Positions 1-64,000 of a stretch of DNA of 64,000 bases are shown here, one piece after another; within the stretch, counting starts at the first letter, position 1, and each line of letters starts with the position of its first letter. Under the pieces are notes generated by a model. It made no database searches and had not been told where the DNA came from. It saw only the letters and a list, made by a program, of their open reading frames with translations. Origin of the DNA: an uncultured Candidatus Poseidoniales archaeon (lineage in GTDB: Archaea > Thermoplasmatota > Poseidoniia > Poseidoniales > Poseidoniaceae). Location: the NCBI GenBank assembly GCA_902605365.1, contig CACLCM010000001.1, forward strand, positions 6,762-70,761. The letters run 5' to 3'. The translations under genes and the position numbers were made by a program.

Positions 1-1
1 C

Positions 2-193
2 AGTATTTCTGGTGATAAAATGGAATTAGTCGCTAGGGGCTATACTGTTTGGGACGAATATACGATTCATGTCTCAATTGAATGGACTAACTTCAGAGGA
101 AACGATGTACAAGACAGTTTTTCCTTCGAGGTATCAGATGCTCAGACTGCTATCTTCAATCATGATTGTGATGGAGTGACGTGGTTTCTGTGA
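2..193 (+). CDS. 3' end of an upstream ORF that enters the window from the left (hypothetical protein, partial)
   Basis: Frame 2 is open from the first base to a TGA at 191-193 and overlaps the GTG start of the next gene by 13 nt; no recognisable motif. Confidence 0.25.
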   Translation, partial: SISGDKMELVARGYTVWDEYTIHVSIEWTNFRGNDVQDSFSFEVSDAQTAIFNHDCDGVTWFL

Positions 194-3100
194 AATCTTT
201 TCACCAGCCAAGGCATGCGCGTAGCGCAATTCTTCTTATTCTGATATTCCTAATTTCAGGGATTCCAGTCTCCAATGAATCAGGTCAGGCAGACATTGAT
301 GACAGTGTTGAGTGGCTACGTTTTGACCTTCCCGATGATTCGATTCGTAATCTCGTAGGACAATTGGATGAAACGCTGTCAATGGAAGAAAGGCCACTAT
401 TGGCTCATTCACGATTGGGAGTTCATGACGCATCAGGGTTATTATTTGATGATGAAATTCCTGATGAGTTACTGGTTACAAGGCCTGATTTATCCTTGGT
501 CTTAGTTTCCACTGATTACAGATTTTCAGAAGTTAGAGACGCAATATCAGACCAAAATGGTGTTGAGGTTAGAGAATTTATTTCACCATCTGGATTACTC
601 GTTCAAGGAACTCAAAACGGTCTTTCGATGCTAAAAGATGTGAAAGGCGTAGCTGCTGTTCAACCCGTACCAATTGCAATGCTTGTGGATTTTTCAGTAA
701 TGGATGAATCTGAGAACACCCCGGTCAGAATCGAATCTTGGAGAGCGGAATCATTGCTACCTGGTGTAGATATTGCAGATGACTGGGGTATGAGGCTACA
801 TCAGGAAATCGATATTGTCGCTAAGTCAATGCTAAGCGACTCAACTCTGGCAGAAACTGGCCGTTATGATGGAGTAACTCTTGCGTCGATTGCGTCGATT
901 GCTTCAGAGCCATCCGTTGCTTGGATTGGCCTTCAGCCCGAATTAACAATTTGGAACGATAATGCACGAAATCACATGAACATAAATGCCATGAAATCAT
1001 TTTACACAACCGACTTAGATGGTTCAGGCCAGATAATCGCAGTTGCAGACTCTGGATTAGACCATGACCACGGTGATTTCGGTAGTCGAATCATTGGAAA
1101 TGTCGATGTTATCGGAGACGGTTCGACAGCCGATGCCCATTCAGGGCACGGAACTCACGTTGCATGTACCGTTCTTGGTGATGGTAGTCGAGGTAATTAT
1201 GCAGGAGTTGCTCCTGAAGCAGAACTATATTTCCAAGCAATGGAGAATGACAATAGTGGAAATTTCCAATGGGCCAGTATCAATAATATGTTGAATACCG
1301 CTTACAGTAATGATGCTAGAATACACACTAATTCTTGGGGGTCTTCATCATCATCTGATTGGGGAGCATACACTTCTTCATCAGAAGATGTAGATGATAG
1401 GACTCGTTACTATGACCAATATTACAGTGGCAGAGAAGGACTAGTAGTACTCTTTGCCGCAGGTAACGATGGCCCTGATAGCGATACTATTGGCTCACCT
1501 GCTACCGCAAAGAATCCGATCACAGTAGGTAATTCTCAAAATAGATATCAAGGCGCTCCTAATTCAATAATGGACGGTTCTAGCAGAGGGCCGGTTGATG
1601 ATGGTCGAATCAAACCAGATATTCTGGCCCCAGGGGGATATGTTCGCTCTTGCAGGGCTCAAGAAGCAACTGATACCGGGGGCTCAACATGGAGTAACAA
1701 CTGGTATCTGGAATATACAGGAACAAGTATGGCAACTCCAAATGCCGCAGGGACTGCAGCACTAATTCGTGAATATATCACCGAAGTCGCACAAAGGCCT
1801 GAACCACAAGGAGCATTGGTGAAGGCATTGATGATTCTTGGAGCTCAAGACATTGGTTCACGAGATGTCCCGAATATGGACGAGGGCTGGGGCCGCATAG
1901 ACCTCAAGTCAACATTAGCTCCAAATAACGGCCGTGGAATATGGGTGGATGACCGTTCAGTACTCTCTTCAACAGGTAACTCGAAGAGTTATTCCTTCGA
2001 TATTACAACTGCAAACCAGCCCTTCAAAGCAGTTCTCGCATGGTCCGATGAACGTGGCTCAAGATTTTCTAATACTCAGTTAGTAAACAATTTGAATTTA
2101 CTAGTTACGACTCCTAGTGGAGTCGAATACAAAGGAAACGAATTTTCTCAAGGGCGCTCAATCCAAGGTGGAAATTATGATTCACTAAACAATGTCGAGG
2201 TCATTTTGGTTGATTCGGCTGAGATGGGTCTATGGACGGTAAAGGTGACAGATGCCGGCCATTCAGGCTCCAAAGCTCAACCGTTTGCAATCGCAGTTTC
2301 AGGAGTTGGAGTCAATGACTTACGACCTGACCCTTCTCCAGTTTTATCCTCCTTCCAAACCGATATCGCAATACCTCAAGTTGGAGACGATGTTCTTGTT
2401 GAAATGTCTGTGACCAATCTCGGAAATGTAGAAGCCGAAAATGTTGAAGTAATCTTTCAAGAAGAAGGGATTTCAATCGATACGCAAACTTTCGATTTAG
2501 GGCCGGGGGGTTCTAAGTTACTATTCTGGGACTGGGAGCCTCAAACAGCGGGCGGAAGGACCCTTTCTTTCCTAGTTGATAGCAGTGACACAATCGATGA
2601 AATAAATGAAGATAACAATCGAATTGACATAATCGTAAACGTGACGACCCCTGGCGTTAGAATAGAATCTGCAAGCCCTACTTTCGTATTGGATGACATT
2701 AATGCAACATCATCATCTTGGCAAATAACTCTAACCAATACAGCGCTTCTTACTACTAATGCTTCTATCTCAACCACTGGAGTAATCAATCCAGATGGTG
2801 GCTCGGAATCATGGTATGTTGGATTAGATGATACAGATTTCAAATTAGACGGACAAGAAGGAGCTCTCATCAACGTTACTCTTGTACATCCTGAAGGGCC
2901 ATCGCCCGGAATATATCTCATCAATTTACTAGGATATGATGAGGATAATGCGGTGAGTAGCCCTTACACACTATTGTTGGACGTACCGACTCTTTCACAG
3001 ACTAGAATCGAATATGATTATACCGTAATTCCAGTAGATCCTTCTATCCCAACTTCGATTGATATTAGATTATTTAATCTTGGAAATAGTGATGTCGGCT

Positions 3101-4635
3101 ATGATCTATTCCTTGAAGCGCCTCCTGGTTGGCATGCTGGTTTTGATGACCTTTCATCCCAAGGAGGCGCTAACTCCGCTTCTACAGGGCTGATGCTAAA
3201 GGATGGACAAATGAGTATTGGTATTACTTTCACTCCACCTCAAGTGATGACTTTAGCGGGTGCAGAATTAACTGTTGTATTCAAGGTAGTTTCACAGACT
3301 GAAGACTCCAAGATGGTAGAATACGAATTGCCACTTTCTGTCGATGAAATATCTTTGGCAGTAGTAGACTTAGAGACCTCCTTCTCATCGATTATTCCCG
3401 GCAACTCCCTCTCGTTACAATATACGATTGAAAACCGTGGTAATATCGATTTATTGTTATCTCCCAGAATGCAATTGCCGAATGGTTGGATGCAAAACAC
3501 GAATCTCGAAGATATTGATCTATCATGGACTGAATCGAGAAACATTGTGATATCGATTTCAGCAGGTCAAGACGCTAAGAGTGGTGAAATCAAATTGATT
3601 ATGGATTCAGGTCAAGATTCTTGGAGTCATACTGAAGATGTCGATGTCATCGTTTTGGCTGAACCCAAGTTGACCTTTACGTCGGTCGAAATTGCAGGTG
3701 AGACATGGTCCAATATATTCGGTCCTGGCCAACATCCAGCTGGTGTTCCAATCAATTACACGTGGGTTGTAGAGAATTTAGCAGACACAGATTGGAATCC
3801 TTCAGTGTCGTTACAATTAGAGGATAATTTGCTTGGAGAATGTACGTCGCCAGGTCAAATATCTCGAGGCGAGGTCAAACCCATGACTTGTACGATAATT
3901 ATCTCCGCTATGGCTGAACCATCTACTGAGCCTGAGTTCAAAGTAACACTTTCAGGCGATATGGTTTCAACAAATGAAACAGTCACTATGTTAGTTGCTT
4001 TATCTAAAGAAGTGACTTGGAAGATAGACGGTCCTGAAGTATTGCAGACAGGTGAGACTTCAACTACACAGTTGACAATCACTAATATTGGGAATACCAT
4101 TGTTTCAGGAACCGTTGTAACAACTGTAACTGATGGTTGGGATGTTGAATTCGATGGTGCGGATTCAGTAAATCTACAAGCTGGTCAATCGCAAAAGATT
4201 AGATTGAAAATAACAGCGAATCAACCAGGTGAGGGTGAAATCTCAGTTTCTATTTCAGGTACTGATGAAGTTGATGGCTCACAGATTGTCCTTGAAATGT
4301 CTAGCAATGGTGAAGTAACGGGAGCTGAGAGCGAATCATTCCTTTCCGAATATTGGATATTGCTGTTAATCATACCAGTGATATTGGGGGCTGTTGCATT
4401 CATAATGCTGAGGAATAGAGATGAAAATTCAATTCCAACCAATGCTCCAATTAGTACTCAATTCCAGTTACCTACGCAACCTGAAAATACAACTCCCTGC
4501 TTCTCTTGTAGGCAACCGATTTTGTCGATGATGGTTGGATGTCCTTCATGTGGTGCGAGATATCATTCGGTTTGCAAAGTCACAAAGTGCATAAATTGTG
4601 ACGCGGACTCGTCCAATTTCGTAAATGTGGAGTGA
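181..4635 (+). CDS. Giant secreted subtilisin-like serine peptidase (S8 family) with C-terminal TM helix and cytoplasmic Cys-rich zinc-ribbon tail
   Basis: N-terminal signal-peptide-like hydrophobic stretch. S8 catalytic triad motifs DSGLDHDHGDF (Asp), HGTHVACTV (His), GTSMATPNAAGTAAL (Ser). Long Thr/Ser/Asn-rich repeat ectodomain. TM segment YWILLLIIPVILGAVAFIML followed by CFSC...CPSCG...CINC. GTG start. Confidence 0.85.
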   Translation: MVSVKSFHQPRHARSAILLILIFLISGIPVSNESGQADIDDSVEWLRFDLPDDSIRNLVGQLDETLSMEERPLLAHSRLGVHDASGLLFDDEIPDELLVTRPDLSLVLVSTDYRFSEVRDAISDQNGVEVREFISPSGLLVQGTQNGLSMLKDVKGVAAVQPVPIAMLVDFSVMDESENTPVRIESWRAESLLPGVDIADDWGMRLHQEIDIVAKSMLSDSTLAETGRYDGVTLASIASIASEPSVAWIGLQPELTIWNDNARNHMNINAMKSFYTTDLDGSGQIIAVADSGLDHDHGDFGSRIIGNVDVIGDGSTADAHSGHGTHVACTVLGDGSRGNYAGVAPEAELYFQAMENDNSGNFQWASINNMLNTAYSNDARIHTNSWGSSSSSDWGAYTSSSEDVDDRTRYYDQYYSGREGLVVLFAAGNDGPDSDTIGSPATAKNPITVGNSQNRYQGAPNSIMDGSSRGPVDDGRIKPDILAPGGYVRSCRAQEATDTGGSTWSNNWYLEYTGTSMATPNAAGTAALIREYITEVAQRPEPQGALVKALMILGAQDIGSRDVPNMDEGWGRIDLKSTLAPNNGRGIWVDDRSVLSSTGNSKSYSFDITTANQPFKAVLAWSDERGSRFSNTQLVNNLNLLVTTPSGVEYKGNEFSQGRSIQGGNYDSLNNVEVILVDSAEMGLWTVKVTDAGHSGSKAQPFAIAVSGVGVNDLRPDPSPVLSSFQTDIAIPQVGDDVLVEMSVTNLGNVEAENVEVIFQEEGISIDTQTFDLGPGGSKLLFWDWEPQTAGGRTLSFLVDSSDTIDEINEDNNRIDIIVNVTTPGVRIESASPTFVLDDINATSSSWQITLTNTALLTTNASISTTGVINPDGGSESWYVGLDDTDFKLDGQEGALINVTLVHPEGPSPGIYLINLLGYDEDNAVSSPYTLLLDVPTLSQTRIEYDYTVIPVDPSIPTSIDIRLFNLGNSDVGYDLFLEAPPGWHAGFDDLSSQGGANSASTGLMLKDGQMSIGITFTPPQVMTLAGAELTVVFKVVSQTEDSKMVEYELPLSVDEISLAVVDLETSFSSIIPGNSLSLQYTIENRGNIDLLLSPRMQLPNGWMQNTNLEDIDLSWTESRNIVISISAGQDAKSGEIKLIMDSGQDSWSHTEDVDVIVLAEPKLTFTSVEIAGETWSNIFGPGQHPAGVPINYTWVVENLADTDWNPSVSLQLEDNLLGECTSPGQISRGEVKPMTCTIIISAMAEPSTEPEFKVTLSGDMVSTNETVTMLVALSKEVTWKIDGPEVLQTGETSTTQLTITNIGNTIVSGTVVTTVTDGWDVEFDGADSVNLQAGQSQKIRLKITANQPGEGEISVSISGTDEVDGSQIVLEMSSNGEVTGAESESFLSEYWILLLIIPVILGAVAFIMLRNRDENSIPTNAPISTQFQLPTQPENTTPCFSCRQPILSMMVGCPSCGARYHSVCKVTKCINCDADSSNFVNVE

Positions 4636-4688
4636 ATAAATGAGCATTAGCGCATAGCCTTTTACTGTGAGCACTGCGACCGGGGTTC

Positions 4689-7586
4689 ATGGAACCCCGC
4701 AGACGAGACACAAAACGAGGTCAACATCGAGCCAGTATTCTACTGGTTTCATTGTTACTGATTTCACTGGTTCCAGCAATTGCAAACCCTGTTACTGCGG
4801 ACGATTCTGGCAGGGATGCTAACATCTCACTTTCGATTACGCCTAGTTCCCAAACAGTAAACCCTGGAGAGACTGCAGAATACACCGTTCGCGTTTACAA
4901 CAATGGCGCCAATCCGGTTTCGGTAAATTTAGCGGCAACCAATGAACAAGATTGTACAGGATATTCCTCTGCTATTGGTCAAATAGGGCAGCCAATTGAC
5001 TCAGGTTCCTATGAGGAAACTTTCCTCAATGTCTCCCTCGCTCAAAATGCAGAAGGGTCGTGTATCACTACCGTTACAGCAAATGCCAATGAGCAAGTAA
5101 CTCCTCCTGACCAACCAGGAGCACCAGCTCAGTCTACTCAAGATGTTGAGACAACAGCCGGCGACGGAGCCGGCTCTGCGGTTTTCGGTGTTGAATTGAC
5201 AGTCGACAACCCTCACAAGCAATGGTCTGGTGAAACTACAATTGAATGGGATGTAGAAGTAGAAAATACAGGTCGAGTTCAAGAGACAATTGATCTTACT
5301 ATCGATACAGTTGGAGGTTCAGGATGTACTTCAGATGGAAGTATGTCAATAGATGTTGAACCTAGTCAAGTGCAACTCGACAATGAATCTTCAGAATGGG
5401 TAACTGTTACTTTAGAAGTTCCAGAAGGTAAAGCTAGTGACAAGTACTGCTGGGAAATCGAAGGAGTTGTTTCCAATGACCAAAACCCCAACGGAAGCGC
5501 ATCTGATGTAGAAGAGTTTGATCTCAACGTTCCAGAGTTGAAGGAATGTGAATTAACTCTATCAAAGTCCAGTATGAGTATAGAGCCTGGAGAGACGGGA
5601 ACTCTAGTTGCCACATTTACTAACGAAGGTAATACTGATTGGTCCGTCAATGTTGGATTCACAGGTAGCCATTCAATGTGGGCTAGCGTTGATGGCGCAT
5701 CTAGTGGAATGCTGCCATATAATGGTGGCAATGGCGAAAAAGAGTTCACAATCGAAGTCACTCCAGATGATTCGATTGAGGCTAATTCGCAAAAGTCGAT
5801 AACAATTCAAGGCAAAGATGGAAACACAGCAAAATGTAATGCTGAAGTTTCGATTACAGTAGGGCAATCTCGAGGCGCAATAATGTCATTGGGTAACACT
5901 GCATTGTACAATGTCGAGCCTGGACAAAACGCTACTACAACCTTGACTGTAACCAATCAGGGTAACGGTCCAGATACCTTCCGAGTATCAGCTTCAGCCC
6001 CGCCTTCTGGTTGGTCAGTCTCACTTGAGTCCTCGACAATTTCTACTCAGTCAAGGCACAGTAATGAAAAATCTGGAACGATTGATGTCTCAATTTCTCT
6101 GCCAAATGATGCTCTTGCAACAGAAGAAGTAACGATAACTTTCTCAGTTATGCCAACTTCAAGTGGCGGGTCTTATGACACTCAAGAGTTGAAAATCACA
6201 GTCAAATCGGTCCATGCAATGAGTGGAAATGCTCCTGCTGAAGACCAAACCGGTCGCTCAGATACTACTGTTCAATTCCCTCTAACCATAACCAATGATG
6301 GAAACACACTTGACAGATTCCGCTTCTCTGTAATTTCTCAAACAGCTCAACCTGGTTGGGGCAAACATTTCGAAACAGCAGATGGAACAATTGTCACAGA
6401 AGTCGATATCGATGCGAGAACCACAGTAACAATGTACCTTGTAGTGTCTATTGATGGGGAAGAAGAATTGGAGAGTTCAAGGCTTACAGTTAGAGTAACT
6501 AATCTTGGAGACAACAATAATGGCGACGATGATAATGACAATGTTCCAGATAACCAGTTGGAATTTGTATTCAGAGCGATCCTATCTGACAGGGATTTTG
6601 CAATGGATGTAATCATCATGAATTCTCCTGATGATTTAACTCGTAATGCAATGCTGATATTGCCACCAGGTGGTTCACAAACATATTACCTGATGGTGAC
6701 TAATACTGGAGATATGACCGACGAAGCAATCTTTGATTTCAGCGGATTATCCGGTACTGCAACCCGTAGTTTAACTTTCAGAGGTATGCCAATAGATGGG
6801 CCTATCTCGATTCCTAAAGGATGGGGCGCTTACAATGAATCAACCGGGACATTCTACTTTGACGGTAATTCTCCTCTAATCGGCTCAAGCGAAGACAAAA
6901 TCTTCGAGAAGATAGTCGCAAATGATTTGGTAGATTCTCATTCACCTGCTCCATATTACGCTATTATTCTGATGGAGGTCGGAGTAAATTCTGGAGCAGA
7001 AAATGGCGATGGTGGTTTACTGGAAGTAGTGGTTACTTCAGTATCAAATGCTGCAAATAGGAGCGGTAAAATCACTATATCTCTGTCAGTGGAAACAGTT
7101 CTTGACGTTGAAATGGAACTGATGGGTGGCGTTGAGAAAGACATCGTCTTTGGCGAGATTGGTAACTCTGCCCGTTTCGAGGTTTTACTGTCTAATTCAG
7201 GAAATGTAGAGTCTGAGTTCAAGGTATTTTCTAGTGGTGGTTTGCGCGGTTGGAGTGTAATTCTCAGTTCTGAATCTAACTCTATCTGTGAAAACAAAGG
7301 AGACCATCTTCTTTGTACTCTAGATGAAGGTGAATCTGTGATGATCTATGCGAAAGTAAACCCTCCTAGCGGCGATAATACTGAAGTTGAAGATTCCTTT
7401 ACCTTCACACTTTCAACAGAGCCATCGGACATTGGTTTGGTAGGTAGGGAGAACCTTGAATTGACAGTAAATGGCCAACCCGAGGAGTTTGCATTCAATT
7501 CTCTGATTACTCCGAATGTTTTGATGTCAATGGCGGCATTAGTGCTTATTGGGTTTGCATATCTTGCTCTGCGTCGTCGTAACTGA
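4689..7586 (+). CDS. Large secreted cell-surface protein with CARDB-like repeat domains and C-terminal hydrophobic anchor plus RRRN tail
   Basis: Signal peptide ASILLVSLLLISLVPAIA. Repeated VTNQGN/TNEGN/TNTGD/SNSGN motifs typical of CARDB-like Ig folds. C-terminal MSMAALVLIGFAYLALRRRN. Confidence 0.6.
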   Translation: MEPRRRDTKRGQHRASILLVSLLLISLVPAIANPVTADDSGRDANISLSITPSSQTVNPGETAEYTVRVYNNGANPVSVNLAATNEQDCTGYSSAIGQIGQPIDSGSYEETFLNVSLAQNAEGSCITTVTANANEQVTPPDQPGAPAQSTQDVETTAGDGAGSAVFGVELTVDNPHKQWSGETTIEWDVEVENTGRVQETIDLTIDTVGGSGCTSDGSMSIDVEPSQVQLDNESSEWVTVTLEVPEGKASDKYCWEIEGVVSNDQNPNGSASDVEEFDLNVPELKECELTLSKSSMSIEPGETGTLVATFTNEGNTDWSVNVGFTGSHSMWASVDGASSGMLPYNGGNGEKEFTIEVTPDDSIEANSQKSITIQGKDGNTAKCNAEVSITVGQSRGAIMSLGNTALYNVEPGQNATTTLTVTNQGNGPDTFRVSASAPPSGWSVSLESSTISTQSRHSNEKSGTIDVSISLPNDALATEEVTITFSVMPTSSGGSYDTQELKITVKSVHAMSGNAPAEDQTGRSDTTVQFPLTITNDGNTLDRFRFSVISQTAQPGWGKHFETADGTIVTEVDIDARTTVTMYLVVSIDGEEELESSRLTVRVTNLGDNNNGDDDNDNVPDNQLEFVFRAILSDRDFAMDVIIMNSPDDLTRNAMLILPPGGSQTYYLMVTNTGDMTDEAIFDFSGLSGTATRSLTFRGMPIDGPISIPKGWGAYNESTGTFYFDGNSPLIGSSEDKIFEKIVANDLVDSHSPAPYYAIILMEVGVNSGAENGDGGLLEVVVTSVSNAANRSGKITISLSVETVLDVEMELMGGVEKDIVFGEIGNSARFEVLLSNSGNVESEFKVFSSGGLRGWSVILSSESNSICENKGDHLLCTLDEGESVMIYAKVNPPSGDNTEVEDSFTFTLSTEPSDIGLVGRENLELTVNGQPEEFAFNSLITPNVLMSMAALVLIGFAYLALRRRN

Positions 7587-7600
7587 CCCCTACGGGGTCA
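7584..7600 (+). terminator. GC-rich tri-loop hairpin (TGACCCC-TAC-GGGGTCA) overlapping the stop codon of the preceding gene
   Basis: Perfect 7-bp inverted repeat with 3-nt loop directly seen; sits between convergent/tandem genes ahead of the nuo operon. Confidence 0.4.
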
Positions 7601-7705
7601 TGGACTATTCTATCGCTTCACTCGCGTGGGCGTGAGACAACGCTTATGGATGGTTGTCGTTTGGCCTAGACTAGAGAGTGACATCACTCTCGGTTGGTGG
7701 CATAG

Positions 7706-8179
7706 TTGGTCGGCGCAGAAACGGTAACTGGCACCTACCTTTCTATGGTCATTATGACACTCATTGGAATCGGTATGCCACTGGGTGCTTTCATCACTCA
7801 GTACTTCGTAATGCCAAAGGTCGACGCAGCTCGGCCACACATGACAAAATCATGGCTGATGGAAGGCTATGAGAAAGACCACAGCCTCTATCCTCGCCGT
7901 CTTTCAACCTACGAATGTGGTTCTGAGCCAGTCGGCGAGGCGATGATTCAATTCCACTTCCAATATTATTGGTATGCCATTATTTTCTTGGTATTCGATG
8001 TCGCTTTCATGTTCATGGCCTTGGGTGGATTGTTGGCTATGGATGCCACAAAGACTAGCTCTGGAAGTTCATCAATTGACTTGGTCGGAACCGAGATGAT
8101 TGTTTTGACGATATTCTTTGCCACTATGGTTCTAGGAGTTTGGCACGTATTCCGTAAGCGAGGCCGCATTTACATCTGA
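7706..8179 (+). CDS. nuoA: NADH-quinone oxidoreductase (complex I) subunit A; true start possibly the ATG at 7752
   Basis: Small 3-TM protein with NuoA-like FLVFDVAFMF region, first gene of nuo-ordered operon. Confidence 0.8.
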   Translation: MVGAETVTGTYLSMVIMTLIGIGMPLGAFITQYFVMPKVDAARPHMTKSWLMEGYEKDHSLYPRRLSTYECGSEPVGEAMIQFHFQYYWYAIIFLVFDVAFMFMALGGLLAMDATKTSSGSSSIDLVGTEMIVLTIFFATMVLGVWHVFRKRGRIYI

Positions 8180-8188
8180 GGTGATAAA

Positions 8189-8782
8189 GTGAGTGATACT
8201 GGGGAGAACTACACTACATTCAACAGTAGGGCGTTGGTTGAAGTTGTTGGCGATGTTACTGATGAGGCGCTAAAGGCGACCAAGATCAAACAATTACTCA
8301 GCGTACTTGCTGGCCGGTTTTTCAACTGGGCTGGAAGGAAGTCATTGTTCACACTCCACCTTGGAATCAAATGCTGCGCTATTGAAATGGCTGCCGCTGC
8401 AACTCCGAGATTTGACGGAGATCGTTTCGGAGTTCTATTCCGTTCAAGTCCTCGCCAATCAGATGTTCTCCTCGTCAACGGACCAATTTCCAAGAAGTTT
8501 GCAGACCCAATTGTCCGCCTATGGGAGCAAATGCCTGAGCCAAAATATTGCATCGCTATGGGCGAGTGCGCAATTTCTGGAGGGCCCTACTATCAATCAT
8601 ACAACATATTGGAAGGGGTAGATACTGTAATTCCGGTGGATGTTTATGTTCCTGGCTGCCCACCTCGTCCTGAAACACTAATCGACGGATTTGGTAAACT
8701 CCGTGAGAAAATTATCCGAATAGGCGGTGCTCCATCCACTGGCCGTGACGGTGACAAGCCAATTATTGTCGGAGATGATTGA
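8189..8782 (+). CDS. nuoB: Complex I subunit B (NuoB, N2 Fe-S cluster subunit)
   Basis: Conserved cysteines (GIKCCAIEM, GECAISGGPY, PGCPPRPE), typical length and position. Confidence 0.9.
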   Translation: MSDTGENYTTFNSRALVEVVGDVTDEALKATKIKQLLSVLAGRFFNWAGRKSLFTLHLGIKCCAIEMAAAATPRFDGDRFGVLFRSSPRQSDVLLVNGPISKKFADPIVRLWEQMPEPKYCIAMGECAISGGPYYQSYNILEGVDTVIPVDVYVPGCPPRPETLIDGFGKLREKIIRIGGAPSTGRDGDKPIIVGDD

Positions 8783-9436
8783 ATGGGAACTACCGTTACA
8801 ATCGAACAGAATGCAGAAGCCGCAAAGGCTTGTGTTGAATCACTTAATTCTCGTTTTAGTGATGCTGGAGTAACGGCAGAGGCAGTTGCACAGACATCTG
8901 GCAAGAAACATGAATTCGTTAGAATCATTTGTTCTCCTAGTCAGTTGAGAGCAATTGCTAAGTTTTTGAAACTTGAAATGGGCGTAAATCACTGTGCCAT
9001 GGTCACAGGTACGCACTTTCCCGAAGGAAGTGCAGATAGAGGCTGGGAAGTGGCATACCACTTGAACAGATGGCCTATCGCTAATGTCGAAGCTCATACG
9101 ATGACTGTCCTCAAAGGAGAGGAACTCAAAGGCGACGACATCCCTATGGGATTCGAGATATTCATCCCTCTTCCTGCCGGAGACTCACCTTCTGTGCCTA
9201 CAATTCAAGACATCTGGGAAGGGGCAGACTGGAATGAAAAAGAAACCTGGGATCTAGTGGGGATCGATTTCGAAGGACATGTCAATATGCACCGTGTGCT
9301 AAATCCTCACGACTCACCAGTTGGATTCCATCCACTACAACGCCAACACAAGATTCGCTATCATGATTTCAATGAGATGTATGACGACCCTCAAGGGTTC
9401 GGTAGAAAGCCGATCGATGAGGGCCGGGTAAAGTGA
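8783..9436 (+). CDS. nuoC: Complex I subunit C (30 kDa subunit)
   Basis: Position between nuoB and nuoD, size about 217 aa, NuoC-like core. Confidence 0.75.
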   Translation: MGTTVTIEQNAEAAKACVESLNSRFSDAGVTAEAVAQTSGKKHEFVRIICSPSQLRAIAKFLKLEMGVNHCAMVTGTHFPEGSADRGWEVAYHLNRWPIANVEAHTMTVLKGEELKGDDIPMGFEIFIPLPAGDSPSVPTIQDIWEGADWNEKETWDLVGIDFEGHVNMHRVLNPHDSPVGFHPLQRQHKIRYHDFNEMYDDPQGFGRKPIDEGRVK

Positions 9437-9445
9437 GGTGGTATT

Positions 9446-10585
9446 ATGGCAGAAATGTGGATTACAATGGGGCCTCAGCATCCTATGACTCACGGTCTTT
9501 GGACTCTGAGAGTCAAGATTGATGGAGAAACAGTCACCGATACCGAAGCAGAATTGGGATACATCCATCGCGGTGTCGAGAAAATTTGTGAAGCAAGAGA
9601 TTTCACTCAAATCACTCCTTACTGTGACCGCCTTTGCTATGTTAGCGCAATGACTTGGGCTCATTCTTACGTAATGGCTGCAGAAGATCTTTTGGAAGCC
9701 GAAGTTCCAGAAAGAGCAGAATATATTCGCTTGATGGCTGCAGAAGTCCAAAGACTTGCAAGCCACTTGATGTGGCTTGGAGCGTTTGGTCCTGACATCG
9801 GAAATCTAACGCTAATGACATGGTGTCTGAGGGACCGTGAAATGTTCCTTGACCTTTTACAAGAATTAGGTGGTTCTCGAATGCACTACAATTACCCGCG
9901 TATTGGTGGAGTAAAGAGAGACCTTCCAATCGGATGGGCTAACAGATTGAAAGCCAAAGTAAAGCTCTTTGAAAACCGAATTAACGAGTACGAGATGCTA
10001 TTGGACGAATCTACAATTTGGTTGGTCAGACTCCAAGGAGTTGGATATGCTACTGCGGAAGACCAGCTCGACGCTGGAGTAACAGGGCCTAATATTCGTG
10101 CTGCAGGAGTAAATACAGATACACGATGGACCAATCCATATTCTGTTTATGACCAAGTCGATTGGGAGCCAGCAGTCGAGAAACCTACTAGCGTAAAAGG
10201 AGCGGATTGCTATGACAGGTATCGTGTCCGTATGGAAGAGATGCGACAATCTTGCCGCATGCTTTTAGATGCTATTGAAAAGATTCCTGGTGGAGCAAAT
10301 ACCCACTATCAGCCTGGAGATGAAATGATTCTAACCAAGGCGCCTACCCGTGCACCAGAAGGCGCCACTGGTTTCAGCACCTACGAATGTACCCGCGGTG
10401 TTTCTAACTTCTACATCCAAGGTGGTGGCGATAGCCGTGGTAAGAATCCGTATAGATTGTCTATACGTTCTCCGATATTCATTACAATTCCATATGTTGC
10501 CAAGACTATGATTGGTTACAAAGTTGCAGACATACCTGCGATCATGGGTAGTTTCGACCCATGTATAGGGGAAAGTGACCGTTGA
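9446..10585 (+). CDS. nuoD: Complex I subunit D (49 kDa subunit)
   Basis: GPQHP...HG motif at N-terminus, RGVEKICE motif, typical length. Confidence 0.9.
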   Translation: MAEMWITMGPQHPMTHGLWTLRVKIDGETVTDTEAELGYIHRGVEKICEARDFTQITPYCDRLCYVSAMTWAHSYVMAAEDLLEAEVPERAEYIRLMAAEVQRLASHLMWLGAFGPDIGNLTLMTWCLRDREMFLDLLQELGGSRMHYNYPRIGGVKRDLPIGWANRLKAKVKLFENRINEYEMLLDESTIWLVRLQGVGYATAEDQLDAGVTGPNIRAAGVNTDTRWTNPYSVYDQVDWEPAVEKPTSVKGADCYDRYRVRMEEMRQSCRMLLDAIEKIPGGANTHYQPGDEMILTKAPTRAPEGATGFSTYECTRGVSNFYIQGGGDSRGKNPYRLSIRSPIFITIPYVAKTMIGYKVADIPAIMGSFDPCIGESDR

Positions 10586-12110
10586 GGTGATTATCATGGA
10601 TGATTGGTTAGGGCTTCACGATTTCATTTACTACCGCACTCGCGAAGGGGCGAATTTCCTGTTGGAAGATACGTTCCTTGAATCTTCAGCTAACGATATC
10701 GCATTCCTCGTTTACACGCTTTCGACATGTCTAACTGTATTTGGCGGAATCATGTTATCGATGTTCATGATTCTGTGGATTGAAAGAAAATTCTACGCTC
10801 GTGTAAATGACCGTCGTGGTGCTACAACAGCACTTCGCTCCCTATGGGTTGGAGAGAATGGAGTAACTGCAGGCGAATGGTGGAACATGATTCCTTACGG
10901 TTTAGGAAAACCGATTGGCGCAATCAATGGTTGGCTAAACAAAGTAGCCGGTAACTCAGGACACAAGCACGAAATGGTCAATCGTGTAGGCAACCGCTCT
11001 TGGTACGGTGTTACCATTTTCCCAGGTTTCTTCCAGAATGTTGCGGACGGAATGAAATTCCTTACCAAGGAACACATGGTTCCTTCTAGAGCCGATAAAA
11101 TCATCTTTGAATTAGCACCATTCCTGGTTATATCCTCTACAATTATGATTCTGGGAATGATTCCACTATCAAGTGGTATATACGGAGCGAATCCAGAACT
11201 TTCAGTATTATTCGCATTCGCAATATTCGGAATCGCACCTCTAGGTGTCTTCTTTGCAGGATGGTCTTCGAACAACAAGTACACTCTACTTGGAGGTATC
11301 AGAAGCGCTGCACAGTTAACCGCATATGAAATTCCATTACTACTTTCTATCCTAGGTGTCTGTATCATGGCAGGTTCATTCAACTTCCTAGAGATTGTTC
11401 ATTTCCAGCACTCTTCAGGAACCTGGTTGTTCTTCCTAATGCCACTTGGTGGAGTACTATTTTTGGTTAGTATGATCGCCGAAGTTGAAAGGATTCCATT
11501 CGATATGCCAGAAGCTGAAGCAGAATTGGTTGAAGGCTGGTGGACTGAATATGGTGGAATGAGATTCGGTCTCTTATTCGCAGCAGAATACATGCGTGTT
11601 TACGCAGCAAGTATCTTGTTTGCTCACTTCTTCTTAGGAGGATGGCACGCACCGTTTGCAGGAACAATTGGCTCGATACCTTACCTTGGGGATGCATGGC
11701 TAGCGATTCCAGGTGTGATTTGGACTCTGCTAAAGGCTTGGTTTATTTTCACAGTAGTATTCGTTTGGGCTAGAACTGCTCTGCCAAGAATCAGGACCGA
11801 CCAGATTCTAGAGTTCGGTTGGAGAATGTTACTGCCGTTAGCAGTTCTTCAAGTCGTACTTTCACTCGTATACCGTTTGTATTTCTTTGATGCCAGCGCA
11901 ATGTCTGATACAATTGCTGGCGGATGGACTTGGGACCTTACAGTCCTAGGATACAATATTCCTTGGGGATTACCTATCTTGACAACATTGTTCTGGATTG
12001 GTGTATTCACTGTACTAATGAAAGACGAGAATATCGAAGAGAATGAAGAGCGTATGTATCACATTCGAACGATGACTCCTGCGGGAACGCACATCGCAGG
12101 ACAGGAGTGA
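10575..12110 (+). CDS. nuoH: Complex I subunit H (NuoH/ND1), unusually long at 511 aa, with an N-terminal extension, a first-loop insertion and a C-terminal extra TM region
   Basis: WIERKF...RRG and VADGMKFLTKE match the NuoH N-terminal signatures but are separated by about 60 extra residues. EVERIPFDMPEAEAELVEG conserved loop. Extra C-terminal 90 aa. Confidence 0.85.
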   Translation: MTVEVIIMDDWLGLHDFIYYRTREGANFLLEDTFLESSANDIAFLVYTLSTCLTVFGGIMLSMFMILWIERKFYARVNDRRGATTALRSLWVGENGVTAGEWWNMIPYGLGKPIGAINGWLNKVAGNSGHKHEMVNRVGNRSWYGVTIFPGFFQNVADGMKFLTKEHMVPSRADKIIFELAPFLVISSTIMILGMIPLSSGIYGANPELSVLFAFAIFGIAPLGVFFAGWSSNNKYTLLGGIRSAAQLTAYEIPLLLSILGVCIMAGSFNFLEIVHFQHSSGTWLFFLMPLGGVLFLVSMIAEVERIPFDMPEAEAELVEGWWTEYGGMRFGLLFAAEYMRVYAASILFAHFFLGGWHAPFAGTIGSIPYLGDAWLAIPGVIWTLLKAWFIFTVVFVWARTALPRIRTDQILEFGWRMLLPLAVLQVVLSLVYRLYFFDASAMSDTIAGGWTWDLTVLGYNIPWGLPILTTLFWIGVFTVLMKDENIEENEERMYHIRTMTPAGTHIAGQE

Positions 12111-12119
12111 GGTGAGAAT

Positions 12120-13085
12120 ATGGCATCACATCCACATGGCAAGCCCAACTTTAGAAACCTATTTTGGTACCCGTTTAAGATAACAGGATTGACCGTTCTT
12201 AGAACCTATGAGTTCATCGGTCGTAGATTCTCAAGTGGCTATCACAATACAACTCATCCAGAGTTTTTGGATGACGGAGCTATCGCTCGCGCAGAGAAAA
12301 CAAAACATCTCAATGACATTACTGCACACCACTATACTCCGGACCGAGCAGGTACCGACCTGACACCTACCATTTGGAAACCCCAAACTGTAAGTTATCC
12401 TTATGAGAGAATTGAAGAGATTGAACCTTGGCTATTCGTTCCAGGAAATTACAATGGAAGAATAGGTGTCATCTGGGAAACATGTACTGCCTGTAAGATG
12501 TGTGTCAACGTATGTCCAAACTCTTGTTTGCACATGACCACAGAATTACGAGTCGACGTATTAGATAGTGCTGAAGGCGAATGGGAAGGATATGGCGCAG
12601 AACTTGAAGTCGGAAAGTTCGCTGCAATCGAAAAGCCAGAAGTATTTGCCTCTCTTGATACGTTCAATCAAGCTACTGCTCATGAAGATGCTCCACAAGA
12701 GTGGAGATTCGGTGAAGTTCTAGATCTAACCGGAGACAGTGCAAGAATGCGCTGGAATGACAGCGGTGAAGAAGACATTGTTTCATTGGAAACATTGTAT
12801 CCAGCCGATGACCAAATCGTTTCAGGTAGAATCGACTTAGGCCGCTGTATGTTCTGTGGCCTTTGCATGGAAGCATGTAACTTCACATCATTCTTCATGA
12901 CAAATGAGTACGATGGTATGTCTGGATTTAGCAGGCAAGAACTTTGGATGGACGCTAGTAGAACTAGAGTTCTAATCGGTGACCACCAAGAAGCAGTCGA
13001 TGCTGAATTAGCTAAGAGAGCTAGCAAAGAGCGTGACAAGAGAGCCAAGAAAGCGGCAAAGGCTGCTGCTGCAGGGGAGGCCTGA
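12120..13085 (+). CDS. nuoI: Complex I subunit I (2x[4Fe-4S] ferredoxin-type), expanded to 321 aa
   Basis: Two CxxCxxCxxxCP/N motifs (CTACKMCVNVCP and CMFCGLCMEACN) separated by about 110 aa instead of about 30. Lys/Ala-rich C-terminal tail. Confidence 0.8.
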   Translation: MASHPHGKPNFRNLFWYPFKITGLTVLRTYEFIGRRFSSGYHNTTHPEFLDDGAIARAEKTKHLNDITAHHYTPDRAGTDLTPTIWKPQTVSYPYERIEEIEPWLFVPGNYNGRIGVIWETCTACKMCVNVCPNSCLHMTTELRVDVLDSAEGEWEGYGAELEVGKFAAIEKPEVFASLDTFNQATAHEDAPQEWRFGEVLDLTGDSARMRWNDSGEEDIVSLETLYPADDQIVSGRIDLGRCMFCGLCMEACNFTSFFMTNEYDGMSGFSRQELWMDASRTRVLIGDHQEAVDAELAKRASKERDKRAKKAAKAAAAGEA

Positions 13086-13087
13086 TT

Positions 13088-13363
13088 ATGGATTTAGCAT
13101 CCTACTTGGAGATAGGCCTGTTCTTTCTGATGAGCACCATCGTCATAGGCGGTGCTCTGGGGCTAATCTACATGCAAAGAGTTGCACATTCAATGATGTG
13201 TTTGATTTTTTGTTTCATAGGAGTTGCTGGAGTTTTCATTTTAATGGGTGCTGAATTCTTAGCGGTAATTCAGATTCTAGTTTATCTTGCTAGCGTAATG
13301 TTGGTTGTTCTGTTTGGTATAATGCTGACCAGGCGTCAAATATTGGAGGAGGATTTCGAATGA
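13088..13363 (+). CDS. nuoJ: Complex I subunit J, N-terminal part (3 TM helices); split gene
   Basis: Hydrophobic NuoJ-like N-terminal half. Ends with TGA overlapping the ATG of the next ORF (ATGA). Confidence 0.6.
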   Translation: MDLASYLEIGLFFLMSTIVIGGALGLIYMQRVAHSMMCLIFCFIGVAGVFILMGAEFLAVIQILVYLASVMLVVLFGIMLTRRQILEEDFE

Positions 13364-13632
13364 GGCTCCTTTCTATCTTAGCCAGAGTTGGCCTTGTATT
13401 CTTGGGCGCAGTAATTATTTCTGCAGTTTCTGCAGATATCGTCTGGGAGGGTTCTTCTGATGAAGTACTCACCACAGGCGACTTAGCATCTGCATTGTTT
13501 GGAGATTGGGCATTGCCTCTAATGGCTCTTGGTTTCCTAATGGCAATGGCCATGGTTGGTGCAGCATACCTTGTTCGTGATGAACGCTTAATCAATCTAG
13601 AGTGGGAACTCAATGGAGGTGAAAAGCAATGA
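13360..13632 (+). CDS. nuoJ: Complex I subunit J, C-terminal part (2 TM helices); split gene
   Basis: Continues the NuoJ-like topology and sits between nuoI and nuoK. 4-nt overlap with the previous ORF suggests translational coupling. Confidence 0.6.
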   Translation: MRLLSILARVGLVFLGAVIISAVSADIVWEGSSDEVLTTGDLASALFGDWALPLMALGFLMAMAMVGAAYLVRDERLINLEWELNGGEKQ

Positions 13633-13931
13633 TCGACCCAGCATGGGTTTCAGGCTTAGCCGCCATTTTGTTCATCATCGGTCTTTGGGGCGCATTTAGT
13701 CGTAAGAATGCAATCGTCGTTTTGATGTGTATCGAATTGATGCTTAATGCAGTCAATCTACAATTTGTAGCTGCTGCTAGCCATTGGGGAGATGTAACTG
13801 GATGGGTTTACGCAGTTTTCGCAATCGCAATTGCAGCAGGAGAAGTCGCTATCGGACTAGCGATTTTCCTCTCAATGTATGGACAGCATGAGACGATATC
13901 TCTCGATGAGGTAAATCTTCTAAAGAACTGA
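13629..13931 (+). CDS. nuoK: Complex I subunit K
   Basis: 100-aa 3-TM protein with MCIELMLNAVNL motif. Confidence 0.85.
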   Translation: MIDPAWVSGLAAILFIIGLWGAFSRKNAIVVLMCIELMLNAVNLQFVAAASHWGDVTGWVYAVFAIAIAAGEVAIGLAIFLSMYGQHETISLDEVNLLKN

Positions 13932-13940
13932 GGTGATATC

Positions 13941-16166
13941 ATGAGTGAGTCTGGAATCATCGATTATGCGGTACTTATCCCCCTGCTACCTATGTTAGCA
14001 TTCCCAGTCATACTGTTCCTTGGTAAGATGTTCAACGGAACTCCTACCTGGGTTAAGAATGTCAAGGAAGGAGGAATAATCGCCCTTACAGTAATGGGAG
14101 CAAGTTTGCTTCTTGCCTTGTTAGTAATCAAAGAACACATGCACCATGTTGGTACTGCTAACATCTTCACATGGTTTGAATCATCTTGGTGGAACCCTGA
14201 AACAGGGGCTATTACAACCAAGGTATTCGGTGTAGGTGTCTACATAGACCATCTTACTGTTATGCTGTTATTCGTTGCAGCATTCCTTTGTTTCCTGATT
14301 AACATATTCTCGATTGGATACATGAATACTGATCCAATCAATGATAACAGAAACCATCGCTTCTATGCGGAATTCGTATTATTCTGTAGCGGAATGCTAG
14401 GTATGGTTCTTGCGGATTCATTCCTTTGGCTATTCATCTTCTGGGAATTGATGGGATTGTGTTCCTACTTGCTAATTGGTTTCTATTATGAGCGCCCAAG
14501 TGCAGCATATGCTGCAAAGAAAGCATTCCTAACCACCCGTGTTGGTGACGTATTCCTTGTGATAGGTCTCATAATGCTCTGGAACTTGTTCCAGCCTTAT
14601 GCGGGCACACAGGGCGCCTTGTCCTACGCTGTAGTCTTTGACCCTGCAAATATTGCAAAAGTTAACCCTGGCGACCTGCAGATTGCATTAGGAATGATGT
14701 TCATCGGTGCAGTTGGTAAATCTGCACAATTCCCATTGCACGTCTGGTTACCGGATGCTATGGAAGGACCAACTCCAGTATCCGCTCTTATTCACGCTGC
14801 AACAATGGTTAACGCAGGATTGTACCTAGTTGCAAGGATGTTCCCATTCTTCAGCGGAGCTGAATTGGGCGCACTGTCCACCCTTGCAATCGTAATCGCT
14901 TGTATCGGTGGAATAACCGCTGTTATGGCCGCACTGATCGCTTTCGTACAGATGGACCTGAAGAAAGTCCTTGCATACTCAACAATGAGTCAGTTAGCAT
15001 ACATCTTCACTGGTCTAGGTTCCGCTCTATGGTTTGCAAATAACGGGTATGAGGAATTGGCAGCATTCGCAATGGGTGCTTCTCTATTCCACCTATTCAA
15101 TCACGCAATGGCCAAAGGGATGCTGTTCATGGCCTCAGGCTCTGTAATTCACGAAATGCACCATGCGCACCATGAAGTAGCACACCATGGTCATGATGAC
15201 GACCATGGCGATGACCATGATGATCACCACGATGACCACTTTGACGCTCAATCTATGGAAAATATGGGCGGATTAGCAAGCAGGATGCCGATTACGGCTA
15301 CTGCTATGTTCTTCGGTAGCATGTCCATTATTGGAATTCCACTTATTGGTGGGTTCTGGTCCAAGGAAGGAATTATTTCCAGTGCTTGGCAAGTCGCTAG
15401 AAAGGAACCAGTATTCTTGTTACCAGCAATGCTTGTTCTAATTGGCGCAGGTATGACTGGATTCTATATGTCCAGAATGTGGTTCATGACATTCGCAGGT
15501 AAGCCAAAGACTGAAGTTGCTGAGAAAGTACACGAGCAAACCGCTTGGATTCCAATTCCTCTAGTCATTTTGACATTCATGACTCTGGGCGCATTCATCT
15601 TAGCTGGAATGCACGCTGGCCATTGGTTAGGAGATTTCAATAACGGCCATTACTCCAATTTCTTTGACGGTATTGGCTATGAATTGGAGCATGTATTCAT
15701 GAATCATGACATGTTCTTATTCATACTTACTTATGTTGCAATTGGCTTGTCTTTAATCCTAGGTCCATCTCTTGCAATGTCCCTTTATGGTGGAAGTCTG
15801 GATGATGGACAGAAGGCAAAACCTTGGATGCAGTGGGCGATTTCCTTGTCTGCTAAGGTCAACAGTAAATCCAATTTCGATAACAGCGCATGGGCAAACT
15901 CAAGCCTATCAGAATCCCTGCACAAGAGGCTCCACTTCGACGATATTTATGACGCTGCTATGCTAAAAATCGTAGTAGGATTTGCAAATTTATCCGCTAT
16001 CTTCGATTCAAAGGTAATAGATGGTGTAATCAAAACCATTGAATCTACTAGCCAAGAAGTATCTAGAAGAGTTCGTTCACTGACTACCGGAAGTGCTAGA
16101 GATTACATTATGATGGCTACTTTAGGAACACTGGTCATCTTCATGTTACTATGGGGGGTGGCTTGA
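13941..16166 (+). CDS. nuoL: Complex I subunit L (antiporter-like) with an inserted His/Asp-rich loop
   Basis: PLHVWLPDAMEGPTPVSALIHAATMVNAG signature. Insertion HEMHHAHHEVAHHGHDDDHGDDHDDHHDDHFD about two thirds into the protein. Confidence 0.9.
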   Translation: MSESGIIDYAVLIPLLPMLAFPVILFLGKMFNGTPTWVKNVKEGGIIALTVMGASLLLALLVIKEHMHHVGTANIFTWFESSWWNPETGAITTKVFGVGVYIDHLTVMLLFVAAFLCFLINIFSIGYMNTDPINDNRNHRFYAEFVLFCSGMLGMVLADSFLWLFIFWELMGLCSYLLIGFYYERPSAAYAAKKAFLTTRVGDVFLVIGLIMLWNLFQPYAGTQGALSYAVVFDPANIAKVNPGDLQIALGMMFIGAVGKSAQFPLHVWLPDAMEGPTPVSALIHAATMVNAGLYLVARMFPFFSGAELGALSTLAIVIACIGGITAVMAALIAFVQMDLKKVLAYSTMSQLAYIFTGLGSALWFANNGYEELAAFAMGASLFHLFNHAMAKGMLFMASGSVIHEMHHAHHEVAHHGHDDDHGDDHDDHHDDHFDAQSMENMGGLASRMPITATAMFFGSMSIIGIPLIGGFWSKEGIISSAWQVARKEPVFLLPAMLVLIGAGMTGFYMSRMWFMTFAGKPKTEVAEKVHEQTAWIPIPLVILTFMTLGAFILAGMHAGHWLGDFNNGHYSNFFDGIGYELEHVFMNHDMFLFILTYVAIGLSLILGPSLAMSLYGGSLDDGQKAKPWMQWAISLSAKVNSKSNFDNSAWANSSLSESLHKRLHFDDIYDAAMLKIVVGFANLSAIFDSKVIDGVIKTIESTSQEVSRRVRSLTTGSARDYIMMATLGTLVIFMLLWGVA

Positions 16167-17882
16167 TTGAGCGGTAGTCAAACCATGGATATCAAAAACA
16201 AGGAGTTCATGTTAGTCGGTGGCTTACTGGTTGTAGTCGCTGGCCTGATGGCTTTCTTCCCTTCACTTGGTGATTCTGATACCACTGTTGATTGGATCAG
16301 TATACCATTAGTTGGATTCCCAATAATAATCAGTGCAATTTTGCTGGCATTCGCTAGTCAAGAATCACGTTCACGCAAGGAGATTCTTGCAGCACCAATT
16401 CGCTTGTTTACACTATGTGCGTCTTTGATACCACTGGCGATTTCAACCGCTCTATTCTTCGATTGGCTAATCATGGTCGATTGGGATTTGATGTACAATG
16501 AATACGCTCTTCAAAAAGAGTATCTTTGGATTGAATCCATCGGTGTATCTTGGCACGTTGGAATGGATGGGCTATCTTTCCCAATGGTTTGGTTGACTAC
16601 ATTCCTTGTTCCTGTCACCATAATAATGACCTGGAATGAAAAAGATGGAGCAACATATCATCCGCTTCTATTGATGATGGGTGGAGCGTTAATCGGAGTA
16701 TTCGTAGCGCTTGATTTATTCTTGTTCTATGTATTCTGGGAATTGACATTGATTCCTATGTTCTTCTTAATTCTAAAGTGGGGCGGTAAAGACCGCCGCT
16801 ACGCAGCTCAGAAGTTCTTCATCTACACTTTCTGTGCATCTGTAATTATGCTACTAGGTCTGATTACACTCTATTTCCTACAACCTGAAGGAAACGGTTC
16901 ACAATATGGAACTGTTACCGGTCGAACCTTCGACATGACAGTATTGTTCTCAAACGCTTCAGCATACAATATGGGGGACAATGTATTCCTCGGTAAAGAC
17001 ATGCAATATGTTCTATTCGCAATGTTGATGATTGGTTTCTTGGTCAAATTACCAGCGGTTCCATTCCACACTTGGCTTCCAGATGCGCACGTTCAGGCAC
17101 CTACAGGGGGCTCTATGCTACTAGCAGGTGTCATGCTGAAGATGGGAGCATATGGAATGCTGAGAATTCCAATTGCAATTTTCCCCGACGCTCTAATATT
17201 CTATCAAGACATAATCATGGCTATTGGTTTAATCTCTCTAGTATGGGGTGCAGTAGTATGTCTTGGTCAAACGAACCTTAAGAGAATGGTAGCTTATTCT
17301 TCAGTATCCCACATGGGTGTAATTCTACTTGGAATCGCAAGTATGCAGCCTATTGGATATGCAGCAGCCCTCTTCATGATGTTCGCTCACGGAATAATTT
17401 CCCCAATGCTGTTCGCAGTATGTGGTGCATTCAAGCATCACTATCATTCGATGGAAATCGGCTCAATGCGCGGAATGGCTCGTTGGTCACCATTCCTTGC
17501 TGTGTACATGATGTTTGCATGGATGGCTAGCCTAGGTCTTCCTCTGCTTGCTGGCTTCGTTGCTGAATTGATGGTTCTAATCGCTTATTGGCCAGAATAT
17601 GGTTGGTGGATCCTTCTACCTGGATTTGTCCTAGCAATCACTGCAGCATACTACCTATGGTCTATGCAGAGAACTATCTTCGAAGGTGGAGATGAAGGAC
17701 AACCTCCTGAATCACTAAACGGTGAAACTCCTCCTGACATTACTCTATCAGAAAATATTGGAATGATTATCTTAGCAATATTCACTGTAATCTTTGGTAT
17801 CTTCCCATTCATTGCTTTGGGAATGATGGACGAATGGACTGTTGCCTTCTTCGAGGGAGTCTTCAAAAAGGGGGGGATTTGA
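16167..17882 (+). CDS. nuoM: Complex I subunit M (antiporter-like)
   Basis: PFHTWLPDAHVQAPTGGSMLLAGVMLKMGAYGMLR signature. Confidence 0.85.
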   Translation: MSGSQTMDIKNKEFMLVGGLLVVVAGLMAFFPSLGDSDTTVDWISIPLVGFPIIISAILLAFASQESRSRKEILAAPIRLFTLCASLIPLAISTALFFDWLIMVDWDLMYNEYALQKEYLWIESIGVSWHVGMDGLSFPMVWLTTFLVPVTIIMTWNEKDGATYHPLLLMMGGALIGVFVALDLFLFYVFWELTLIPMFFLILKWGGKDRRYAAQKFFIYTFCASVIMLLGLITLYFLQPEGNGSQYGTVTGRTFDMTVLFSNASAYNMGDNVFLGKDMQYVLFAMLMIGFLVKLPAVPFHTWLPDAHVQAPTGGSMLLAGVMLKMGAYGMLRIPIAIFPDALIFYQDIIMAIGLISLVWGAVVCLGQTNLKRMVAYSSVSHMGVILLGIASMQPIGYAAALFMMFAHGIISPMLFAVCGAFKHHYHSMEIGSMRGMARWSPFLAVYMMFAWMASLGLPLLAGFVAELMVLIAYWPEYGWWILLPGFVLAITAAYYLWSMQRTIFEGGDEGQPPESLNGETPPDITLSENIGMIILAIFTVIFGIFPFIALGMMDEWTVAFFEGVFKKGGI

Positions 17883-19571
17883 ATGGAAACAGAAGTATTC
17901 TCAACTGAGTTCTGGCAAGCATTCGCTCCTGAAATGGTTTTAGTTGTAGGTTTAGTATTGCTATTCATAATTCCTAACTTAGGAGAAGCAAAGTTCAGAG
18001 TTCCATTGACCAAGGTTAGAATTCCTTGGTTGTTTGGAGGTCGTAGATTCAAGTCCACAGGTTCACCTGCACTCCCTGGAATGCTAGGAACAGCAACACT
18101 CTTTGTTGCATTGGGCATGATGGTTATCGAAACAATCGATGGAGGATTGAGTACCACTACGGTTACGAGTGGAGATGTCACTCTGTTGCAGATAGATGCC
18201 TTCTCTCGCTTCTTTGAGATAATATTCCTTGCAGCGATTTTGATGGCATCTATGGCTAGTCTTGACAGAGTGCCAGCTCATACTTTCAAAGGGAATAAAA
18301 GTCTTGAAGAAATGTATGATAATCGTCGACAGGCCGACCTTTACATCTTGATGCTTACAACAGCATTGGGAATGTGTATGGTCGCTCTATCCCAAGATTT
18401 GTTCGTTCTGTTCGTCGGACTAGAACTTGCAAGTTTGGCGACATATATCTTAGTCGCATTCCACAAAGAATCCAAAGCAGGCGCTGAGTCCGGTGTGAAA
18501 TATTTCATCGTAGGTTCAGTCGCTAGTGGAATTGGTTTGTATGGTCTATCTCTTCTGTACCTAGAATTCGGTAGCCTCCAACTGTCAACATTGTCAGCTA
18601 ATTGGGCAGATGGAAGTATTCTCGCAACAATAGCTCTTGGTCTAGTTCTGGTCGGATTCGGTTTCAAGGTCAGCGCGGCACCATTCCACTTTGCAGCACC
18701 AGATGCTTATGCTGGAGCTAACTCTCCAATAGCGGGAGTATTGGCTACTGCGTCTAAAGCAATGGGAATGATTGGATTAATTCGAATACTCCTTGTGATC
18801 GCTTTACCAGATACAGGAACAGATGGTAGCGCAATTTGGATTTACACCCTTGCCACACTTTCGGTAGTGACTATGACTTGGGGCAATATTGCCGCATTGG
18901 GCTCAACCAATCCAAAGCGTATGTTAGCCTACTCATCTGTTGCCCACGCTGGTTACATGATGGCAGCACTGACAGCGGTTGGTGCATGGCACTGGGGCCA
19001 TGTCGAGGCTCCTGCAGATTACGCTGAAGCAATAGTTGCTGCGATTTTATTCCATCTCTTCGTACTTGTAGCATTCAAACTTGGAGCATTCCTCGTACTG
19101 GGACTACTAGAGATGGAGGGTGGCGCTAGCCGACTATCTGCACTATCTGGATTAGCACGCAGAGATCCTCTAATCGGAACTTCAATGTTCATCTTCATGC
19201 TTGCTTTGGCGGGTGTGCCACCATTAGCAGGTTTCATGTCTAAATTCCTAGTAATTGCTAGCATAGTGTCTACTAGTGTCGGTGACCAATGGGTAAATGG
19301 TTCAATCTCATTCTCTGACCTCCATTGGGTCTGGTGGCTTGCACTAGCCATGTTCATCAACAGTGCAATTTCGGTATTCTATTACCTACGCATTGGTGTC
19401 GTGATGTTCCTAGACATACCTGAAGAAGGCCGCAGAAAGCCACTTCCATATGGTGCATCTATTCGCATGGCAATCTGGATTTGTTTGGTTGCGACTATAA
19501 TTCTTGGATTATCTGCAGACACGCTCATCGATATGTGCTACCGTGCCGCAGAGAGCCTAAAACTAGCTTGA
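17883..19571 (+). CDS. nuoN: Complex I subunit N (antiporter-like)
   Basis: PFHFAAPDAYAGANSPIAGVLATASKAMGMIGLIR signature; last gene of the operon. Confidence 0.8.
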   Translation: METEVFSTEFWQAFAPEMVLVVGLVLLFIIPNLGEAKFRVPLTKVRIPWLFGGRRFKSTGSPALPGMLGTATLFVALGMMVIETIDGGLSTTTVTSGDVTLLQIDAFSRFFEIIFLAAILMASMASLDRVPAHTFKGNKSLEEMYDNRRQADLYILMLTTALGMCMVALSQDLFVLFVGLELASLATYILVAFHKESKAGAESGVKYFIVGSVASGIGLYGLSLLYLEFGSLQLSTLSANWADGSILATIALGLVLVGFGFKVSAAPFHFAAPDAYAGANSPIAGVLATASKAMGMIGLIRILLVIALPDTGTDGSAIWIYTLATLSVVTMTWGNIAALGSTNPKRMLAYSSVAHAGYMMAALTAVGAWHWGHVEAPADYAEAIVAAILFHLFVLVAFKLGAFLVLGLLEMEGGASRLSALSGLARRDPLIGTSMFIFMLALAGVPPLAGFMSKFLVIASIVSTSVGDQWVNGSISFSDLHWVWWLALAMFINSAISVFYYLRIGVVMFLDIPEEGRRKPLPYGASIRMAIWICLVATIILGLSADTLIDMCYRAAESLKLA

Positions 19572-19579
19572 AATTAGTA

Positions 19580-19606
19580 TCAGCCTTCAAGTAGGAAGGG
19601 CTTTTG
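19580..19606 (+). terminator. Imperfect hairpin followed by TTTT run after nuoN (candidate operon terminator)
   Basis: GCCTTC-aagtag-GAAGGGC followed by TTTTGG immediately after the nuoN stop. Confidence 0.3.
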
Positions 19607-19615
19607 GATTGAGTT

Positions 19616-20125
19616 ATGGGCCGCAGGCGCGAAGAGAGAGTAGACGAGGAAGAATTAGCTCGTCTTATGGGTTCAGCAGGAGCAGAGTCCTCTAAAATTC
19701 GTGTCAAGATGCCTAATACAAAGGTCAACGAAATGTTCGCAATCGCAGAACAAATCCTAGGTGGCCGCAGAGTAACTGTACTCTGTGCGGATGGAGAGAC
19801 TAGAATGGCTAGGATTCCTGGAAAAATGCGTCGTCGTCAGTGGGTCCGTGATGGAGATCTGATTATTGTATGGCCTTGGGATTTCCAAGATGCAAAAGCA
19901 GATGTAAAGCATCGCTATACTAAGACTCAAGCTCTTTACCTTTCAAGAAAAGGAGTTCTACCTCCTGACGTAGATATCTTTGGAATGAATACCCAAGTTG
20001 ATGACTTTGAAGATGAGGATGGATTATTCGCATCTGGTGATGATACTCCAGAAGCACAATCAGAAGAAGCCGTTGAGGAAGCGGAAGATGATGATGACGA
20101 CGAGATCAACGATCTCTTCGGCTGA
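19616..20125 (+). CDS. eif1a: Archaeal translation initiation factor 1A (aIF1A) with acidic C-terminal tail
   Basis: S1/OB-fold core RVTVLCADGETRMARIPGKMRRRQWVRDGDLIIV is characteristic of e/aIF1A. Acidic DDDDDEINDLFG terminus. Confidence 0.85.
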   Translation: MGRRREERVDEEELARLMGSAGAESSKIRVKMPNTKVNEMFAIAEQILGGRRVTVLCADGETRMARIPGKMRRRQWVRDGDLIIVWPWDFQDAKADVKHRYTKTQALYLSRKGVLPPDVDIFGMNTQVDDFEDEDGLFASGDDTPEAQSEEAVEEAEDDDDDEINDLFG

Positions 20126-20177
20126 ACATACTTTCAATGCCACGTCATCCTCATTACTATGCGAGGAGGTCTAGAAA

Positions 20178-21143
20178 GTGCGCAATAATGACTGGGATGA
20201 AGACCTCTCCAAAAACACCAAACAACGCCGTAATAACCGTAAAAGGCGTAATTTGGATGCTGACCAAACTCATCTAGACAATGAGTCTTCCAAGTTTGTA
20301 GATAGCCTAGAATCTACCAAAGGAACTGGTTGGATGGCCGATAAGAAATACAATCGAATGTTCACTGAAATCGAGCAAGGTCTTTCAGGAGTATTGGGAG
20401 ATGGACCGTTTGATTGGGTTGACAGAAGAGTATTCGATGCGGTCTTTGACCGTCTAACCTTGATGAGTCTCTACAAATTAATGAAATCTGGAATGATTGA
20501 TACTCTTGATTTCCCAATAGCAAGGGGTAAGGAAGCACATGTATTCCACGGAACTGGAGAGAATGGTCCAGTTGCAGTCAAAATCTTCCATACATCAAAT
20601 GCAGTATTCAAAAATCTGATTCAATACATAGAAGGAGACCCTAGATTTGGAGGATTAAAACGTCGCCATAGAGATTTAGTTGACATTTGGGTGCGCAAAG
20701 AATTCCGAAATTTATCCCGATTAGCAAAATGGGGCCTTGCTGTTCCCAAGCCGATCGGGGTTCACAAAAATGTCTTGGTCATGGAATATCTTGGCACTGA
20801 AACAGCTCCTTCACCGAGACTTCGTGACGTCAATGTGATAGACCCTGAACCAGTGTATCAAGAATTGTTAGAATTCTTAGCCGTCGCATGGCAAAAAGCA
20901 AACATGGTTCACGGTGATTTTTCACCGTACAATATCATGTGGCATGATGACGGACCAGTAGTAATCGATGTTGGCCAATCGGTAGTTCAGTCCCACCCTA
21001 AGAGTCAAGAATTCCTCGTTAGGGATGTTACTAGATTAGTTGAATGGGCTAACAAAAATGGTCTTGATGTTGAATTGGCGGAAGCCATGTATGACGTACT
21101 TGAAATGGACCTCTCTCACGTTGGTCAGACTGAAGAAGAGTGA
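20178..21143 (+). CDS. rio1: RIO-type serine/threonine protein kinase (Rio1-like)
   Basis: RIO domain signature FPIARGKEAHVFHG...VAVKIFH, LVMEYLG, HGDFSPYNIM. Conserved archaeal synteny with aIF1A and a KH protein. Confidence 0.8.
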   Translation: MRNNDWDEDLSKNTKQRRNNRKRRNLDADQTHLDNESSKFVDSLESTKGTGWMADKKYNRMFTEIEQGLSGVLGDGPFDWVDRRVFDAVFDRLTLMSLYKLMKSGMIDTLDFPIARGKEAHVFHGTGENGPVAVKIFHTSNAVFKNLIQYIEGDPRFGGLKRRHRDLVDIWVRKEFRNLSRLAKWGLAVPKPIGVHKNVLVMEYLGTETAPSPRLRDVNVIDPEPVYQELLEFLAVAWQKANMVHGDFSPYNIMWHDDGPVVIDVGQSVVQSHPKSQEFLVRDVTRLVEWANKNGLDVELAEAMYDVLEMDLSHVGQTEEE

Positions 21144-21934
21144 ACCAGCCTGCATATGGGTTGAAGAAGGATAGGCTTCCCGCTTTGGCTATGCGCCAAT
21201 CACTGCCGCGAGTTCCCCAAGACCGTATTGCGGTCTTAATTGGCGCCAAAGGTGCCACTAGGCGTGAACTTGAAGTCGCTGCAGGATGCAAGAGTCTTCA
21301 GATTGATTCTACAAGTGGTGACATCGATGTTACTTGGCCTGAAGCGGGTGAGTATGACCCTGTTAAGGCTCTAAAATTACCCGATGTAATCAAAGCAGTC
21401 GGAAGAGGAATGGCTCCTAATAGAGCGATTCAATTATTACAAGACGATTGGTTTTTTGAAATGGTTGACCTCAAAGAACACGTCGGAAAAAGGTCGAGTC
21501 AACAGCGCCGAATCCGTGCAAGAATTATCGGTTCTGAAGGTAAAATCAGGAAGATGATTGAGCAACACACTGGTACTGAGATTTCAATTTACAAATCCAC
21601 AGTTGTGCTTGTTGGCGAAGGCTCAGGGCTAATTAGTGCCAGGCAAGCAATCGAGATGTTAGCGAGTGGTAGCGAACATGGAACCGTAATCAAATATCTA
21701 GAGAAAGAGCGCAGAAAGTCAAGAATGGAAGCACGTTCTCTTGATTACATTGTGACCAAAGATGTCTCCGAAGAATCAGAAGATTTCGCCGACCTAGTAC
21801 CTGGTTTGGCAGAAGTATCTCAAAGACGTAATCGAAGGTTGAAAGCGGCACAGGTAGACCCTGAAGATGCTGAAGAAGTATCCTCTATGATGGAATTATC
21901 TGAGGATGAGGAAGTCAGTTGGGAGGAGGAGTGA
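21140..21934 (+). CDS. KH-domain RNA-binding protein (Dim2/Krr1-like) with acidic C-terminus
   Basis: Two KH-like GxxG-type segments (IAVLIGAKGATRRELE; IGSEGKIRKMIE). Conserved position downstream of the RIO kinase. Confidence 0.65.
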   Translation: MNQPAYGLKKDRLPALAMRQSLPRVPQDRIAVLIGAKGATRRELEVAAGCKSLQIDSTSGDIDVTWPEAGEYDPVKALKLPDVIKAVGRGMAPNRAIQLLQDDWFFEMVDLKEHVGKRSSQQRRIRARIIGSEGKIRKMIEQHTGTEISIYKSTVVLVGEGSGLISARQAIEMLASGSEHGTVIKYLEKERRKSRMEARSLDYIVTKDVSEESEDFADLVPGLAEVSQRRNRRLKAAQVDPEDAEEVSSMMELSEDEEVSWEEE

Positions 21935-23777
21935 TTTTTCTCCTCTGGAACCAAGTGATTGCGAAACCTGCACACAATAGAGCGATCATTCCTGGAGCGA
22001 ATGATGTCACGACTCCAATTCCACTGACAGTCGCCCCTGTAACCATCATGTGGTGATTATTGTTCGACTCATCTCTCTCATCGATGATATCATTGGGGTC
22101 GATTACTAATCTCAAATCCCATTGTCCAGTGTTAGGAACAACATAGTCCCACATCAATAATTCACAAGTACATTCATCAGAAAGATTGCCCCCTTCAACT
22201 ACAACAGACTGCATTGTAGTCCAATCTACATCTGCACTACGGTCTGCAGGAGCGGCTTGAAGGTAAACTGTTACTGCACCACCATATGCTTGGTTTGCTT
22301 CTAGAAGACTCGTTATTACAATCCCTCCATTGGTATCTCCAGGTCTAACCACTAATCTGTCAACATTGGTTTCTGTTGCATTCCATGATAGGTCCAGGCC
22401 CGGAAGTACTTGGAATGCGGTTGGAATTGTTGTGAGTTGATTACCCGCTTCATCTAATACGACTGCTCTCAACATTAGGTATTGGCGAGACTTTGTGGCC
22501 CATGAAGACAATGGAACAGTTCCATCTAGTCCTGATACTCCCACGTCAATCCATCTCCCCGATTGGTCAGGGGTTGCTCCTACTCCATTCAAATCAAATC
22601 CGTATTGAAGTTTGGAGTTTGGCAAATCAATTCCTGAACCTAGGTCTTGAGCTGCGAACGAGATGTTAGCCGAACCGATGAGACTTGTTGTCAATTCATC
22701 AACAGTCCAGCCCAAACCTTCAGGCTCACTAACATCGACCTTGATGTCTACATCGATGGAGTCTCCAACGTTCCCAACCTTGTCGACAGCTCGCATAGAG
22801 ATCACGTGTTCTCCTTCATCAAAAACGAGAGTTACACTTGATGTAGATACATCACTCCAAATGCCATCTCGCAAAATTTGCACATATGATAAACCAGAAC
22901 CGCTGCCATCATCGGTAGCGTCATCCAAACCTGAAATAGTTACTGAGTTGCTATCAGTCCATTCTTCTCCCTCACCAATAATTGGTGTAGACATTGTAGG
23001 TGATGTTCTATCTATTCCAATGAACATAGTTTTGCTTACAGATAGTCCTGAGCCATCCCATACGGTCAGCCTTGGATTGTATGTTCCTTCAGAGAGGGAA
23101 CCGGTATTCCAATCCCATCCATATGCAATAGTTCCCGGTCCATCATCGCTAGGCGTACCTGGCCCGGGGACATTAGCAAGACTAGCATGTGTTAAATCGT
23201 CATCCATTGCAGCCCAAGAGAAACCCAATGTTGCATTCGCATCTAGCGAATACCAGGCTCTGTCAATAGCTGTAGTTCCACTTCCAACTCCAGTGTTAGA
23301 CAATGTGAATGATGTGATAATCGGGACTTGATTAACGATATCAAATTCTCCGCTGGTAAACCAAGTAGTGTGATTATTAGCAGTTGAGTCCCATGCTCTT
23401 GCTCTAAATGTCCAACTTCCATTTGCATAATCTGTTGTATCGATATGAGTTAGCCAAGGTGTCGTAGTTAGATTGGCTACTGTATCCCAATTGCTGCTAT
23501 CTGATGAAATTTCAATTTCGATACTAGATAATACTCCACTTCCAGTTGAAGAGAAACTCAGAGTGAATAGTCCCTTCACATCTTCACCTTGGGAAGGACC
23601 GTTAGAGAACACCAATTGTATGTCGCTTTCAGCAAATTTGACTTGTTTAGAATCAGCAAGAAGCATATCTCCGCTTTGCCCAATAGTCATGATGACTACG
23701 ACCAGAAGTACAGAGATGAATCGCCTCATCAAACACCTGACATCACCACTCGCCCTTGAATGCTCGCATTGCAACAC
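21915..23777 (-). CDS. Secreted surface protein with C-terminal TM anchor (likely true start at MRRFISV..., about 23729)
   Basis: Signal peptide RRFISVLLVVVIMTIG. Ser/Thr/Asp/Gly-rich ectodomain. C-terminal APGMIALLCAGFAITWFQRRK. Confidence 0.55.
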   Translation of the reverse strand: MLQCEHSRASGDVRCLMRRFISVLLVVVIMTIGQSGDMLLADSKQVKFAESDIQLVFSNGPSQGEDVKGLFTLSFSSTGSGVLSSIEIEISSDSSNWDTVANLTTTPWLTHIDTTDYANGSWTFRARAWDSTANNHTTWFTSGEFDIVNQVPIITSFTLSNTGVGSGTTAIDRAWYSLDANATLGFSWAAMDDDLTHASLANVPGPGTPSDDGPGTIAYGWDWNTGSLSEGTYNPRLTVWDGSGLSVSKTMFIGIDRTSPTMSTPIIGEGEEWTDSNSVTISGLDDATDDGSGSGLSYVQILRDGIWSDVSTSSVTLVFDEGEHVISMRAVDKVGNVGDSIDVDIKVDVSEPEGLGWTVDELTTSLIGSANISFAAQDLGSGIDLPNSKLQYGFDLNGVGATPDQSGRWIDVGVSGLDGTVPLSSWATKSRQYLMLRAVVLDEAGNQLTTIPTAFQVLPGLDLSWNATETNVDRLVVRPGDTNGGIVITSLLEANQAYGGAVTVYLQAAPADRSADVDWTTMQSVVVEGGNLSDECTCELLMWDYVVPNTGQWDLRLVIDPNDIIDERDESNNNHHMMVTGATVSGIGVVTSFAPGMIALLCAGFAITWFQRRKITPPPN

Positions 23778-23796
23778 CCCCCTACGGGGTGTGTTG
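23771..23796. repeat. GC-rich hairpin CAACACCCCCC-TAC-GGGGTGTGTTG in divergent intergenic region, sharing the CCCC-TAC-GGGG core with the hairpin at 7584
   Basis: Inverted repeat read directly from sequence. Confidence 0.35.
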
Positions 23797-23870
23797 TCTA
23801 TTGTTAATATGCAGCCGAGGAGGTTATCTTAATCGGTTGTTTCAAGTGCTACCCGCCGCCTCTTGGATTC

Positions 23871-26654
23871 ATGGCAAGGCCAACTGTGACCACTCTAATC
23901 CTCGCAATGATGGTTCTCGCAGTCATGCCATTGTCAGTAAGTGCTGAAGATAGTGGTGGAGTTCAGGCTTCATCTTCGACTGTTTCTATCTCTCCTTCCG
24001 ATCCTGTCGAAGGTAGTTCAATCACAATTCGCCTCACGATGTATAATGACAACAATTTTGCTGTAGATGATGTACTGTACAAGTTTTATTGGGATGGAGT
24101 AGCATCGAATAAGTTGATTGTTGCCGATACAGTTGACATACCGGCAAAATCTACAATCGATGTTGAAGTTGTGAAGTCTGGCTTAACCGTTGGTGAACAC
24201 AAAGTATGGATTACTTTCGATTCAACCGGTTCAGATGAACAAATGTTCTTCACTGAAATAATGGTATCTGGCTTAGCCGACCTAGAGGTAACGTCAATTT
24301 CTACAAGCCCGGAATCTGTTTATTCTGGCGATTCAGTTGAAATATCAACTTTGGTCAGTAATACTGGCTCCGAAGATGCAGAAGCTAGTCGTTTGCAATT
24401 AGATTTGGACAGTCAAACTGAGATTCTAGATGTCCCTTCAATATTAGCAGGAGAAGATGTGTGGGTAAATCACACACTAATCGCTCCTGCTGCTGGAGAT
24501 TACGATGTTGAGGTTACAGTTGATTTAGATGATGCAGTTATTGAGGCTGATGAGAACAACCAATTTTCTAATTCACTTTCTGTTAATGCAAGAATGGATT
24601 TGTCACACGTAGGGGACTTGTCGATTGAAATCGAGTCTGGGAGTATACAGGGCCCTTGGGTTATTTCTGGTGTCTTGAAAAGAACTGGTGGAGAAGGGAC
24701 TACACAAGTGCCAATGAAACTGGAGATTCTAGACCAAAATAGTCAGAGCCTTCCTTTGCCGATATTTTACGTAAACCTCACAGGCGGGGAATCGGTTCAA
24801 CAATCATGGTCATATGACCTAATCTATGATTACGTCTCAGTATTGGCTCCAGGTAACCATCAGGTTACAGTGATAATAGATCCATTTACCTCTGCTAACT
24901 TCACTCAAGAATCGACAAATAATGACAGAATATCTGGGTATTTTGACAAGTATGATGTTCCTGACGTTTCAGTAGACCCATACGCATCACCGTCCAAGCC
25001 TTCGGTAACAAGTGGCAATAATGTCGACTGGACAGTAACAATCGCAAACTCTGGACAAATTGAGGTCAAGGGATATCTGATATACACGTGGGAAGGGCAA
25101 ACTTCCAGTGAGTCTTCTGATTCTATTATTACAATTCAAGCCGGAGACACTCACATTTGGCAACGCACATTGTCAACAGAAAGCGGGGCTCATACAGCAG
25201 AGTTTGAAGCACAGTGGGTTCCTTTGTCTAGTTCATATGATGCAAATCCTTTGAATTCTTATGCCAACGGTAGCATAGAAGTAACTGCTCAACTAAAATT
25301 GACATGGTCGAAAACCTCGATGTCTCTTGTTGATTCAACAGGAGAGCCAGCTTCAACACCATTGATGGCTGGTGATGAGTATACAGTTTCAATCAAAGTA
25401 GCCTCCCAAGAGACAGGTTCGGTGAACTATTCTTGCGAAAATGGCTTGGGAGTAGTATTCGAGGTAATTACAATCGATGTCACAGAGGGTGGCCAAATCT
25501 TCACTATTGAATGTACATTTACAGCAGATGCACCATTTACAAACATAGACCTAAGGCCAAGTAATTTGGATGTTAGCGGAGTCCAAACATGGAATTGGGA
25601 TACCAAGGAGTCAAGCAATAATGTGGCTGATGAAGTAGGAGATATGACCTTCCAAACCGCTGGAATGATCGCATTAATCTGTCTCGTTCTAATTGCAGTA
25701 TTAGTTGCAGCAGTAATTCTAACCAGGGAAACAGAGGAAGAAGTTGAGAGAGACATCTTTGACTATTGTCCCGCTTGTGATGCAGAACTGGATGACGGAG
25801 TTGACAGATGTCATTCATGTGGATTCAATTTGAAGAAAGCAAGAAAGCAATTCCACGATTGTGATGCTTGTGGTGAATCTATACCAGATTTGCTTTCTGA
25901 TTGTCCATATTGTGGTTCATCCCAAGATGTCTCCAAATATTTCGAAAGGCGCGAACAGAAGGTTGTCGAGAAGAAAACAATCGCTCTTGTCGAAGAAGAA
26001 GAAATCGACCCAGAGACAATTCATGCTGCAGGATATGAAGGGTTTGACGAAGCGGTCAAGGAATTCGGTTATGATTCAGATGACTTAGAAGAACACTGGG
26101 ATGAGGGAATTGCAAAAGCAGAGGCTGAAGTTGAAGCCGCTTATGACCGTAGAGTAGCATCTGAATACGAATTCGATCCGGATGACGAAGAAGCCATGTC
26201 GGTGGTTACTACTACCTTGAAATCAATAGATGAGACCTTCAAAGGGCACGATATTGATGCAATTCTAGATGAAAAGAATATCAAGGCTCATTTGGATGAT
26301 GGCAGCGAATTAAGCGCCAGCGATGCAGATATTCGTGGAAGGCTATTCGAAATAACAGGCGAAGAAGGAGTAATGCCTGGAGATGAAGTTAACATCGGTA
26401 TGGGAATACAAGATCGTTCACTTGCAGGAAATGTTCTTCCTGAAGAAGCAATGGATTTCTCATTCGATGAAGAAGTGGTCGATGAAGAAGCCGACGAAGT
26501 AAATCCAGTCGCTGCTGCTGCCGCTGAAACCAAGAGACGCCGAGGTGTAAGGCGCAGGTCTAAGCAAGCCAAGACCGCAGAGTGTGGTGCTTGTGGTGCG
26601 GAAATTGCGGCTGATGCCAACGAATGTGCTACATGCGGCGCTAAGTTCGAGTAA
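23871..26654 (+). CDS. Large secreted surface protein, single TM, long acidic cytoplasmic tail carrying three CxxC...CxxC zinc-ribbon modules
   Basis: Signal peptide LILAMMVLAVMPLSVSA. TM MIALICLVLIAVLVAAVIL. Then CPACD...CHSCG, CDACG...CPYCG and C-terminal CGACG...CATCG. Confidence 0.6.
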   Translation: MARPTVTTLILAMMVLAVMPLSVSAEDSGGVQASSSTVSISPSDPVEGSSITIRLTMYNDNNFAVDDVLYKFYWDGVASNKLIVADTVDIPAKSTIDVEVVKSGLTVGEHKVWITFDSTGSDEQMFFTEIMVSGLADLEVTSISTSPESVYSGDSVEISTLVSNTGSEDAEASRLQLDLDSQTEILDVPSILAGEDVWVNHTLIAPAAGDYDVEVTVDLDDAVIEADENNQFSNSLSVNARMDLSHVGDLSIEIESGSIQGPWVISGVLKRTGGEGTTQVPMKLEILDQNSQSLPLPIFYVNLTGGESVQQSWSYDLIYDYVSVLAPGNHQVTVIIDPFTSANFTQESTNNDRISGYFDKYDVPDVSVDPYASPSKPSVTSGNNVDWTVTIANSGQIEVKGYLIYTWEGQTSSESSDSIITIQAGDTHIWQRTLSTESGAHTAEFEAQWVPLSSSYDANPLNSYANGSIEVTAQLKLTWSKTSMSLVDSTGEPASTPLMAGDEYTVSIKVASQETGSVNYSCENGLGVVFEVITIDVTEGGQIFTIECTFTADAPFTNIDLRPSNLDVSGVQTWNWDTKESSNNVADEVGDMTFQTAGMIALICLVLIAVLVAAVILTRETEEEVERDIFDYCPACDAELDDGVDRCHSCGFNLKKARKQFHDCDACGESIPDLLSDCPYCGSSQDVSKYFERREQKVVEKKTIALVEEEEIDPETIHAAGYEGFDEAVKEFGYDSDDLEEHWDEGIAKAEAEVEAAYDRRVASEYEFDPDDEEAMSVVTTTLKSIDETFKGHDIDAILDEKNIKAHLDDGSELSASDADIRGRLFEITGEEGVMPGDEVNIGMGIQDRSLAGNVLPEEAMDFSFDEEVVDEEADEVNPVAAAAAETKRRRGVRRRSKQAKTAECGACGAEIAADANECATCGAKFE

Positions 26655-26766
26655 TGATGCCTGTCAGTACTCACAGGGTTCGTCATCGCGTAAGCTCGGC
26701 TGACCCTCTTGACTTCATTCAGGCAAATGTGTCTAAACATCGCACACCCTTCAAACCATCGAGGGG

Positions 26767-26786
26767 TTTTATTGATAGATTATAGG
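26767..26786 (+). promoter_or_regulatory. AT-rich TATA/BRE-like element TTTTATTGATAGATTATAGG upstream of the 26800 start (candidate archaeal promoter, leaderless)
   Basis: Pattern seen at about -33 to -14 from ATG; by analogy to archaeal TATA boxes. Confidence 0.25.
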
Positions 26787-26799
26787 ATAGTGGAGTGGT

Positions 26800-27366
26800 A
26801 TGATGAGACCTCGTAAGGCAATGTCTGCTTTCGTCATGCTGGCCATTCTAATGGCGTCCAGCATGGGGTGCATCGGACTTGTTCCTGCTCGTGAATTCAT
26901 GGAAGACCTTCGTGAACCTCCACAGTTGATTCAGGAAATTGAACGAATAAATGTCGACCACGTATTTGTTACAGATATTACCGATATCACATATAGTACA
27001 AACTATACCAACTCTTTCTATTTTGAGGTCGATTCAGATGTTTCAGAAATCAGTGCTTACATCACTGCGGCTATGGCTCTTGACTTGGTCATACCAGTTC
27101 CGACCGAAGTAAGATATGTCAAAGCAGTACTAACCGATGCTGACGGAAATCAAATTTGGTATGAGGAGTTAACCGAAACCAAAAGGCCAGCCGTAGCAAC
27201 ATTTCAACAGCCTCTTGCTGAGGGGACCTGGACATTATATGTTGATGCTAGAGGATATGGAGAAGAAATTGGTAATCTCTACAAAGATTCCTTCCAAGTT
27301 TTGATCAAAGTCGATAGGTACTGTTGGGAGTACCATGGTGAAGAAGGCTGCACCTATGACGATTAG
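26800..27366 (+). CDS. Small secreted putative lipoprotein
   Basis: Signal peptide with lipobox-like LMASSMGC; no other recognisable domain. Confidence 0.45.
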   Translation: MMRPRKAMSAFVMLAILMASSMGCIGLVPAREFMEDLREPPQLIQEIERINVDHVFVTDITDITYSTNYTNSFYFEVDSDVSEISAYITAAMALDLVIPVPTEVRYVKAVLTDADGNQIWYEELTETKRPAVATFQQPLAEGTWTLYVDARGYGEEIGNLYKDSFQVLIKVDRYCWEYHGEEGCTYDD

Positions 27367-28541
27367 ACTAGTCTAGAGTCACAAGCATATCTTCTAGAAC
27401 AACTTTCGCACTTTCCTTTGCGATTATGATTTCTTTCCGCCCCGCCTTCAGTCATCAATCTTTGAATTTCTTTGACGGCAGAAAAGAGGGAATGCTTGTT
27501 TGAGTCATTCCAATCAATCGAATGTAGGTTTTCACTTCCATACCTCAGCACTCCATAAGGAGGTTTTCTACCAGTTGTAGATTCGACCAAATGGAGATAG
27601 GCCAATAACTGCATTTTGTGGGACTTGTGAGGGCTCTTCGGTATCTTTCCAGTCTTTTGCTCAACAGGGATAAATTCACCCTCGACGATGACAATTTGAT
27701 CTGGTCTTCCCCGTAGCCCAGTAAAACCATCAACTAAGAGTCCAGCCTTTGATTCATCATCCGAATAAGTTACTTCAATATCTGCTTCGATACCAGCTTC
27801 CATTCTAGCAACTTCCAGCGCATTATCGGCAAGCAGTGCTCTCTGCAATTGCCAAGAAGCGAGCAGTGTCCATAGCATTGCCATAGATACCAAAATAAAT
27901 CCAGCTTGTTCCTTATCTGCCGCCCAAGTCAAGCCAATTGCGTGAAGGCCAAATATGGTGGCTCCCATTAGCAAACCGGCTTCGACCCTTCCACCTTGCC
28001 CCCATCCGCCAATAAATCCGTACGGCTGAAATGTGTTAGGAAGAATTGTATCATCTAGGTTTTTTAAATCATCAAATTCATTGGTCCTTTGAATCGGATT
28101 ATCAAACCATTTTCTCCACGGGAGATATACTGCAATCAGTCCTAAAAACAGCCAAACTATCGCTAAAATAGTTAGATATCTTGCAACATCCTCTGGAGCT
28201 CTAGTATTGGAAATAGTCATGAAAATTATTGCATCTGAAATGAAAATAATGATTATCGCGAACCACCATGACCAAATCACTAATGCTCTTTTCAATTCAT
28301 TTTGTTTTTGTTTGAAACCAGATACTTTTTGATGTATTTCAGCATGCTTTTCTCTACCTGCAGAAATTGCATCTCCTCGTCCCGTTTTACCATCTCGGGC
28401 CAATGCCCAAGACAGCGGACAATATGCGTGCCTCTCCAAATCACTAGCGGAAACATGGAGAGCATCACCTTCCTTATTGCGCCAAAAACCATCATCGCTT
28501 TCAACTGCGATTACGGATTCATTGGCTCTCTCAGTAGTCAC
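27363..28541 (-). CDS. Cas4-like PD-(D/E)xK nuclease (DUF83 family, Fe-S cysteines) with a 4-TM membrane insertion between nuclease motifs I and II; solo, no cas/CRISPR context
   Basis: N-terminal ERHAYCPLSWAL (Cas4 N-terminal Cys). GREKHAEIH (motif I). Four hydrophobic helices. RPDQIVIVEGEFIPVEQKTGK (motifs II/III D...ExK). QLLAYLHLV (QxxxY). C-terminal CESCSRRYAC (Cx2Cx5C). Confidence 0.7.
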   Translation of the reverse strand: MTTERANESVIAVESDDGFWRNKEGDALHVSASDLERHAYCPLSWALARDGKTGRGDAISAGREKHAEIHQKVSGFKQKQNELKRALVIWSWWFAIIIIFISDAIIFMTISNTRAPEDVARYLTILAIVWLFLGLIAVYLPWRKWFDNPIQRTNEFDDLKNLDDTILPNTFQPYGFIGGWGQGGRVEAGLLMGATIFGLHAIGLTWAADKEQAGFILVSMAMLWTLLASWQLQRALLADNALEVARMEAGIEADIEVTYSDDESKAGLLVDGFTGLRGRPDQIVIVEGEFIPVEQKTGKIPKSPHKSHKMQLLAYLHLVESTTGRKPPYGVLRYGSENLHSIDWNDSNKHSLFSAVKEIQRLMTEGGAERNHNRKGKCESCSRRYACDSRLV

Positions 28542-28667
28542 TAAAGGCCCCCTACTCTACATCCTGAGGGTCGATTGCCATCAAGGTTACCCCGGTATGT
28601 TGAAATCCGATTTCGCTATACTGCGCCTTGAAACCAACATTACCTCGGACGAAGCGGTTATTTAGGG

Positions 28668-29300
28668 GTGGATGGTGGCCCGAATGCTGGAGTCAATACT
28701 ATGACTGAACTTCTTATCGACCGTGAAACCTATGAGACACATGCTGTTCACATTGGTACTCAACAAAAGAGCGCAGATATGGCACAATTTATTCAAGAGG
28801 TTCGCTCTGATGGATTGTACCTGATTGATATCGAAATCACAGATAGCAGAATACGTGCAATCTCTCAATTCCTTGGTCGCTACAATGCAGCCAACATCAT
28901 GGTTGTCAGTGCCCGCCAATACGGACAGCGCCCAGCACGCATGTTCGCAGAGGCAATCGGCGCAAGAGCCAGCGTAGGTCGTTTCATTCCAGGGAGTCTG
29001 ACCAATCCTGCTCTACGTTCCTACGTAGAACCTGATATGCTGTTCGTTACAGATCCTGCAGCAGACCAGCAAGCACTACGTGAAGCTGTAAACACAGGAC
29101 TTCCAATCGTTGGAATCTGTGATGCTAACAACAATCTTCGAAATGTCGACCTAGCACTACCTGCTAACAACAAGGGTCGCAAATCCCTTTCTCTTCTTTA
29201 CTGGATTCTAGCACGTGAAGTTTTGAAAGCACGTGGAGAGACAACTGACGAGGCATGGGCAGAAGCTCAAGACCTAGAAGACTGGGAATCTACTTTCTAA
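28668..29300 (+). CDS. rps2: 30S ribosomal protein S2 (uS2), archaeal type
   Basis: HIGTQQK, VSARQYGQRP, GRFIPGSLTNP, VTDP, NNKGRKSL blocks diagnostic for archaeal S2. Confidence 0.9.
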   Translation: MDGGPNAGVNTMTELLIDRETYETHAVHIGTQQKSADMAQFIQEVRSDGLYLIDIEITDSRIRAISQFLGRYNAANIMVVSARQYGQRPARMFAEAIGARASVGRFIPGSLTNPALRSYVEPDMLFVTDPAADQQALREAVNTGLPIVGICDANNNLRNVDLALPANNKGRKSLSLLYWILAREVLKARGETTDEAWAEAQDLEDWESTF

Positions 29301-29329
29301 GTAAGTCCAACCCCCTAGGGTGATGAAAG

Positions 29330-30355
29330 ATGAGTGCTTTCATCCTGCCCAAGCCAGGTGAATGGGATGGAGATGTTCGTCCTCTATTCTTAGCACCAAT
29401 GTCTGGAGTGACCGATTTAGCATATCGGCTACTTGCTAAGGAGTGCGGTGCAGATTTTACAATTACAGAATTTACTAATTCTACAGCACTGACTCGTGAT
29501 GCTGCAACTTCGTGGAGGAAAATGGAGACGTGTGAAGCAGAGAATCCGTTTATTCCTCAAATCTTTGGCGGAGTTTCCAAAGACATGGCTCTAGCATCAG
29601 AACTGTTGTCTGATAGTGCGGACATCATCGACCTAAATTTTGGATGTCCCGCCCCTAAGATCACCAAAATATGTGCAGGCGCCGCATTGATGGGCCAACC
29701 TGAAAACTTGGTTTCGATGTGTGAAGAAGTCGTTGACAGAGTAGATATTCCTGTCACTGCCAAAATGCGTTTAGGAACAGGGCAAGGCGATTTTAACGCG
29801 AAAGAAATTTGTCAGGAACTTGAGCATGTTGGAATACAGCGTCTGTGTGTACATGGCAGAACTCTCAAGCAGAGATACTCAGGTGTTGCAGATTGGGATT
29901 ACATTACTAGCGTTGTAGAGTCAGTAGAATTACCAGTCATAGCAAATGGAGACGTGGTTGATTCGGATTCCGCTAAGGCATGTCTTAGTCAAACCAATGC
30001 TGCAGGATTGATGATAGGCAGAGGAGCAATTGGGCGACCTTCAATTTTTGGAGAAATTAAAGTTGGTTTAGGGTGGATGGAAAAAGAAGACCTTCCATGG
30101 ATAAAAGCCCATGAAGGAAACTGGGAAAATCTTACAGAAACAGCTCAGCAATTTGCAACTCGAAGATGGTGTTGGAATCGTTACATTGAGTTGGCTAGAG
30201 AGACTACAGGACTGGAACTAAAATCGATGCGAGGACATGCAGTATCTTTCACTAAGGGGTTACCTAGCGCAAAGAAAATCCGTAGTATAATGCATGGTAA
30301 AACTAGCAAAGAAGAATTCGCTGCAGCAACTAGTGACTTCCTAGCATCAAACTGA
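29330..30355 (+). CDS. dus: tRNA-dihydrouridine synthase (Dus family, FMN TIM-barrel)
   Basis: LAPMSGVTDLAYRLL, DLNFGCPAPKI, VTAKMRLG, CVHGRT motifs of the Dus family. Confidence 0.8.
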   Translation: MSAFILPKPGEWDGDVRPLFLAPMSGVTDLAYRLLAKECGADFTITEFTNSTALTRDAATSWRKMETCEAENPFIPQIFGGVSKDMALASELLSDSADIIDLNFGCPAPKITKICAGAALMGQPENLVSMCEEVVDRVDIPVTAKMRLGTGQGDFNAKEICQELEHVGIQRLCVHGRTLKQRYSGVADWDYITSVVESVELPVIANGDVVDSDSAKACLSQTNAAGLMIGRGAIGRPSIFGEIKVGLGWMEKEDLPWIKAHEGNWENLTETAQQFATRRWCWNRYIELARETTGLELKSMRGHAVSFTKGLPSAKKIRSIMHGKTSKEEFAAATSDFLASN

Positions 30356-30439
30356 ACGGGTGGCGTTAGCAGCGATTCAGTGATACTACTTTGAATCGTA
30401 AAATAAAATGAGAATGGGTTTTATGACCCTCTCTATTTT

Positions 30440-30820
30440 TCATTTGTCTGCTATATTTTTCTCAAAATCGGTTTTTCCAAATCCATCTGGAATACCCCAC
30501 TTTTTGATATAAAATTCAATTGGAACAGCTCCATTTCCTCTGTCGACACCGTAATTTTCATCATAGATGTCCTCCACTATAGGCGCTGGACCATCGTATG
30601 ACAAGTACCAATTCTCAGCGACACCAGGACCACTCTCTGTGTCATCTGGACCAATCCAATTTTCATCCCTCTGTTTCATATTTGTTGTAGCAGTATTGCC
30701 AAAAATTTTGGAAATGAAATTCATTAGCCAGGCGAACATAATTCCCCCACACATACTCGATTTATAGACAATATGCAATTTCGAATCATAGGGAGAACTT
30801 GTGAATGCCCCCGTTTGCAT
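30440..30820 (-). CDS. Hypothetical small protein; first codons (MQTG) lie inside inverted-repeat copy A
   Basis: ORF only; the start overlaps the repeat element. Confidence 0.35.
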   Translation of the reverse strand: MQTGAFTSSPYDSKLHIVYKSSMCGGIMFAWLMNFISKIFGNTATTNMKQRDENWIGPDDTESGPGVAENWYLSYDGPAPIVEDIYDENYGVDRGNGAVPIEFYIKKWGIPDGFGKTDFEKNIADK

Positions 30821-30905
30821 GGGTAGCGTCTAAAATGACCCACGCAAAGCCCATTCAAACAACAATCACATTCGGAAGGGTATTCGGATAGGCCCTTGCG
30901 AATTA
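30806..30905. repeat. Inverted-repeat copy A (about 100 bp) of a three-copy element; left boundary of a 1.65-kb cassette
   Basis: About 85-90% identical to the reverse complement of 32341-32450 (shared core CATGGGTAGCGTCTAAAATGACCCACGCAAAGCCCATTCAAACA). Confidence 0.7.
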
Positions 30906-31091
30906 TCCATATTTGATTATTTGATACTCAATTTCTTTTCTAAACACTACCCTGGTGTATGCCCTTGTACACATGGGTGTCCCATTAACACTCTATCACG
31001 TATGCAGGCACAAGGGCCACTCTATGATATCGACAGAATTCTTTAGGATGGATGATAAATGAATTAAAAAAAGTCCCCCTCATCTACATAC

Positions 31092-31685
31092 ATGGACTCA
31101 GGCCTAGGAGACGACGAAGTCGTTCCTTCGAAACTCGACAAGGATTTCACAACGGAACCCGTCTCGGTAATAGGCCTCATCGCTTTTTCCTTTTTTGTAG
31201 TACCAGGAGCGTTTATTTTCGGAGGGGTGGGGGTCTGGTTACTGTTCTTCTCGATAATGAATCCATATCACGAAGACGGGGGACTAGTGGGGTTTGTATG
31301 TATGGGGATTCCCCTTACATTAGTTGGATTGTTTTGCTTCTTATTATGGTGGGCTGGCGTAATCAAGGAACGCCTGCGCATACAGCACAGCAGGGATCGA
31401 CTGGTCTACCAGGCTACGCTTCTCGGGCTCGGGCTCCCTCCGCTTAGGGGACTCGGTTTACTCTCCGAGAAGAGGCGCCTCTCAGAAGCAGTTTACCTCG
31501 AGACCGACAAAGATGGGGACGATGCAATGATCCACGGCCGCTCGAGCGAGGGGGTGGAATGGGAGCTTGATATCGATTCTGTGGTTTCCGAATTGGCGGA
31601 AGCCGAGAATCCATACAACCCACCACGCCAAAAAAAGGCGAGAGATATAGCGGAATCAATTGGCATTGAGTTCCGAATGGAGTGA
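31092..31685 (+). CDS. Hypothetical membrane protein (2 TM helices + cytoplasmic domain) encoded in visibly GC-richer DNA
   Basis: Hydrophobic helices VIGLIAFSFFVVPGAFIFGGVGVWLLFF and FVCMGIPLTLVGLFCFLLWWAGVI. Codon and GC usage differ from the neighbours by eye. Confidence 0.5.
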   Translation: MDSGLGDDEVVPSKLDKDFTTEPVSVIGLIAFSFFVVPGAFIFGGVGVWLLFFSIMNPYHEDGGLVGFVCMGIPLTLVGLFCFLLWWAGVIKERLRIQHSRDRLVYQATLLGLGLPPLRGLGLLSEKRRLSEAVYLETDKDGDDAMIHGRSSEGVEWELDIDSVVSELAEAENPYNPPRQKKARDIAESIGIEFRME

Positions 31686-31740
31686 CGTAATACCCTAAAG
31701 TGAATATCAACAGTATCATTGGGATATACATTGGTAGATG

Positions 31741-31840
31741 TTGAAGACCATCTAGTCTGATATTCGGATGGGTCCCCCTTCCAAACACCCTCATTCGAGA
31801 GGGTACCCATGCAAACGGGGGTATTGGCATGGGTTTCGAA
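31741..31840. repeat. Internal partial copy B of the repeat element (same orientation as copy C)
   Basis: Shares CCCATGCAAACGGGGG and TATTCGGAT blocks with copy A (as reverse complement). Confidence 0.5.
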
Positions 31841-31880
31841 AGGGCCGTCATATTGAGGCTTGTAATCGTCGCAATTTTGG

Positions 31881-32285
31881 TTAGCGCGACGCTTCGTAAT
31901 CAATTATGCATGGGGATTCATGAATGTACACTACCTCTTGTTCTCGGGTTTTTGCCTCACAAGAAATGCATACTGGAATTGCAGTAATTATCTCATCGTA
32001 AGTCGTGATTCTATCGTCATCATGTACAGAAAATGTGTCGTCTTCAGTATTCAAATCAGTAATTTCACATGTAACCATAATTGACTTTTTTGAATAATTT
32101 GAGCAGTCAAAAATAGAGCAGGGGAAATTATAATCCTCATGTGCTTGACTGATTGCGTGAATCCATGTCATAGAGTATGAGCGCCTACCGTATTTCTTGC
32201 GTGGAGATGAAGTAGATATGTCAGAAATAATTAATCTTTCATACTCGCCCTCATCGAGGATATATGGTGCTAAATCAATTGCCAT
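31881..32285 (-). CDS. Hypothetical Cys-rich small protein (134 aa) within the repeat-flanked cassette
   Basis: ORF with CSIFDCS and CISCEAK cysteine pairs; no recognisable family. Confidence 0.35.
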   Translation of the reverse strand: MAIDLAPYILDEGEYERLIISDISTSSPRKKYGRRSYSMTWIHAISQAHEDYNFPCSIFDCSNYSKKSIMVTCEITDLNTEDDTFSVHDDDRITTYDEIITAIPVCISCEAKTREQEVVYIHESPCIIDYEASR

Positions 32286-32340
32286 GTGATTACTAAGTTA
32301 GTTGAACATATAATACTAGTCAAAAGTATCAACATATTCA

Positions 32341-32450
32341 TTCGGATACTTTACAAGAGGTTATCCGATTACCCATTCGAATGTAATTGATGTTTGAATG
32401 GGCTTTGCGTGGGTCATTTTAGACGCTACCCATGCGAACACCTGTGATAC
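32341..32450. repeat. Inverted-repeat copy C; right boundary of the cassette
   Basis: Reverse complement aligns with 30806-30905 over about 95 bp. Confidence 0.7.
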
Positions 32451-32462
32451 GAGTCCAGAAAT

Positions 32463-35084
32463 CTATTCTAGTAATCTTCTAGTCTCATCTGGGTCGATGA
32501 AGATAGCACCTATGATCACCACAGTTTCCAATACTGCAGAGATAAGGAATAGTGTTGGATAATCAAATCTGCTTGCAAGAGGGTCAGTCAATTGGTAGCC
32601 AATAACCGCTGACAAATTCATCATAGCCATGTAGGCAGTAAATTGCGTTCCACCAACTTCGCCCCAGGTAATCCTCATCATCAATGAATATACGTTGATT
32701 GCAACCATTGCCCAAAGCAATGTGTGAATCGACCATATAGACATCATGAACAAACTACTACTCCAAAGTGACTCGCTCATTCCCCAAAATGCAGTGGCAA
32801 GTGCAGCCCCAAGCGCGGAATAAATCATCACTGATTTGCCGCCAAACTTTCTCCCAAGCTGACCTCCTACAATGTATCCAATCATAGTTACAACAAGTAT
32901 TACTCCACCCTTCGTGGCATTGAATTTTTCTTGAGACCAACTCAATTCTGCCAAGAACAATAATGGTAGAACTGGCACGAGGAAGAATGAGAGAGATATC
33001 ACCAAACTAAGGGCGATTCCTAACTGGGTTGAGCGAAGTGAAAATGCAGTTTTTACATTTGACAATATTTCTTTGAAAGTACGTTCCTCTTCTTCTGCCT
33101 TAGTCCCATCTGGGTATGTGATTTCTATCGTAATCTCCTCATCCCAAGGGAATAATTTCTCTCCGGGCCTCTCTCTCATCAATAATGGGACCAGCATGAT
33201 GACTAGGAGGATTGGAATCTGGAGTAATATTGCACCAGTGATTCCGATTTTACCTATGATTGTCCCTAGTCCCGCTCCACCGATTATTCCTCCAACGGTT
33301 TTGGATGTGAACATGTAGCTGTTGACCTTCTCCATTTCATGCGGCTTTAGTATGTCAACCGCAAGAGCATCTGTGCTGACATCTTGTAGAGAGGTGAATA
33401 TATTGTAGACCAAAAACATCGTCGCAACCAACTGAACATTGCTTGCCGGATTAGGAATGAATAACATCGAAGATAGTATCAAGACCATTCCTGTTTGTGC
33501 GATTAAAATCCAAGGTCTTCTTCTTCCGAACTGGCGGTATTGGAAGCGATCTATTACCGGGCCCCATAGGAATTTCAGTGACCAAGGTAAAGTTCCTAGA
33601 GTTAGTAAAAATGCTAACTCCTTTGCTGCAACTCCCTCTACTGCGAGGAATGTTACGAAAGTTACAGTGATGAATCCCCAAGGTATTCCTTGGGCGACAT
33701 ACAGAGCGCATAGAGTCAGTACTCTTGCCCGATAATTATCTATCAACGTTTTACCTTCAGAATCGGATTCTTTAGGTCCTGAAATTTCAGAATCATCTTC
33801 CAAAATCATTCCTAATTGGAATTGGTCTCTTCTTATAGTAATGAATCCTACAACTGCAAACATTCCTAAGAACCAAGGCGAGAACAGTATTCCCGAAATA
33901 CTACCAGTGCCAACCGACATAGAAGATGCCGAATCTTCTTCGCTAGTCATATCCGATTCATTGGAATTCCAATCTAGCCATGCTAGAGTTGCAACGACAT
34001 CTAAGCCAGTTTGTAGACCAGATTCCAAATTATTTCGTCCTCCTGCAAGAGTATTAATTACTGCAACATTATCGCTTTGTGAGTGTTTTGGAGTTTGTTC
34101 ACAAGAATCACCTTCTTCGAAAATATACTGATGCTGACCCCTTAACCAAGTGGCAGTATGGTTGTTCATTATGAAATTGAAATGGTCGGAGTTTCCTTTG
34201 GTATCATCGATAACACGAACCCATTCATCAGGATGAGATAGGTCCGAATTAATTTGTTTGAGATGGTTTTGAAACCATTCAGCATTCGAACGCATTTCAT
34301 CTGTAACCTCTAATCCATTATTCTCATAATATGACCAATCTGAAACAGGAGATGTGAACATGTAAAGCGTCCAATAATCCTCATCACAGCCCGATAATTG
34401 ACTTGCTAATGGTGTAGGGACTGGCCAATTAAGTCCGAACATATCGAGATTGACATAGGTGACATTAACATCATCAGGAATCTGTTCGGTAACGAAATGA
34501 AGACTACCCATCCCTCCTCCTTCAGAAGATGATGACCCCTGCCATTCCTCATAGTCCCACCATGCTAATTTCCACGTGTGTGAAGGAGTTTGGTTCCATT
34601 CCGAAAAAGTTCTCGCCAATTCCAGTAGTGATCCACTTCCTGTACCGTCATCATAAGCTCCTGAATTTGTACAACCAGTATATGTCTGTCCGATTAGAGG
34701 CGGAGGAGAATAGCAAATCGCATCATGATGGGCACCTACAACAATCCAATCATCCTCTTGAGTTCCATTGATGGTTACAACCAAATTTTCACAGTTATTA
34801 CATTCTTGAGTTTGGAAAGGTTGCCTTTCAACATAATATCCCATCCCCTCTAACTCTTCAGCAATCCAGTCTCTTGCGTCAAAGTTAGCCTGAGTGTCAA
34901 TCTTTCTGTAACCGAAGTCTGCCATCGCCACCATGTTGTCATACGCAGCACTCCCTTCAGGCCAAGCAGGAGGAACTTCATCGGCTTGTGCTTTGACATC
35001 ATTTGGATATGCAAGTGCGCTTGAAAGTGATACTTGAACTACCAATAGGCCCAGAAGGATTGCGAAAACCAACCTCCTGTGCAT
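32463..35084 (-). CDS. Fusion protein: secreted M28-family zinc aminopeptidase domain + AmpG-like MFS permease domain (about 12 TM)
   Basis: Signal peptide. M28 ligand motifs VVGAHHDA, AYDDGTGS, DYEEW, NLDMFG, SDHFNF. C-terminal half with LPWSLKFLWGPVIDR (AmpG/MFS signature) and multiple TM helices. Confidence 0.75.
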   Translation of the reverse strand: MHRRLVFAILLGLLVVQVSLSSALAYPNDVKAQADEVPPAWPEGSAAYDNMVAMADFGYRKIDTQANFDARDWIAEELEGMGYYVERQPFQTQECNNCENLVVTINGTQEDDWIVVGAHHDAICYSPPPLIGQTYTGCTNSGAYDDGTGSGSLLELARTFSEWNQTPSHTWKLAWWDYEEWQGSSSSEGGGMGSLHFVTEQIPDDVNVTYVNLDMFGLNWPVPTPLASQLSGCDEDYWTLYMFTSPVSDWSYYENNGLEVTDEMRSNAEWFQNHLKQINSDLSHPDEWVRVIDDTKGNSDHFNFIMNNHTATWLRGQHQYIFEEGDSCEQTPKHSQSDNVAVINTLAGGRNNLESGLQTGLDVVATLAWLDWNSNESDMTSEEDSASSMSVGTGSISGILFSPWFLGMFAVVGFITIRRDQFQLGMILEDDSEISGPKESDSEGKTLIDNYRARVLTLCALYVAQGIPWGFITVTFVTFLAVEGVAAKELAFLLTLGTLPWSLKFLWGPVIDRFQYRQFGRRRPWILIAQTGMVLILSSMLFIPNPASNVQLVATMFLVYNIFTSLQDVSTDALAVDILKPHEMEKVNSYMFTSKTVGGIIGGAGLGTIIGKIGITGAILLQIPILLVIMLVPLLMRERPGEKLFPWDEEITIEITYPDGTKAEEEERTFKEILSNVKTAFSLRSTQLGIALSLVISLSFFLVPVLPLLFLAELSWSQEKFNATKGGVILVVTMIGYIVGGQLGRKFGGKSVMIYSALGAALATAFWGMSESLWSSSLFMMSIWSIHTLLWAMVAINVYSLMMRITWGEVGGTQFTAYMAMMNLSAVIGYQLTDPLASRFDYPTLFLISAVLETVVIIGAIFIDPDETRRLLE

Positions 35085-35155
35085 GCTTAGCGGTAATCGC
35101 TAGGAGTGATAAGGTCTGCGAGAGGGCTCTGTAATCCCTCAAAAATCAATTCAAT

Positions 35156-36391
35156 TCAGACATCAGTCTCGCCAGTTTCAGGGTTTGAAACAGGTGGTAA
35201 GTCTAGAATTGCTCTTTTGACATTAGCGCGCAATAGAGACAAATCTCCGTAACATATCAGAGAATCTCCGAATCTTAGATTCATATCTGGTTCTGGATTC
35301 CAAATCAGGTCACCTTCTCGGGATAATGCGAATACAGGCATTTCTCCCTTGAATATCTCACTAATTGGTAAACCGATTAAGTGTGGATGATTACGCATAT
35401 GAACCGATAGAACACCTTGGCCAGGAATAGTTCTCAATAACTGGTCAACGTTGACTTCATTAAAATCAGATTCCGACATTACATATTCAATAATCGCCGC
35501 TGCTACATTTACGCCACTTGCTTTCTCGATACCTTCTAGGCCAGGTGATGAATTTACTTCCAAAACTAGAGGCCCATTATTGCCCTCAAGAAGGTCAACT
35601 CCTGCGACATTCAGGCCGAGAACTCTAGCTGCTCTGCAAGCGACTTCAGCGTACTCATCACTAATCTCAACACCTTCTACAGTCCCGTTTAGATGGTAAT
35701 TAGAACGGAATTCTCTTCCACGAGCCTTTCGCCTCATACATGCTACAACTTTGCCGCCAACAACCAGGGCGCGAATGTCTTTGCCGTGACTTTCTGCAAT
35801 ATATTCCTGAATCAAAACCGCTTTACCAGTTACGAGTAACCCTTGAACTAGATTGCGAGTCTCATGCAGAGTGTGTCTAAGGAAAACACCTTGTCCTTGA
35901 GTACCTTGAGTGACTTTGACCACAGCAGGCAATCCGCCAACCGCTTCGATTGCACGTTCGATATCTTTCATATCTCTGACATATGCAGTTCTAGGGGTTG
36001 GGATTCTGTTTCTTGCAAGAATCTGCGAAGAGTGTAATTTATCTCGACTTTGAAGGATTCCTTGACTAGTATTTGCAGTCCAGACATCTAACTGTTCAAG
36101 GTGCCTTAGAACTGATACTCCGTGCTTTGTTATCGAATGGCCAATTCTAGGAATTACCGCGTCATAATCGAATTTTTGTCCTTGGTGAAGGATACCAATA
36201 TCCTGTTCAGCCACGAATAACGAAAACTGCATAGGGTCAAGAACTGCAACATCCAAGTCTCGCAGTCTCGCTTCTTCAACTAAACGACGTGTACTATACA
36301 ATCGCGGCCCCCGCGAAAGAACAGCCAACCTTGTCGTCATGGTCATCGAGGCAACCCCTACCTTTTTCAGTCCTTTGCCAACATTAAACAA
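35156..36391 (-). CDS. RimK-family ATP-grasp glutamate ligase (RimK/MptN/CofF-like) with C-terminal TrkA-C (RCK_C) domain; true start probably MTMTTRL... near 36346
   Basis: ATP-grasp blocks VVKVTQGTQGQGVF, LIQEYI, LLEVNSSPGLEGIE. C-terminal VFALSREGDLIWNPEPDMNLRFGDSLICYGD fits the RCK_C pattern. Confidence 0.75.
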   Translation of the reverse strand: MFNVGKGLKKVGVASMTMTTRLAVLSRGPRLYSTRRLVEEARLRDLDVAVLDPMQFSLFVAEQDIGILHQGQKFDYDAVIPRIGHSITKHGVSVLRHLEQLDVWTANTSQGILQSRDKLHSSQILARNRIPTPRTAYVRDMKDIERAIEAVGGLPAVVKVTQGTQGQGVFLRHTLHETRNLVQGLLVTGKAVLIQEYIAESHGKDIRALVVGGKVVACMRRKARGREFRSNYHLNGTVEGVEISDEYAEVACRAARVLGLNVAGVDLLEGNNGPLVLEVNSSPGLEGIEKASGVNVAAAIIEYVMSESDFNEVNVDQLLRTIPGQGVLSVHMRNHPHLIGLPISEIFKGEMPVFALSREGDLIWNPEPDMNLRFGDSLICYGDLSLLRANVKRAILDLPPVSNPETGETDV

Positions 36392-37481
36392 TCGTTCAAT
36401 TCAAGTTCTGATTGGCGATGGGACGGACATGAGCGAAGAAATTTCTGAAGAACCTACGGTTGATTCCGAAGAAGAAGAAGCTCCTGAACTCACCATCGAA
36501 GAACATCAAGAGGCACTCAAAAAATCACGCTGGAATGTCTTCATGTACCTCGGTTTAGCAGTTGTTTTATTCGGGTTTGCTTTATTCCCATTCATGAGTT
36601 TGACTCTATCTGTCGATGAAGGAATTGGCTCTATCGATACAACAGTAGATGTTATCGGATTATCACCGGGTGGTGAAGATTTCACCGATATCCCTGTGGA
36701 AATGGAAATAGTCGTTCAGTCTTTGCCTACCGATGTACAGAGTATCGAGGTATTCATGATCAAGAATGCTGAAGGCTGTGAAGCTACAGATGGTTCAGTA
36801 GAAAAAACTCGAAATCTTCTGCAACAAGGGAATTCTGAACATCCCAATAGTTATCTTCTCATCAACGACCCGGTTGAGTCACAAACATATGATGTTGAAT
36901 TCTCTGTTGACCCTGGTAAATATTGTATCCAGATTGTAGTAGATACTCAGAGTCAAAACTTCCAAGGAATAAATGTTGAATCAGAAATTGATATTTATCC
37001 AGCGCAGTTCCCTCTAGCAACAATTGGAGTGATTTGCCTTCTTCTTTCAGCATTCGCATTTATTGGAGCGCAAAAGCATGGCAAATTTGTGAAAGGTTTG
37101 GTTGAACCAAAGAGCGAGATTAGTGTTGAGGACGCAGTATTGGCTCAAACAACTTCGACTCGTATTACAGCAGGCCCAAGTGGTCCGCCAACTGGGCCTA
37201 CTGGACCTCCGGCCGCAGGACCTACTGGACCTCCCGCAGCAGGCCCTACTGGGCCACCAGCTGCGGGCCCTAGCGGAGCGCCAGAGGTTGCTAGCCCAGT
37301 AGTCCAAGAAGTTGTAGAAACTCCTGTTGTGGTTGAAGAACAAGTAGAAGCGGTTGCAGATGTTTACGAAGACCAAGGAGATGGCTGGTTCTTCCGCAGA
37401 TTACCTGATGGCTCTTACGACCAAACGGTATATGTTGTCGAAGATGGTCAATATGTTCCGTATGTCGAGCCTGAGGCCTGA
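36339..37481 (+). CDS. Membrane protein with acidic N-terminus, 2 TM segments and a C-terminal Pro/Gly/Ala low-complexity repeat (GPTGPPAAG x3); true start likely MSEEISEE at 36429
   Basis: ORF; hydrophobic segments VFMYLGLAVVLFGFALFPFM and IGVICLLLSAFAFIGA. 27-bp tandem repeats. Confidence 0.5.
   Translation: MVIEATPTFFSPLPTLNNRSIQVLIGDGTDMSEEISEEPTVDSEEEEAPELTIEEHQEALKKSRWNVFMYLGLAVVLFGFALFPFMSLTLSVDEGIGSIDTTVDVIGLSPGGEDFTDIPVEMEIVVQSLPTDVQSIEVFMIKNAEGCEATDGSVEKTRNLLQQGNSEHPNSYLLINDPVESQTYDVEFSVDPGKYCIQIVVDTQSQNFQGINVESEIDIYPAQFPLATIGVICLLLSAFAFIGAQKHGKFVKGLVEPKSEISVEDAVLAQTTSTRITAGPSGPPTGPTGPPAAGPTGPPAAGPTGPPAAGPSGAPEVASPVVQEVVETPVVVEEQVEAVADVYEDQGDGWFFRRLPDGSYDQTVYVVEDGQYVPYVEPEA
37190..37275 (+). 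repeat. Tandem 27-bp repeat (3 copies) encoding GPTGPPAAG
   Basis: CCTACTGGACCTCC(G/C)GC(C/A)GCAGG(A/C) repeated in frame. Confidence 0.7.
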
Positions 37482-37482
37482 T

Positions 37483-37499
37483 ATGGCCCTGTAAGGGCC
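37483..37499 (+). terminator. Tri-loop hairpin TGGCCCT-GTA-AGGGCCA right after the stop codon
   Basis: Perfect 7-bp inverted repeat seen directly. Confidence 0.35.
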
Positions 37500-37525
37500 A
37501 CAACTATACCCATCTTTGAAAGAGG

Positions 37526-39619
37526 GTGAAGTCTCCGTCTTTATTGATGAGTGAACCGGCATCTGATGATTTGTCCTCTCTCACTGTAGCCAAATTGAAG
37601 GTTATGTGTAAGGAGAATGGACTTTCTATGGCCGGTAGGAAAGCCGAATTGGTAGAACGATTAGACCAACATCTCAACGAAGAATCGATTTCACTCGAAG
37701 AAGTTGAAACCGTACCACTACCTTCCAAAGACGAGGAAGAAATCCTAGTGGCCGAAGTGATAGAGGCTGATATCATTGAAGAAACAGAAGCGCCAGTCCC
37801 TGTCACTTCCAAATCCTCAGATAAACCATTGACGTTCGTAGACCAAATTAAGAACCCAAAAGTCGCAGCAGTACTTCTTACAATTCTAATAGCAACAGGC
37901 GGTTGGTACTATTATGTCAATAGCCAATTGCAACCATTCACTGCCGATGATTTACGGTATGGGGATTCTATGGAATATACACTACTGAACGGTGATTTGG
38001 AAGTTACTGAAGGATTCATAGATCTCGTACAGGATAATTTCGATACAGGAGACGGAGATTATTGCCGAATGCAATTAGAGTTCTCCGGAAAAGGAACCAC
38101 TTCGGTAACTAATGGCGGTAGCAATGAATTGTTTTTCGAATCTGATGAGTCATTACTTGGAGCAGTTCAGGCCAAAGGTGGTTATGGGCTAGATTGGTTA
38201 ACAGTTGAGAAAACTCAAACACGTAATATCGATGACCTAACCTTCTCAAGATACAGGTACAAATTGCCACCATTCAACACTAACGAATGCAGCTCTATTC
38301 CAGAGGCAACTGGTGGTAGTTTGAAAATCGATACAAAGTCATGGACAGAACTATCAGAGCGAGACATCATTTCAACCCAAGCAGATTGGACAATCGATTT
38401 CCCAGCAATAGACCCTCCAATATATCGTGAAGGCACAACTATGTCGTTTGGCTTAGGAGGTGTTCTAGGTCTTCTTGAAGAGGTTGCACCTGGAGTTGCA
38501 ATCGTAGTATCTCCGGTGGAAATTAGAGAGATGATGGGAACTAAACTGATTCAAACAGATGCCAATGGAACCCACTTGGGATGGGAATGGAACGTCATTG
38601 GTCCTGATGATGTAGGAGATGATGAAATGTGGAAGATTGCGATGGAGCATCGTGAAATCCGAGAGAATTGTTTCGGTCACGCTAGGATTACTATGTGGGT
38701 GACAGAAGATTCACCATGGGCAGTTCGTCAAAACGTAGATGTTCATATTTCTGAAGATGGTGACAAATCATCTTGCGGAGGATTCTCTGACCAACTTGCG
38801 GACATCATACTACCCGATGGCAGCCTCAGCCTTAGCCTTGAAATGTCTAAAAATTCACTGACAAGGGGAAGTAAATTGCTCGACTTAGGTCGTAGTTATT
38901 CTTCTGTACCCAATGCCGGAGCCTATGCTCCTTCATCTAGCGAATTATCGGATTGGGGCAATTACGACTTACATTTACCGGATAATACCACACTTCGTTC
39001 TCACTCATTAGAGATGGCTGTGGGATGTGTAACTGCAGGATTTGTACCAGAAGCAACTGCAATCAATTCAGCATTGGATAATGATGGATATATTTGGCGA
39101 GCTAGAGACAACCGAAGCGATTCATCTACAACTAGTTGGAATCTCTCTTGGGTCAGTACCAGTCCTAATTCGGGTTGGGTTGTAGTCGATGTGTTGGGCG
39201 AACCTAGCCAAGAAAATTGCAATTATGTGTCGCATGGCGGGTACGATGATAGTGTGGCACATAGCCGCAATGACATACCTTCAGCTCTGAACATAAGTAT
39301 GCTAGAACAAGACCTCGTTGATTCGACAAGATTCCCTCAACTTAGTGGCGATGATGGGTTCTTCACATCATCTGGAGAATATCATTCAGAAACTAGAGTT
39401 GGACATTTGGTCGTAACTCCGGATGGAGATTATACCGATTGGATAAACCGATTAAGTTCAGGAGATACAGGTGCTACGACTTTGGACTTAACTCGCTCTT
39501 GGTCGTCATCTACCACGAATAATGGAATAACTACACTGTGGGATAACACGCTCTCTTTGGCTATGGATGCCACAACAGGACAAGTTATTGGTTGGAATCA
39601 CGTAAAAACTCCAATATGA
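37526..39619 (+). CDS. SAP-domain membrane protein: N-terminal cytoplasmic SAP motif, one TM helix, large extracellular domain
   Basis: LSSLTVAKLKVMCKENGLSMAGRKAELVERLDQHL is a canonical SAP helix-extended-helix motif. TM VAAVLLTILIATGGWYYYV. Confidence 0.55.
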   Translation: MKSPSLLMSEPASDDLSSLTVAKLKVMCKENGLSMAGRKAELVERLDQHLNEESISLEEVETVPLPSKDEEEILVAEVIEADIIEETEAPVPVTSKSSDKPLTFVDQIKNPKVAAVLLTILIATGGWYYYVNSQLQPFTADDLRYGDSMEYTLLNGDLEVTEGFIDLVQDNFDTGDGDYCRMQLEFSGKGTTSVTNGGSNELFFESDESLLGAVQAKGGYGLDWLTVEKTQTRNIDDLTFSRYRYKLPPFNTNECSSIPEATGGSLKIDTKSWTELSERDIISTQADWTIDFPAIDPPIYREGTTMSFGLGGVLGLLEEVAPGVAIVVSPVEIREMMGTKLIQTDANGTHLGWEWNVIGPDDVGDDEMWKIAMEHREIRENCFGHARITMWVTEDSPWAVRQNVDVHISEDGDKSSCGGFSDQLADIILPDGSLSLSLEMSKNSLTRGSKLLDLGRSYSSVPNAGAYAPSSSELSDWGNYDLHLPDNTTLRSHSLEMAVGCVTAGFVPEATAINSALDNDGYIWRARDNRSDSSTTSWNLSWVSTSPNSGWVVVDVLGEPSQENCNYVSHGGYDDSVAHSRNDIPSALNISMLEQDLVDSTRFPQLSGDDGFFTSSGEYHSETRVGHLVVTPDGDYTDWINRLSSGDTGATTLDLTRSWSSSTTNNGITTLWDNTLSLAMDATTGQVIGWNHVKTPI

Positions 39620-39628
39620 GGTGAAAGA

Positions 39629-39958
39629 ATGACTGGTAGAGGACTAGATCATTTAATCGAACAGAATGAAACCGACCTTGGTTTTCTTTCTGCATATGGT
39701 GGTGGAGAAAGTCCTGCAGAACTTCTAGCTCTCATTCAGGATGCTATTTGTGAAGGAATGAAGTTAGAAGAAGTTTCAGAAGGAGTTCAGTTTACTCTAG
39801 AAAGAGAAAACCTTCCCCTTGTACCTTCAGATATTAATCGCAGAGGTTTCCTAAAACCATCTCTAGACAACAAAGGCGTAACGGTTACAATAACTGATTT
39901 TGGACCTGAACAACGCCGTTTTATCGAGCGTTTAGTCGAATTCATTCTTTACGAATGA
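39629..39958 (+). CDS. Hypothetical small cytoplasmic protein
   Basis: ORF only. Confidence 0.35.
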   Translation: MTGRGLDHLIEQNETDLGFLSAYGGGESPAELLALIQDAICEGMKLEEVSEGVQFTLERENLPLVPSDINRRGFLKPSLDNKGVTVTITDFGPEQRRFIERLVEFILYE

Positions 39959-40532
39959 CCGCAACAGCGATCACTCCTAGAGAAATCGCTCCTAGAGTTG
40001 CTAGAACGCCTACAGCAGGAAGGCCATCAGAATCTTCCTCGCTATCTTCAGGACATCCATCGCCGCCCCATTCTCCATCATTTAGCCAACAATCTGACCA
40101 AGTCTTGTAGAAACCGGATGAAGGGAACATTTCGGTCGTGTCATTGTCATTGGAATATGTTGCCTTAACTCTCCAATTCACGTATGTGTGGTCTTCTATG
40201 GTAGTCACAGATGAAGTGAATGTTCGGTTATCCTCACTTGTAACAACAGCAGATTCTGGCGGTAAGCAAACCCCATCATTATTACAAATCTGAGTAATCA
40301 AATCGAATGTGGTATTATTGTTGAATGCATCATTATTCAGAGTCATTGTGATATCCCAATTTTCTAAATCTGTAGTTACTTCAGTATGAGAAATTGCATC
40401 AAAAATAGTTTCTTCAACCACTGGCTCGATATTTACTCCGCCTTCTACATCAGCAGCATAGGTAGTGTTCAGTAGTGCAATACTCATCAAAATACAAACT
40501 ATCATTCTTGTTTTCATAGTTCCATCTCCCAT
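39942..40532 (-). CDS. Small secreted protein with C-terminal TM anchor
   Basis: Signal peptide MIVCILMSIALLNTTYA. C-terminal LPAVGVLATLGAISLGVIAVAVIRKE. Confidence 0.45.
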   Translation of the reverse strand: MGDGTMKTRMIVCILMSIALLNTTYAADVEGGVNIEPVVEETIFDAISHTEVTTDLENWDITMTLNNDAFNNNTTFDLITQICNNDGVCLPPESAVVTSEDNRTFTSSVTTIEDHTYVNWRVKATYSNDNDTTEMFPSSGFYKTWSDCWLNDGEWGGDGCPEDSEEDSDGLPAVGVLATLGAISLGVIAVAVIRKE

Positions 40533-41080
40533 AACTCGTCACCAACCCAGTGAATGTTCTTTAGGCCCTTGCCTTTTAATTCACCGATTAGGGAAGGCCC
40601 ATCTTTAGTGGCCCATCCAATCGCTAATGGCCTCTTATGAGTCTGGTCTCTAACCCAGACCAAATCTCCTTCTTTGATTTCTTCATCAGCATTATGGATG
40701 CCAGCAACCATACAATCTGCGCCCTTCATCAAGAAAGGAATTGCTCCATGGTCAACCTCAACGAAACGCTTCTCACAAGGGTAAGAAAGGAAGCCTCGTA
40801 AAGTAAGGAATACGACTCGCTCATCATCAGGGCTCATCAACTCTACAGCCAATGGAACTCGATCAACTAACACCATTTTCCAAGGCCCGTAATCTGCCAT
40901 TTCAAGGAAAGCGCCATCGACTGCTAAATCAATACCTAAAGCGGATTCTAGGTCTTTGAGTAAAGGAGCGATATTTTTGCGTCTAACCGGTCGGCGCTTC
41001 TTGATTTGCCAGTCCTTCGCCATGTTAGCCCCTGTGGTCCCTGATGTTTGACCCTTCGGTTTGATGAGGGCGTGACCCAT
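40514..41080 (-). CDS. PUA-domain RNA-binding protein (Nip7/Tma20-like archaeal family); start likely at MAKDWQ
   Basis: C-terminal PUA-like GAIPFLMKGADCMVAGI...GDLVWV block. Confidence 0.5.
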   Translation of the reverse strand: MGHALIKPKGQTSGTTGANMAKDWQIKKRRPVRRKNIAPLLKDLESALGIDLAVDGAFLEMADYGPWKMVLVDRVPLAVELMSPDDERVVFLTLRGFLSYPCEKRFVEVDHGAIPFLMKGADCMVAGIHNADEEIKEGDLVWVRDQTHKRPLAIGWATKDGPSLIGELKGKGLKNIHWVGDELWEMEL

Positions 41081-41660
41081 GCGGTTGAATATGGACGTAT
41101 GGTGTGCAATCCGAACCTATCCTAAACATGCTCTAGAATTAGGCAATCCGATCCCACAAGAGCCGGTATTTTTCCTCAAACCTTCTTCCTCGATAATCGA
41201 ATTTGGCCAAATCGAGACCTGTGATGGCGATGTCCATCACGAAATTGAGCTGGTTTTGAAAATCGGAGATGAAGGAATGCCTTCACACATGGCTCTAGGA
41301 TTAGATTTGACTAAACGTAGTGTTCAAGACCATTTGAAGTCAAATGGATTGCCATGGGCAGAAGCAAAAGCCTTCTCTGGTAGTGCAGTAATTGGTGACT
41401 GGTTTGAGTATGACCACAGAGCAGAATATAGCTTAGAAATCAACGGCGAAGAAGTTCAAAGAGGTTCTCTGAAAGAAATGAGTTGGACTCCTGGCGAATT
41501 AATCGACAAACTCGCTCATTGGGCTCCAATTACAAAGGGCGACCTATTGTTCACTGGTACTCCTGCAGGCGTTGGTCCATTAATGGCAAATGACACCGTC
41601 ACGGCCTCTCTATACATCGAAAACAAGTGTATTGTCTCACATACAGCACAATGTGTTTGA
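41079..41660 (+). CDS. Fumarylacetoacetate hydrolase (FAH) family protein
   Basis: FLKPSSS, HHEIELVLKIG, GDLLFTGTPAGVG blocks typical of the FAH fold. Confidence 0.6.
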   Translation: MRLNMDVWCAIRTYPKHALELGNPIPQEPVFFLKPSSSIIEFGQIETCDGDVHHEIELVLKIGDEGMPSHMALGLDLTKRSVQDHLKSNGLPWAEAKAFSGSAVIGDWFEYDHRAEYSLEINGEEVQRGSLKEMSWTPGELIDKLAHWAPITKGDLLFTGTPAGVGPLMANDTVTASLYIENKCIVSHTAQCV

Positions 41661-41714
41661 GGCATACCCTTCAAATATGAACGGCTGGTCGCCAAGCCGC
41701 TGGAGACAACAATA

Positions 41715-42089
41715 ATGGGACAGTGGCACGGAATCTCACGTCGCAAGTCAAGTGGAGGACGTCGCGTTTCTTCTCGTGGAAAGAGAAGTACCGAAATCTC
41801 CTCGGAAAAGCAATTTGCTCTTATTGGAGAGCCAAAGCGCAAAATCTACCGTAAGACCGGTGGAAACACGCTTGTTCGTGTTCTATCCGACAACCGTTGC
41901 ACAATCAACGGTAAGGATGGCAAGTCTACAATCGCTAATATCACCAACGTCATCCAAAATGACGCAAACTCAAACTACATTCGTCGTAACATCCTGACCA
42001 AGGGTGCAGTCGTAGAGACCGATAAAGGCCAAGTCAAGATTACTTCTCGTCCAGGACACGATGGCGTTCTAAACGGTGTTGTACTTTGA
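41715..42089 (+). CDS. rps8e: 30S ribosomal protein S8e (eS8)
   Basis: GxSRRKxSGG N-terminus and ITSRPGHDGVLNGVVL C-terminus match archaeal S8e. Confidence 0.9.
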   Translation: MGQWHGISRRKSSGGRRVSSRGKRSTEISSEKQFALIGEPKRKIYRKTGGNTLVRVLSDNRCTINGKDGKSTIANITNVIQNDANSNYIRRNILTKGAVVETDKGQVKITSRPGHDGVLNGVVL

Positions 42090-42125
42090 ATGGGTTCAAA
42101 GGTAATCGCCCTCTGAGGGTTTGAT

Positions 42126-42581
42126 ATGGACCACAATCCAGACCGCATTGCAGTCTGGCCTGGCTACTTCAATGCCAAGGTTAGTCGTCGTAGTGGTCGA
42201 CGTGTTCCAAGAGATTCTAGCGTTCTAAAACCAGACTTAGAAGGTCTTTTCATCGCTTCAAGAGCATTGGGTTTGAAAAAAATCAAGCGTGAAGAAAAAA
42301 TTTCACATCCTAACAGGCCTCATGGTAAAGAAGGCCGGCTATGGGTTTCCAAAAAAGGAGCTAGTGAATCAATCGGCGCTTCTACCAAAGAAGAAATTCT
42401 CCAATTGATTGGTGGCCAGTGGCGCCAAATGCAGAAGGACCAGCGTTCGAATGAGAAAGATGCACAAGTTCGTGGCCCAAAGGTCGGGGACAAGCGTGCT
42501 CGCTCACAACGCAAAGGCGCTAACAAAGCCAAGGCGGCCCAAGCACGTGCTCAAAGAAGCCAGAAACGCCGTCGCCGTTGA
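42126..42581 (+). CDS. srp19: Signal recognition particle protein SRP19 with basic C-terminal tail
   Basis: IAVWPGYFNAKVSRRSGRRVP matches the SRP19 N-terminal signature. Confidence 0.75.
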   Translation: MDHNPDRIAVWPGYFNAKVSRRSGRRVPRDSSVLKPDLEGLFIASRALGLKKIKREEKISHPNRPHGKEGRLWVSKKGASESIGASTKEEILQLIGGQWRQMQKDQRSNEKDAQVRGPKVGDKRARSQRKGANKAKAAQARAQRSQKRRRR

Positions 42582-42588
42582 ATAGGAA

Positions 42589-43002
42589 TTGATTATTTGC
42601 TTATTGCCATTCGAATGTGGCATGCACTACTTCTTTCCAGGGATGATTGTCGGTTTTATTATTCTCCAAACGTCAATCATTGCACCAACCTTGTTCAAAA
42701 AATTGGATATCAAAAATTTTGGAATTGCAATTAGGGCTATTTGGCCTAAGTTCTTCATTGCAATTTTCTTGTTAGGTTCTGCCACACTTGCAACCGTTGC
42801 AACGCATGATGAATTATCGATTTACCATTATGCAATTGCTGGCAGCACTACTCTTTTCGCTTTAGTTTGCTATCTTATCATACCTGCAACCAATCGAGCT
42901 ACAGATGAAGGTAACAAAAAATTGTTCAATATTCTGCACAAAACTAGCGTCTATCTTACCGTAATAATGTTGATTTCAAACATTGCTTACCTATTTGTTT
43001 GA
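42589..43002 (+). CDS. Small integral membrane protein (4 TM), unknown function
   Basis: Hydropathy only. Confidence 0.45.
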   Translation: MIICLLPFECGMHYFFPGMIVGFIILQTSIIAPTLFKKLDIKNFGIAIRAIWPKFFIAIFLLGSATLATVATHDELSIYHYAIAGSTTLFALVCYLIIPATNRATDEGNKKLFNILHKTSVYLTVIMLISNIAYLFV

Positions 43003-43018
43003 AGTTCACAATCAAAAA

Positions 43019-44911
43019 TTAAGAATTGCTCGTACAGATATCGGATGTACACAAAGTAGTATCATAATATTCTCTTGTTGCAGGGTCAAAGACATCCATT
43101 TGTAGAGTAGAGCCTGAATCGACAACAGTAACTATTGTTGAGGCTGCTGAAGGAAGATAATCTTCACCAGTACTCCTCAGGGTTAGTCGAATAGTATGTC
43201 CTTCATCAATCTCTACATCCATTGGGAAAAACTCCATCACTGCTGTGATCTCTTCAAAGATTGGAGTCCAAGACTGCTCTTGAGAGCCACCTGCATGGTA
43301 TCTTAGATCCATAATTGCGTGACCGATGTGGATACAAGTGCCTTCGTAACAATCTTCCATAAGTGCATAAATTTGTCCTCCAATAGTTGCTGTATTCACA
43401 TTGACGTGCAGCCTAGGAGTTCCGCCAAAGTAGAGTGCTTCTTCTAGTGGAGGAGTTTCATAAACAGGTCCTGAACTAGCATCTGGACGAATTGTGTTTC
43501 CTCCGCCCATCGCTGCAAGTTCCGTGCTACCTAACTCCCACCAAACTTCTTCAGTATTGGACATAGGGTAGCGGTCCTCAAATCGCCAGTCGCCTTGGTT
43601 AGATTGGATTTCAACTCCAAGCCATGGCTGTGGGCCAACTTCTTTCAGATAGTATGTGAACCACTCTAGAAGGTCTTGCATCCAATCCATGCGTACCATC
43701 TCAGGGAAGGCTTCTCTGCCTCTGCCATCTGCACTTCTGTCGTACATCTGTTGAGGGCGGTCAGGATAATCGTGGTCCCATTGTCCGAACAGTCCCTTTG
43801 CTTCTATATCCGCATCATACAATTTGTTGATAGTTGGAATAGCCATATGTGGGTCAACGTTCCAGTCATGCATCCCTTGAATCAAATATACACTGCCTTC
43901 GTAATTTTCTAGGACTCTATCCAAGAAATATCTCTCGCCCCAGTAATCACCTGCAGCCTCACTGCCCCAGGCCCAAGCAGCGCCACCTGTGGCTGGCCCA
44001 GCGATATAATCAGGACACATGTTCCCTGCATCTTCCAAATCCCCGTCAATTCCGTAGGACCCGTACACGCCATTGTGCATAATCGGCGCACGAGCTTCAC
44101 TACTGCCGTTACGCCACATCAACTCCATCACGCCGATTAAACCAGAAATAGGAACGATTGTTGTGAGGTGTTCATTTCCAAACATTGCAGCCTGCCATGG
44201 AGTTGAACCATCGTATGATTTTCCAATCATCCCAACATTTCCATTACTCCAATCTTGACTTCCCAGCCAAGTGACTGCTGCATCAACCCCAAGTTGTTCA
44301 GCGGTACCCATCAAATCCATACAGTGGTTTGACCTACCAGTTCCCATAACAGAAACTTGAGCGAAGGCAAAGCCATGAGGAACGATTTGCTCCAAGATCA
44401 TTGTTCCCAACCATGTACCTGGCTCTTCAATACCGGGAGTTTCAACAGATGCTTCATCGAAATAGGGTCCAAATTCTGCAATAACAGGTACAGTGGTTCC
44501 TTCTGGAACATCAGGAATCCAAACTGCTAGACTGACCTTGCCGTTAGGTGCAGCTCCACCCTCTTCAATCGGTAATTCAAAATCTACGAAATGGTGTGTT
44601 CCCGACCACAATTGCGCTCCATCCGGACCGGTTAAGGTTCCATTTTCAAGGATGTAAGAATGAGAACCATTAGTGACAAAGTCTTGCTTGTATCTTTCTT
44701 CAATAGGGACATATTCAAACATTGATTCATCCATGGTAAATTCTTCTACGATTGTACCAATCACTTTGCTCATCAAGAGAAATACAATCGCAATAGCAAT
44801 CGTACCACCTAGGACAGCGTTCAACGAGCGGGTATCACTAGCCTTGGAAGAACTCTCATCTTCCACGATCTCGGCATCAAATACCGCTTCGCTCATGGTA
44901 CCCTGATACAT
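43019..44911 (-). CDS. Membrane-anchored (type II) CocE/NonD-family S15 peptidase (Xaa-Pro dipeptidyl-peptidase-like)
   Basis: N-terminal TM LGGTIAIAIVFLLMSKVI. Nucleophile elbow GKSYDGS. Alpha/beta-hydrolase plus C-terminal beta-sandwich length; paralog at 53130..55010. Confidence 0.75.
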   Translation of the reverse strand: MYQGTMSEAVFDAEIVEDESSSKASDTRSLNAVLGGTIAIAIVFLLMSKVIGTIVEEFTMDESMFEYVPIEERYKQDFVTNGSHSYILENGTLTGPDGAQLWSGTHHFVDFELPIEEGGAAPNGKVSLAVWIPDVPEGTTVPVIAEFGPYFDEASVETPGIEEPGTWLGTMILEQIVPHGFAFAQVSVMGTGRSNHCMDLMGTAEQLGVDAAVTWLGSQDWSNGNVGMIGKSYDGSTPWQAAMFGNEHLTTIVPISGLIGVMELMWRNGSSEARAPIMHNGVYGSYGIDGDLEDAGNMCPDYIAGPATGGAAWAWGSEAAGDYWGERYFLDRVLENYEGSVYLIQGMHDWNVDPHMAIPTINKLYDADIEAKGLFGQWDHDYPDRPQQMYDRSADGRGREAFPEMVRMDWMQDLLEWFTYYLKEVGPQPWLGVEIQSNQGDWRFEDRYPMSNTEEVWWELGSTELAAMGGGNTIRPDASSGPVYETPPLEEALYFGGTPRLHVNVNTATIGGQIYALMEDCYEGTCIHIGHAIMDLRYHAGGSQEQSWTPIFEEITAVMEFFPMDVEIDEGHTIRLTLRSTGEDYLPSAASTIVTVVDSGSTLQMDVFDPATREYYDTTLCTSDICTSNS

Positions 44912-44946
44912 CTCTTACTCATGACTTTGATGCCAGTTAGTGCGAA

Positions 44947-45903
44947 TCAGACTTTGGCCATCAATCCCATATTCATTGGAATTGGAGAGATGAAGTTTTG
45001 ATGGATTGGATTATTTGCATCGTGTCTGTTTATGTGGTGGCTAAGCAAAATCATTGCAGCAGATCTTGGTAGAAGTCCTTTCCTGAATTGATGAATGACT
45101 TCCAAGAGTTCTCTTTTGTCTTGTTTGGACATGTTTGGTAGTTTTCCGATGACTCTTTCCATTGCATGAGCAATTCGCCCACGTCTGGTGAGTACAGATA
45201 GGCCCTTTTGCGCTTCAGTCATGTACTTCAGAGCAACGTTTTCTGGGTGTTCATCATTATCGAATCCTTGAGCAATGATTCTGCCCAATGCTCTCTTAGA
45301 GTCAGGTGCACGACTTAACAAGAATAACTTGTGTTCAGCATGGAATTTCATAATTTTACTAGCACTCCAGCCAGACTCTCCTATTGTTTGCCAGTCGTTG
45401 AAGAAATGAACACGCGCTAGGAAATGTTCTGCTTGACGAGGATCGGTTAGGCGTCCTTCCTCTATTACTGGAATGTGGGGGTATAGCGTGGTGAATACCT
45501 TTGCAAACATGCCAACACCATCTCGAACTGCTTGCGGATTTTCACCACGGTATACCTTAACTCGCTCAAGACCACAGCTTGGTGAATCCTTCTTGAATAC
45601 GAATCCACTGATACCAATAGACATTAGGTAATCAGATTGAATCTCTGAATACTCTAGCATCTTGTCAGTGAAATCTTCACCATTCTTTGGATTCACTAGC
45701 GAAATCCTTTCTTCACCTTTGACTAGCCTGATGGTTGGACGTGGCACCCCCATGCCGATTCCAACTTCAGGGCAGACACCGACTAATTCTAGATGCTCAC
45801 TCCAAACGCGGTTGAGCACCCTAAATTCTGCAGCATCGCCGTTGTAACGTACTTTCTTTCCAAGGAGACATGCTGATACTGCAAGTTTAGGTTTACTAGA
45901 CAT
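44947..45903 (-). CDS. DUF523 (TudS-like)/DUF1722 fusion protein
   Basis: LAVSACLLG...RYNGD...CPEV...PR block typical of DUF523. C-terminal helical DUF1722-like region. Confidence 0.65.
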   Translation of the reverse strand: MSSKPKLAVSACLLGKKVRYNGDAAEFRVLNRVWSEHLELVGVCPEVGIGMGVPRPTIRLVKGEERISLVNPKNGEDFTDKMLEYSEIQSDYLMSIGISGFVFKKDSPSCGLERVKVYRGENPQAVRDGVGMFAKVFTTLYPHIPVIEEGRLTDPRQAEHFLARVHFFNDWQTIGESGWSASKIMKFHAEHKLFLLSRAPDSKRALGRIIAQGFDNDEHPENVALKYMTEAQKGLSVLTRRGRIAHAMERVIGKLPNMSKQDKRELLEVIHQFRKGLLPRSAAMILLSHHINRHDANNPIHQNFISPIPMNMGLMAKV

Positions 45904-45953
45904 ACAATAACTTTAGTGGGTCACTATATGAAAGCCCGTTTTTCTCAAGGGAA

Positions 45954-46760
45954 TTATTCGATGCAGTAGGGGCAGGAAACTCCTCTTACGAAATCAGGAC
46001 TCTGCGCTTGTTCTGGAGTTAGCGGCTCTCTACAAGCCCAGCAAACTTCAGAGTCTGTTACACTGAGATCTCCCAATACTCCGACACGCCTATCGAACAC
46101 GAAGCATTCTCCATCCCAGTGTGCTCCACCAGTCTTTTCGAAATAGTTCAGGATTCCACCATTGATTTGGTAGACTTCCTCATATCCTTCGTTTAGCATT
46201 ACTACACTGGCTTTCTCACAACGAATACCGCCAGTGCAGAACATTACCACTGGCTTATCTTTTGGAATATCACATTCCTCTACTGCCTTAGGGAATGCTC
46301 GGAAACTTTCGATATCGAAATCAACAGCTCCCTCAAAGGTCCCCATTCTAACTTCGTAGTCATTACGTGTATCGAGAATTGTAACTTCTTTCCCATCATC
46401 CAGCCATTGTTTGAACACTTCAGGGTCGATGTGCGTCCCTGTATATTCGTGAGGCTTTACAGTAGGAACTCCCATTGAGATGATCTCTTTTTTGAGGCGA
46501 ACATTCATCTTTCTAAATGCGCATTCATCAGATTCAGAGTACTTTACCCAGATGTCCTCAAACCTAGAATCTGACTTAATATGTTCAACAAAAATATCGA
46601 TTTTTTCTCTTGGTGCTGAAAGGAATATGTTGATTCCCTCTGGTGACAAAAGAATGGTTCCATAGATTCCATGAGAATCACAGAACTCCTTCAGTGGTGC
46701 TCTTAATTCTTCGAATTTCGGCATATCAAGAAACTTGTATGCTGAAATATTGGTCCACAT
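45954..46760 (-). CDS. trhO: Rhodanese-domain tRNA uridine(34) hydroxylase (TrhO/YceA, UPF0176 family)
   Basis: Conserved N-terminal ISAYKF...EGIN block. Rhodanese active-site CTGGIRCEK. Confidence 0.7.
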   Translation of the reverse strand: MWTNISAYKFLDMPKFEELRAPLKEFCDSHGIYGTILLSPEGINIFLSAPREKIDIFVEHIKSDSRFEDIWVKYSESDECAFRKMNVRLKKEIISMGVPTVKPHEYTGTHIDPEVFKQWLDDGKEVTILDTRNDYEVRMGTFEGAVDFDIESFRAFPKAVEECDIPKDKPVVMFCTGGIRCEKASVVMLNEGYEEVYQINGGILNYFEKTGGAHWDGECFVFDRRVGVLGDLSVTDSEVCWACREPLTPEQAQSPDFVRGVSCPYCIE

Positions 46761-46770
46761 CTGAATTACC

Positions 46771-47187
46771 TCAAGCAGTCTTTACACCTTCAGGCCATAG
46801 AACAAGAATCAGTGTTTTTCCACGTGTCCTCGGTGTGTGTTCGCTTTCACTATCCATCCAGACAATTGAGCCTTCGGGGTAAGTTCCATCTTCATCCCAG
46901 ACTTCTCCTTTTAGTACAAGATACGCCTCTCCTCTTGGATGACTATGTGGCATGAATGCATCAACTTCAACTTCTGAGTTTGCTTCATAGAGTACCAATG
47001 ATGTCTTTTCTTCTCGCTTTAGTTTACCCAGGCGAACTCCTGTTCCAAAATCTCGCCAAGAAATATTCTCTTCAAGCCATTCTTCGTCGATAGAGAAACT
47101 GAGCCATTGAGACATATCGTGAGTGAACACCATGTTAGTTGGAATGAGCAATATGACTTGATTACTTCGGTTTAGAATTTTAATCAA
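46771..47187 (-). CDS. Cupin-domain protein (ChrR-like cupin)
   Basis: HSHPRGEAYLVLKGEVWDE...EHTP cupin motifs. Confidence 0.5.
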   Translation of the reverse strand: MIKILNRSNQVILLIPTNMVFTHDMSQWLSFSIDEEWLEENISWRDFGTGVRLGKLKREEKTSLVLYEANSEVEVDAFMPHSHPRGEAYLVLKGEVWDEDGTYPEGSIVWMDSESEHTPRTRGKTLILVLWPEGVKTA

Positions 47188-47887
47188 TCATTGCAATATT
47201 TGGCATGAATCCAAGAACTGTAATGTCGATCTGTATCGTTTCATCATTGTCATTATTCTGGGTAGGGATTTGCGAAGTTTGCACATCAACACTAACTTCT
47301 AGCGTAAGCGTCCCAATTCCGTATCCGTCAAGTTTCCATGGGTCTAAAGCAATCACTTTATTGTCGGCTTCAGTCTCATAACTCTCTCCATTATATCCTG
47401 GATAAGTCAGTAATTCGAGGTTAATTGTTTCGCATGAATTCGAACCGCCATTCAGATTATTATTTTCATCTAGCCACTGTGCTGGATATTCGGTTTGGAC
47501 AAGTGTAGCTTGTACTGAATCGCAGGGATCTGCAACATTTTGGGATGTTTCACTGTATGATATTTGGACTTGTATTATACCAATTCTAAAATCATCAGGC
47601 AATTCTGATAAATCGATTTCAAAATCTAAAACCTCTTCTGTACCATCTGCAATTATAACCGATTCAGATATTGCATATGTTGATTCTTCAAAAGATATTG
47701 ACCAGTCATCAAGAAATCTAACTTCATCATGTAATTCAGAGTTTTTTATTCCCAATGAATAGTAGATTTTTACAGTTATCAAAAGTAAAGCAACACCAAA
47801 AACGGCTAATGTTGAGCGTGTATCTTTGTCACCAACAAATGTCGCAGTAGGTTTCATTAAATCTTGAATAAACGTATTTTCTTCCAT
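47180..47887 (-). CDS. Secreted/N-terminally anchored hypothetical protein
   Basis: N-terminal hydrophobic segment LAVFGVALLLITVKIYY; ORF only. Confidence 0.4.
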   Translation of the reverse strand: MEENTFIQDLMKPTATFVGDKDTRSTLAVFGVALLLITVKIYYSLGIKNSELHDEVRFLDDWSISFEESTYAISESVIIADGTEEVLDFEIDLSELPDDFRIGIIQVQISYSETSQNVADPCDSVQATLVQTEYPAQWLDENNNLNGGSNSCETINLELLTYPGYNGESYETEADNKVIALDPWKLDGYGIGTLTLEVSVDVQTSQIPTQNNDNDETIQIDITVLGFMPNIAMID

Positions 47888-47891
47888 TTAA

Positions 47892-49244
47892 TCACCCCAG
47901 TTTTATCGCCGAATTCAGAATCGACAAAATCAATCCGAAAATAATGATTGTTAAAACAGAAGTCTGTAAAACATCAGTTTCATTATCAGCAAATTCAGCA
48001 AATTGTATTTCTCCCAAACTTTCCAAATATTGAGTAGTTGATTCTTTAGATTGCAAGAATTTTTCCATTATTCTTCTTTCCCATCCAATTGCAGCAGCAA
48101 TTCCAATTGCTAATACTGCAGATGTAATAATTTCACCAATCGGAATAATTGATTGAATCATTTCAATCAGTGTTGAGGATGCTATGACTACCAGGACAAT
48201 TACCATGGCTCTTGCAAAGAGGCCATTTCCGTCTTCAGAAGTATCAACTAAATTATAATTCAGTAAAACATACATCAGCAGCAGTGGTTGAACAAGATAT
48301 CCTGCTGTGGTATTAGTGAATGTGTTGTAAATTAACCACGATTCAGGCAAGCCATCGCATGTAGCGTATATGCAATCTTCAAGTGTGTCAAATATACTAT
48401 AATCTGCAATGAAACTGATAATTCCTACTATGAACCAAGCAAATACAACGCTGGTCAAGACGCTGTTTCCTTTTCTCGATGCGCGCAGACCTTCTCCGAT
48501 AAACATCGCTAAGAGGGTAGTTACAGCACTTCCAAGAAGTACACTTCTTGCAATAAAGAAGTATGTTGGATTGAGTTCAGGATCGATGTTTGCTACCCAA
48601 ACTGGAGTTGACCACTTTTCAGGTATTGTCAACCAGAGCAACCAATCAGTCAACCAATAGCCAACAAATGCAATTGCAAGTAATCCTGAAGCCGAAGATA
48701 TTACTCTAGCATTTTCATCTCCAAATCGTAATTCCTTCAAAGAAAACCTAACGTAAGTGAATCCAAAGAGAATAATTGGTATTCCATGAAGTCCAAGCCT
48801 AATCAACCAAGTTTCATAGGGATAGAAAACGTGTAGGCCTGAAATAAATAATGTAAATATTAAGATAAATGCAGATACAATTTTCTTAGAGTTTGCAGTC
48901 TGTAAAAACGGAAACGGGAAGAATAGAGGGATCACACACAGGATTGCTATTTCAGCAGATCTTGCTACAATTTCTAGCATCGAGAAAAAGAGTACCGAAT
49001 CAGTTTGTTCTGGGAACTGATACAAACTGTAGGTACTGGGTCCGGTCCACAATTCCCCACCTTGCATGTAACTACTAAACAACCCAAGTCCAGAGAAAAA
49101 CAGGAAAAATGCAAGTAATTTTGCCGCAAATAATTCATTCCATGCATTAGTCTTCGTTCTCTTAGCTAATACAAATGTAATCACTGCAAGTACAATGTTA
49201 ACCAGTGCTGAGATTGCTTCAAGAGATTTGAAATCTGCATACAT
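47892..49244 (-). CDS. Polytopic integral membrane protein (about 12 TM), unknown function
   Basis: Hydropathy; co-directional with the downstream secreted protein. Confidence 0.5.
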   Translation of the reverse strand: MYADFKSLEAISALVNIVLAVITFVLAKRTKTNAWNELFAAKLLAFFLFFSGLGLFSSYMQGGELWTGPSTYSLYQFPEQTDSVLFFSMLEIVARSAEIAILCVIPLFFPFPFLQTANSKKIVSAFILIFTLFISGLHVFYPYETWLIRLGLHGIPIILFGFTYVRFSLKELRFGDENARVISSASGLLAIAFVGYWLTDWLLWLTIPEKWSTPVWVANIDPELNPTYFFIARSVLLGSAVTTLLAMFIGEGLRASRKGNSVLTSVVFAWFIVGIISFIADYSIFDTLEDCIYATCDGLPESWLIYNTFTNTTAGYLVQPLLLMYVLLNYNLVDTSEDGNGLFARAMVIVLVVIASSTLIEMIQSIIPIGEIITSAVLAIGIAAAIGWERRIMEKFLQSKESTTQYLESLGEIQFAEFADNETDVLQTSVLTIIIFGLILSILNSAIKLG

Positions 49245-49356
49245 GGCTACCGTTTCTCCTATTTGGTCGGGCTTAAAGACCTATTTAGGCAATCTCCCTG
49301 CTTGCATTCTTAACCATCGCTGTTGACCCTTAATTCAAAAAGGAGGAATACTAAGC

Positions 49357-50169
49357 ATGGGTGTGACCCAACCATTAGGATTGGCCGAAATCCCACCAAA
49401 TGACGTGTGGGACCTGTACATTTGGTTTCTCCTTATTCCTGCAATACTCAGAGGTTTACTACTCGCTAGACCCTTCCTTTCAGTCACCAAGCAACTCGCC
49501 CCGCATGGTGGTTGGGTTTTGAAGCGACTGAGAGAATTGCCAGTCAGAGGCTATACTTTACTCGCAGTCAACGAAATACTCGCATTTTCATTACCCATTG
49601 CAGTTGTATTGTTATTTAGATTTACAACAGATCCACTTGGGTGGCCTTCATGGTCTGAATCTAATTGGTTTGGATTGTTTTTGTTATTCTGTCTAGCATC
49701 TTTGTGGCTTCTTTTCGACTTCTATCGTGTAATGCGGGTAAGAAGAATGTTGAAGACAATTCAGAAACAAAATATTGCTCGTTTGAAGAAGATGGCAGAT
49801 ACTGGATTCAAGTTACGAGAATGGCTTCGAAAGTTTTCTCGAAGAGATAAAGCTGAGGAAATTGAAGATGAAGCTGTAGTGGCTGCAGTTGCAAAAACCT
49901 CCTTGAAAGCATGGGGGCTATTGGCATTCAAAGCTCGTAAATTAACACCTGCAGGATTAGTTGGTGCAGTGGCTACAGGAGCCGCTATTGAACTAACTAG
50001 AAGAGGTGCAGGAGTTGTTTCTGACAAGATTGATGACAAGATGCAAGAGGAGTTTGAGAAAATTTCGATTGCTAATAGTAAAACATTGATGCAATTATTC
50101 CTGCGAGATTTTGCAATGGGAATCGCTCCATTACTCGCATTGTGGCTAATTCCACTGCTATTACCTTGA
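49357..50169 (+). CDS. Membrane protein, unknown function
   Basis: Hydropathy, ORF. Confidence 0.4.
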   Translation: MGVTQPLGLAEIPPNDVWDLYIWFLLIPAILRGLLLARPFLSVTKQLAPHGGWVLKRLRELPVRGYTLLAVNEILAFSLPIAVVLLFRFTTDPLGWPSWSESNWFGLFLLFCLASLWLLFDFYRVMRVRRMLKTIQKQNIARLKKMADTGFKLREWLRKFSRRDKAEEIEDEAVVAAVAKTSLKAWGLLAFKARKLTPAGLVGAVATGAAIELTRRGAGVVSDKIDDKMQEEFEKISIANSKTLMQLFLRDFAMGIAPLLALWLIPLLLP

Positions 50170-50203
50170 GAAGGTTGAAGGAGCATAGGCCACGCCCCTT
50201 GTA

Positions 50204-50905
50204 ATGAGAGACATGGCGCTTCTCATCCTCATGCGGCACGGACAATCAATGTGGAATGCTGCCAATTTGTTTACTGGTTGGGTTGATGTTCCACTAACCA
50301 ACAAAGGAATTGAGGAAGCAATTTCCGGTGGGAAAGAGATAGCATCGCTTCCAATCGATGAAGTCCACGTCTCAACCTTAATCCGTGCACAGATGACTGC
50401 AATGCTAGCTTTAGCACAGCATGATTCCGGTAAAACTCCTATTTTCCAATACTCTGATAGTGAAGATTCGATGAGTGAAAATGAATCGAGAATGGCTCAA
50501 TGGGCTCAATCAAATGATTCAGGAGAAAATACTCTTCCAGTGCATGTTTCATGGCAACTTAATGAGCGCATGTATGGCGATTTACAAGGTCTAGACAAAC
50601 AAGAAACCCGTGACAAGTATGGCGATGAGCAAGTTCACATTTGGCGCCGTTCATACGATGTACCACCTCCAAATGGTGAGTCGTTAGAATTGACAGCGGC
50701 GCGAACAATTCCTTATCTGCAATCAGAAATCATGTCTTCATTAGAAGAGGGGAAGAATGTGTTCGTAGCAGCTCACGGCAATAGTTTACGCTCAATAGTA
50801 ATGCAAATAGAAGGCTTGTCGAAGGAAGAAGTTCTCAAATTAGAGATTCCAACAGGCCAACCAATTGTCTACGAGTGGTCCCAATCTGGCTGGCATCGCA
50901 GGTGA
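50204..50905 (+). CDS. gpmA: 2,3-bisphosphoglycerate-dependent phosphoglycerate mutase (histidine phosphatase superfamily) with an acidic Ser-rich insertion
   Basis: LILMRHGQSMWNAANLFTGWVDVPLT signature (RHGxSxWN). Distal His block AAHGNSLR. Confidence 0.8.
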   Translation: MRDMALLILMRHGQSMWNAANLFTGWVDVPLTNKGIEEAISGGKEIASLPIDEVHVSTLIRAQMTAMLALAQHDSGKTPIFQYSDSEDSMSENESRMAQWAQSNDSGENTLPVHVSWQLNERMYGDLQGLDKQETRDKYGDEQVHIWRRSYDVPPPNGESLELTAARTIPYLQSEIMSSLEEGKNVFVAAHGNSLRSIVMQIEGLSKEEVLKLEIPTGQPIVYEWSQSGWHRR

Positions 50906-51326
50906 GGATATGTCTGCTGCAAAATGGCAATGGTTGCCCGCAATGTATGTTGCAGGATTACTTTTGATGAATATCATGAGTATTCCTTTGGGCTATTCTG
51001 AAATGCCAGACGAATGTCCAGAAGGATCTCACAACTGTGACTATCGTATAATTGCCTTAGATGTGGGAGAAGAAGAACTTCACGATGCGATGGAAGAATG
51101 GGCGCATGACCGTTCATTTACCACGACATTTAGCCCCGGTCATATCGTTGACAGAACCCTAGTTTTCCAATTTCCAGATGACATCCATTATTCCAACGAA
51201 TGTGGTACAGTTGACTTATTCAGTAAGTCAAGACTTGGCTCATACGACTACGAAGTTAACAGCGATAGATTAGACGAGATTCAAGAATATCTATTGGAAT
51301 ATGATTTCGAAACCACCTGTCAATAA
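50865..51326 (+). CDS. Small secreted/membrane hypothetical protein (start probably the ATG at 50910, MSAAKWQW)
   Basis: ORF with hydrophobic N-terminal segment; overlaps the gpmA 3' end in the track. Confidence 0.35.
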   Translation: MSTSGPNLAGIAGEDMSAAKWQWLPAMYVAGLLLMNIMSIPLGYSEMPDECPEGSHNCDYRIIALDVGEEELHDAMEEWAHDRSFTTTFSPGHIVDRTLVFQFPDDIHYSNECGTVDLFSKSRLGSYDYEVNSDRLDEIQEYLLEYDFETTCQ

Positions 51327-52012
51327 GCGATACCATCTTCGTTTACAAACACGACATTGACTCCTAATCCTGCCTTGTGAAAGGCGATTAGTTCTAGCGA
51401 ATGGATGCGGTGTCCGGTTGGCGCAACTCCCAACACCTTTCGCTTGTCTTTTCTAGAAAACCAAGATTTCTTTTCACCTATAACACGCCTTTCTCCTTCG
51501 ATTCCATCGAACCAGGGGAGTGGCCCTTCCGGGGAGAATTCAATTCCAAGAATAAGGTCAACACCATCTGTAGATTGAGCAGCATCAGCATCTGCTTCGC
51601 TAGGAATGGCGGGACAATTAGGATGAGTATGTAGCCAATGAGTAAACCTTCCAGCACGTGGTCCTCTATCGCTACCAAACACTTCATCTGTCCACTCCTC
51701 TGGTAAATGGTGAACCGAAAATGAGTTGCCACGGTTAACCATCTTTGCTTCATTAATTCGATAACCTTGACCGGCGAAAAGATTGGTCTTCTGGCTCCCA
51801 CCTTGGAATTCAACTTCGATTTCAGGAAGGTTCCGATTTGAGGAAACATCTAGACCAACGAGGATTTCATCTGGTAATGACTTGAAAGCCCATTCAAGAA
51901 TCTCTTCCAAAATACTGGCAGGAAAGTGTACCTGAGCCACATATTCTTCTCGACGGTTATGCGATTCATCATTGTAGATGGCGACCGCATCTGCTAACCA
52001 GTCGCTCACCAT
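51320..52012 (-). CDS. JAMM/MPN-like metalloprotease domain protein
   Basis: Exact H-x-H-x7-S-x2-D motif (HTHPNCPAIPSEAD). Confidence 0.45.
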   Translation of the reverse strand: MVSDWLADAVAIYNDESHNRREEYVAQVHFPASILEEILEWAFKSLPDEILVGLDVSSNRNLPEIEVEFQGGSQKTNLFAGQGYRINEAKMVNRGNSFSVHHLPEEWTDEVFGSDRGPRAGRFTHWLHTHPNCPAIPSEADADAAQSTDGVDLILGIEFSPEGPLPWFDGIEGERRVIGEKKSWFSRKDKRKVLGVAPTGHRIHSLELIAFHKAGLGVNVVFVNEDGIAY

Positions 52013-52102
52013 GTAACGGCGAAGAAGTGCTTAGACATGAAGAAGTCGCAAAATTAGTCTTGTCGGGCAATACTTGAATACCCCCGCTACCACTAAAGCA
52101 CC

Positions 52103-52795
52103 ATGGCGAAGAAGAAAGGTGGCTTGGGGAGATTCCTCGGTGCGTTAACAGGCAGCCCCTATGAACGCCTTCAGAAACAAATCGACAAGGTTGTTTCAGA
52201 AGCAGGAAGCGACAAAGCTCTTGCCAAAACCTTGAAGAAATTAGTCAAGGCTATTGGCCAGCAATATGATGAGGGCAATATCGATGACGAAGAGCATGAT
52301 CTGTTGCTCGAAGACATCGAAGAAAAGGACCCTGAGGGACGTACATTCTCTAAGTTAACAGATGACAGTGACTCATTCTATGACGATGGCGACATGCCGG
52401 ATTCTCCAGAACTAAATCTAGGGAAGCGTAAGAATCTTGATGATTTGATGAAATCTCAAGGAACAGAATTTACTGGCTCTTATGGACGAGATGAATTCGA
52501 AGAATATCGTCAGTCAATGGCTGCTGATTTCTATGCTGAATCTGATGATGCAATCGCAGCGGGCGACCATCAGCATGAAATCCGAACTCAAAACCGAGTA
52601 TTCGCTGATGCGGAAGATGGAATTGGGCAACTAAAGAAACAGATGGCTGAAGAAAGCGGTCTAGAGGACCCTACGGCTACTGAAGAGGATGAGAATTACT
52701 ACACCGATGATGATGGTATCGAATGGTGGAAGGATGATGATGGCTACTGGTGGTACCGTAAGCCTGGTCAAAATGATTGGCAGCCTCACGATTGA
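52103..52795 (+). CDS. Highly acidic hypothetical protein with Trp-rich C-terminus
   Basis: ORF; composition only. Confidence 0.4.
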   Translation: MAKKKGGLGRFLGALTGSPYERLQKQIDKVVSEAGSDKALAKTLKKLVKAIGQQYDEGNIDDEEHDLLLEDIEEKDPEGRTFSKLTDDSDSFYDDGDMPDSPELNLGKRKNLDDLMKSQGTEFTGSYGRDEFEEYRQSMAADFYAESDDAIAAGDHQHEIRTQNRVFADAEDGIGQLKKQMAEESGLEDPTATEEDENYYTDDDGIEWWKDDDGYWWYRKPGQNDWQPHD

Positions 52796-53133
52796 GTAGG
52801 CCATATCTCGAGACTGGAAACCTCGAATTTCACAATACCAATATCTGCACCCAGTTTTACCATTGCATTATTTGCCATTGAGGCAGAACTCATTGCAATT
52901 ATTTTCTTGGGCCTTTTGATTTCAGAATCAAGTAGGTTCCTCAATACTTCCAATCCCTTTGTTGGAGGCATGTAATGGTCCAGCATCAGTATGTCAGGTC
53001 CAAAGTCAAGAATGTGTTGTAAATGCTTACTAGAGTCCCAATATTGCTTGAATTCAATATTGGAAAAGTCAACTCCGCCACTAAGCAGCAGCGCTTCAAT
53101 ATCGACAGAGTCTTCGAAGGCTAGAACCTTCAT
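52786..53133 (-). CDS. Stand-alone CheY-like response-regulator receiver (REC) domain protein
   Basis: Length 115 aa, alternating beta/alpha pattern, acidic pocket (FEDS; ILMLDHYMP). No output domain and no kinase nearby. Confidence 0.6.
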   Translation of the reverse strand: MKVLAFEDSVDIEALLLSGGVDFSNIEFKQYWDSSKHLQHILDFGPDILMLDHYMPPTKGLEVLRNLLDSEIKRPKKIIAMSSASMANNAMVKLGADIGIVKFEVSSLEIWPTQS

Positions 53134-55010
53134 TCTTCAACATCCCACCAATTTGGAACCTCGAACCATTCTGGGGCATTTTCGCTTCTCTCAATTAGCG
53201 GTAGACTTAGTGTTGATGATGAGTCGATATTTACTCCCATTCCTAATGGAGCGCAAGCGCTTGGAAGGTAATCTTCTCCACTTTCTGTCAGAACGATTGA
53301 GATATCATTTCCAGCAGGAATTATTGCATCTATTGGATTGAATTCCATTTGCATTGTGTAAGTGGCAAATGGAATGACGGTTTGAGCTTCATGCCCGCCA
53401 TCTCTGTATCTAACATCCATAGTAGCATGTCCAATCCGTAGACCTTCTGTTGCATCATACATTGTGGCAAATATTTGACCGCCATCACAGCGAGTTGAAA
53501 CCGATAGGTGCAGGGTAGGTAGGCCAGAGATGAAGCGGGCATTTTCTGATGCAGGAATAGTCATAGTAACTCCAGAATTTGCACTTACTGAAGAACCGTC
53601 TGCTGTAACTTGGTCCAGAGTGATAACCTCCCATTCCATGTCTTCAGGTGGCCAGGTATCTTCGACATGCCATTCACCATCATTACGTTGCATCTGAACG
53701 TGAGATTCAGGCTCCTGGCCGTTTCCTTTGAGCCAATATTCGAACCATCCAAAGATTTCGACAGCCCAATCCATTCTGCTCATTTGTGGATATGCTTCAG
53801 CGCCATATCCCGATGTTAATCCACCATGTACTTGCGGTTGGTCTGGATAATTATGTGCCCATTGCCCCATGATTCCTCTAGCAGGAATTCCCGCATCCCT
53901 GAGCAATTGGTAGGTAGGGAAGGCATGGTAAGGGTCAACGTTCCAATCTTGCATTCCCCACACAAGGTAAACACTGCCTTTGTAATTCTCTAATACGTCT
54001 GGAAGGTGTCTTCTTTCATCCCAGTAATCATTCCATTCTGCACCTCCATAGTGTGCCCATAATTGAGTTGTAAACGGATTAAGAGGTCCTATCAAATCAT
54101 CTTGACAAACTCTCAACTCATCAGTTGTTAGATCGCTGGTAGCAGCCTGATATGCTGCATCATAACCTAGGGCTCTAAACTCACTAGATCCGTTTCGATA
54201 GAACATTTCTTGTACGCCAATAGAGCCTGAAATAGGGACGATTGTTTTCAAGTGTTCAGAAGGATTTTGTGCAGCTTCCCAGTTGGTTGTACCCGCATAC
54301 GATTTGCCCATTAGCCCAACATTACCGTTCGACCACTCCTGCTTTCCAAGCCAATCTACAACGGCTTGGATTCCTGTTTGCTCTCCCAATCCTTTGACAT
54401 CTTGGCAGTGTGTAGATTTACCAGTTCCAAAAGTTGATGATTGTGCGAGTGCATATCCATGGGAGATGAAATTGTCGTACACCCAAGCGCCAATTCCACC
54501 ATCGGGAACTGTGTTTGGATTCGAATCATCGCCAACACCAGGCATGCCTTCACCACCAAAGTCGTAGTACGGATGAATTGTCATTATTACTGGAACAGTT
54601 ACTCCTTCAGGAACATCTGGCAACCACAAAGCAACATGCATAACATCATCCTCAGGGAAGCCTGCATCCTCTTCGGAAGCAGGTAATTCTACAGAGACAT
54701 AGTGTTCTGTGTATGTGAGCACCTCATATGGCTCGTGTGAAGATGGGGGCGGCAAAACCGACCTCGCTTGTGTTAGATTCAAATCCATCTTATGTCTCTC
54801 ATGCAAAGGTGTTTGCCACCACTCTGTCGATTGGTTAGAACCTATCTCATCGGTTACCACTTGACCTATTCCAATGCCCAAGAAAAGGAATACAATTGCA
54901 ACAGCAATAGTTGCCCCTAGAGTGAAATTAAGAGCACCATTGCCCGAGTCCGGCGTGATTTCAGCCTCGAACACCTCCTCTTCCATCATACGCGACGAAC
55001 CATTTCTCAC
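53130..55010 (-). CDS. Membrane-anchored CocE/NonD-family S15 peptidase, paralog of 43019..44911
   Basis: N-terminal TM LGATIAVAIVFLFLGIGIGQVV. GKSYAGT nucleophile elbow; same architecture and length as the paralog. Confidence 0.75.
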   Translation of the reverse strand: MRNGSSRMMEEEVFEAEITPDSGNGALNFTLGATIAVAIVFLFLGIGIGQVVTDEIGSNQSTEWWQTPLHERHKMDLNLTQARSVLPPPSSHEPYEVLTYTEHYVSVELPASEEDAGFPEDDVMHVALWLPDVPEGVTVPVIMTIHPYYDFGGEGMPGVGDDSNPNTVPDGGIGAWVYDNFISHGYALAQSSTFGTGKSTHCQDVKGLGEQTGIQAVVDWLGKQEWSNGNVGLMGKSYAGTTNWEAAQNPSEHLKTIVPISGSIGVQEMFYRNGSSEFRALGYDAAYQAATSDLTTDELRVCQDDLIGPLNPFTTQLWAHYGGAEWNDYWDERRHLPDVLENYKGSVYLVWGMQDWNVDPYHAFPTYQLLRDAGIPARGIMGQWAHNYPDQPQVHGGLTSGYGAEAYPQMSRMDWAVEIFGWFEYWLKGNGQEPESHVQMQRNDGEWHVEDTWPPEDMEWEVITLDQVTADGSSVSANSGVTMTIPASENARFISGLPTLHLSVSTRCDGGQIFATMYDATEGLRIGHATMDVRYRDGGHEAQTVIPFATYTMQMEFNPIDAIIPAGNDISIVLTESGEDYLPSACAPLGMGVNIDSSSTLSLPLIERSENAPEWFEVPNWWDVEE

Positions 55011-55024
55011 TCATCAGCCTTCGC

Positions 55025-55474
55025 TTGTTTGACTTCATCAGTACAAATCCTCAAAGAGTGAATTGTATAGGAGTAAATATGAGCGAACATTACACTGTAG
55101 CAGGCCAAACAATACCCAATCTTACCGCAGGATATGGTGGTTTTCTAATTCTCTGGGGAGTTGTAATTTCTCAGTTATCAGATTCTAATTCGATAACTTC
55201 GTATTTTCCATCTCTGCTAGGAATACCTCTCCTACTGTCGGGAGTACTGGCAATGAAAATGCCTGAAAAGAGAAAACTTTGGATGCACATCGCCGCAACG
55301 TTTGGACTACTGTGTGCTATCGGCGGCACTCGTTTCTTCATGGTAATGGGAGATGGTCTGAATTATGCTTCAAGTTCAATGCTTATGCTACTCTTGACTG
55401 GCTCAGCATTCACTTATTTCTGCGTTCAATCCTTTATTCACGCAAGAAAAGCCAGAGAAGCCTTGGAAGAATGA
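55025..55474 (+). CDS. Small integral membrane protein (4 TM)
   Basis: Hydropathy. Confidence 0.4.
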   Translation: MFDFISTNPQRVNCIGVNMSEHYTVAGQTIPNLTAGYGGFLILWGVVISQLSDSNSITSYFPSLLGIPLLLSGVLAMKMPEKRKLWMHIAATFGLLCAIGGTRFFMVMGDGLNYASSSMLMLLLTGSAFTYFCVQSFIHARKAREALEE

Positions 55475-55481
55475 TTTCATC

Positions 55482-56444
55482 ATGTTTGAGCGATTGGAGT
55501 CAAACATGCGGGCAATAGCTGTACTACTCAGTGTGCTCATGCTATCTTCAGTTTCTGGTGTAGACTATGAGACTGGAGACGAGGACTGGAGGGATGTCGA
55601 AGTTGATATGTCGGCTTGGAGCGATGGTCCTGAATTAGAAGGTTCACCGATGGATACACCTCAGTCAGGAGATGCTGTACTAGTAATCCAAGTTGATTAC
55701 AAACCAAGCCATCTTGAATCTGCAGTTCAAGGAGAAATTGTCATAGAATTATTCGAAGAATGGGCTCCTATAACAACAAAGAACATGATTAAAAATGTAG
55801 AAAATGACATCTACAACGGTATATTCTTCCATCGCGTAATCGATGATTTCGTAACTCAATCAGGCGACCCTACCTGTAAAGCAGCAGGGATTTATCCAGC
55901 CACTAGTTTAACCTGCGGAAGCGGTGGTCCAGGTGAAAATATCGTTCTAGAGCATCATGAAAATTTGTCACATGTGGATGGGGCAATAGGTATGGCTAGA
56001 AGTCAAGACCCTGATAGTGCAGATTCACAGTGGTATATCGCTGAAACAGAAGCTCATGGCCTAGACCCTGAGAATAGGGAGGATGAAGGATATGCAACGT
56101 TTGGAATAGTGAGGAACGGAATGAGTCATGTCCGGGCGATTGCTATGGTTCCAACATCTGATGACCCAACTGGTGAAGAAATCGTAGTCAACCCAGCATC
56201 ATCTGCAGGCCGGCCTATTTGGGAAGTTCACATATCTAACGTCGAGATGATTGGAGTTATTCCGTATGATAAATCTGGAGGCGAAGTAGAATCGCAATCA
56301 TTTTTGTCAACAGCAGTCGGAAAAACAACTCTCGGTTTGGGAATAATTGTAATCGCAGTGGCGGGTTATGCAGCATTCACTAGAACTAAAGAAGACGAGC
56401 CAGATGCGATTTTGTTGGATTTGGTAGACGAAGAAATCGATTAA
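55482..56444 (+). CDS. Secreted cyclophilin-type peptidyl-prolyl cis-trans isomerase with C-terminal TM anchor and acidic tail
   Basis: Signal peptide. Cyclophilin blocks FFHRVIDDFVTQSGDP, GMARSQDPDSADSQWYI. C-terminal LGLGIIVIAVAGYAAF. Confidence 0.8.
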   Translation: MFERLESNMRAIAVLLSVLMLSSVSGVDYETGDEDWRDVEVDMSAWSDGPELEGSPMDTPQSGDAVLVIQVDYKPSHLESAVQGEIVIELFEEWAPITTKNMIKNVENDIYNGIFFHRVIDDFVTQSGDPTCKAAGIYPATSLTCGSGGPGENIVLEHHENLSHVDGAIGMARSQDPDSADSQWYIAETEAHGLDPENREDEGYATFGIVRNGMSHVRAIAMVPTSDDPTGEEIVVNPASSAGRPIWEVHISNVEMIGVIPYDKSGGEVESQSFLSTAVGKTTLGLGIIVIAVAGYAAFTRTKEDEPDAILLDLVDEEID

Positions 56445-57460
56445 TCAATCCTCAGATCTAGTACCACATGTCTGATGTGTGGACAATATTGCTTAACATC
56501 TTCCAAGTGTAATGCAGTCGCATTCTTACCACTTACTGTTGCAAACCATTCTGTAGTCTTTCCAACCCATTCCTCGATTTCATCCTCGTGGACATTCATG
56601 TGAACATGAATAGTTCCACCACTGGGCTTGAGACATCCTATCGCCAACCCCCATGCATTCATCGAAGAAGGAATCAAACCGAGGATAACACGGTCTGCAA
56701 TTCCTTTCAAACCTCTCATAGTAACTCGGTTATCACCGGGGTGGATAGTACATTTTTCTGCCACATTATTCCTAATCAGTCCCTTCTCTAATGCCGAAAT
56801 ACTATCGGGGTTTATTTCACAAGCATGTACGTGACTGGCTCCCCCTCTAACAAGGAATTGAAGGGTGTAATATCCAATTCCACAAAATGCATCGACTATC
56901 ACTTCCCCCTCACAGTCAATGGTCCCCATGCGTCCCCGTTCAGTGACATTACCCGATGAGAACATTACCGCTGTAGCATCAAATTCATACTCAACAAAAT
57001 TTTCTTTGTGAATTACCCATCCGTTTTCACCGTGAATTAATTTCATTTGGGACTGCCTTTTCATTCCAGGGTCTATCTCAGCTTGTATTGCTATTCGATT
57101 AGCTCCTAGAGCCCCAGCAACTTCTTCTAATGGCCAACCAGAAGTGTCGGTCCCTTCTTGGAAAATAACTAGGTCGCCCAACTTATCCCAGCGTTGTGGA
57201 GGATTTTCTAGTAATTTCTCCAATTTATCATGGGGATTTGTTTTTTCAACTATGTCAAAATCAAGTTCAATCTCACCTTCAATAACCGGTATTGCAATCA
57301 TTTCACCGTAAGGCATTGGTTTGAGATTAGGATTCAACAAGCCCTGTTCTTTCAACCGCTCAAACTCATCTGAAGCGATTTCTCGCGTGCACAGGTATGC
57401 GCGTGAGAGGGCCATAATTGACTGCTGGCAGGCAAAGCATGTTAAATGTCCCAGCAACAC
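56441..57460 (-). CDS. tRNA methyltransferase of the Trm5/Taw2 (TYW2) class (SAM-dependent)
   Basis: VIVDAFCGIGYYTLQF (SAM motif I), ACEINPDSI, and NLPW-equivalent region; archaeal Trm5 size. Confidence 0.7.
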   Translation of the reverse strand: MLLGHLTCFACQQSIMALSRAYLCTREIASDEFERLKEQGLLNPNLKPMPYGEMIAIPVIEGEIELDFDIVEKTNPHDKLEKLLENPPQRWDKLGDLVIFQEGTDTSGWPLEEVAGALGANRIAIQAEIDPGMKRQSQMKLIHGENGWVIHKENFVEYEFDATAVMFSSGNVTERGRMGTIDCEGEVIVDAFCGIGYYTLQFLVRGGASHVHACEINPDSISALEKGLIRNNVAEKCTIHPGDNRVTMRGLKGIADRVILGLIPSSMNAWGLAIGCLKPSGGTIHVHMNVHEDEIEEWVGKTTEWFATVSGKNATALHLEDVKQYCPHIRHVVLDLRID

Positions 57461-60454
57461 AAACCTGTTTGTATGAAGTCTAGACTTGCATTCTTTCTGA
57501 CTTTTTTATTTGCAATTTCAATATTGTTGCCACTAGCATCCGCTGCAGGTATGCAGGGTTGTACACTCAATGGTGGCGTTTGTGATACTTGGGATAAGGC
57601 CGATGACGGTACACCTAATCAACAGGATTGGATTGCCGGAGTTTATGAGTTCGATTTGGTAGATACTTCTACAATAAACATGGAGATGTCTTGGGCATTA
57701 CATGAATTCAATCGCACAACTATTGGTCTGGATGGTGCGATAATGAATGCAGCACTAGCCGCTGAAGGATTGAGTGCTCAAGATGGCGCTCCTGCCGACC
57801 TCATTCGCAATTATTTTGACCAAACCACTGCAGGTGCAGGCACTCCTACCGTTAGAGAGAAATTGGCTTTGGAAGTAAATAGCACGATTGAAGAGTTATT
57901 GGATAGCGGCTTTGGTTCTGTAAATTCAATCGATACAAATTATGTTAATTCAATCTCTAATTCAGGTATTACCACCACTTGTAGCGATGACCCTGATACA
58001 GATACAGCTGCGGAAGCAGGTCTTTCAGACAATGTATTTGACCCCCCTATTTGCTTCTCAGTAACCGCGAGCGTAACCCTTTCCACATCTACCTTCAATC
58101 TAGGCTCAGTCGACCCTTTAACACTGGACAGAGTTTACCGTGGAATGCTTGTAATGGGCTCAGATATCACTTCTGAATTTGACCTGTTTAGTGAACCGGG
58201 ACATTCATCGGTATTCGTGATTAATCCACCTGACTTTGCTACGGTTAAGAGCGTTGACTCATCAGGAGTTCAAATCGTGAAATCAGGCCCACCTTCCTAC
58301 ATGGCTGCACAATGGACAATCGACAATCTAGATGCACCAATTGCTGGCTCTAGAATCAGCCAGAGTGTCGATGTAGAAATCGGTCACCGTAATTCAACTC
58401 AAACAAATAGCGTTGAAATCTTGTCTCAAGATACTGGAATTACCCTGGATGTAACTCTCGACCTCTCTGATGAAAGTTCAGCTTGGATAGATATTGTGGC
58501 AGGAATTAACCATCTTGACCAATCAACAATGGGGGATTGGGGGGTGTCATTAGTCGATGTAACTTCGAATGCCAAGATCCCTTGGGTGACCTCAGATGGA
58601 ATACGCCTAGCATATCAAAACGATTTAGTTGAGCTAGAATCATTTACAGATAATTTCCCTATGGATAACGTTGGAGACTCTATTGAAAATGCAGTGCCCG
58701 GGGTCGGAGATATCGAAATAAATAATCCGTCTTGGGTATCTCAATCCATTGCGATAGGAATACCTGAACCAGGGGGTGGGCTCAATTACACACATAGTGG
58801 ATGTCCCGAATCTTTACCTCCGGGAACCGATGTCCATTATTGCATTGAAGGCCCCAATGCAATGGATGGGACTCATCCAGTTTACCTAAGGGCGACCTCT
58901 AGTACCTTTGAATTACATTTGCTAGATTTAGTTAAGCAAGAAGTGAGTGACTCCACTGGCATTCTTGATGTAATTCAAGAAAGCGACCTACGGAAGTTAC
59001 TAGATTCTGGACTCACAATAGATACACAATTTGGTGAGGATTTATTGCAAAATATGATTCCAGCAAATCTTCCACCCACTGAATTGACCCTAGAATTAAT
59101 CTTACCAATGTGGATGCAAGCTGCTACTGGAGACTCCTCAATCATCTTAGTAGAGAGGACAAATGGCGAGGATGATTTATCAATTTCAATGGCTGGACCT
59201 GCAGCATATAGTCCAGACCACGCAATCTTGGATTCTGACGGCAATGAAATTTGTTCAGCCAATGAGGCTGATTGGTCCTGTATCAACTTAGATGTTGAGA
59301 TGGATGTAAGTGATTTAGATTTCAATGAATGGGGCCCAAGTATAGAATTGACCGCTTCTTTTTCGGCATCCATCGATGTTTATAGAATTAAGATCCCAGA
59401 TGAAGTTTTGGACGAAATGAAATCTGAGAACACAACAGTTTCCCTTGAAGTAATACCTTCCGATTTAATCAGGCTCGGATTTGATATTGCAGACCGTCTT
59501 GCTGAACCTCTTACTGAGGATGTAGATGCCGGAGGGAATGAAGATGTTTCAATGGAAATAACCACTTCAGGGTTTGAAAAGTTCGTAAGAGATATTGGTG
59601 AAGAGGTCACCAATGAATTGCATAATCGGGCAGACGATTTAAGCGATGAAGAAGAATCCACAGAACTCGATTTATCTGGAGTCCAAATCATTACTTCTCT
59701 TGAAAATCTAGGTGGTATTGGTGTCTCTATGGGCGATGAGACTCCAATCACACTCAAAGTTCGGGTTCCTGAATTTACCCTAGAAGCAGGTGTTACCAAC
59801 GGTTGGGGTGGAATTACAGATGGTGACCCCACAGTTGGAGTCGCTACTGCGCTCCAAACTCCAATTATTTCTGTAGCAAATGCCTTCAGTAATGCATTGA
59901 CAAATATCGGCTCTCAATTTGTACAAATGGGTGGTTCAGGATTGACTTTGGATGAGGATGGAGAACCATTCGTATTCAATATTGAGGCTCGTGATTTAGA
60001 AATCAATGAAGATACAGATTCTGAATTGAGAGGGGAAATCACAATTCTATTACCAGATGGAATAACATTAGAGGATTTCCAAACAGCCAATGGTTGGGAA
60101 GAAGTAACCACAGAGGATGGAAAGCAGAAAATCACACTTTCATTAGAGTCATTCGTTGCAGGAGACGAATTTACATTCAGTGTCCAAGTTTCATGGTGGT
60201 TCATTCTGTCACAGATATGGATTTATCCTACTATTCTTCTATCTCTAATCGTTTGGCGAGTTAGGGCTCGAAGGAAGAAGAAGCGCCGTAAGAGAGAAGC
60301 GGCTAACACCACGAAAGTTGTCAAACCCGGAAAGGGCGGACTTTCAGATGCTGAATTTGCAGCTTTAGGTGCAGGATACGACCCTACTATGCCTAGCAGT
60401 GGCGACTTTGACTTGTATGCAGACGACAAGTATGGAAATGATAAGTGGAATTAG
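57446..60454 (+). CDS. Giant secreted surface protein (1002 aa) with C-terminal TM anchor and poly-basic cytoplasmic tail
   Basis: Signal peptide LAFFLTFLFAISILLPLASA. C-terminal WWFILSQIWIYPTILLSLIVW followed by RVRARRKKKRRKRE. Confidence 0.55.
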   Translation: MSQQHKPVCMKSRLAFFLTFLFAISILLPLASAAGMQGCTLNGGVCDTWDKADDGTPNQQDWIAGVYEFDLVDTSTINMEMSWALHEFNRTTIGLDGAIMNAALAAEGLSAQDGAPADLIRNYFDQTTAGAGTPTVREKLALEVNSTIEELLDSGFGSVNSIDTNYVNSISNSGITTTCSDDPDTDTAAEAGLSDNVFDPPICFSVTASVTLSTSTFNLGSVDPLTLDRVYRGMLVMGSDITSEFDLFSEPGHSSVFVINPPDFATVKSVDSSGVQIVKSGPPSYMAAQWTIDNLDAPIAGSRISQSVDVEIGHRNSTQTNSVEILSQDTGITLDVTLDLSDESSAWIDIVAGINHLDQSTMGDWGVSLVDVTSNAKIPWVTSDGIRLAYQNDLVELESFTDNFPMDNVGDSIENAVPGVGDIEINNPSWVSQSIAIGIPEPGGGLNYTHSGCPESLPPGTDVHYCIEGPNAMDGTHPVYLRATSSTFELHLLDLVKQEVSDSTGILDVIQESDLRKLLDSGLTIDTQFGEDLLQNMIPANLPPTELTLELILPMWMQAATGDSSIILVERTNGEDDLSISMAGPAAYSPDHAILDSDGNEICSANEADWSCINLDVEMDVSDLDFNEWGPSIELTASFSASIDVYRIKIPDEVLDEMKSENTTVSLEVIPSDLIRLGFDIADRLAEPLTEDVDAGGNEDVSMEITTSGFEKFVRDIGEEVTNELHNRADDLSDEEESTELDLSGVQIITSLENLGGIGVSMGDETPITLKVRVPEFTLEAGVTNGWGGITDGDPTVGVATALQTPIISVANAFSNALTNIGSQFVQMGGSGLTLDEDGEPFVFNIEARDLEINEDTDSELRGEITILLPDGITLEDFQTANGWEEVTTEDGKQKITLSLESFVAGDEFTFSVQVSWWFILSQIWIYPTILLSLIVWRVRARRKKKRRKREAANTTKVVKPGKGGLSDAEFAALGAGYDPTMPSSGDFDLYADDKYGNDKWN

Positions 60455-62199
60455 TGAAGGGAATCGTAAATTCTCTGAGCTAATGATTGACCGATTCCTG
60501 GTACTGTTTTGAGGTCAATAACCGTAGCATGACTGATACCTTGTCTTCCTCCAAAGTGTCGAAGAAGAGATTGCAATTTCTTAGCACCTAATCCCTCTAC
60601 CGATTCAAGCGGGTCTGAAAGACGACTTTTGGCTCGTGATTTGCGGTGAAACTTGTTTACAAAACGATGCGCTTCGTCCCTTGCATGTACTAGAACACGT
60701 CCTCTTCGATCAAGAACCATATCATCATGACCATCTCTGTGAATCGTTTCCTCTCTCTTGGCAAGGCTTGCTAATTCCATGCGGTTACCTACGCCGTGGT
60801 CATCCAATAGGTTTGCAATAATTGCCAGATGAGTTTCACCTCCATCAATCAACAACAAATCTGGCCAATCTTCTACACGCTTAATCCATCTCTCAACAAC
60901 TTCTCTCATCATCCGCAAATCATCCATCGCATCTCCTTTGACGGTATAAGTTCGATATTCTTTCTTGGCGGGTCTGCCGTTTCGAAAACAAACACTTGCT
61001 CCAACTCTTGAATCTCCCAGAAGTTGAGCCATATCGAAACAAACAATGTGATTCAATGATTCCATTGACAAAAGTGTGGCTCCTTCATCAGCGGCTTTTT
61101 GCTCTAAAGAACCAGACGTTTTGTTTGCGAGTCTTTCAACTTGCATCTCGGCATTTTGCTTTGCTAGATTAGTCAAAGTAACAAAATCTCCTCTTGAAGG
61201 ACTTCTGTTCTCAACTTTAGAGCCACGGCGTTCTGAAAGCCATTGAATCACCGTATCTGTCATAGGAATAGGAGTTAGCAATAACCGAGGTGGCCTTCGA
61301 GTAGTATAATGTTCAACAATGAAAGTGGATATTGAATCTCCTTCATCTCCTCTGTGAATTAGAGGCCATGTTTCTTGACCTTTGATTACTCCATCATCTG
61401 CGTGAATTATCACGATAGCAGCTAATTCTCCTCTGACCCCTATGCCTATTGCGTCACAGTCTCTATAAACTGTAGATGAGATAACTTGTTGACTAGTAAC
61501 GCTGCGTACTGCCTTGATAGTATCTCTAACAGATGCAGCCAATTCATATTCCTGAGCAGCGGAATGCGCGTCCATTTCCTTCGCTAAATCCTCAATCAAA
61601 TCACTAGCGTCTCCGTCAAGGATTCTCCTTACACTGAGCACTCTCTGATCGTAATCTGTTGCACCAACACAAGGTCCACGGCATAATCCAATATGGCTTG
61701 CTAAACATCCGTCTTTGCCTCTACAATCTTTATCGCGTATTCCGAAATGTCTTCTTAACAATTGAACAACTTGTTTAGCTGCACCAGCATTAGGGAATGG
61801 ACCCCAAATCCATGAGTCCTTTTCGGGATGCCTGGTGTATTTTATACGCGGATATTCTTCTTTTGACAATGCTAGATAGGGGTATGATTTATCATCCTTC
61901 AACATCGAATTATACCTTGGCCTGTGTTGCTTAATCAACTGCCTTTCAAGAATCAAAGCCTCTTGAGGTGAATTGGTGACGATGCACTCGATGTCATCTG
62001 CTTTACTGACCAATTCTGGAATCATCGCTCGGTCAGGATTGGTTGCAAAATAAGAACGAATTCTTTGTGATAAAACCGTGGCTTTACCGACATAAAGAAC
62101 TCTGCCATTCGTGTTACGAAAGAGGTAAACCCCCGGTTTCGCCGGGAGGTCAACCAACGCAGAGTCCACCGGCATAGTGGCATTGTAGCGTCGGTGCAT
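60451..62199 (-). CDS. uvrC: Excinuclease ABC subunit C (UvrC), bacterial type
   Basis: GIY-YIG block GVYLFRNTNGRVLYVGKATVLSQRIRSYF, UvrBC-interaction region, C-terminal (HhH)2. Confidence 0.9.
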   Translation of the reverse strand: MHRRYNATMPVDSALVDLPAKPGVYLFRNTNGRVLYVGKATVLSQRIRSYFATNPDRAMIPELVSKADDIECIVTNSPQEALILERQLIKQHRPRYNSMLKDDKSYPYLALSKEEYPRIKYTRHPEKDSWIWGPFPNAGAAKQVVQLLRRHFGIRDKDCRGKDGCLASHIGLCRGPCVGATDYDQRVLSVRRILDGDASDLIEDLAKEMDAHSAAQEYELAASVRDTIKAVRSVTSQQVISSTVYRDCDAIGIGVRGELAAIVIIHADDGVIKGQETWPLIHRGDEGDSISTFIVEHYTTRRPPRLLLTPIPMTDTVIQWLSERRGSKVENRSPSRGDFVTLTNLAKQNAEMQVERLANKTSGSLEQKAADEGATLLSMESLNHIVCFDMAQLLGDSRVGASVCFRNGRPAKKEYRTYTVKGDAMDDLRMMREVVERWIKRVEDWPDLLLIDGGETHLAIIANLLDDHGVGNRMELASLAKREETIHRDGHDDMVLDRRGRVLVHARDEAHRFVNKFHRKSRAKSRLSDPLESVEGLGAKKLQSLLRHFGGRQGISHATVIDLKTVPGIGQSLAQRIYDSLH

Positions 62200-62261
62200 G
62201 AAGAATACATCGCCAAACAGTTAGGGGCAAGAAACATGGTTGATGAGCGATAGCAAACTAA

Positions 62262-64000
62262 CATGGTGACTGGGCCAGAAGCAAGGATTCTCGCCCGGCT
62301 TGCTACTTTTTCTAGTAACTTAGAATCTGCTTGGGATGTACCTAGAGACCTTTGTTTGCCCGGGTTATCGGAGTATTTAGGAGTAGTTCGTTCAGCATTG
62401 CACGCTCCTTTGAATGAGTTGTTGAGCAAGAAATTGGTAGTTGAGCGTAAGGCTCATGTCATCGGTGGAGGCAGTAGAAAACGCAAGGTGTACCACGTTA
62501 CCGATTTGGGTAGAACCGAATGTGAAGGAGTTATTGTTCCAAAGAGAAAGAAAGCAGGAGAATTGCTTGGTAACCCGCCTTCTAAGACAATGTTACAGGG
62601 TCGAGACTCATTGATAGAATCTCTAAAACATAAAAATAAATTAATCCTAACAGGTTTACCTGGTATCGGTAAAACTTCCTTACTCAGATCGATCTCAGAT
62701 GTTTTAGTCAAAGAAGGTAAAACAGTGCGCTTTGCAACGATGGAGTCTTTCAAAGATATAACTGAAATATTTGCCGAATGGGGACTTGAATATTCCAGCG
62801 AATCAGCAGCATTACAATCCACAAAAAATGAGGTCTTGATTCTCGATGAACTCCAAGAGGTGAGCCTTCGTCACATTGGTCGATTGGAGTCCTTCGCACA
62901 AAAATCTGAGAACCTAATAATGGCAAGTAGAGGCCCTGTACCAATCAGTGATGGTTTTGAAATTGCTGATGTTCCTCCCCTTGAAGTTGAAGATGCAATT
63001 TGCCTTTTACCCCCTCATTTAGAGGATAAAGAATTGATTGCTGAGCGGCTGGGTGGACATCCTTTGGCATTGCAGTTGCATGATGAGAAATCAGAACTTC
63101 CTGAAGCCGGTTCAGATTTGCAAGAATGGGTGAAGGAAGTAGTTCTTGGTGACCTCGGCGATGAAATCAAGGCTTTAGACGAGTTATCACTACTGCCAGT
63201 TCCGGTGCCAACAGACCACCTTCAACATGAAGAATATCTTCTGGAATTAGATGACCATTCTCTTCTCAGATGGATGGAGAGTGGTGTTGAATTACATCAC
63301 TTAGTTCGTAATGTACGTTCAACTATGCTATCAGAAAAAGACCATGCATTAGCAGCAAAGTATTGGGCGCAAAGACAAGGAGACCTTGCAAGATTGGTAG
63401 AGATGCATCATATTTTGAAATCGGGTGGAAATATTGAGTCACATCTCCTTTCCAATGCTGAAGCCTTGATGGTTCGCTCAAGTGCAGGACTAGCTACCTT
63501 AATCGGAGATGCGATTTATCGTAGCCCCACCAAATCGTTACACAGAATCGCAGCATTAGTCGCTATCGAACGCGGAGAGTCGGAAATAGCATCTGGACAT
63601 TTACAAAATTGTGATGCCCCAGATTTAGAATACTCACTTTCGTTACTGGAAGGTAAAAATGAAGAAATCGAGATGTCAAAATCTGATGCAAAATTGATTT
63701 TATCAGAAGCAGCAAGGCGAATGGATGACCGTTTACCAGGGGAAATTCCAGATTCGGGGATACCGGATCTTCTGAATATGATTGACTTATCCGAAATTGA
63801 AGATGAAATGAAAAAAGTGGTATTAGTAGCAATGGCACACATCAGGCACGCGTGGTATATTGCAAACTCGAAATGGAGTGCTGCTACTGAAATCAGGGAA
63901 GACCTTGAATCGATATCTCATGCTGATGACCCTCAATTACAAGCTCTTAACATCCGTGCGGAAATAGCACAGACTCCTCAAAATTCACCTAATTTTGAAA
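62262..64000 (+). CDS. STAND-like NTPase: N-terminal winged-helix DNA-binding domain + P-loop NTPase + alpha-helical (TPR-like) repeats; 3' end outside window (not in the supplied ORF track)
   Basis: Own translation of the open frame from ATG 62262 with no stop to 64000. wHTH LSEYLGVVRSALHAPLNELLSKKLVVER...KVYHVTDLGR. Walker A LTGLPGIGKTSLL. Walker B VLILDELQE. Long helical C-terminal region. Confidence 0.6.

Follow-up and report, generated by a model that had tools for sequence, protein, structure and literature searches.

A probable Cas4-family Fe-S nuclease split by a predicted four-helix membrane domain in the core genome of Poseidoniales

Introduction

The gene at 27363-28541 on the (-) strand of the 64-kb window, the whole stretch of Poseidoniales DNA analysed here, raises the question of what a Cas4-type nuclease interrupted by a membrane domain is and what such a protein could do away from CRISPR genes. 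In Cas4, Dna2 and AddB, which act on free DNA ends, the N-terminal helix and the C-terminus are stapled together by the Fe-S cluster. A sequence-only reading of the window had proposed a solo Cas4-family Fe-S PD-(D/E)xK nuclease split by a four-helix membrane domain, a proposal with which the profile, fold and comparative evidence presented here concurs. CRISPR Cas4 proteins (TIGR00372/PF01930; 8D3L of type I-C, the 7MI4 Cas4-Cas1 fusion, 4IC1 or SSO0001, and 4R5Q or Pcal_0546) are among the closest systems known. Combined, the observations indicate that the gene is very probably genuine, is under strong constraint and encodes an Fe-S PD-(D/E)xK nuclease of the Cas4 family.

Results

The ORF listing gives a 392-aa product with a GTG start, an in-frame TAG 16 nt upstream of that start and a stop codon at 27363-27365, for which Pfam, NCBIfam and PADLOC all return Cas4 matches. 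The Cas4/DUF83 motifs named in the sequence-only reading (YCP, GxxxH, D...ExK, QxxxY and Cx2Cx5C) were all found and their coordinates checked by translation, every feature of the gene given below lying on the (-) strand. The N-terminal nuclease segment (residues 26-84, 28290-28466) has invariant S31, Y40, C41, G62 and H66; within it lie the first Fe-S cysteine, C41 of Y40-C41-P42 (28419-28421), and motif I, G62REKH66 (28344-28358). The C-terminal nuclease core (residues 252-392, 27366-27788) contains D281 (27699-27701), E294-Q-K296 (27654-27662), Q311LLAY315 (27597-27611), R370-N-H372 and C378ESCSRRYAC387 (27381-27410), the latter with the spacing C378x2C381x5C387. G62-H66, D281, E294-Q-K296 and Q311-Y315 represent the RecB-type motifs of the Cas4 family, while C41, C378, C381 and C387, the only four cysteines in the protein, correspond in sequence to the family's Fe-S pattern of one N-terminal cysteine plus C-x2-C-x5-C.

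Between motifs I and II, where an insertion with four transmembrane (TM) helices had been described, four hydrophobic segments are observed within ~175 residues that are additional to canonical Cas4 (residues 77-251, 27789-28313; bounds from an in-silico splice), together with juxtamembrane helices and a predicted 44-aa cytoplasmic loop. TM1 (residues 86-110, 28212-28286; hydropathy) holds D103, invariant in 62 MGII orthologues, and TM2 (residues 121-141, 28119-28181; hydropathy and model) holds W130, invariant throughout the family. The loop (residues 142-185, 27987-28118), which is MGII-specific, modelled at pLDDT 37-48 and without equivalent in the 320-360-aa class of the family, is conserved at W142-R143, directly following P141, where TM2 ends, and at F176-x-GGW180-xxx-G184. 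TM3 (residues 186-206, 27924-27986; hydropathy) has a conserved E187 at its cytoplasmic start, a Glu also present in the other class (consensus YERIIL), and a conserved H200, and TM4 (residues 213-233, 27843-27905; hydropathy) carries the family-invariant W224 and runs on into a linker helix extending to residue 249.

Profile searches placed the native protein in Pfam PDDEXK_1 (E=2e-12) and Cas_Cas4 (E=2e-10), with 41.2 bits against PF01930 (cut-off 22.7), 61.2 bits against the equivalog TIGR00372, just below its 65-bit cut-off, and a Cas4 match of 1e-18 in PADLOC-DB 2.0; the family profile matches the solved Cas4 structures 4ic1, 8d3l and 4r5q. Significant matching of the native sequence came from the C-terminal half only, and the N-terminal piece alone (residues 1-84), which is too short for such a search, gave no significant profile match. 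Joining residues 26-76 to 252-392 raised the TIGR00372 score to 66.3 bits over model positions 2-179 of 180 and gave a PF01930 match over positions 7-158 of 160. Of the two halves put forward earlier for profile searches, the C-terminal one is recognised in the native sequence and the N-terminal one joins the Cas4 match once spliced; the N-terminal assignment is based on the spliced search, weak N-terminal alignments to 8d3l and AdnA, and the fold comparison. Weak matches of the membrane region of the family profile to the rhomboid protease GlpG (E 0.01-0.14) were treated as an artefact of hydrophobic composition, because ~55 profile positions are spread over ~160 residues and the catalytic Ser/His motif is absent.

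Conservation was assessed in an alignment of 96 sequences with identities as low as 28%. The invariant residues are S31, E36, Y40, C41, G62, H66, W130 and W224 in the N-terminal and TM part; G278, P280, D281, P292, K296, G298, P301, P304, S307 and H308 in the first half of the core; and Q311, Y315, L318, G330, Y334, R370, H372, K377, C378, C381, S382 and C387 in the remainder, with E294 nearly invariant (at least 90%). Since the nuclease motifs are invariant or nearly so across this range, they are not due to chance, and since the same holds for all the catalytic and cluster ligands, it is fairly safe to regard the protein as a probable active enzyme. Two motifs, K-T-G-[RK]-x-P-[KR]-x-P-x-x-S-H and H-R-N-H-N-R-x-G-K-C, are the family's own. 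dN/dS is 0.06-0.07 for the whole gene and 0.04-0.10 in each of its three parts. In MGII, the conservation of TM3-TM4 equals that of the nuclease domain, and the polar residues D103, E187 and H200 are invariant; family-wide, the two tryptophans W130 and W224 are the only invariant residues of the membrane part.

In the AF2 model, residues 11-50 and 271-370 have pLDDT values of 82-91 and 77-95, respectively, while the membrane part is modelled with moderate confidence (pLDDT about 60-77, loops below 50, pTM 0.58). The pieces spanning residues ~26-76 and 252-392 unite as a single Cas4 fold in this predicted structure, which bears on the earlier question of whether the two nuclease halves reassemble around the membrane domain. 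Foldseek returned Cas4, MGME1, Dna2 and AdnAB as best matches of the model, and in both sequence and fold the nearest proteins are Cas4 of type I-C and I-G systems. Helix 56-109 is modelled as unbroken, the motif I helix bearing His66 passing straight into TM1, and TM4 passes straight into the helix leading to the catalytic sheet; the same continuous helices are predicted in a second model, of a 331-aa relative (pLDDT 76.8).

Topology was assigned with the positive-inside rule as its sole basis. K+R counts, with the nuclease side given first and the opposite side second, are 8.8 vs 1.6 in proteins with four TM helices, 22.1 vs 3.1 with eight, 5.1 vs 1.2 with two and 3.0 vs 0.1 with one. The counts of 2, 4 and 8 discount a marginal hydrophobic peak within the nuclease core (the Q-x3-Y helix), and the reliable bins are 1, 2, 4 and 8, as the '3 TM' bin, in which the charge bias is reversed, includes some under-counted 4-helix proteins. 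Because the number of inserted helices is always even and Lys and Arg are concentrated on the side of the nuclease, that domain with its predicted Fe-S cluster probably lies on the cytoplasmic face rather than outside the cell, within a few nanometres of the membrane, an assignment from sequence that we consider fairly safe.

Homologues form more than 1,100 clusters at 90% identity, with 327 representatives at E<1e-10, and 551 loci were recovered in species-level genomes, the best 80 of which are all from Poseidoniales; the organism names in the other classes are Thermoplasmata, Natronoplasma and Thermoplasmatota. The survey of homologues proposed with the sequence-only reading thus revealed the same uninterrupted architecture in more than 1,100 clusters and 80 species-level genomes. 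The gene belongs to a Thermoplasmatota family whose forms have 2, 4 or 8 predicted inserted helices, and its nearest non-archaeal relatives are Chloroflexota 'Cas4' proteins of ~170 aa with a single predicted N-terminal anchor helix. As judged from these predicted helices, membrane attachment is an ancestral theme and the Chloroflexota proteins are a membrane-anchored sister group. The picture given by the earlier reading is in this respect widened, from one 4-helix protein to 2-, 4- and 8-helix Thermoplasmatota forms plus the Chloroflexota group.

The nuclease gene is flanked by a convergent gene for a 188-aa lipoprotein (26800-27366, (+) strand; lipobox-like SSMGC), and the 4-nt tail-to-tail overlap of the two, reported previously, was confirmed in the ORF listing. 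This lipoprotein occurs at the same position in 76 of the 80 Poseidoniales loci (the best 80 of 551), and the divergent neighbour on the other side, ribosomal protein uS2 (28668-29300, (+) strand; Pfam Ribosomal_S2), which provides a housekeeping context, is adjacent in 78 of the same 80. The MGII order, uS2, nuclease gene, lipoprotein, CARDB protein, is a fixed synteny; the CARDB protein has 927 aa and a cytoplasmic zinc-ribbon tail. Other arrangements are observed elsewhere in the family: in the 8-helix class, a giant zinc-ribbon/LTD protein is encoded upstream and a lipoprotein plus 2-TM pair downstream; in one 4-helix Thermoplasmata subgroup, a gene for a predicted nuclease of the TPD/CDIN1 family lies 25-39 nt upstream on the same strand, with GlmS downstream; and one Chloroflexota relative is located just upstream of nadK-recN. 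Large membrane-spanning neighbours with cytoplasmic zinc ribbons are encoded in two lineages, one of them with an HhH DNA-binding domain, and these proteins, zinc ribbons excepted, are not homologous to each other. No family-wide conserved partner gene was found among the Poseidoniales loci and eight loci of relatives, the neighbourhoods varying by lineage, and no homology was detectable between the MGII lipoprotein and the lipoprotein at the equivalent place in other Thermoplasmata (hhalign probability 0.9-7%). Because neighbourhoods differ by lineage and the lipoproteins are not detectably homologous, no operon is claimed; the lipoprotein gene is a conserved neighbour and at most a candidate partner.

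A CRISPR-like repeat array was not found in the 64-kb window, nor were other cas or defence profile matches among its 52 large ORFs, which upholds the earlier statement that cas genes and arrays are absent from it; Rfam likewise gave no match. The ~6-kb flanks of the 80 orthologous loci contained no cas gene or array and the same housekeeping genes throughout, and no cas genes were present in the Pfam-annotated neighbourhoods of eight relatives from other classes. The gene is therefore not located next to cas1/cas2, other cas genes or an array, and it lies outside CRISPR-cas loci and mobile elements, as is characteristic of solo-Cas4 (Hudaiberdiev et al. 2017). PADLOC-DB 2.0 matches all fell on the nuclease core (generic Cas4, Cas4-Cas1 fusion and DruK, a PD-(D/E)xK protein), and neither partner genes of known anti-phage systems nor a PADLOC system were found in the window. 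Relatives were absent from GenBank phages (tblastn) and from an IMG/VR scan, BFVD returned generic Cas4-like exonucleases only, without membrane parts, and a plasmid search with the Chloroflexota form returned ordinary Cas4-like genes only. The virus-derived function entertained in the sequence-only reading is not supported, relatives being absent from IMG/VR and GenBank phages and inheritance being vertical within a fixed housekeeping neighbourhood. In Poseidoniales (MGII) and their relatives this is a core gene, passed on vertically, that is neither CRISPR-linked nor viral.

Discussion

The archaeal nuclease differs from CRISPR Cas4 in its ~175-residue four-helix insertion between motifs I and II, in its own motifs, in the lack of a nearby cas1, cas2 or array, and in belonging to the chromosomal core instead of a mobile defence locus. 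It resembles solo-Cas4 (Hudaiberdiev et al. 2017, PMC5704561; for M. mazei, PMC12501428) in being stand-alone and non-CRISPR with all four cluster cysteines retained, whereas the described solo-Cas4 proteins are soluble and this one is predicted to be membrane-integral; neither PMC5704561 nor the abstract of PMC12501428 mentions transmembrane segments or a split domain. The Chloroflexota form (for example P0247 and P0389; Anaerolineae, Thermoflexia) shares 31-35% identity over the C-terminal core, the R-[NS]-H...C-x2-C-x5-C ending, membrane attachment and a nuclease on the K/R-rich side; unlike the archaeal protein, this bacterial form has one N-terminal helix without an internal insertion and lacks the N-terminal cysteine and motif I, leaving three cluster cysteines only. 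The Fe-S nuclease domains of Dna2, AddB/AdnAB, Exo5 and MGME1 are helicase-attached or soluble, while the archaeal nuclease has no helicase domain, and to our knowledge none of those domains is membrane-integral. ComEC, a metallo-beta-lactamase nuclease combined with a conserved channel domain, is similar by functional analogy only, in that it, too, physically joins a nuclease to a polytopic membrane domain. In contrast to ComEC, the archaeal nuclease is of the PD-(D/E)xK type, its membrane part is poorly conserved with 1 to 8 helices across the forms, and sequence and profile similarity is lacking, the insertion alone having no Pfam match at E<=1. The literature consulted, including PMC5704561, PMC13621843, PMC4158269 and PMC11706807, describes no membrane-inserted Cas4, and although one may still be published elsewhere, an architecture in which Cas4 is split by a membrane domain is apparently undescribed.

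DNA processing at the envelope, as the sequence-only reading suggested, is a reasonable possibility. More specifically, by analogy with Cas4, Dna2 and AddB, we tentatively propose membrane-side degradation of DNA ends, a speculative role in which the nuclease would trim or degrade ends appearing at the inner face of the membrane, the likeliest substrate being linear DNA, viral or environmental, that enters the cell. On this view, RecBCD/AddAB end degradation would have in this protein a membrane-positioned counterpart that lacks a helicase; the membrane domain would chiefly anchor the enzyme and might also regulate it. Against this role, no partner gene is conserved family-wide and neighbourhoods differ between lineages, defence genes are not usually single-copy core genes inherited in a strictly vertical way, the single nadK-recN neighbourhood in Chloroflexota points weakly to repair, and no DNA channel or uptake machinery was identified. 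Taken as a whole, with a very probable identity, a probable topology and this tentative role blended, the explanation is one towards which we lean slightly.

Housekeeping genome maintenance at the membrane, acting on ends, flaps and breaks of the cell's own chromosome during repair, recombination, replication termination or segregation, is a possible alternative; Thermoplasmatota would then have this protein as their version of the near-universal archaeal solo-Cas4, the tether only localising or restraining it. Such a function would suit a single-copy core gene with very low dN/dS in a fixed housekeeping block across Poseidoniales, absent from the IMG/VR and GenBank phage collections, and is consistent with the one recN-linked Chloroflexota case, with the TPD/CDIN1-family gene preceding the nuclease gene in one Thermoplasmata subgroup and with the occurrence of a Cas4 homologue, often outside CRISPR loci, in ~90% of archaeal genomes (PMC5704561). 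However, it leaves unexplained a membrane-integral build of 2 to 8 helices under strong selection, and Mre11, Rad50, HerA, NurA and RadA were never conserved neighbours in the archaeal loci examined.

A less likely reading is that the membrane domain is not passive and that the protein is the nuclease of an unrecognised archaeal apparatus handling DNA across the cytoplasmic membrane. Such an apparatus could intercept injected viral genomes or take up DNA from the environment, and the neighbouring lipoprotein and large bitopic proteins bearing cytoplasmic zinc ribbons or HhH domains might work with it. Its helix bundle might form oligomers, or might transmit membrane events to the active site via the two continuous helices. 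Were this true, the protein would be the first Fe-S DNA nuclease that is integral to a membrane, and the study of how DNA enters the most abundant planktonic archaea would gain a first foothold.

It is unlikely that the protein is a membrane-gated suicide or defence effector, in which the bundle senses virus entry or depolarisation and switches on the nuclease against viral and/or host DNA. The modelled continuity of the motif I helix with TM1 and of TM4 with the core helix, in two independent models, could provide a plausible mechanical link, MGII TM3-TM4 are conserved like the nuclease domain with invariant polar D103, E187 and H200, and M. mazei solo-Cas4 degrades dsDNA and slows growth when overexpressed (PMC12501428). 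Nevertheless, a membrane part of 1 to 8 helices with two invariant tryptophans only fits an anchor better than a sensor, and the gene lies outside defence islands, has no PADLOC system partners and is not patchily distributed.

A role in DNA translocation is improbable. A ring oligomer whose helices line a pore, the nuclease degrading a strand or ends in passage during ComEC-like uptake or export, would be in keeping with the toroidal oligomers of some Cas4 (SSO0001, as cited in PMC13621843), the ~318-kDa oligomer of M. mazei solo-Cas4 (PMC12501428) and the large zinc-ribbon neighbours of two lineages, one with HhH; but charged or polar pore-lining residues are not conserved family-wide, 1- and 2-helix forms exist, the insertion matches no Pfam family, ComEC/competence included, and the large neighbours are unrelated to each other apart from their zinc ribbons.

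It is very improbable that the protein is a true CRISPR adaptation Cas4 working in trans with a CRISPR-Cas locus at another place in the genome: NCBI and JGI label family members 'CRISPR-associated protein Cas4' and the nearest proteins in sequence and fold are type I-C and I-G Cas4, but the native protein falls under the TIGR00372 equivalog cut-off, a membrane-fixed Cas4 could not readily join the Cas1-Cas2 integrase on an array, and cas genes and arrays are lacking from the window and the ~6-kb flanks of the 80 loci, as are cas genes from the eight other-class loci. Finally, a frameshift or assembly artefact joining a gene for an N-terminal fragment plus membrane protein to a truncated Cas4, or a decaying pseudogene, would account for significant profile matching in the C-terminal half only, yet has a negligible chance of being correct and is refuted by an uninterrupted architecture in more than 1,100 clusters from independent assemblies and 80 species-level genomes, a dN/dS of about 0.06 in each part, the invariant N-terminal Cys and His, and the union of the two pieces as one fold in the model.

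We return to the tentative reading of a membrane-positioned, end-degrading nuclease. Its predicted design is unusual, a catalytic domain being split by a polytopic insertion and rejoined by a predicted Fe-S cluster, and the active site has survived changes in the number of helices (1, 2, 4, 8). Assigned automatically, the label "CRISPR-associated protein Cas4" misleads in hundreds of genomes, and tallies of CRISPR components in marine archaea could be inflated by it. Across a phylum-level lineage that includes the most abundant surface-ocean archaea, strong purifying selection maintains a membrane-built Cas4-type enzyme, and this provides a concrete, testable clue that, as we propose, the enzyme may act on DNA at the membrane's inner face.

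Results

The membrane Cas4 gene, placed by the ORF listing at 27363-28541 (-) as a sequence-only reading had proposed, has a GTG start and encodes 392 aa. The product is a nuclease with the Cas4 fold; its catalytic and cluster ligands are all retained, and a membrane insertion interrupts the domain. A G-rich stretch lies directly ahead of the start and an in-frame TAG 16 nt upstream of the ORF. Translated sub-ranges confirmed the coordinates of each Cas4 motif claimed by that reading (YCP, GxxxH, D...ExK, QxxxY and Cx2Cx5C), namely Y40-C41-P42, G62-R-E-K-H66, D281, E294-Q-K296, Q311-L-L-A-Y315 and C378-E-S-C381-S-R-R-Y-A-C387; C41, C378, C381 and C387 are the only cysteines. Its four predicted TM helices correspond to four Kyte-Doolittle hydrophobic segments (TM1-TM4; residues 86-110, 121-141, 186-206 and 213-233), and the 4-nt overlap with a convergent 188-aa lipoprotein ORF (26800-27366) is likewise present. 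The reported absence of cas genes and CRISPR from the 64 kb agrees with our scans: no CRISPR-like repeat array was found in the window and, among its 52 large ORFs, Cas models of PADLOC were matched by the nuclease ORF alone. No Rfam family was detected in the window, and the remaining genes are housekeeping (complex I subunits, ribosomal proteins, eIF-1A, RIO kinase, Dus, UvrC). Elsewhere, an 873-aa ORF (32463-35084, -) is a peptidase-transporter fusion of unusual kind, joining an M28 peptidase domain (100-324) to a Major Facilitator Superfamily transporter (459-829), and ORF 36339-37481 contains a 24-nt unit (CCTACTGGACC-rich) repeated three times in tandem at 37184-37272 (+), probably coding for a short peptide repeat rich in proline and glycine.

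Pfam matches of the native protein, PDDEXK_1 (2e-12) and Cas_Cas4 (2e-10), are limited to residues 241-388, and its TIGR00372 score, 61.2 bits, is slightly under the 65-bit equivalog cut-off. Deletion of residues 77-251 in silico gave a 192-aa product that covers TIGR00372 model positions 2-179 of 180 with 66.3 bits and PF01930 positions 7-158 of 160. The N-terminal piece, too short to score when searched alone, is covered by the spliced match. The excised insertion matched no Pfam family. A 96-member family profile matches the solved Cas4 proteins 4ic1, 8d3l and 4r5q and, in a second stretch, weakly aligns the YCP/G-x3-H region to the 8d3l N-terminus. An AlphaFold2 model built on the 96-sequence alignment (mean pLDDT 70.5, pTM 0.58) has high pLDDT in the nuclease pieces (82-91 over residues 11-50, 77-95 over 271-370), moderate confidence for helices, low confidence for loops and pLDDT 51-71 over the final ~20 residues, Cx2Cx5C cluster included. 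As the fold alignment spans 185 residues and the C-terminal piece has 141, the N-terminal piece must occupy its Cas4 position in the model, indirect evidence suggesting that the halves reassemble into one fold round the membrane domain, a prospect raised by the sequence-only reading. In the model an unbroken helix runs from motif I into TM1 (56-109) and another from TM4 into the linker (211-249), both of which recur when a 331-aa relative is modelled (pLDDT 76.8, pTM 0.66).

The gene is conserved, non-CRISPR and non-viral. At E<=1e-3 a word-indexed search found 1,135 clusters, of which the best 120 are all full length (389-425 aa, 75-99% identity); of the 863 matches from an exhaustive search among 50%-identity representatives, 327 fell below 1e-10. 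Scanning one genome per species gave 551 loci, and Poseidoniales, both Poseidoniaceae and Thalassarchaeaceae, account for each of the best 80. Comparison with the two closest orthologues gives an overall dN/dS of 0.06-0.07, with similar values in the N-terminal piece, membrane region and C-terminal piece. An annotation artefact, with two genes joined by a frameshift as the earlier reading had allowed, is essentially excluded by the full-length architecture of the best 120 clusters and this purifying dN/dS. Across 96 sequences, to 28% identity, the invariant residues are S31, E36, Y40, C41, G62, H66, W130 and W224 in the N-terminal and membrane parts, and G278, P280, D281, P292, K296, G298, P301, P304, S307, H308, Q311, Y315, L318, G330, Y334, R370, H372, K377, C378, C381, S382 and C387 in the C-terminal core; E294 is nearly invariant (at least 90%). 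One relative's locus, L077 (CAXRJJ010000133.1), carries an archaeal Dus / uS2 / membrane-Cas4 block on a contig assigned to a MAG of Yoonia sp., an alphaproteobacterium, and is very probably a mis-binned archaeal contaminant in the public record.

Relatives whose source is named come from Thermoplasmata, Candidatus Natronoplasma (Halarchaeoplasmatales), Thermoplasmatota or Poseidoniaceae; databases list the proteins under the names "CRISPR-associated protein Cas4" or "Dna2/Cas4 domain-containing protein". Sorted by length and hydrophobic segments, archaeal representatives fall into four forms sharing the N-terminal YCP/G-x3-H piece and C-terminal core: the Marine Group II (MGII) form (~390-410 aa, 4 helices plus a 44-aa cytoplasmic loop), a second 4-helix form (~320-360 aa), a 2-helix form (~255-285 aa) and an 8-helix form (~500-600 aa). 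Seemingly odd helix counts arise because the Q-x3-Y helix in the nuclease core has a borderline hydrophobic peak. Within this Thermoplasmatota family the insertion first noticed in the window protein comes with 2, 4 or 8 helices. Next nearest are ~170-aa Chloroflexota proteins (Anaerolineae, Thermoflexia; proteins P0240-P0269 and P0389-P0506, loci L087-L089), in which one N-terminal anchor helix is followed at once by the C-terminal core, without the N-terminal cysteine and motif I and with only three putative cluster cysteines.

An even helix number places both nuclease pieces on one membrane side. Lys+Arg residues up to 12 residues from the helices number 8.8 on the nuclease side versus 1.6 opposite in the 4-helix form (a "3 TM" bin being miscounted 4-helix proteins), 22.1 versus 3.1 in the 8-helix form, 5.1 versus 1.2 in the 2-helix form and 3.0 versus 0.1 in the 1-helix form; a hand count of the window protein gave 9 versus 3. 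Under the positive-inside rule this bias would place the nuclease on the cytoplasmic side, which is also consistent with cytoplasmic Fe-S assembly. The only membrane residues invariant family-wide are W130 and W224, and helix number ranges from 1 to 8, both of which favour an anchor over a conserved channel or transporter. Among 62 MGII orthologues, TM3-TM4 (entropy 0.99) and the nuclease core (0.86) are conserved to about the same degree, D103, P141-W-R143, F176-x-G-G-W180, G184, E187 and H200 being invariant, and a Glu where TM3 begins on the cytoplasmic side is also present in the other 4-helix class; the membrane part may have an extra, lineage-specific role in MGII.

In Poseidoniales the gene lies in a block ordered uS2 (divergent), nuclease gene, lipoprotein gene (convergent), 927-aa CARDB protein and 620-aa protein. 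Among the best 80 of 551 loci, the first four genes are kept in 72-78 of 80 species, the 927-aa gene being syntenic with the nuclease gene in 72, and the 620-aa protein in 63. Such synteny is explained by vertical inheritance of a stable stretch of chromosome; any functional link is putative. The 927-aa protein (23871-26654, +) combines a signal peptide and a CARDB ectodomain with a single TM helix (599-617), and its cytoplasmic tail contains two double zinc ribbons and an acidic stretch besides a zinc ribbon at its C-terminus; the 620-aa protein (21915-23777, -) has hydrophobic N- and C-terminal segments and faint Ig-like/CARDB similarity.

The 8-helix genes lie directly downstream (4- to 11-nt overlap or gap) of a gene for a 1,162-1,447-aa bitopic protein with cytoplasmic zinc ribbons (once HhH and TPR) and extracellular lamin-tail domains; its orientation is opposite to that of the 927-aa protein, and no homology extends beyond the zinc ribbons. 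They are convergent with a gene pair, found again in two 4-helix loci, for a lipoprotein (141-151 aa) and then a 2-TM protein (102-122 aa; motif F-x-x-F-E-E-E-M-L-K-M-R). In two Thermoplasmata classes this pair and the membrane Cas4 gene are arranged tail-to-tail (all on the - strand: L081 8734-9524, L084 7659-8440, L090 5295-6073, L086 6993-7800, L091 7007-7763). Homology between the MGII lipoprotein and that of other Thermoplasmata at the equivalent position was not detected. Another 4-helix subgroup has GlmS downstream and, 25-39 nt upstream on the same strand, a TPD gene (PF14811; +; L082 6200-6976, L085 5201-5962, L092 5211-5972). Human CDIN1/C15orf41, a predicted PD-(D/E)xK nuclease, belongs to the TPD family, and the two genes may form a two-nuclease operon. 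In one Chloroflexota lineage nadK-recN is downstream. No cas gene was present in the 8-helix, 4-helix and Chloroflexota loci examined, and no relative was found in IMG/VR or GenBank phages, which gives no support to the virus-derived function once suggested.

Discussion

With fair confidence, the nuclease is predicted to be active, to face the cytoplasm and to be held near the membrane by its two rigid helices. In Cas4, Dna2 and AddB the N-terminal helix and the C-terminus are joined through an Fe-S cluster, and these enzymes act on free ends or single strands. For M. mazei solo-Cas4, metal-dependent degradation of linear and nicked or supercoiled DNA is reported (PMC12501428). By analogy with these enzymes, a nuclease kept by rigid helices close to the cytoplasmic side of the membrane could attack DNA ends at the inner membrane face, linear DNA entering the cell being the likeliest substrate, a role we propose tentatively. 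We consider a housekeeping function in repair or segregation roughly as likely; the protein is less likely to be a suicide effector gated by the membrane or a component of DNA translocation. A Cas4 of CRISPR adaptation is essentially excluded, the window holding no array or other Cas match and the loci of other lineages no cas gene.

The protein is a member of the Cas4 family by its motifs, its predicted fold and, once the insertion is allowed for, its profile match. It falls within the operational definition of solo-Cas4, whereas CRISPR-associated Cas4 is defined by a cas/CRISPR neighbourhood, which it lacks. Membrane segments go unmentioned in the Cas4 phylogenomics paper (PMC5704561), and a full-text literature search found no description of membrane-inserted, split Cas4 proteins. 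In its membrane-integral, split-domain architecture the protein differs from every Cas4 described in the literature searched. Because the Chloroflexota relatives also carry an anchor helix, membrane attachment is therefore common to the whole clade, and it is the mode of attachment that varies.

Follow-up and report, generated by a model that had tools for sequence, protein, structure and literature searches.

The stretch between a conserved gene (p100) and an M28-peptidase/MFS gene of an uncultured Poseidoniales archaeon, located within a 64,000-nt piece of DNA (the window), is probably an insertion hotspot occupied by two mobile, non-autonomous gene cassettes that belong to a single family. 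In our reading, these cassettes, modules E1 and E2, are joined at a TA dinucleotide and were rather likely moved by conservative site-specific recombination through a serine recombinase that acts in trans. The reading is carried by the observations that the units heading the modules belong to an order-wide family, that both modules occur separately in other contexts, and that homology breaks exactly at TA. The ~100-nt unit defines a repeat family that spans marine group II archaea (Poseidoniales) and had not been described before; our literature search brought up no account of such repeats in this order.

Two modules between p100 and the M28-peptidase/MFS gene

A preliminary description of this region had reported an inverted repeat, A/C, of ~95 bp at ~85-90% identity, and this repeat was borne out: its arms (30813-30908 and 32344-32439, 96 nt each) are 88% complementary without gaps, a gapped alignment gives 84.6% identity over 117 nt (E 9e-28), and both arms have a 100% identical 25-nt core in common, for which 0 matches are expected by chance. 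The arms do not, however, bound a single cassette, as had been assumed. They belong to two independent modules of opposite orientation, both of which have one unit at their head and occur on their own in other places, and they are no matched pair either, as A is 84% identical to C, compared with 87.6% and 86.7% to units of other species (L116 and L088, respectively). A search of the whole 64-kb window returned no extra repeat copies besides A and C, and what had been taken for a third, internal copy "B" is a junction and no third unit: the similarity spans just 35 nt (31791-31825, 86% to 30804-30838), namely 16 bases of the flanking palindrome arm and, for the remainder, the right terminus of E1. 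The block CCCATGC(A/G)AACGGGGG, which was said to end every copy, is present at A and B, whereas C reads CCCATGCGAACACCTG. The GC shift reported for the cassette holds for the 197-aa gene only (peak 0.567, ORF 0.517, window mean 0.437), whereas the half with the 134-aa gene is GC-poor (0.378-0.386). What persists of the earlier picture of a MITE-like or invertible cassette with foreign cargo is hence a non-autonomous, mobile or recombined region whose cargo differs in composition and which has no recombinase of its own, but not one cassette with matched repeats. The arrangement that would have refuted the preliminary description, conserved synteny in related genomes with no repeats elsewhere, is the reverse of what was found: repeats are plentiful in other places, and the block lacks synteny.

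Table 1. Features of the island and of its borders (positions in the window).
Feature	Position	Strand	Basis or remark
p100, conserved 99/100-aa gene bordering the island	30440..30739	-	142 homologues
Variable tail ending in left palindrome arm CCCCCGTTTGCATGGG (30808-30823)	30780..30823		absent from L002
TA junction 1, left end of E1	30824..30825		unit-head survey
Unit A, type-2 repeat copy	30824..30919	+	nhmmer score 76, E 8e-22; family alignment
E1 cargo gene, 197 aa	31092..31685	+	exact copy on L001
E1 right terminus CACCCTCATTCGAGAGGG, hairpin CCCTC/GAGGG	31786..31803	+	likeness to L069 and L096
TA junction 2, common to E1 right end and E2 3' end	31804..31805		homology breaks
E2 3' end, hairpin CCCATGC-N14-GCATGGG including right palindrome arm CCCATGCAAACGGGGG (31806-31821)	31806..31838	-	L123-L125
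E2 cargo gene, 134 aa, Cys-rich	31881..32285	-	identical protein on six other contigs
Unit C, type-2, head of E2	32331..32428	-	nhmmer score 77, E 6e-22
TA junction 3	32427-32428		outer end of unit C
Half-site CCCATGCGAAC between unit C and M28-peptidase/MFS stop codon	32429..32439		
M28-peptidase/MFS gene	32463-35084	-	

Module E1 (30824 to 31805) consists of unit A, with the head TAGCGTCTAAAATGACCCAC and an internal TTCGGAAGGGTA site at 30871-30882 (motif scan), followed by the ORF for a hydrophobic protein of 197 aa. Besides the exact copy on contig L001, the core of this gene occurs in another species (L030; PBGP02000016.1) with 93.5% DNA and 91% protein identity, surrounded by differently arranged units. 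The right terminus of E1 repeats the unit head imperfectly and in inverted orientation, and the two ends match at 9 of 13 positions in the same pattern as those of the L069 element, a complete element of 101 nt that is closed by the same type of terminus; in L096, such a terminus follows a unit. The flanks of E1 join into a perfect 34-nt palindrome (16+16 nt around TA), with 30808-30823 being the exact reverse complement of 31806-31821. At TA junction 2, the identity between L001 and the window drops from 98.8% to ~70%, and both near-identical strain contigs, L001 and L002, depart from the window exactly at units or TAs.

Module E2 runs on the minus strand from 32428 to 31804 and comprises unit C, with an internal TTCGAATGGGTA site at 32370-32381 (motif scan), and the ORF for the Cys-rich protein (GC 0.378); it has no inverted partner terminus. 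One of the six other contigs that encode the identical protein is 255 kb long and carries it at an unrelated locus. GCA_045568415.1 harbours E2 at an unrelated locus with 98.1% identity over 635 nt (window 31804-32438), and homology stops at both TAs. The unit and tail of L123 are 91.8% identical to unit C, and homology of this contig with E2 ends at 31804-31805, where L124 and L125 part from the window too; all three keep the E2 3' hairpin, and beyond the TA stand three different partners, in different assemblies. Each module was also found without the other, E2 in L123-L128 and E1 in L001 and L030. Both enclosed ORFs had been recognised correctly, and their exact or near-exact copies on other contigs show them to be real genes. 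Neither of their products nor p100 has a match in Pfam, PADLOC, PHROGs or NCBIfam.

On the left border, the homologues of p100 (n=142) are typically 100-106 aa long and cover ~79% of the 126-aa ORF, so that the true start is most likely M28 (30739); by this comparison, the stretch of the ORF beyond M28, up to the ATG at 30820, is probably not translated. That block A supplies an MQTG start codon was thus not upheld: the ATG does open the ORF, but the homologue lengths do not support it as the start. Nor is an outward promoter/start module supported, as a 98.7%-identical strain carries the unit beside the 100-aa gene the other way round and the MQTG start lacks conservation. A role of the unit as a 5' leader was rejected as well, given this inversion in the sister strain and the fact that all four unit-gene configurations occur. 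The variable tail, which is missing in the 98.7%-identical strain contig L002, where homology picks up at 30779, probably represents the far end of module E2, displaced from it. Exact-sequence lookup of the 126-aa ORF and of the 873-aa M28-MFS protein returned no record of either. Across the whole window, an Rfam gathering scan and ARAGORN detected no known RNA, and a promoter/terminator scan with bacterial consensus sequences gave nothing informative.

The repeat family and its TA junctions

Units start with (GGG)-TA-GCGTCT, fall into two main subtypes and often stand head-to-head. Their common pattern consists of the head TA-GCGTCT-N2-A-N4-CCCAC, hairpin 1, and then GGG(G)...CCC(C)/TTCGGATAA...TTATCCGAA. 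Against the family profile, built from 93 unit copies, units A and C reach 76-77 bits, and their heads match the search pattern exactly. The head pattern is present on >117 stretches in GTDB species genomes, nearly all of them Poseidoniales of both families, and nhmmer detected 231 units in 147 loci, which are intergenic, often lie at contig ends and show no bias towards either direction relative to genes. About 22% of the units form exact head-to-head dimers that overlap at TA, the site then reading AGACGC-TA-GCGTCT. A TA opens all unit heads examined (191/191), an invariance that is partly built in, since the loci were gathered with a pattern that forces TAGCGTCT, although ~38 heads off that pattern also carry TA; the three preceding bases are GGG in 86.

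TA is found at both ends of E1, E2, the L069 element and an element in L066, and the sites are imperfect palindromes around it. A TA on both sides would equally be expected from a TA-duplicating DDE transposase. Target sites read GCATGGG-TA-CCCATGC, and the half-site motif TTYRNANSGGTA occurs five times in the window, in each case within the island, against 0.73 expected. The L069 element, which is complete and gene-less, lies inside a perfect 40-nt palindrome, as E1 does in its own. Flanks that rebuild a palindrome (within 6 kb) were found for 2 of 145 unit heads, with the window and L069 as the clear cases, and most units therefore cannot be shown as ends of complete elements; a matching second terminus is lacking for most of them. 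A palindrome census over 0.8 Mb gave 0 sites with strict arms and 18 GGG(N0-4)CCC palindromes with looser arms, and one exact-match scan of the metagenome collection for the predicted E1 empty site, CCCCCGTTTGCATGGG-TA-CCCATGCAAACGGGGG, gave 0 matches.

Five metagenome contigs have 540-636 nt in common, which are 97.6-100% identical up to a TA and unrelated past it; the common piece is a unit-led cassette with four different left neighbours. Cassettes have recently been exchanged between species, the same cassette being found beside different neighbours with 98-99.6% identity across GTDB species representatives.

A candidate recombinase, the proposed mechanism and its alternatives

Among the unit-adjacent ORFs, a Resolvase-domain protein was identified (PF00239, E 3e-32). 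It comprises 257-262 aa, with the catalytic domain at the N-terminus plus a fragment of the 'Recombinase' domain, contains the motif AYIRVSSQRQ and matches the catalytic domains of PDB resolvase and TP901-1 at E ~1e-12. A putative autonomous member that encodes a serine recombinase with the catalytic Ser motif is found in related loci and not in the 64-kb window, in which tblastn with this unit-associated recombinase returned nothing, in agreement with the earlier statement that transposase and integrase are absent. Its 788 homologues are mostly located on ~1-kb contigs, and in six distinct contexts a unit lies ~165 nt upstream of the recombinase start. In five of these (L129, L130, L131, L132 and L136), a common ~1040-nt recombinase module, 92-98% identical, has (G)GG-TA as its precise starting point, which reads CGG-TA in L129; L066, the sixth context, has the same starting junction at an identity of just ~76%. 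A recombinase-bearing element of 2285 bp, whose visible end is a CGG-TA junction, is further 99.6% identical in two species. In L129 and L136, arrays of small ORFs lie next to the recombinase, and a repeat search of them found no further recognisable units. One source labels related recombinases 'DNA invertase Pin-like'. A viral origin was rejected, as the unit pattern gave one chance-like match in IMG/VR and the recombinase relatives there reach merely 35-39%. Judged from junction architecture and unit homology only, the 257-262-aa serine recombinase is the likely enzyme for E1 and E2.

In the mechanism that we propose, a cassette would consist of a TA, the ~100-nt structured unit (head GCGTCT-N7-CCCAC, two hairpins after it), a single small gene that has a promoter region to itself, and a short terminal hairpin (type ...TTYGNANGGG) before a second TA. 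E2 (unit C and the 134-aa gene), which sits after the M28-MFS gene, probably ended in the 34-nt palindrome CCCCCGTTTGCATGGG-TA-CCCATGCAAACGGGGG; E1 (unit A and the 197-aa gene) would then have entered the central TA of this palindrome in opposite orientation. As these would be two separate insertions in opposite orientations, units A and C would be inverted by accident. The cassettes would move when imperfectly palindromic sites recombine at their TA in a conservative, site-specific manner, with the 257-262-aa serine recombinase acting in trans and its own gene representing the family's autonomous member; the symmetry of the TA crossover dinucleotide would allow a cassette to enter either way round. 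The joints implied on excision would be CATTCGAGAGGG-TA-GCGTCTAAAATGACCC for E1 and CCCCCGTTTGCATGGG-TA-GCGTCTAAAATGACCC for E2, and the doubly empty site would read GTTCGCATGGG-TA-CCCATGCAAACGG. More tentatively, a small serine recombinase may serve gene-cassette exchange throughout the order Poseidoniales, with the units as portable attachment sites and ordinary GGG-TA-CCC intergenic hairpins as landing sites; cassettes with one gene each (for membrane, zinc-ribbon, nuclease and similar proteins) could then, thanks to the symmetric TA, be taken up either way round at numerous loci and pass between species.

That A and C are instead the terminal inverted repeats of a single 1.6-kb element, which moves or flips as a whole, appears very unlikely to us. 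Such a segment would fit the inverted, 88% complementary 96-nt arms and the Pin-like label of related recombinases, and the symmetric TA makes an A-C inversion chemically possible, but the halves occur alone, homology ends at the internal TA (31804/5) as well as at the outer ends, unit A is no nearer to C than to units of other species, and the flipped arrangement is present on no contig. A DNA-invertase switch (Hin/Gin/Pin) was rejected on the separate occurrence of the halves, the lack of a flipped contig and the absence of the recombinase within 64 kb. Units that are selected as structured RNAs or terminators, with the differences in gene content arising from homologous recombination between dispersed repeats, make a similarly improbable explanation. 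Pairing indeed reaches 87% in hairpin 1, where the two subtypes show compensatory swaps, and 90% in an alternative GGGG/CCCC helix; unit C folds with z = -4.5, and some units are syntenic beside an HxlR/oxidoreductase gene pair in five genomes. However, no Rfam match was obtained, RNAalifold on the 93 units found just a 3-bp helix and no consensus structure, unit A folds no better than shuffles, and units occur in both orientations relative to genes; unlike in homologous recombination, the breaks coincide with a single dinucleotide, which lies outside the shared repeat, and join unrelated sequence classes.

Single-strand movement by an HUH tyrosine transposase (RAYT or TnpA), i.e. REP/REPIN-like or IS200/IS605-PATE-like elements, is also quite unlikely. 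The unit head G-GTAG-CGTC-T holds both tags by which REP superfamilies are defined (PMC3733652), head-to-head dimers predominate, insertion takes place within palindromes with gene 3' ends nearby, and the ends are asymmetric with subterminal hairpins. The units are, however, ~100 nt long compared with palindromes of 20-40 nt, their first hairpin begins ~22 nt past the tag, and no Y1/HUH transposase (RAYT) was found near them in 0.8 Mb of unit-bearing loci; RAYT/REP have further been reported in Bacteria only, with just classical IS200 TnpA in Archaea (PMC6006769). Lastly, the elements could be Stowaway-like MITEs or cargo-bearing IS630/Tc1-mariner derivatives, inserted by a DDE transposase at TA with duplication of the TA, which we regard as unlikely. 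This would agree with the TA that flanks both E1 and the 101-nt L069 element, with imperfectly inverted termini (GCGTCTaaAATG vs CCCTCTcgAATG) and with multicopy, non-autonomous elements. Against it, a DDE transposase is encoded by 0 of 150 unit-adjacent ORFs and in none of the unit-flanked intervals, the second matching terminus is missing for most units, head-to-head units have one TA in common and not one each, and a recombinase of a different class, the serine recombinase, bears the same junction.

Comparison with known systems

Poseidoniales are the most abundant planktonic archaea of surface oceans, marine group II (MGII) is uncultured, and 'flexible islands' and broken assemblies are all that is known of how its strains vary in gene content. 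TA-joined cassettes mobilised by a trans-acting serine recombinase would, with the repeat unit, the fixed TA and the candidate enzyme, supply a mechanism for this variation and would account for many MGII contigs ending at these sequences. As attC sites did for integrons, the unit would make a systematic cataloguing of cassettes possible, and the compact 257-aa recombinase with its simple palindromic site would be testable in vitro without culturing the host.

Tn4451/Tn5397 (TnpX/TndX) and the IS607 family employ a serine recombinase for conservative site-specific recombination via a circle, and the same GA dinucleotide stands at both of their ends, with one copy per joint and no target duplication in the DDE sense. 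The Poseidoniales elements resemble Tn4451/IS607 in the TA at both ends, the imperfect palindromic sites and a Resolvase-domain enzyme with the same ends. They differ in that the enzyme has just 257-262 aa and is far outnumbered by enzyme-less cargo cassettes, in that the left end is a 100-nt structured unit, and in the archaeal host. The IS607 family proper was rejected, as the enzyme reaches just 27 bits with the NCBIfam IS607 model (cutoff 110) and has its catalytic domain at the N-terminus, not behind a MerR-like HTH. With SCC/Ccr of staphylococci, the elements have in common that cassettes with and without serine recombinase stand side by side and that short repeated integration sequences serve as bounds, and CcrB is the best NCBIfam match of the recombinase, albeit with 70 bits against a cutoff of 900. 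Ccr proteins are, however, ~2x longer, and SCC uses one chromosomal site and spans tens of kb, whereas many palindromic sites and 0.1-2.3 kb are found here.

Stowaway/IS630 MITEs are likewise flanked by TA on both sides, with imperfectly inverted termini, and are non-autonomous and multicopy, to which the one gene-less copy of 101 nt (L069) corresponds. Unlike these, the present family has no DDE parent among the 150 unit-adjacent ORFs, and most copies have one long end only; MITEs are also small and non-coding, whereas E1 and E2 each hold a conserved ORF and many copies carry genes. The likeness to REP/BIME/REPIN lies in short repeats that are abundant between genes and carry a GTAG/CGTC tag at the head (GGTAGCGTC here), in predominant head-to-head dimers, insertion in palindromes and closeness to gene 3' ends (PMC3733652). 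In contrast to REP/RAYT, the unit has three times the length and in many copies stands ahead of a gene, and no RAYT was found in 0.8 Mb of unit-bearing loci.

The gene cassettes of integrons (IntI, attC) are comparable as small, mostly single-gene, promoter-poor modules with one structured recombination site each, which are swapped between genomes and stacked in variable arrays. Such cassettes have been reported in Archaea too (PMC9668308). In contrast to integrons, neither a tyrosine integrase, which was sought in the window, nor an attI platform is present here, and the associated enzyme is a serine recombinase. The site is further located at the 5' side of the module, both orientations and many loci are used instead of one array, and crossover is at the TA in GGG-TA-(C/G)C(C/G) as opposed to the G|TT of the R box. 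If the more tentative, order-wide reading is true, the Poseidoniales cassettes would be integron-like in function without the integron platform, and would represent the first such system run by a serine recombinase.

Two modules within the island

The preliminary description had taken the DNA between repeat copies A and C for a single GC-shifted cassette with a third, partial internal copy, B. The inverted repeat was borne out, as 30813-30908 and 32344-32439 are 88% complementary over 96 nt (84.6% match across 117 nt with gaps, E 9e-28) and the arms have an identical 25-nt core in common, for which 0 are expected by chance. No further copies besides A and C were found in the window, and B dwindled to a 35-nt match (31791-31825 versus 30804-30838, 86%). 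The higher GC content holds for the 197-aa gene (peak 0.567 versus a window mean of 0.437), whereas the half with the 134-aa gene is GC-poor (0.38). Neither tRNAs nor Rfam families were detected in the window.

Instead of one cassette, the island consists of two modules in opposite orientation, E1 with unit A and E2 with unit C, which part at TA 31804/31805 (see table). The sequence left of unit A (30808-30823, CCCCCGTTTGCATGGG) is the perfect reverse complement of that right of B (31806-31821, CCCATGCAAACGGGGG) and both palindrome arms adjoin a TA; therefore, E1 is a discrete insertion. The E1 terminus repeats the unit head, i.e., the 5' end of the unit starting at TA, in imperfect inverted form. 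A gene-less equivalent of this architecture is present at another locus, L069, where a 101-nt element is centred in a perfect 40-nt palindrome (ACACGGACATTGTATAGGG-TA-CCCTATACAATGTCCGTGT). Since homology to L002, a near-identical strain contig (98.7%), is picked up again no earlier than 30779, E2 probably once reached about 30780, across the whole palindrome, and E1 inserted into this terminal palindrome of E2. On L002, the repeat adjoins the 100-aa gene bordering the island (p100) in the orientation opposite to the window's, and is fused head-to-head (GACGC-TA-GCGTC) with another inverted pair bracketing two small zinc-ribbon ORFs.

The half-site motif TTYRNANSGGTA, one arm flanking a junction TA, occurs 5 times in 64 kb versus 0.73 expected by chance, always within the island: three copies mark one junction each, and either unit has one in its interior. 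These internal copies, again followed by TA, could represent a second crossover point, which might account for many half-length units elsewhere (e.g., L019, L068, L113, and L116).

The genes around the island encode archaeal ribosomal protein S2, Dus, a Cas4-like nuclease, RimK and an M28-peptidase/MFS fusion, and the relatives all belong to marine group II archaea (Poseidoniales). The p100 ORF is a real conserved gene. Its 142 homologues, typically of 100-106 aa, span about 79% of the ORF, which makes methionine 28 (position 30739) the most likely start of translation; the MQTG start codon once attributed to the repeat lies inside it and is not a conserved start among these homologues. Gene callers often stretch ORFs of this family upstream into the unit. 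Homologues occur in marine euryarchaeal metagenomes, and the family matched no entry in any domain library. Three other Poseidoniales loci (L084, L021, and L045) have conserved the M28-MFS protein at 62-90%. The gene for the Cas4-like protein, whose middle region appears hydrophobic and may be a membrane region, keeps its synteny with S2 and Dus in both L002 and L112; no CRISPR array was seen.

Coordinates of the modules and associated features (L numbers, loci elsewhere carrying related sequence; all others, window)
Feature	Location	Strand	Description
E1	30824-31805		TA, unit A, 197-aa gene, terminus CACCCTCATTCGAGAGGG, TA
E2	TA 32428/7 to TA 31805/4	minus	unit C, 134-aa gene, hairpin CCCATGC-N14-GCATGGG
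Internal half-sites	30871-30882; 32370-32381		TTCGGAAGGG-TA; TTCGAATGGG-TA
p100 ORF	30440-30820	minus
M28-MFS fusion	32463-35084	minus	873 aa; M28 peptidase, residues 100-324; MFS/acetyl-CoA-transporter-like membrane domain, residues 457-829
Cas4-like protein	27363-28541	minus	392 aa; C-terminal Cas4/PD-(D/E)XK nuclease domain
Unit-adjoining ORF	L034:479-937	minus	~152 aa
Unit-adjoining ORF	L047:5380-5841	plus	~152 aa
PLD-like protein	L034:1118-1834	plus	238 aa; PLDc_2, E 7e-10
Zinc ribbon-TM cargo	L112:62-661; L113:6443-6829 and 7294-7668; L087:2217-2837; L030:1439-1789		N-terminal CPxC...CPxC, then transmembrane segments
Tandem palindromes	L052:1-110; L073:5230-5330; L120:60-200		e.g., TTTCGAGAGGG-TA-CCCTCTCGAAA
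Mks/Wadjet-like set	L130:1113-6105; L132/L133/L134/L135		MksE, MksF/DUF3584-type ATPase, DUF7281
Small-ORF stretches	L129:5782-10531; L136:5711-10569	opposite to recombinase	~5 kb, unannotated ORFs

Independent occurrence of the modules and the TA junction

Both modules occur independently. The 134-aa protein of E2 is identical on six other contigs. On a 255-kb contig of GCA_045568415.1 its gene lies among unrelated genes, adjoining those for succinyl-CoA ligase and triose-phosphate isomerase; over window 31804-32438, exactly from TA to TA, this contig matches at 98.1% identity, and a different unit follows E2's TA. In two more assemblies a third sequence follows E2's end, and the remaining contigs (0.5-0.8 kb) end inside the unit. 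E1 recurs on contig L001 with 98.8% identity, dropping to about 70% directly after the TA at 31805, beyond which L001 continues into a ZIP-transporter gene. The E1 gene core (30971-31698) is also found at 93.5% identity in the genome of another species (PBGP02000016.1), between units but arranged differently from the window. In related species, other small genes and other units follow Dus and the M28-MFS gene.

Scanning metagenome contigs for CCCCCGTTTGCATGGGTA yielded 29 loci and showed the TA to be a general junction. Two recurrent classes of sequence follow the TA, namely complementary half-sites (CCCATGC..., CCCTATACAAT..., CCCTTCCGAAT...) or unit heads (GCGTCTAGAATGG..., GCGACGAATAGCACCCAC...); six loci with unrelated sequence after TA (L145, L146, L149, L154, L163, and L164) probably represent chance matches or matches outside MGII. 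Five of the contigs have 540-636 nt in common (TA, type-2 unit, ~150-aa ORF, palindromes, TA), with 97.6-100% identity as far as the TA and unrelated sequence past it, and with four different left neighbours. Tandem short palindromes built from junction half-sites are seen at three further loci and may be uninserted landing sites or scars.

An order-wide family of units

The common head, TAGCGTCT-N2-A-N4-CCCAC, was found in more than 117 stretches of GTDB species genomes among the matches listed. These are nearly all from Poseidoniaceae or Thalassarchaeaceae and include single-cell genomes, long-read contigs and the original MG-II chromosome CM001443.1; IMG/VR yielded one chance-like match. 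From the alignment of copies, the unit measures about 100 nt, has a sharp 5' edge and falls into two main subtypes, A and C belonging to the rarer type 2. A profile search recovered 231 units across 147 loci, at most five per 8 kb, all intergenic and in every orientation relative to neighbouring genes. All 191 visible heads start with TA, preceded by GGG (86), CGG (32) or CGC (24), and about 42 of them form head-to-head dimers with a common TA. Pairing reaches 87% in hairpin 1, where the subtypes show compensatory swaps, and 90% in a competing GGGG/CCCC helix; RNAalifold predicted no structure for the units, and unit A folded no better than shuffled sequence.

In five genomes (L047, L034, L071, L079, and L066) a unit, often a head-to-head dimer, sits at a constant position after a divergent gene pair for an HxlR regulator and a 378-aa oxidoreductase-like protein, and some copies are thus old and vertically inherited. 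Typical units on short contigs binned as bacterial (L048, Opitutia; L080, Chloroflexota) most likely reflect contamination by Poseidoniales DNA.

With regard to cargo, a zinc ribbon followed by transmembrane segments recurs beside units in several species. Two ~152-aa ORFs directly adjoining units carry a Cys-rich N-terminus and then HVYVIEL...YVG(I/E)T, by eye like the GIY-YIG nuclease motif, with no match in Pfam. The PLD-like protein is possibly a defence gene, as it is nuclease-domain cargo between two inverted units.

A candidate serine recombinase and alternative explanations

One unit-adjacent ORF encodes a serine recombinase (PF00239, E 3e-32; motif AYIRVSSQRQ; weak Recombinase-domain fragment). 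Most of its 788 homologues (E 1e-10 or better) lie on contigs of about 1 kb, a length typically seen for repeated or hypervariable DNA. In its catalytic domain the protein is similar to gamma-delta resolvase and TP901-1 integrase; the best named families, CcrB and XisF, score far below cutoffs, the IS607 model fails, and the family was not detectable in IMG/VR. The window itself encodes no such recombinase. A unit in like orientation precedes the recombinase start by about 165 nt in six different genomic contexts; the ~1040-nt module they share has 92-98% identity across five of them and about 76% to L066. This module begins exactly at (G)GG-TA-(G/C)CG.GTGTACTGGGGGACTGAACACCC, or CGG-TA in L129. 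In single-cell genome AH-273-O19, a complete 2285-bp element comprises TA, unit, recombinase, two membrane-protein genes, hairpin end and TA. The element, whose visible end is at a CGG-TA junction, recurs in another species with 99.6% identity, and the flanks differ between the two genomes. The module also adjoins an Mks/Wadjet-like set in several assemblies.

Serine recombinase dimers bind two inverted half-sites and exchange strands at a central 2-bp overlap, and Tn4451, Tn5397 and other elements moved by such enzymes have one and the same dinucleotide at either end. From our point of view, a serine recombinase exchanging strands at TA between inverted half-sites could move the modules, which would fit the TA/TA ends, the palindromic targets (TTYGNANGGG-TA-CCCNTNCRAA), the head-to-head unit sites (AGACGC-TA-GCGTCT) and the window's hybrid junctions; the symmetric TA would permit insertion in either orientation. 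The sequences themselves show the anatomy of the junctions and the separate occurrence of the modules, and from this we infer that the candidate recombinase acts on them.

Other explanations remain in competition. The modules might be moved by a TA-duplicating DDE transposase or by a REP/RAYT-type HUH enzyme. The latter would agree with the GTAG and CGTC in the unit head, and REPs likewise form head-to-head dimers and insert into palindromes (PMC3733652); REP/RAYT systems are, however, reported from Bacteria only (PMC6006769), and neither a DDE nor an HUH transposase was found in the unit-flanked intervals or among 150 unit-adjacent ORFs. A single invertible or composite element reaching from A to C also stays among the alternatives; the similarity between A and C is not above that of A to units of other species. 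Lastly, the units could be structured RNAs with homologous recombination between them, but this would not put all breakpoints on one dinucleotide joining unrelated sequence classes. In the literature we came across no account of the units, the junctions or the recombinase family in Poseidoniales. The 4.6-kb 'Charybdis' elements are reported to integrate into Poseidoniales genomes and to carry an integrase/recombinase (2025 preprint, 10.1101/2025.08.03.668216), and two small-ORF stretches beside the recombinase, in which no units were found, recall them in size and layout. In their logic, the unit-led modules are similar to integrons, SCC cassettes and serine-recombinase transposons, but they show the full defining set of features of none of these families.
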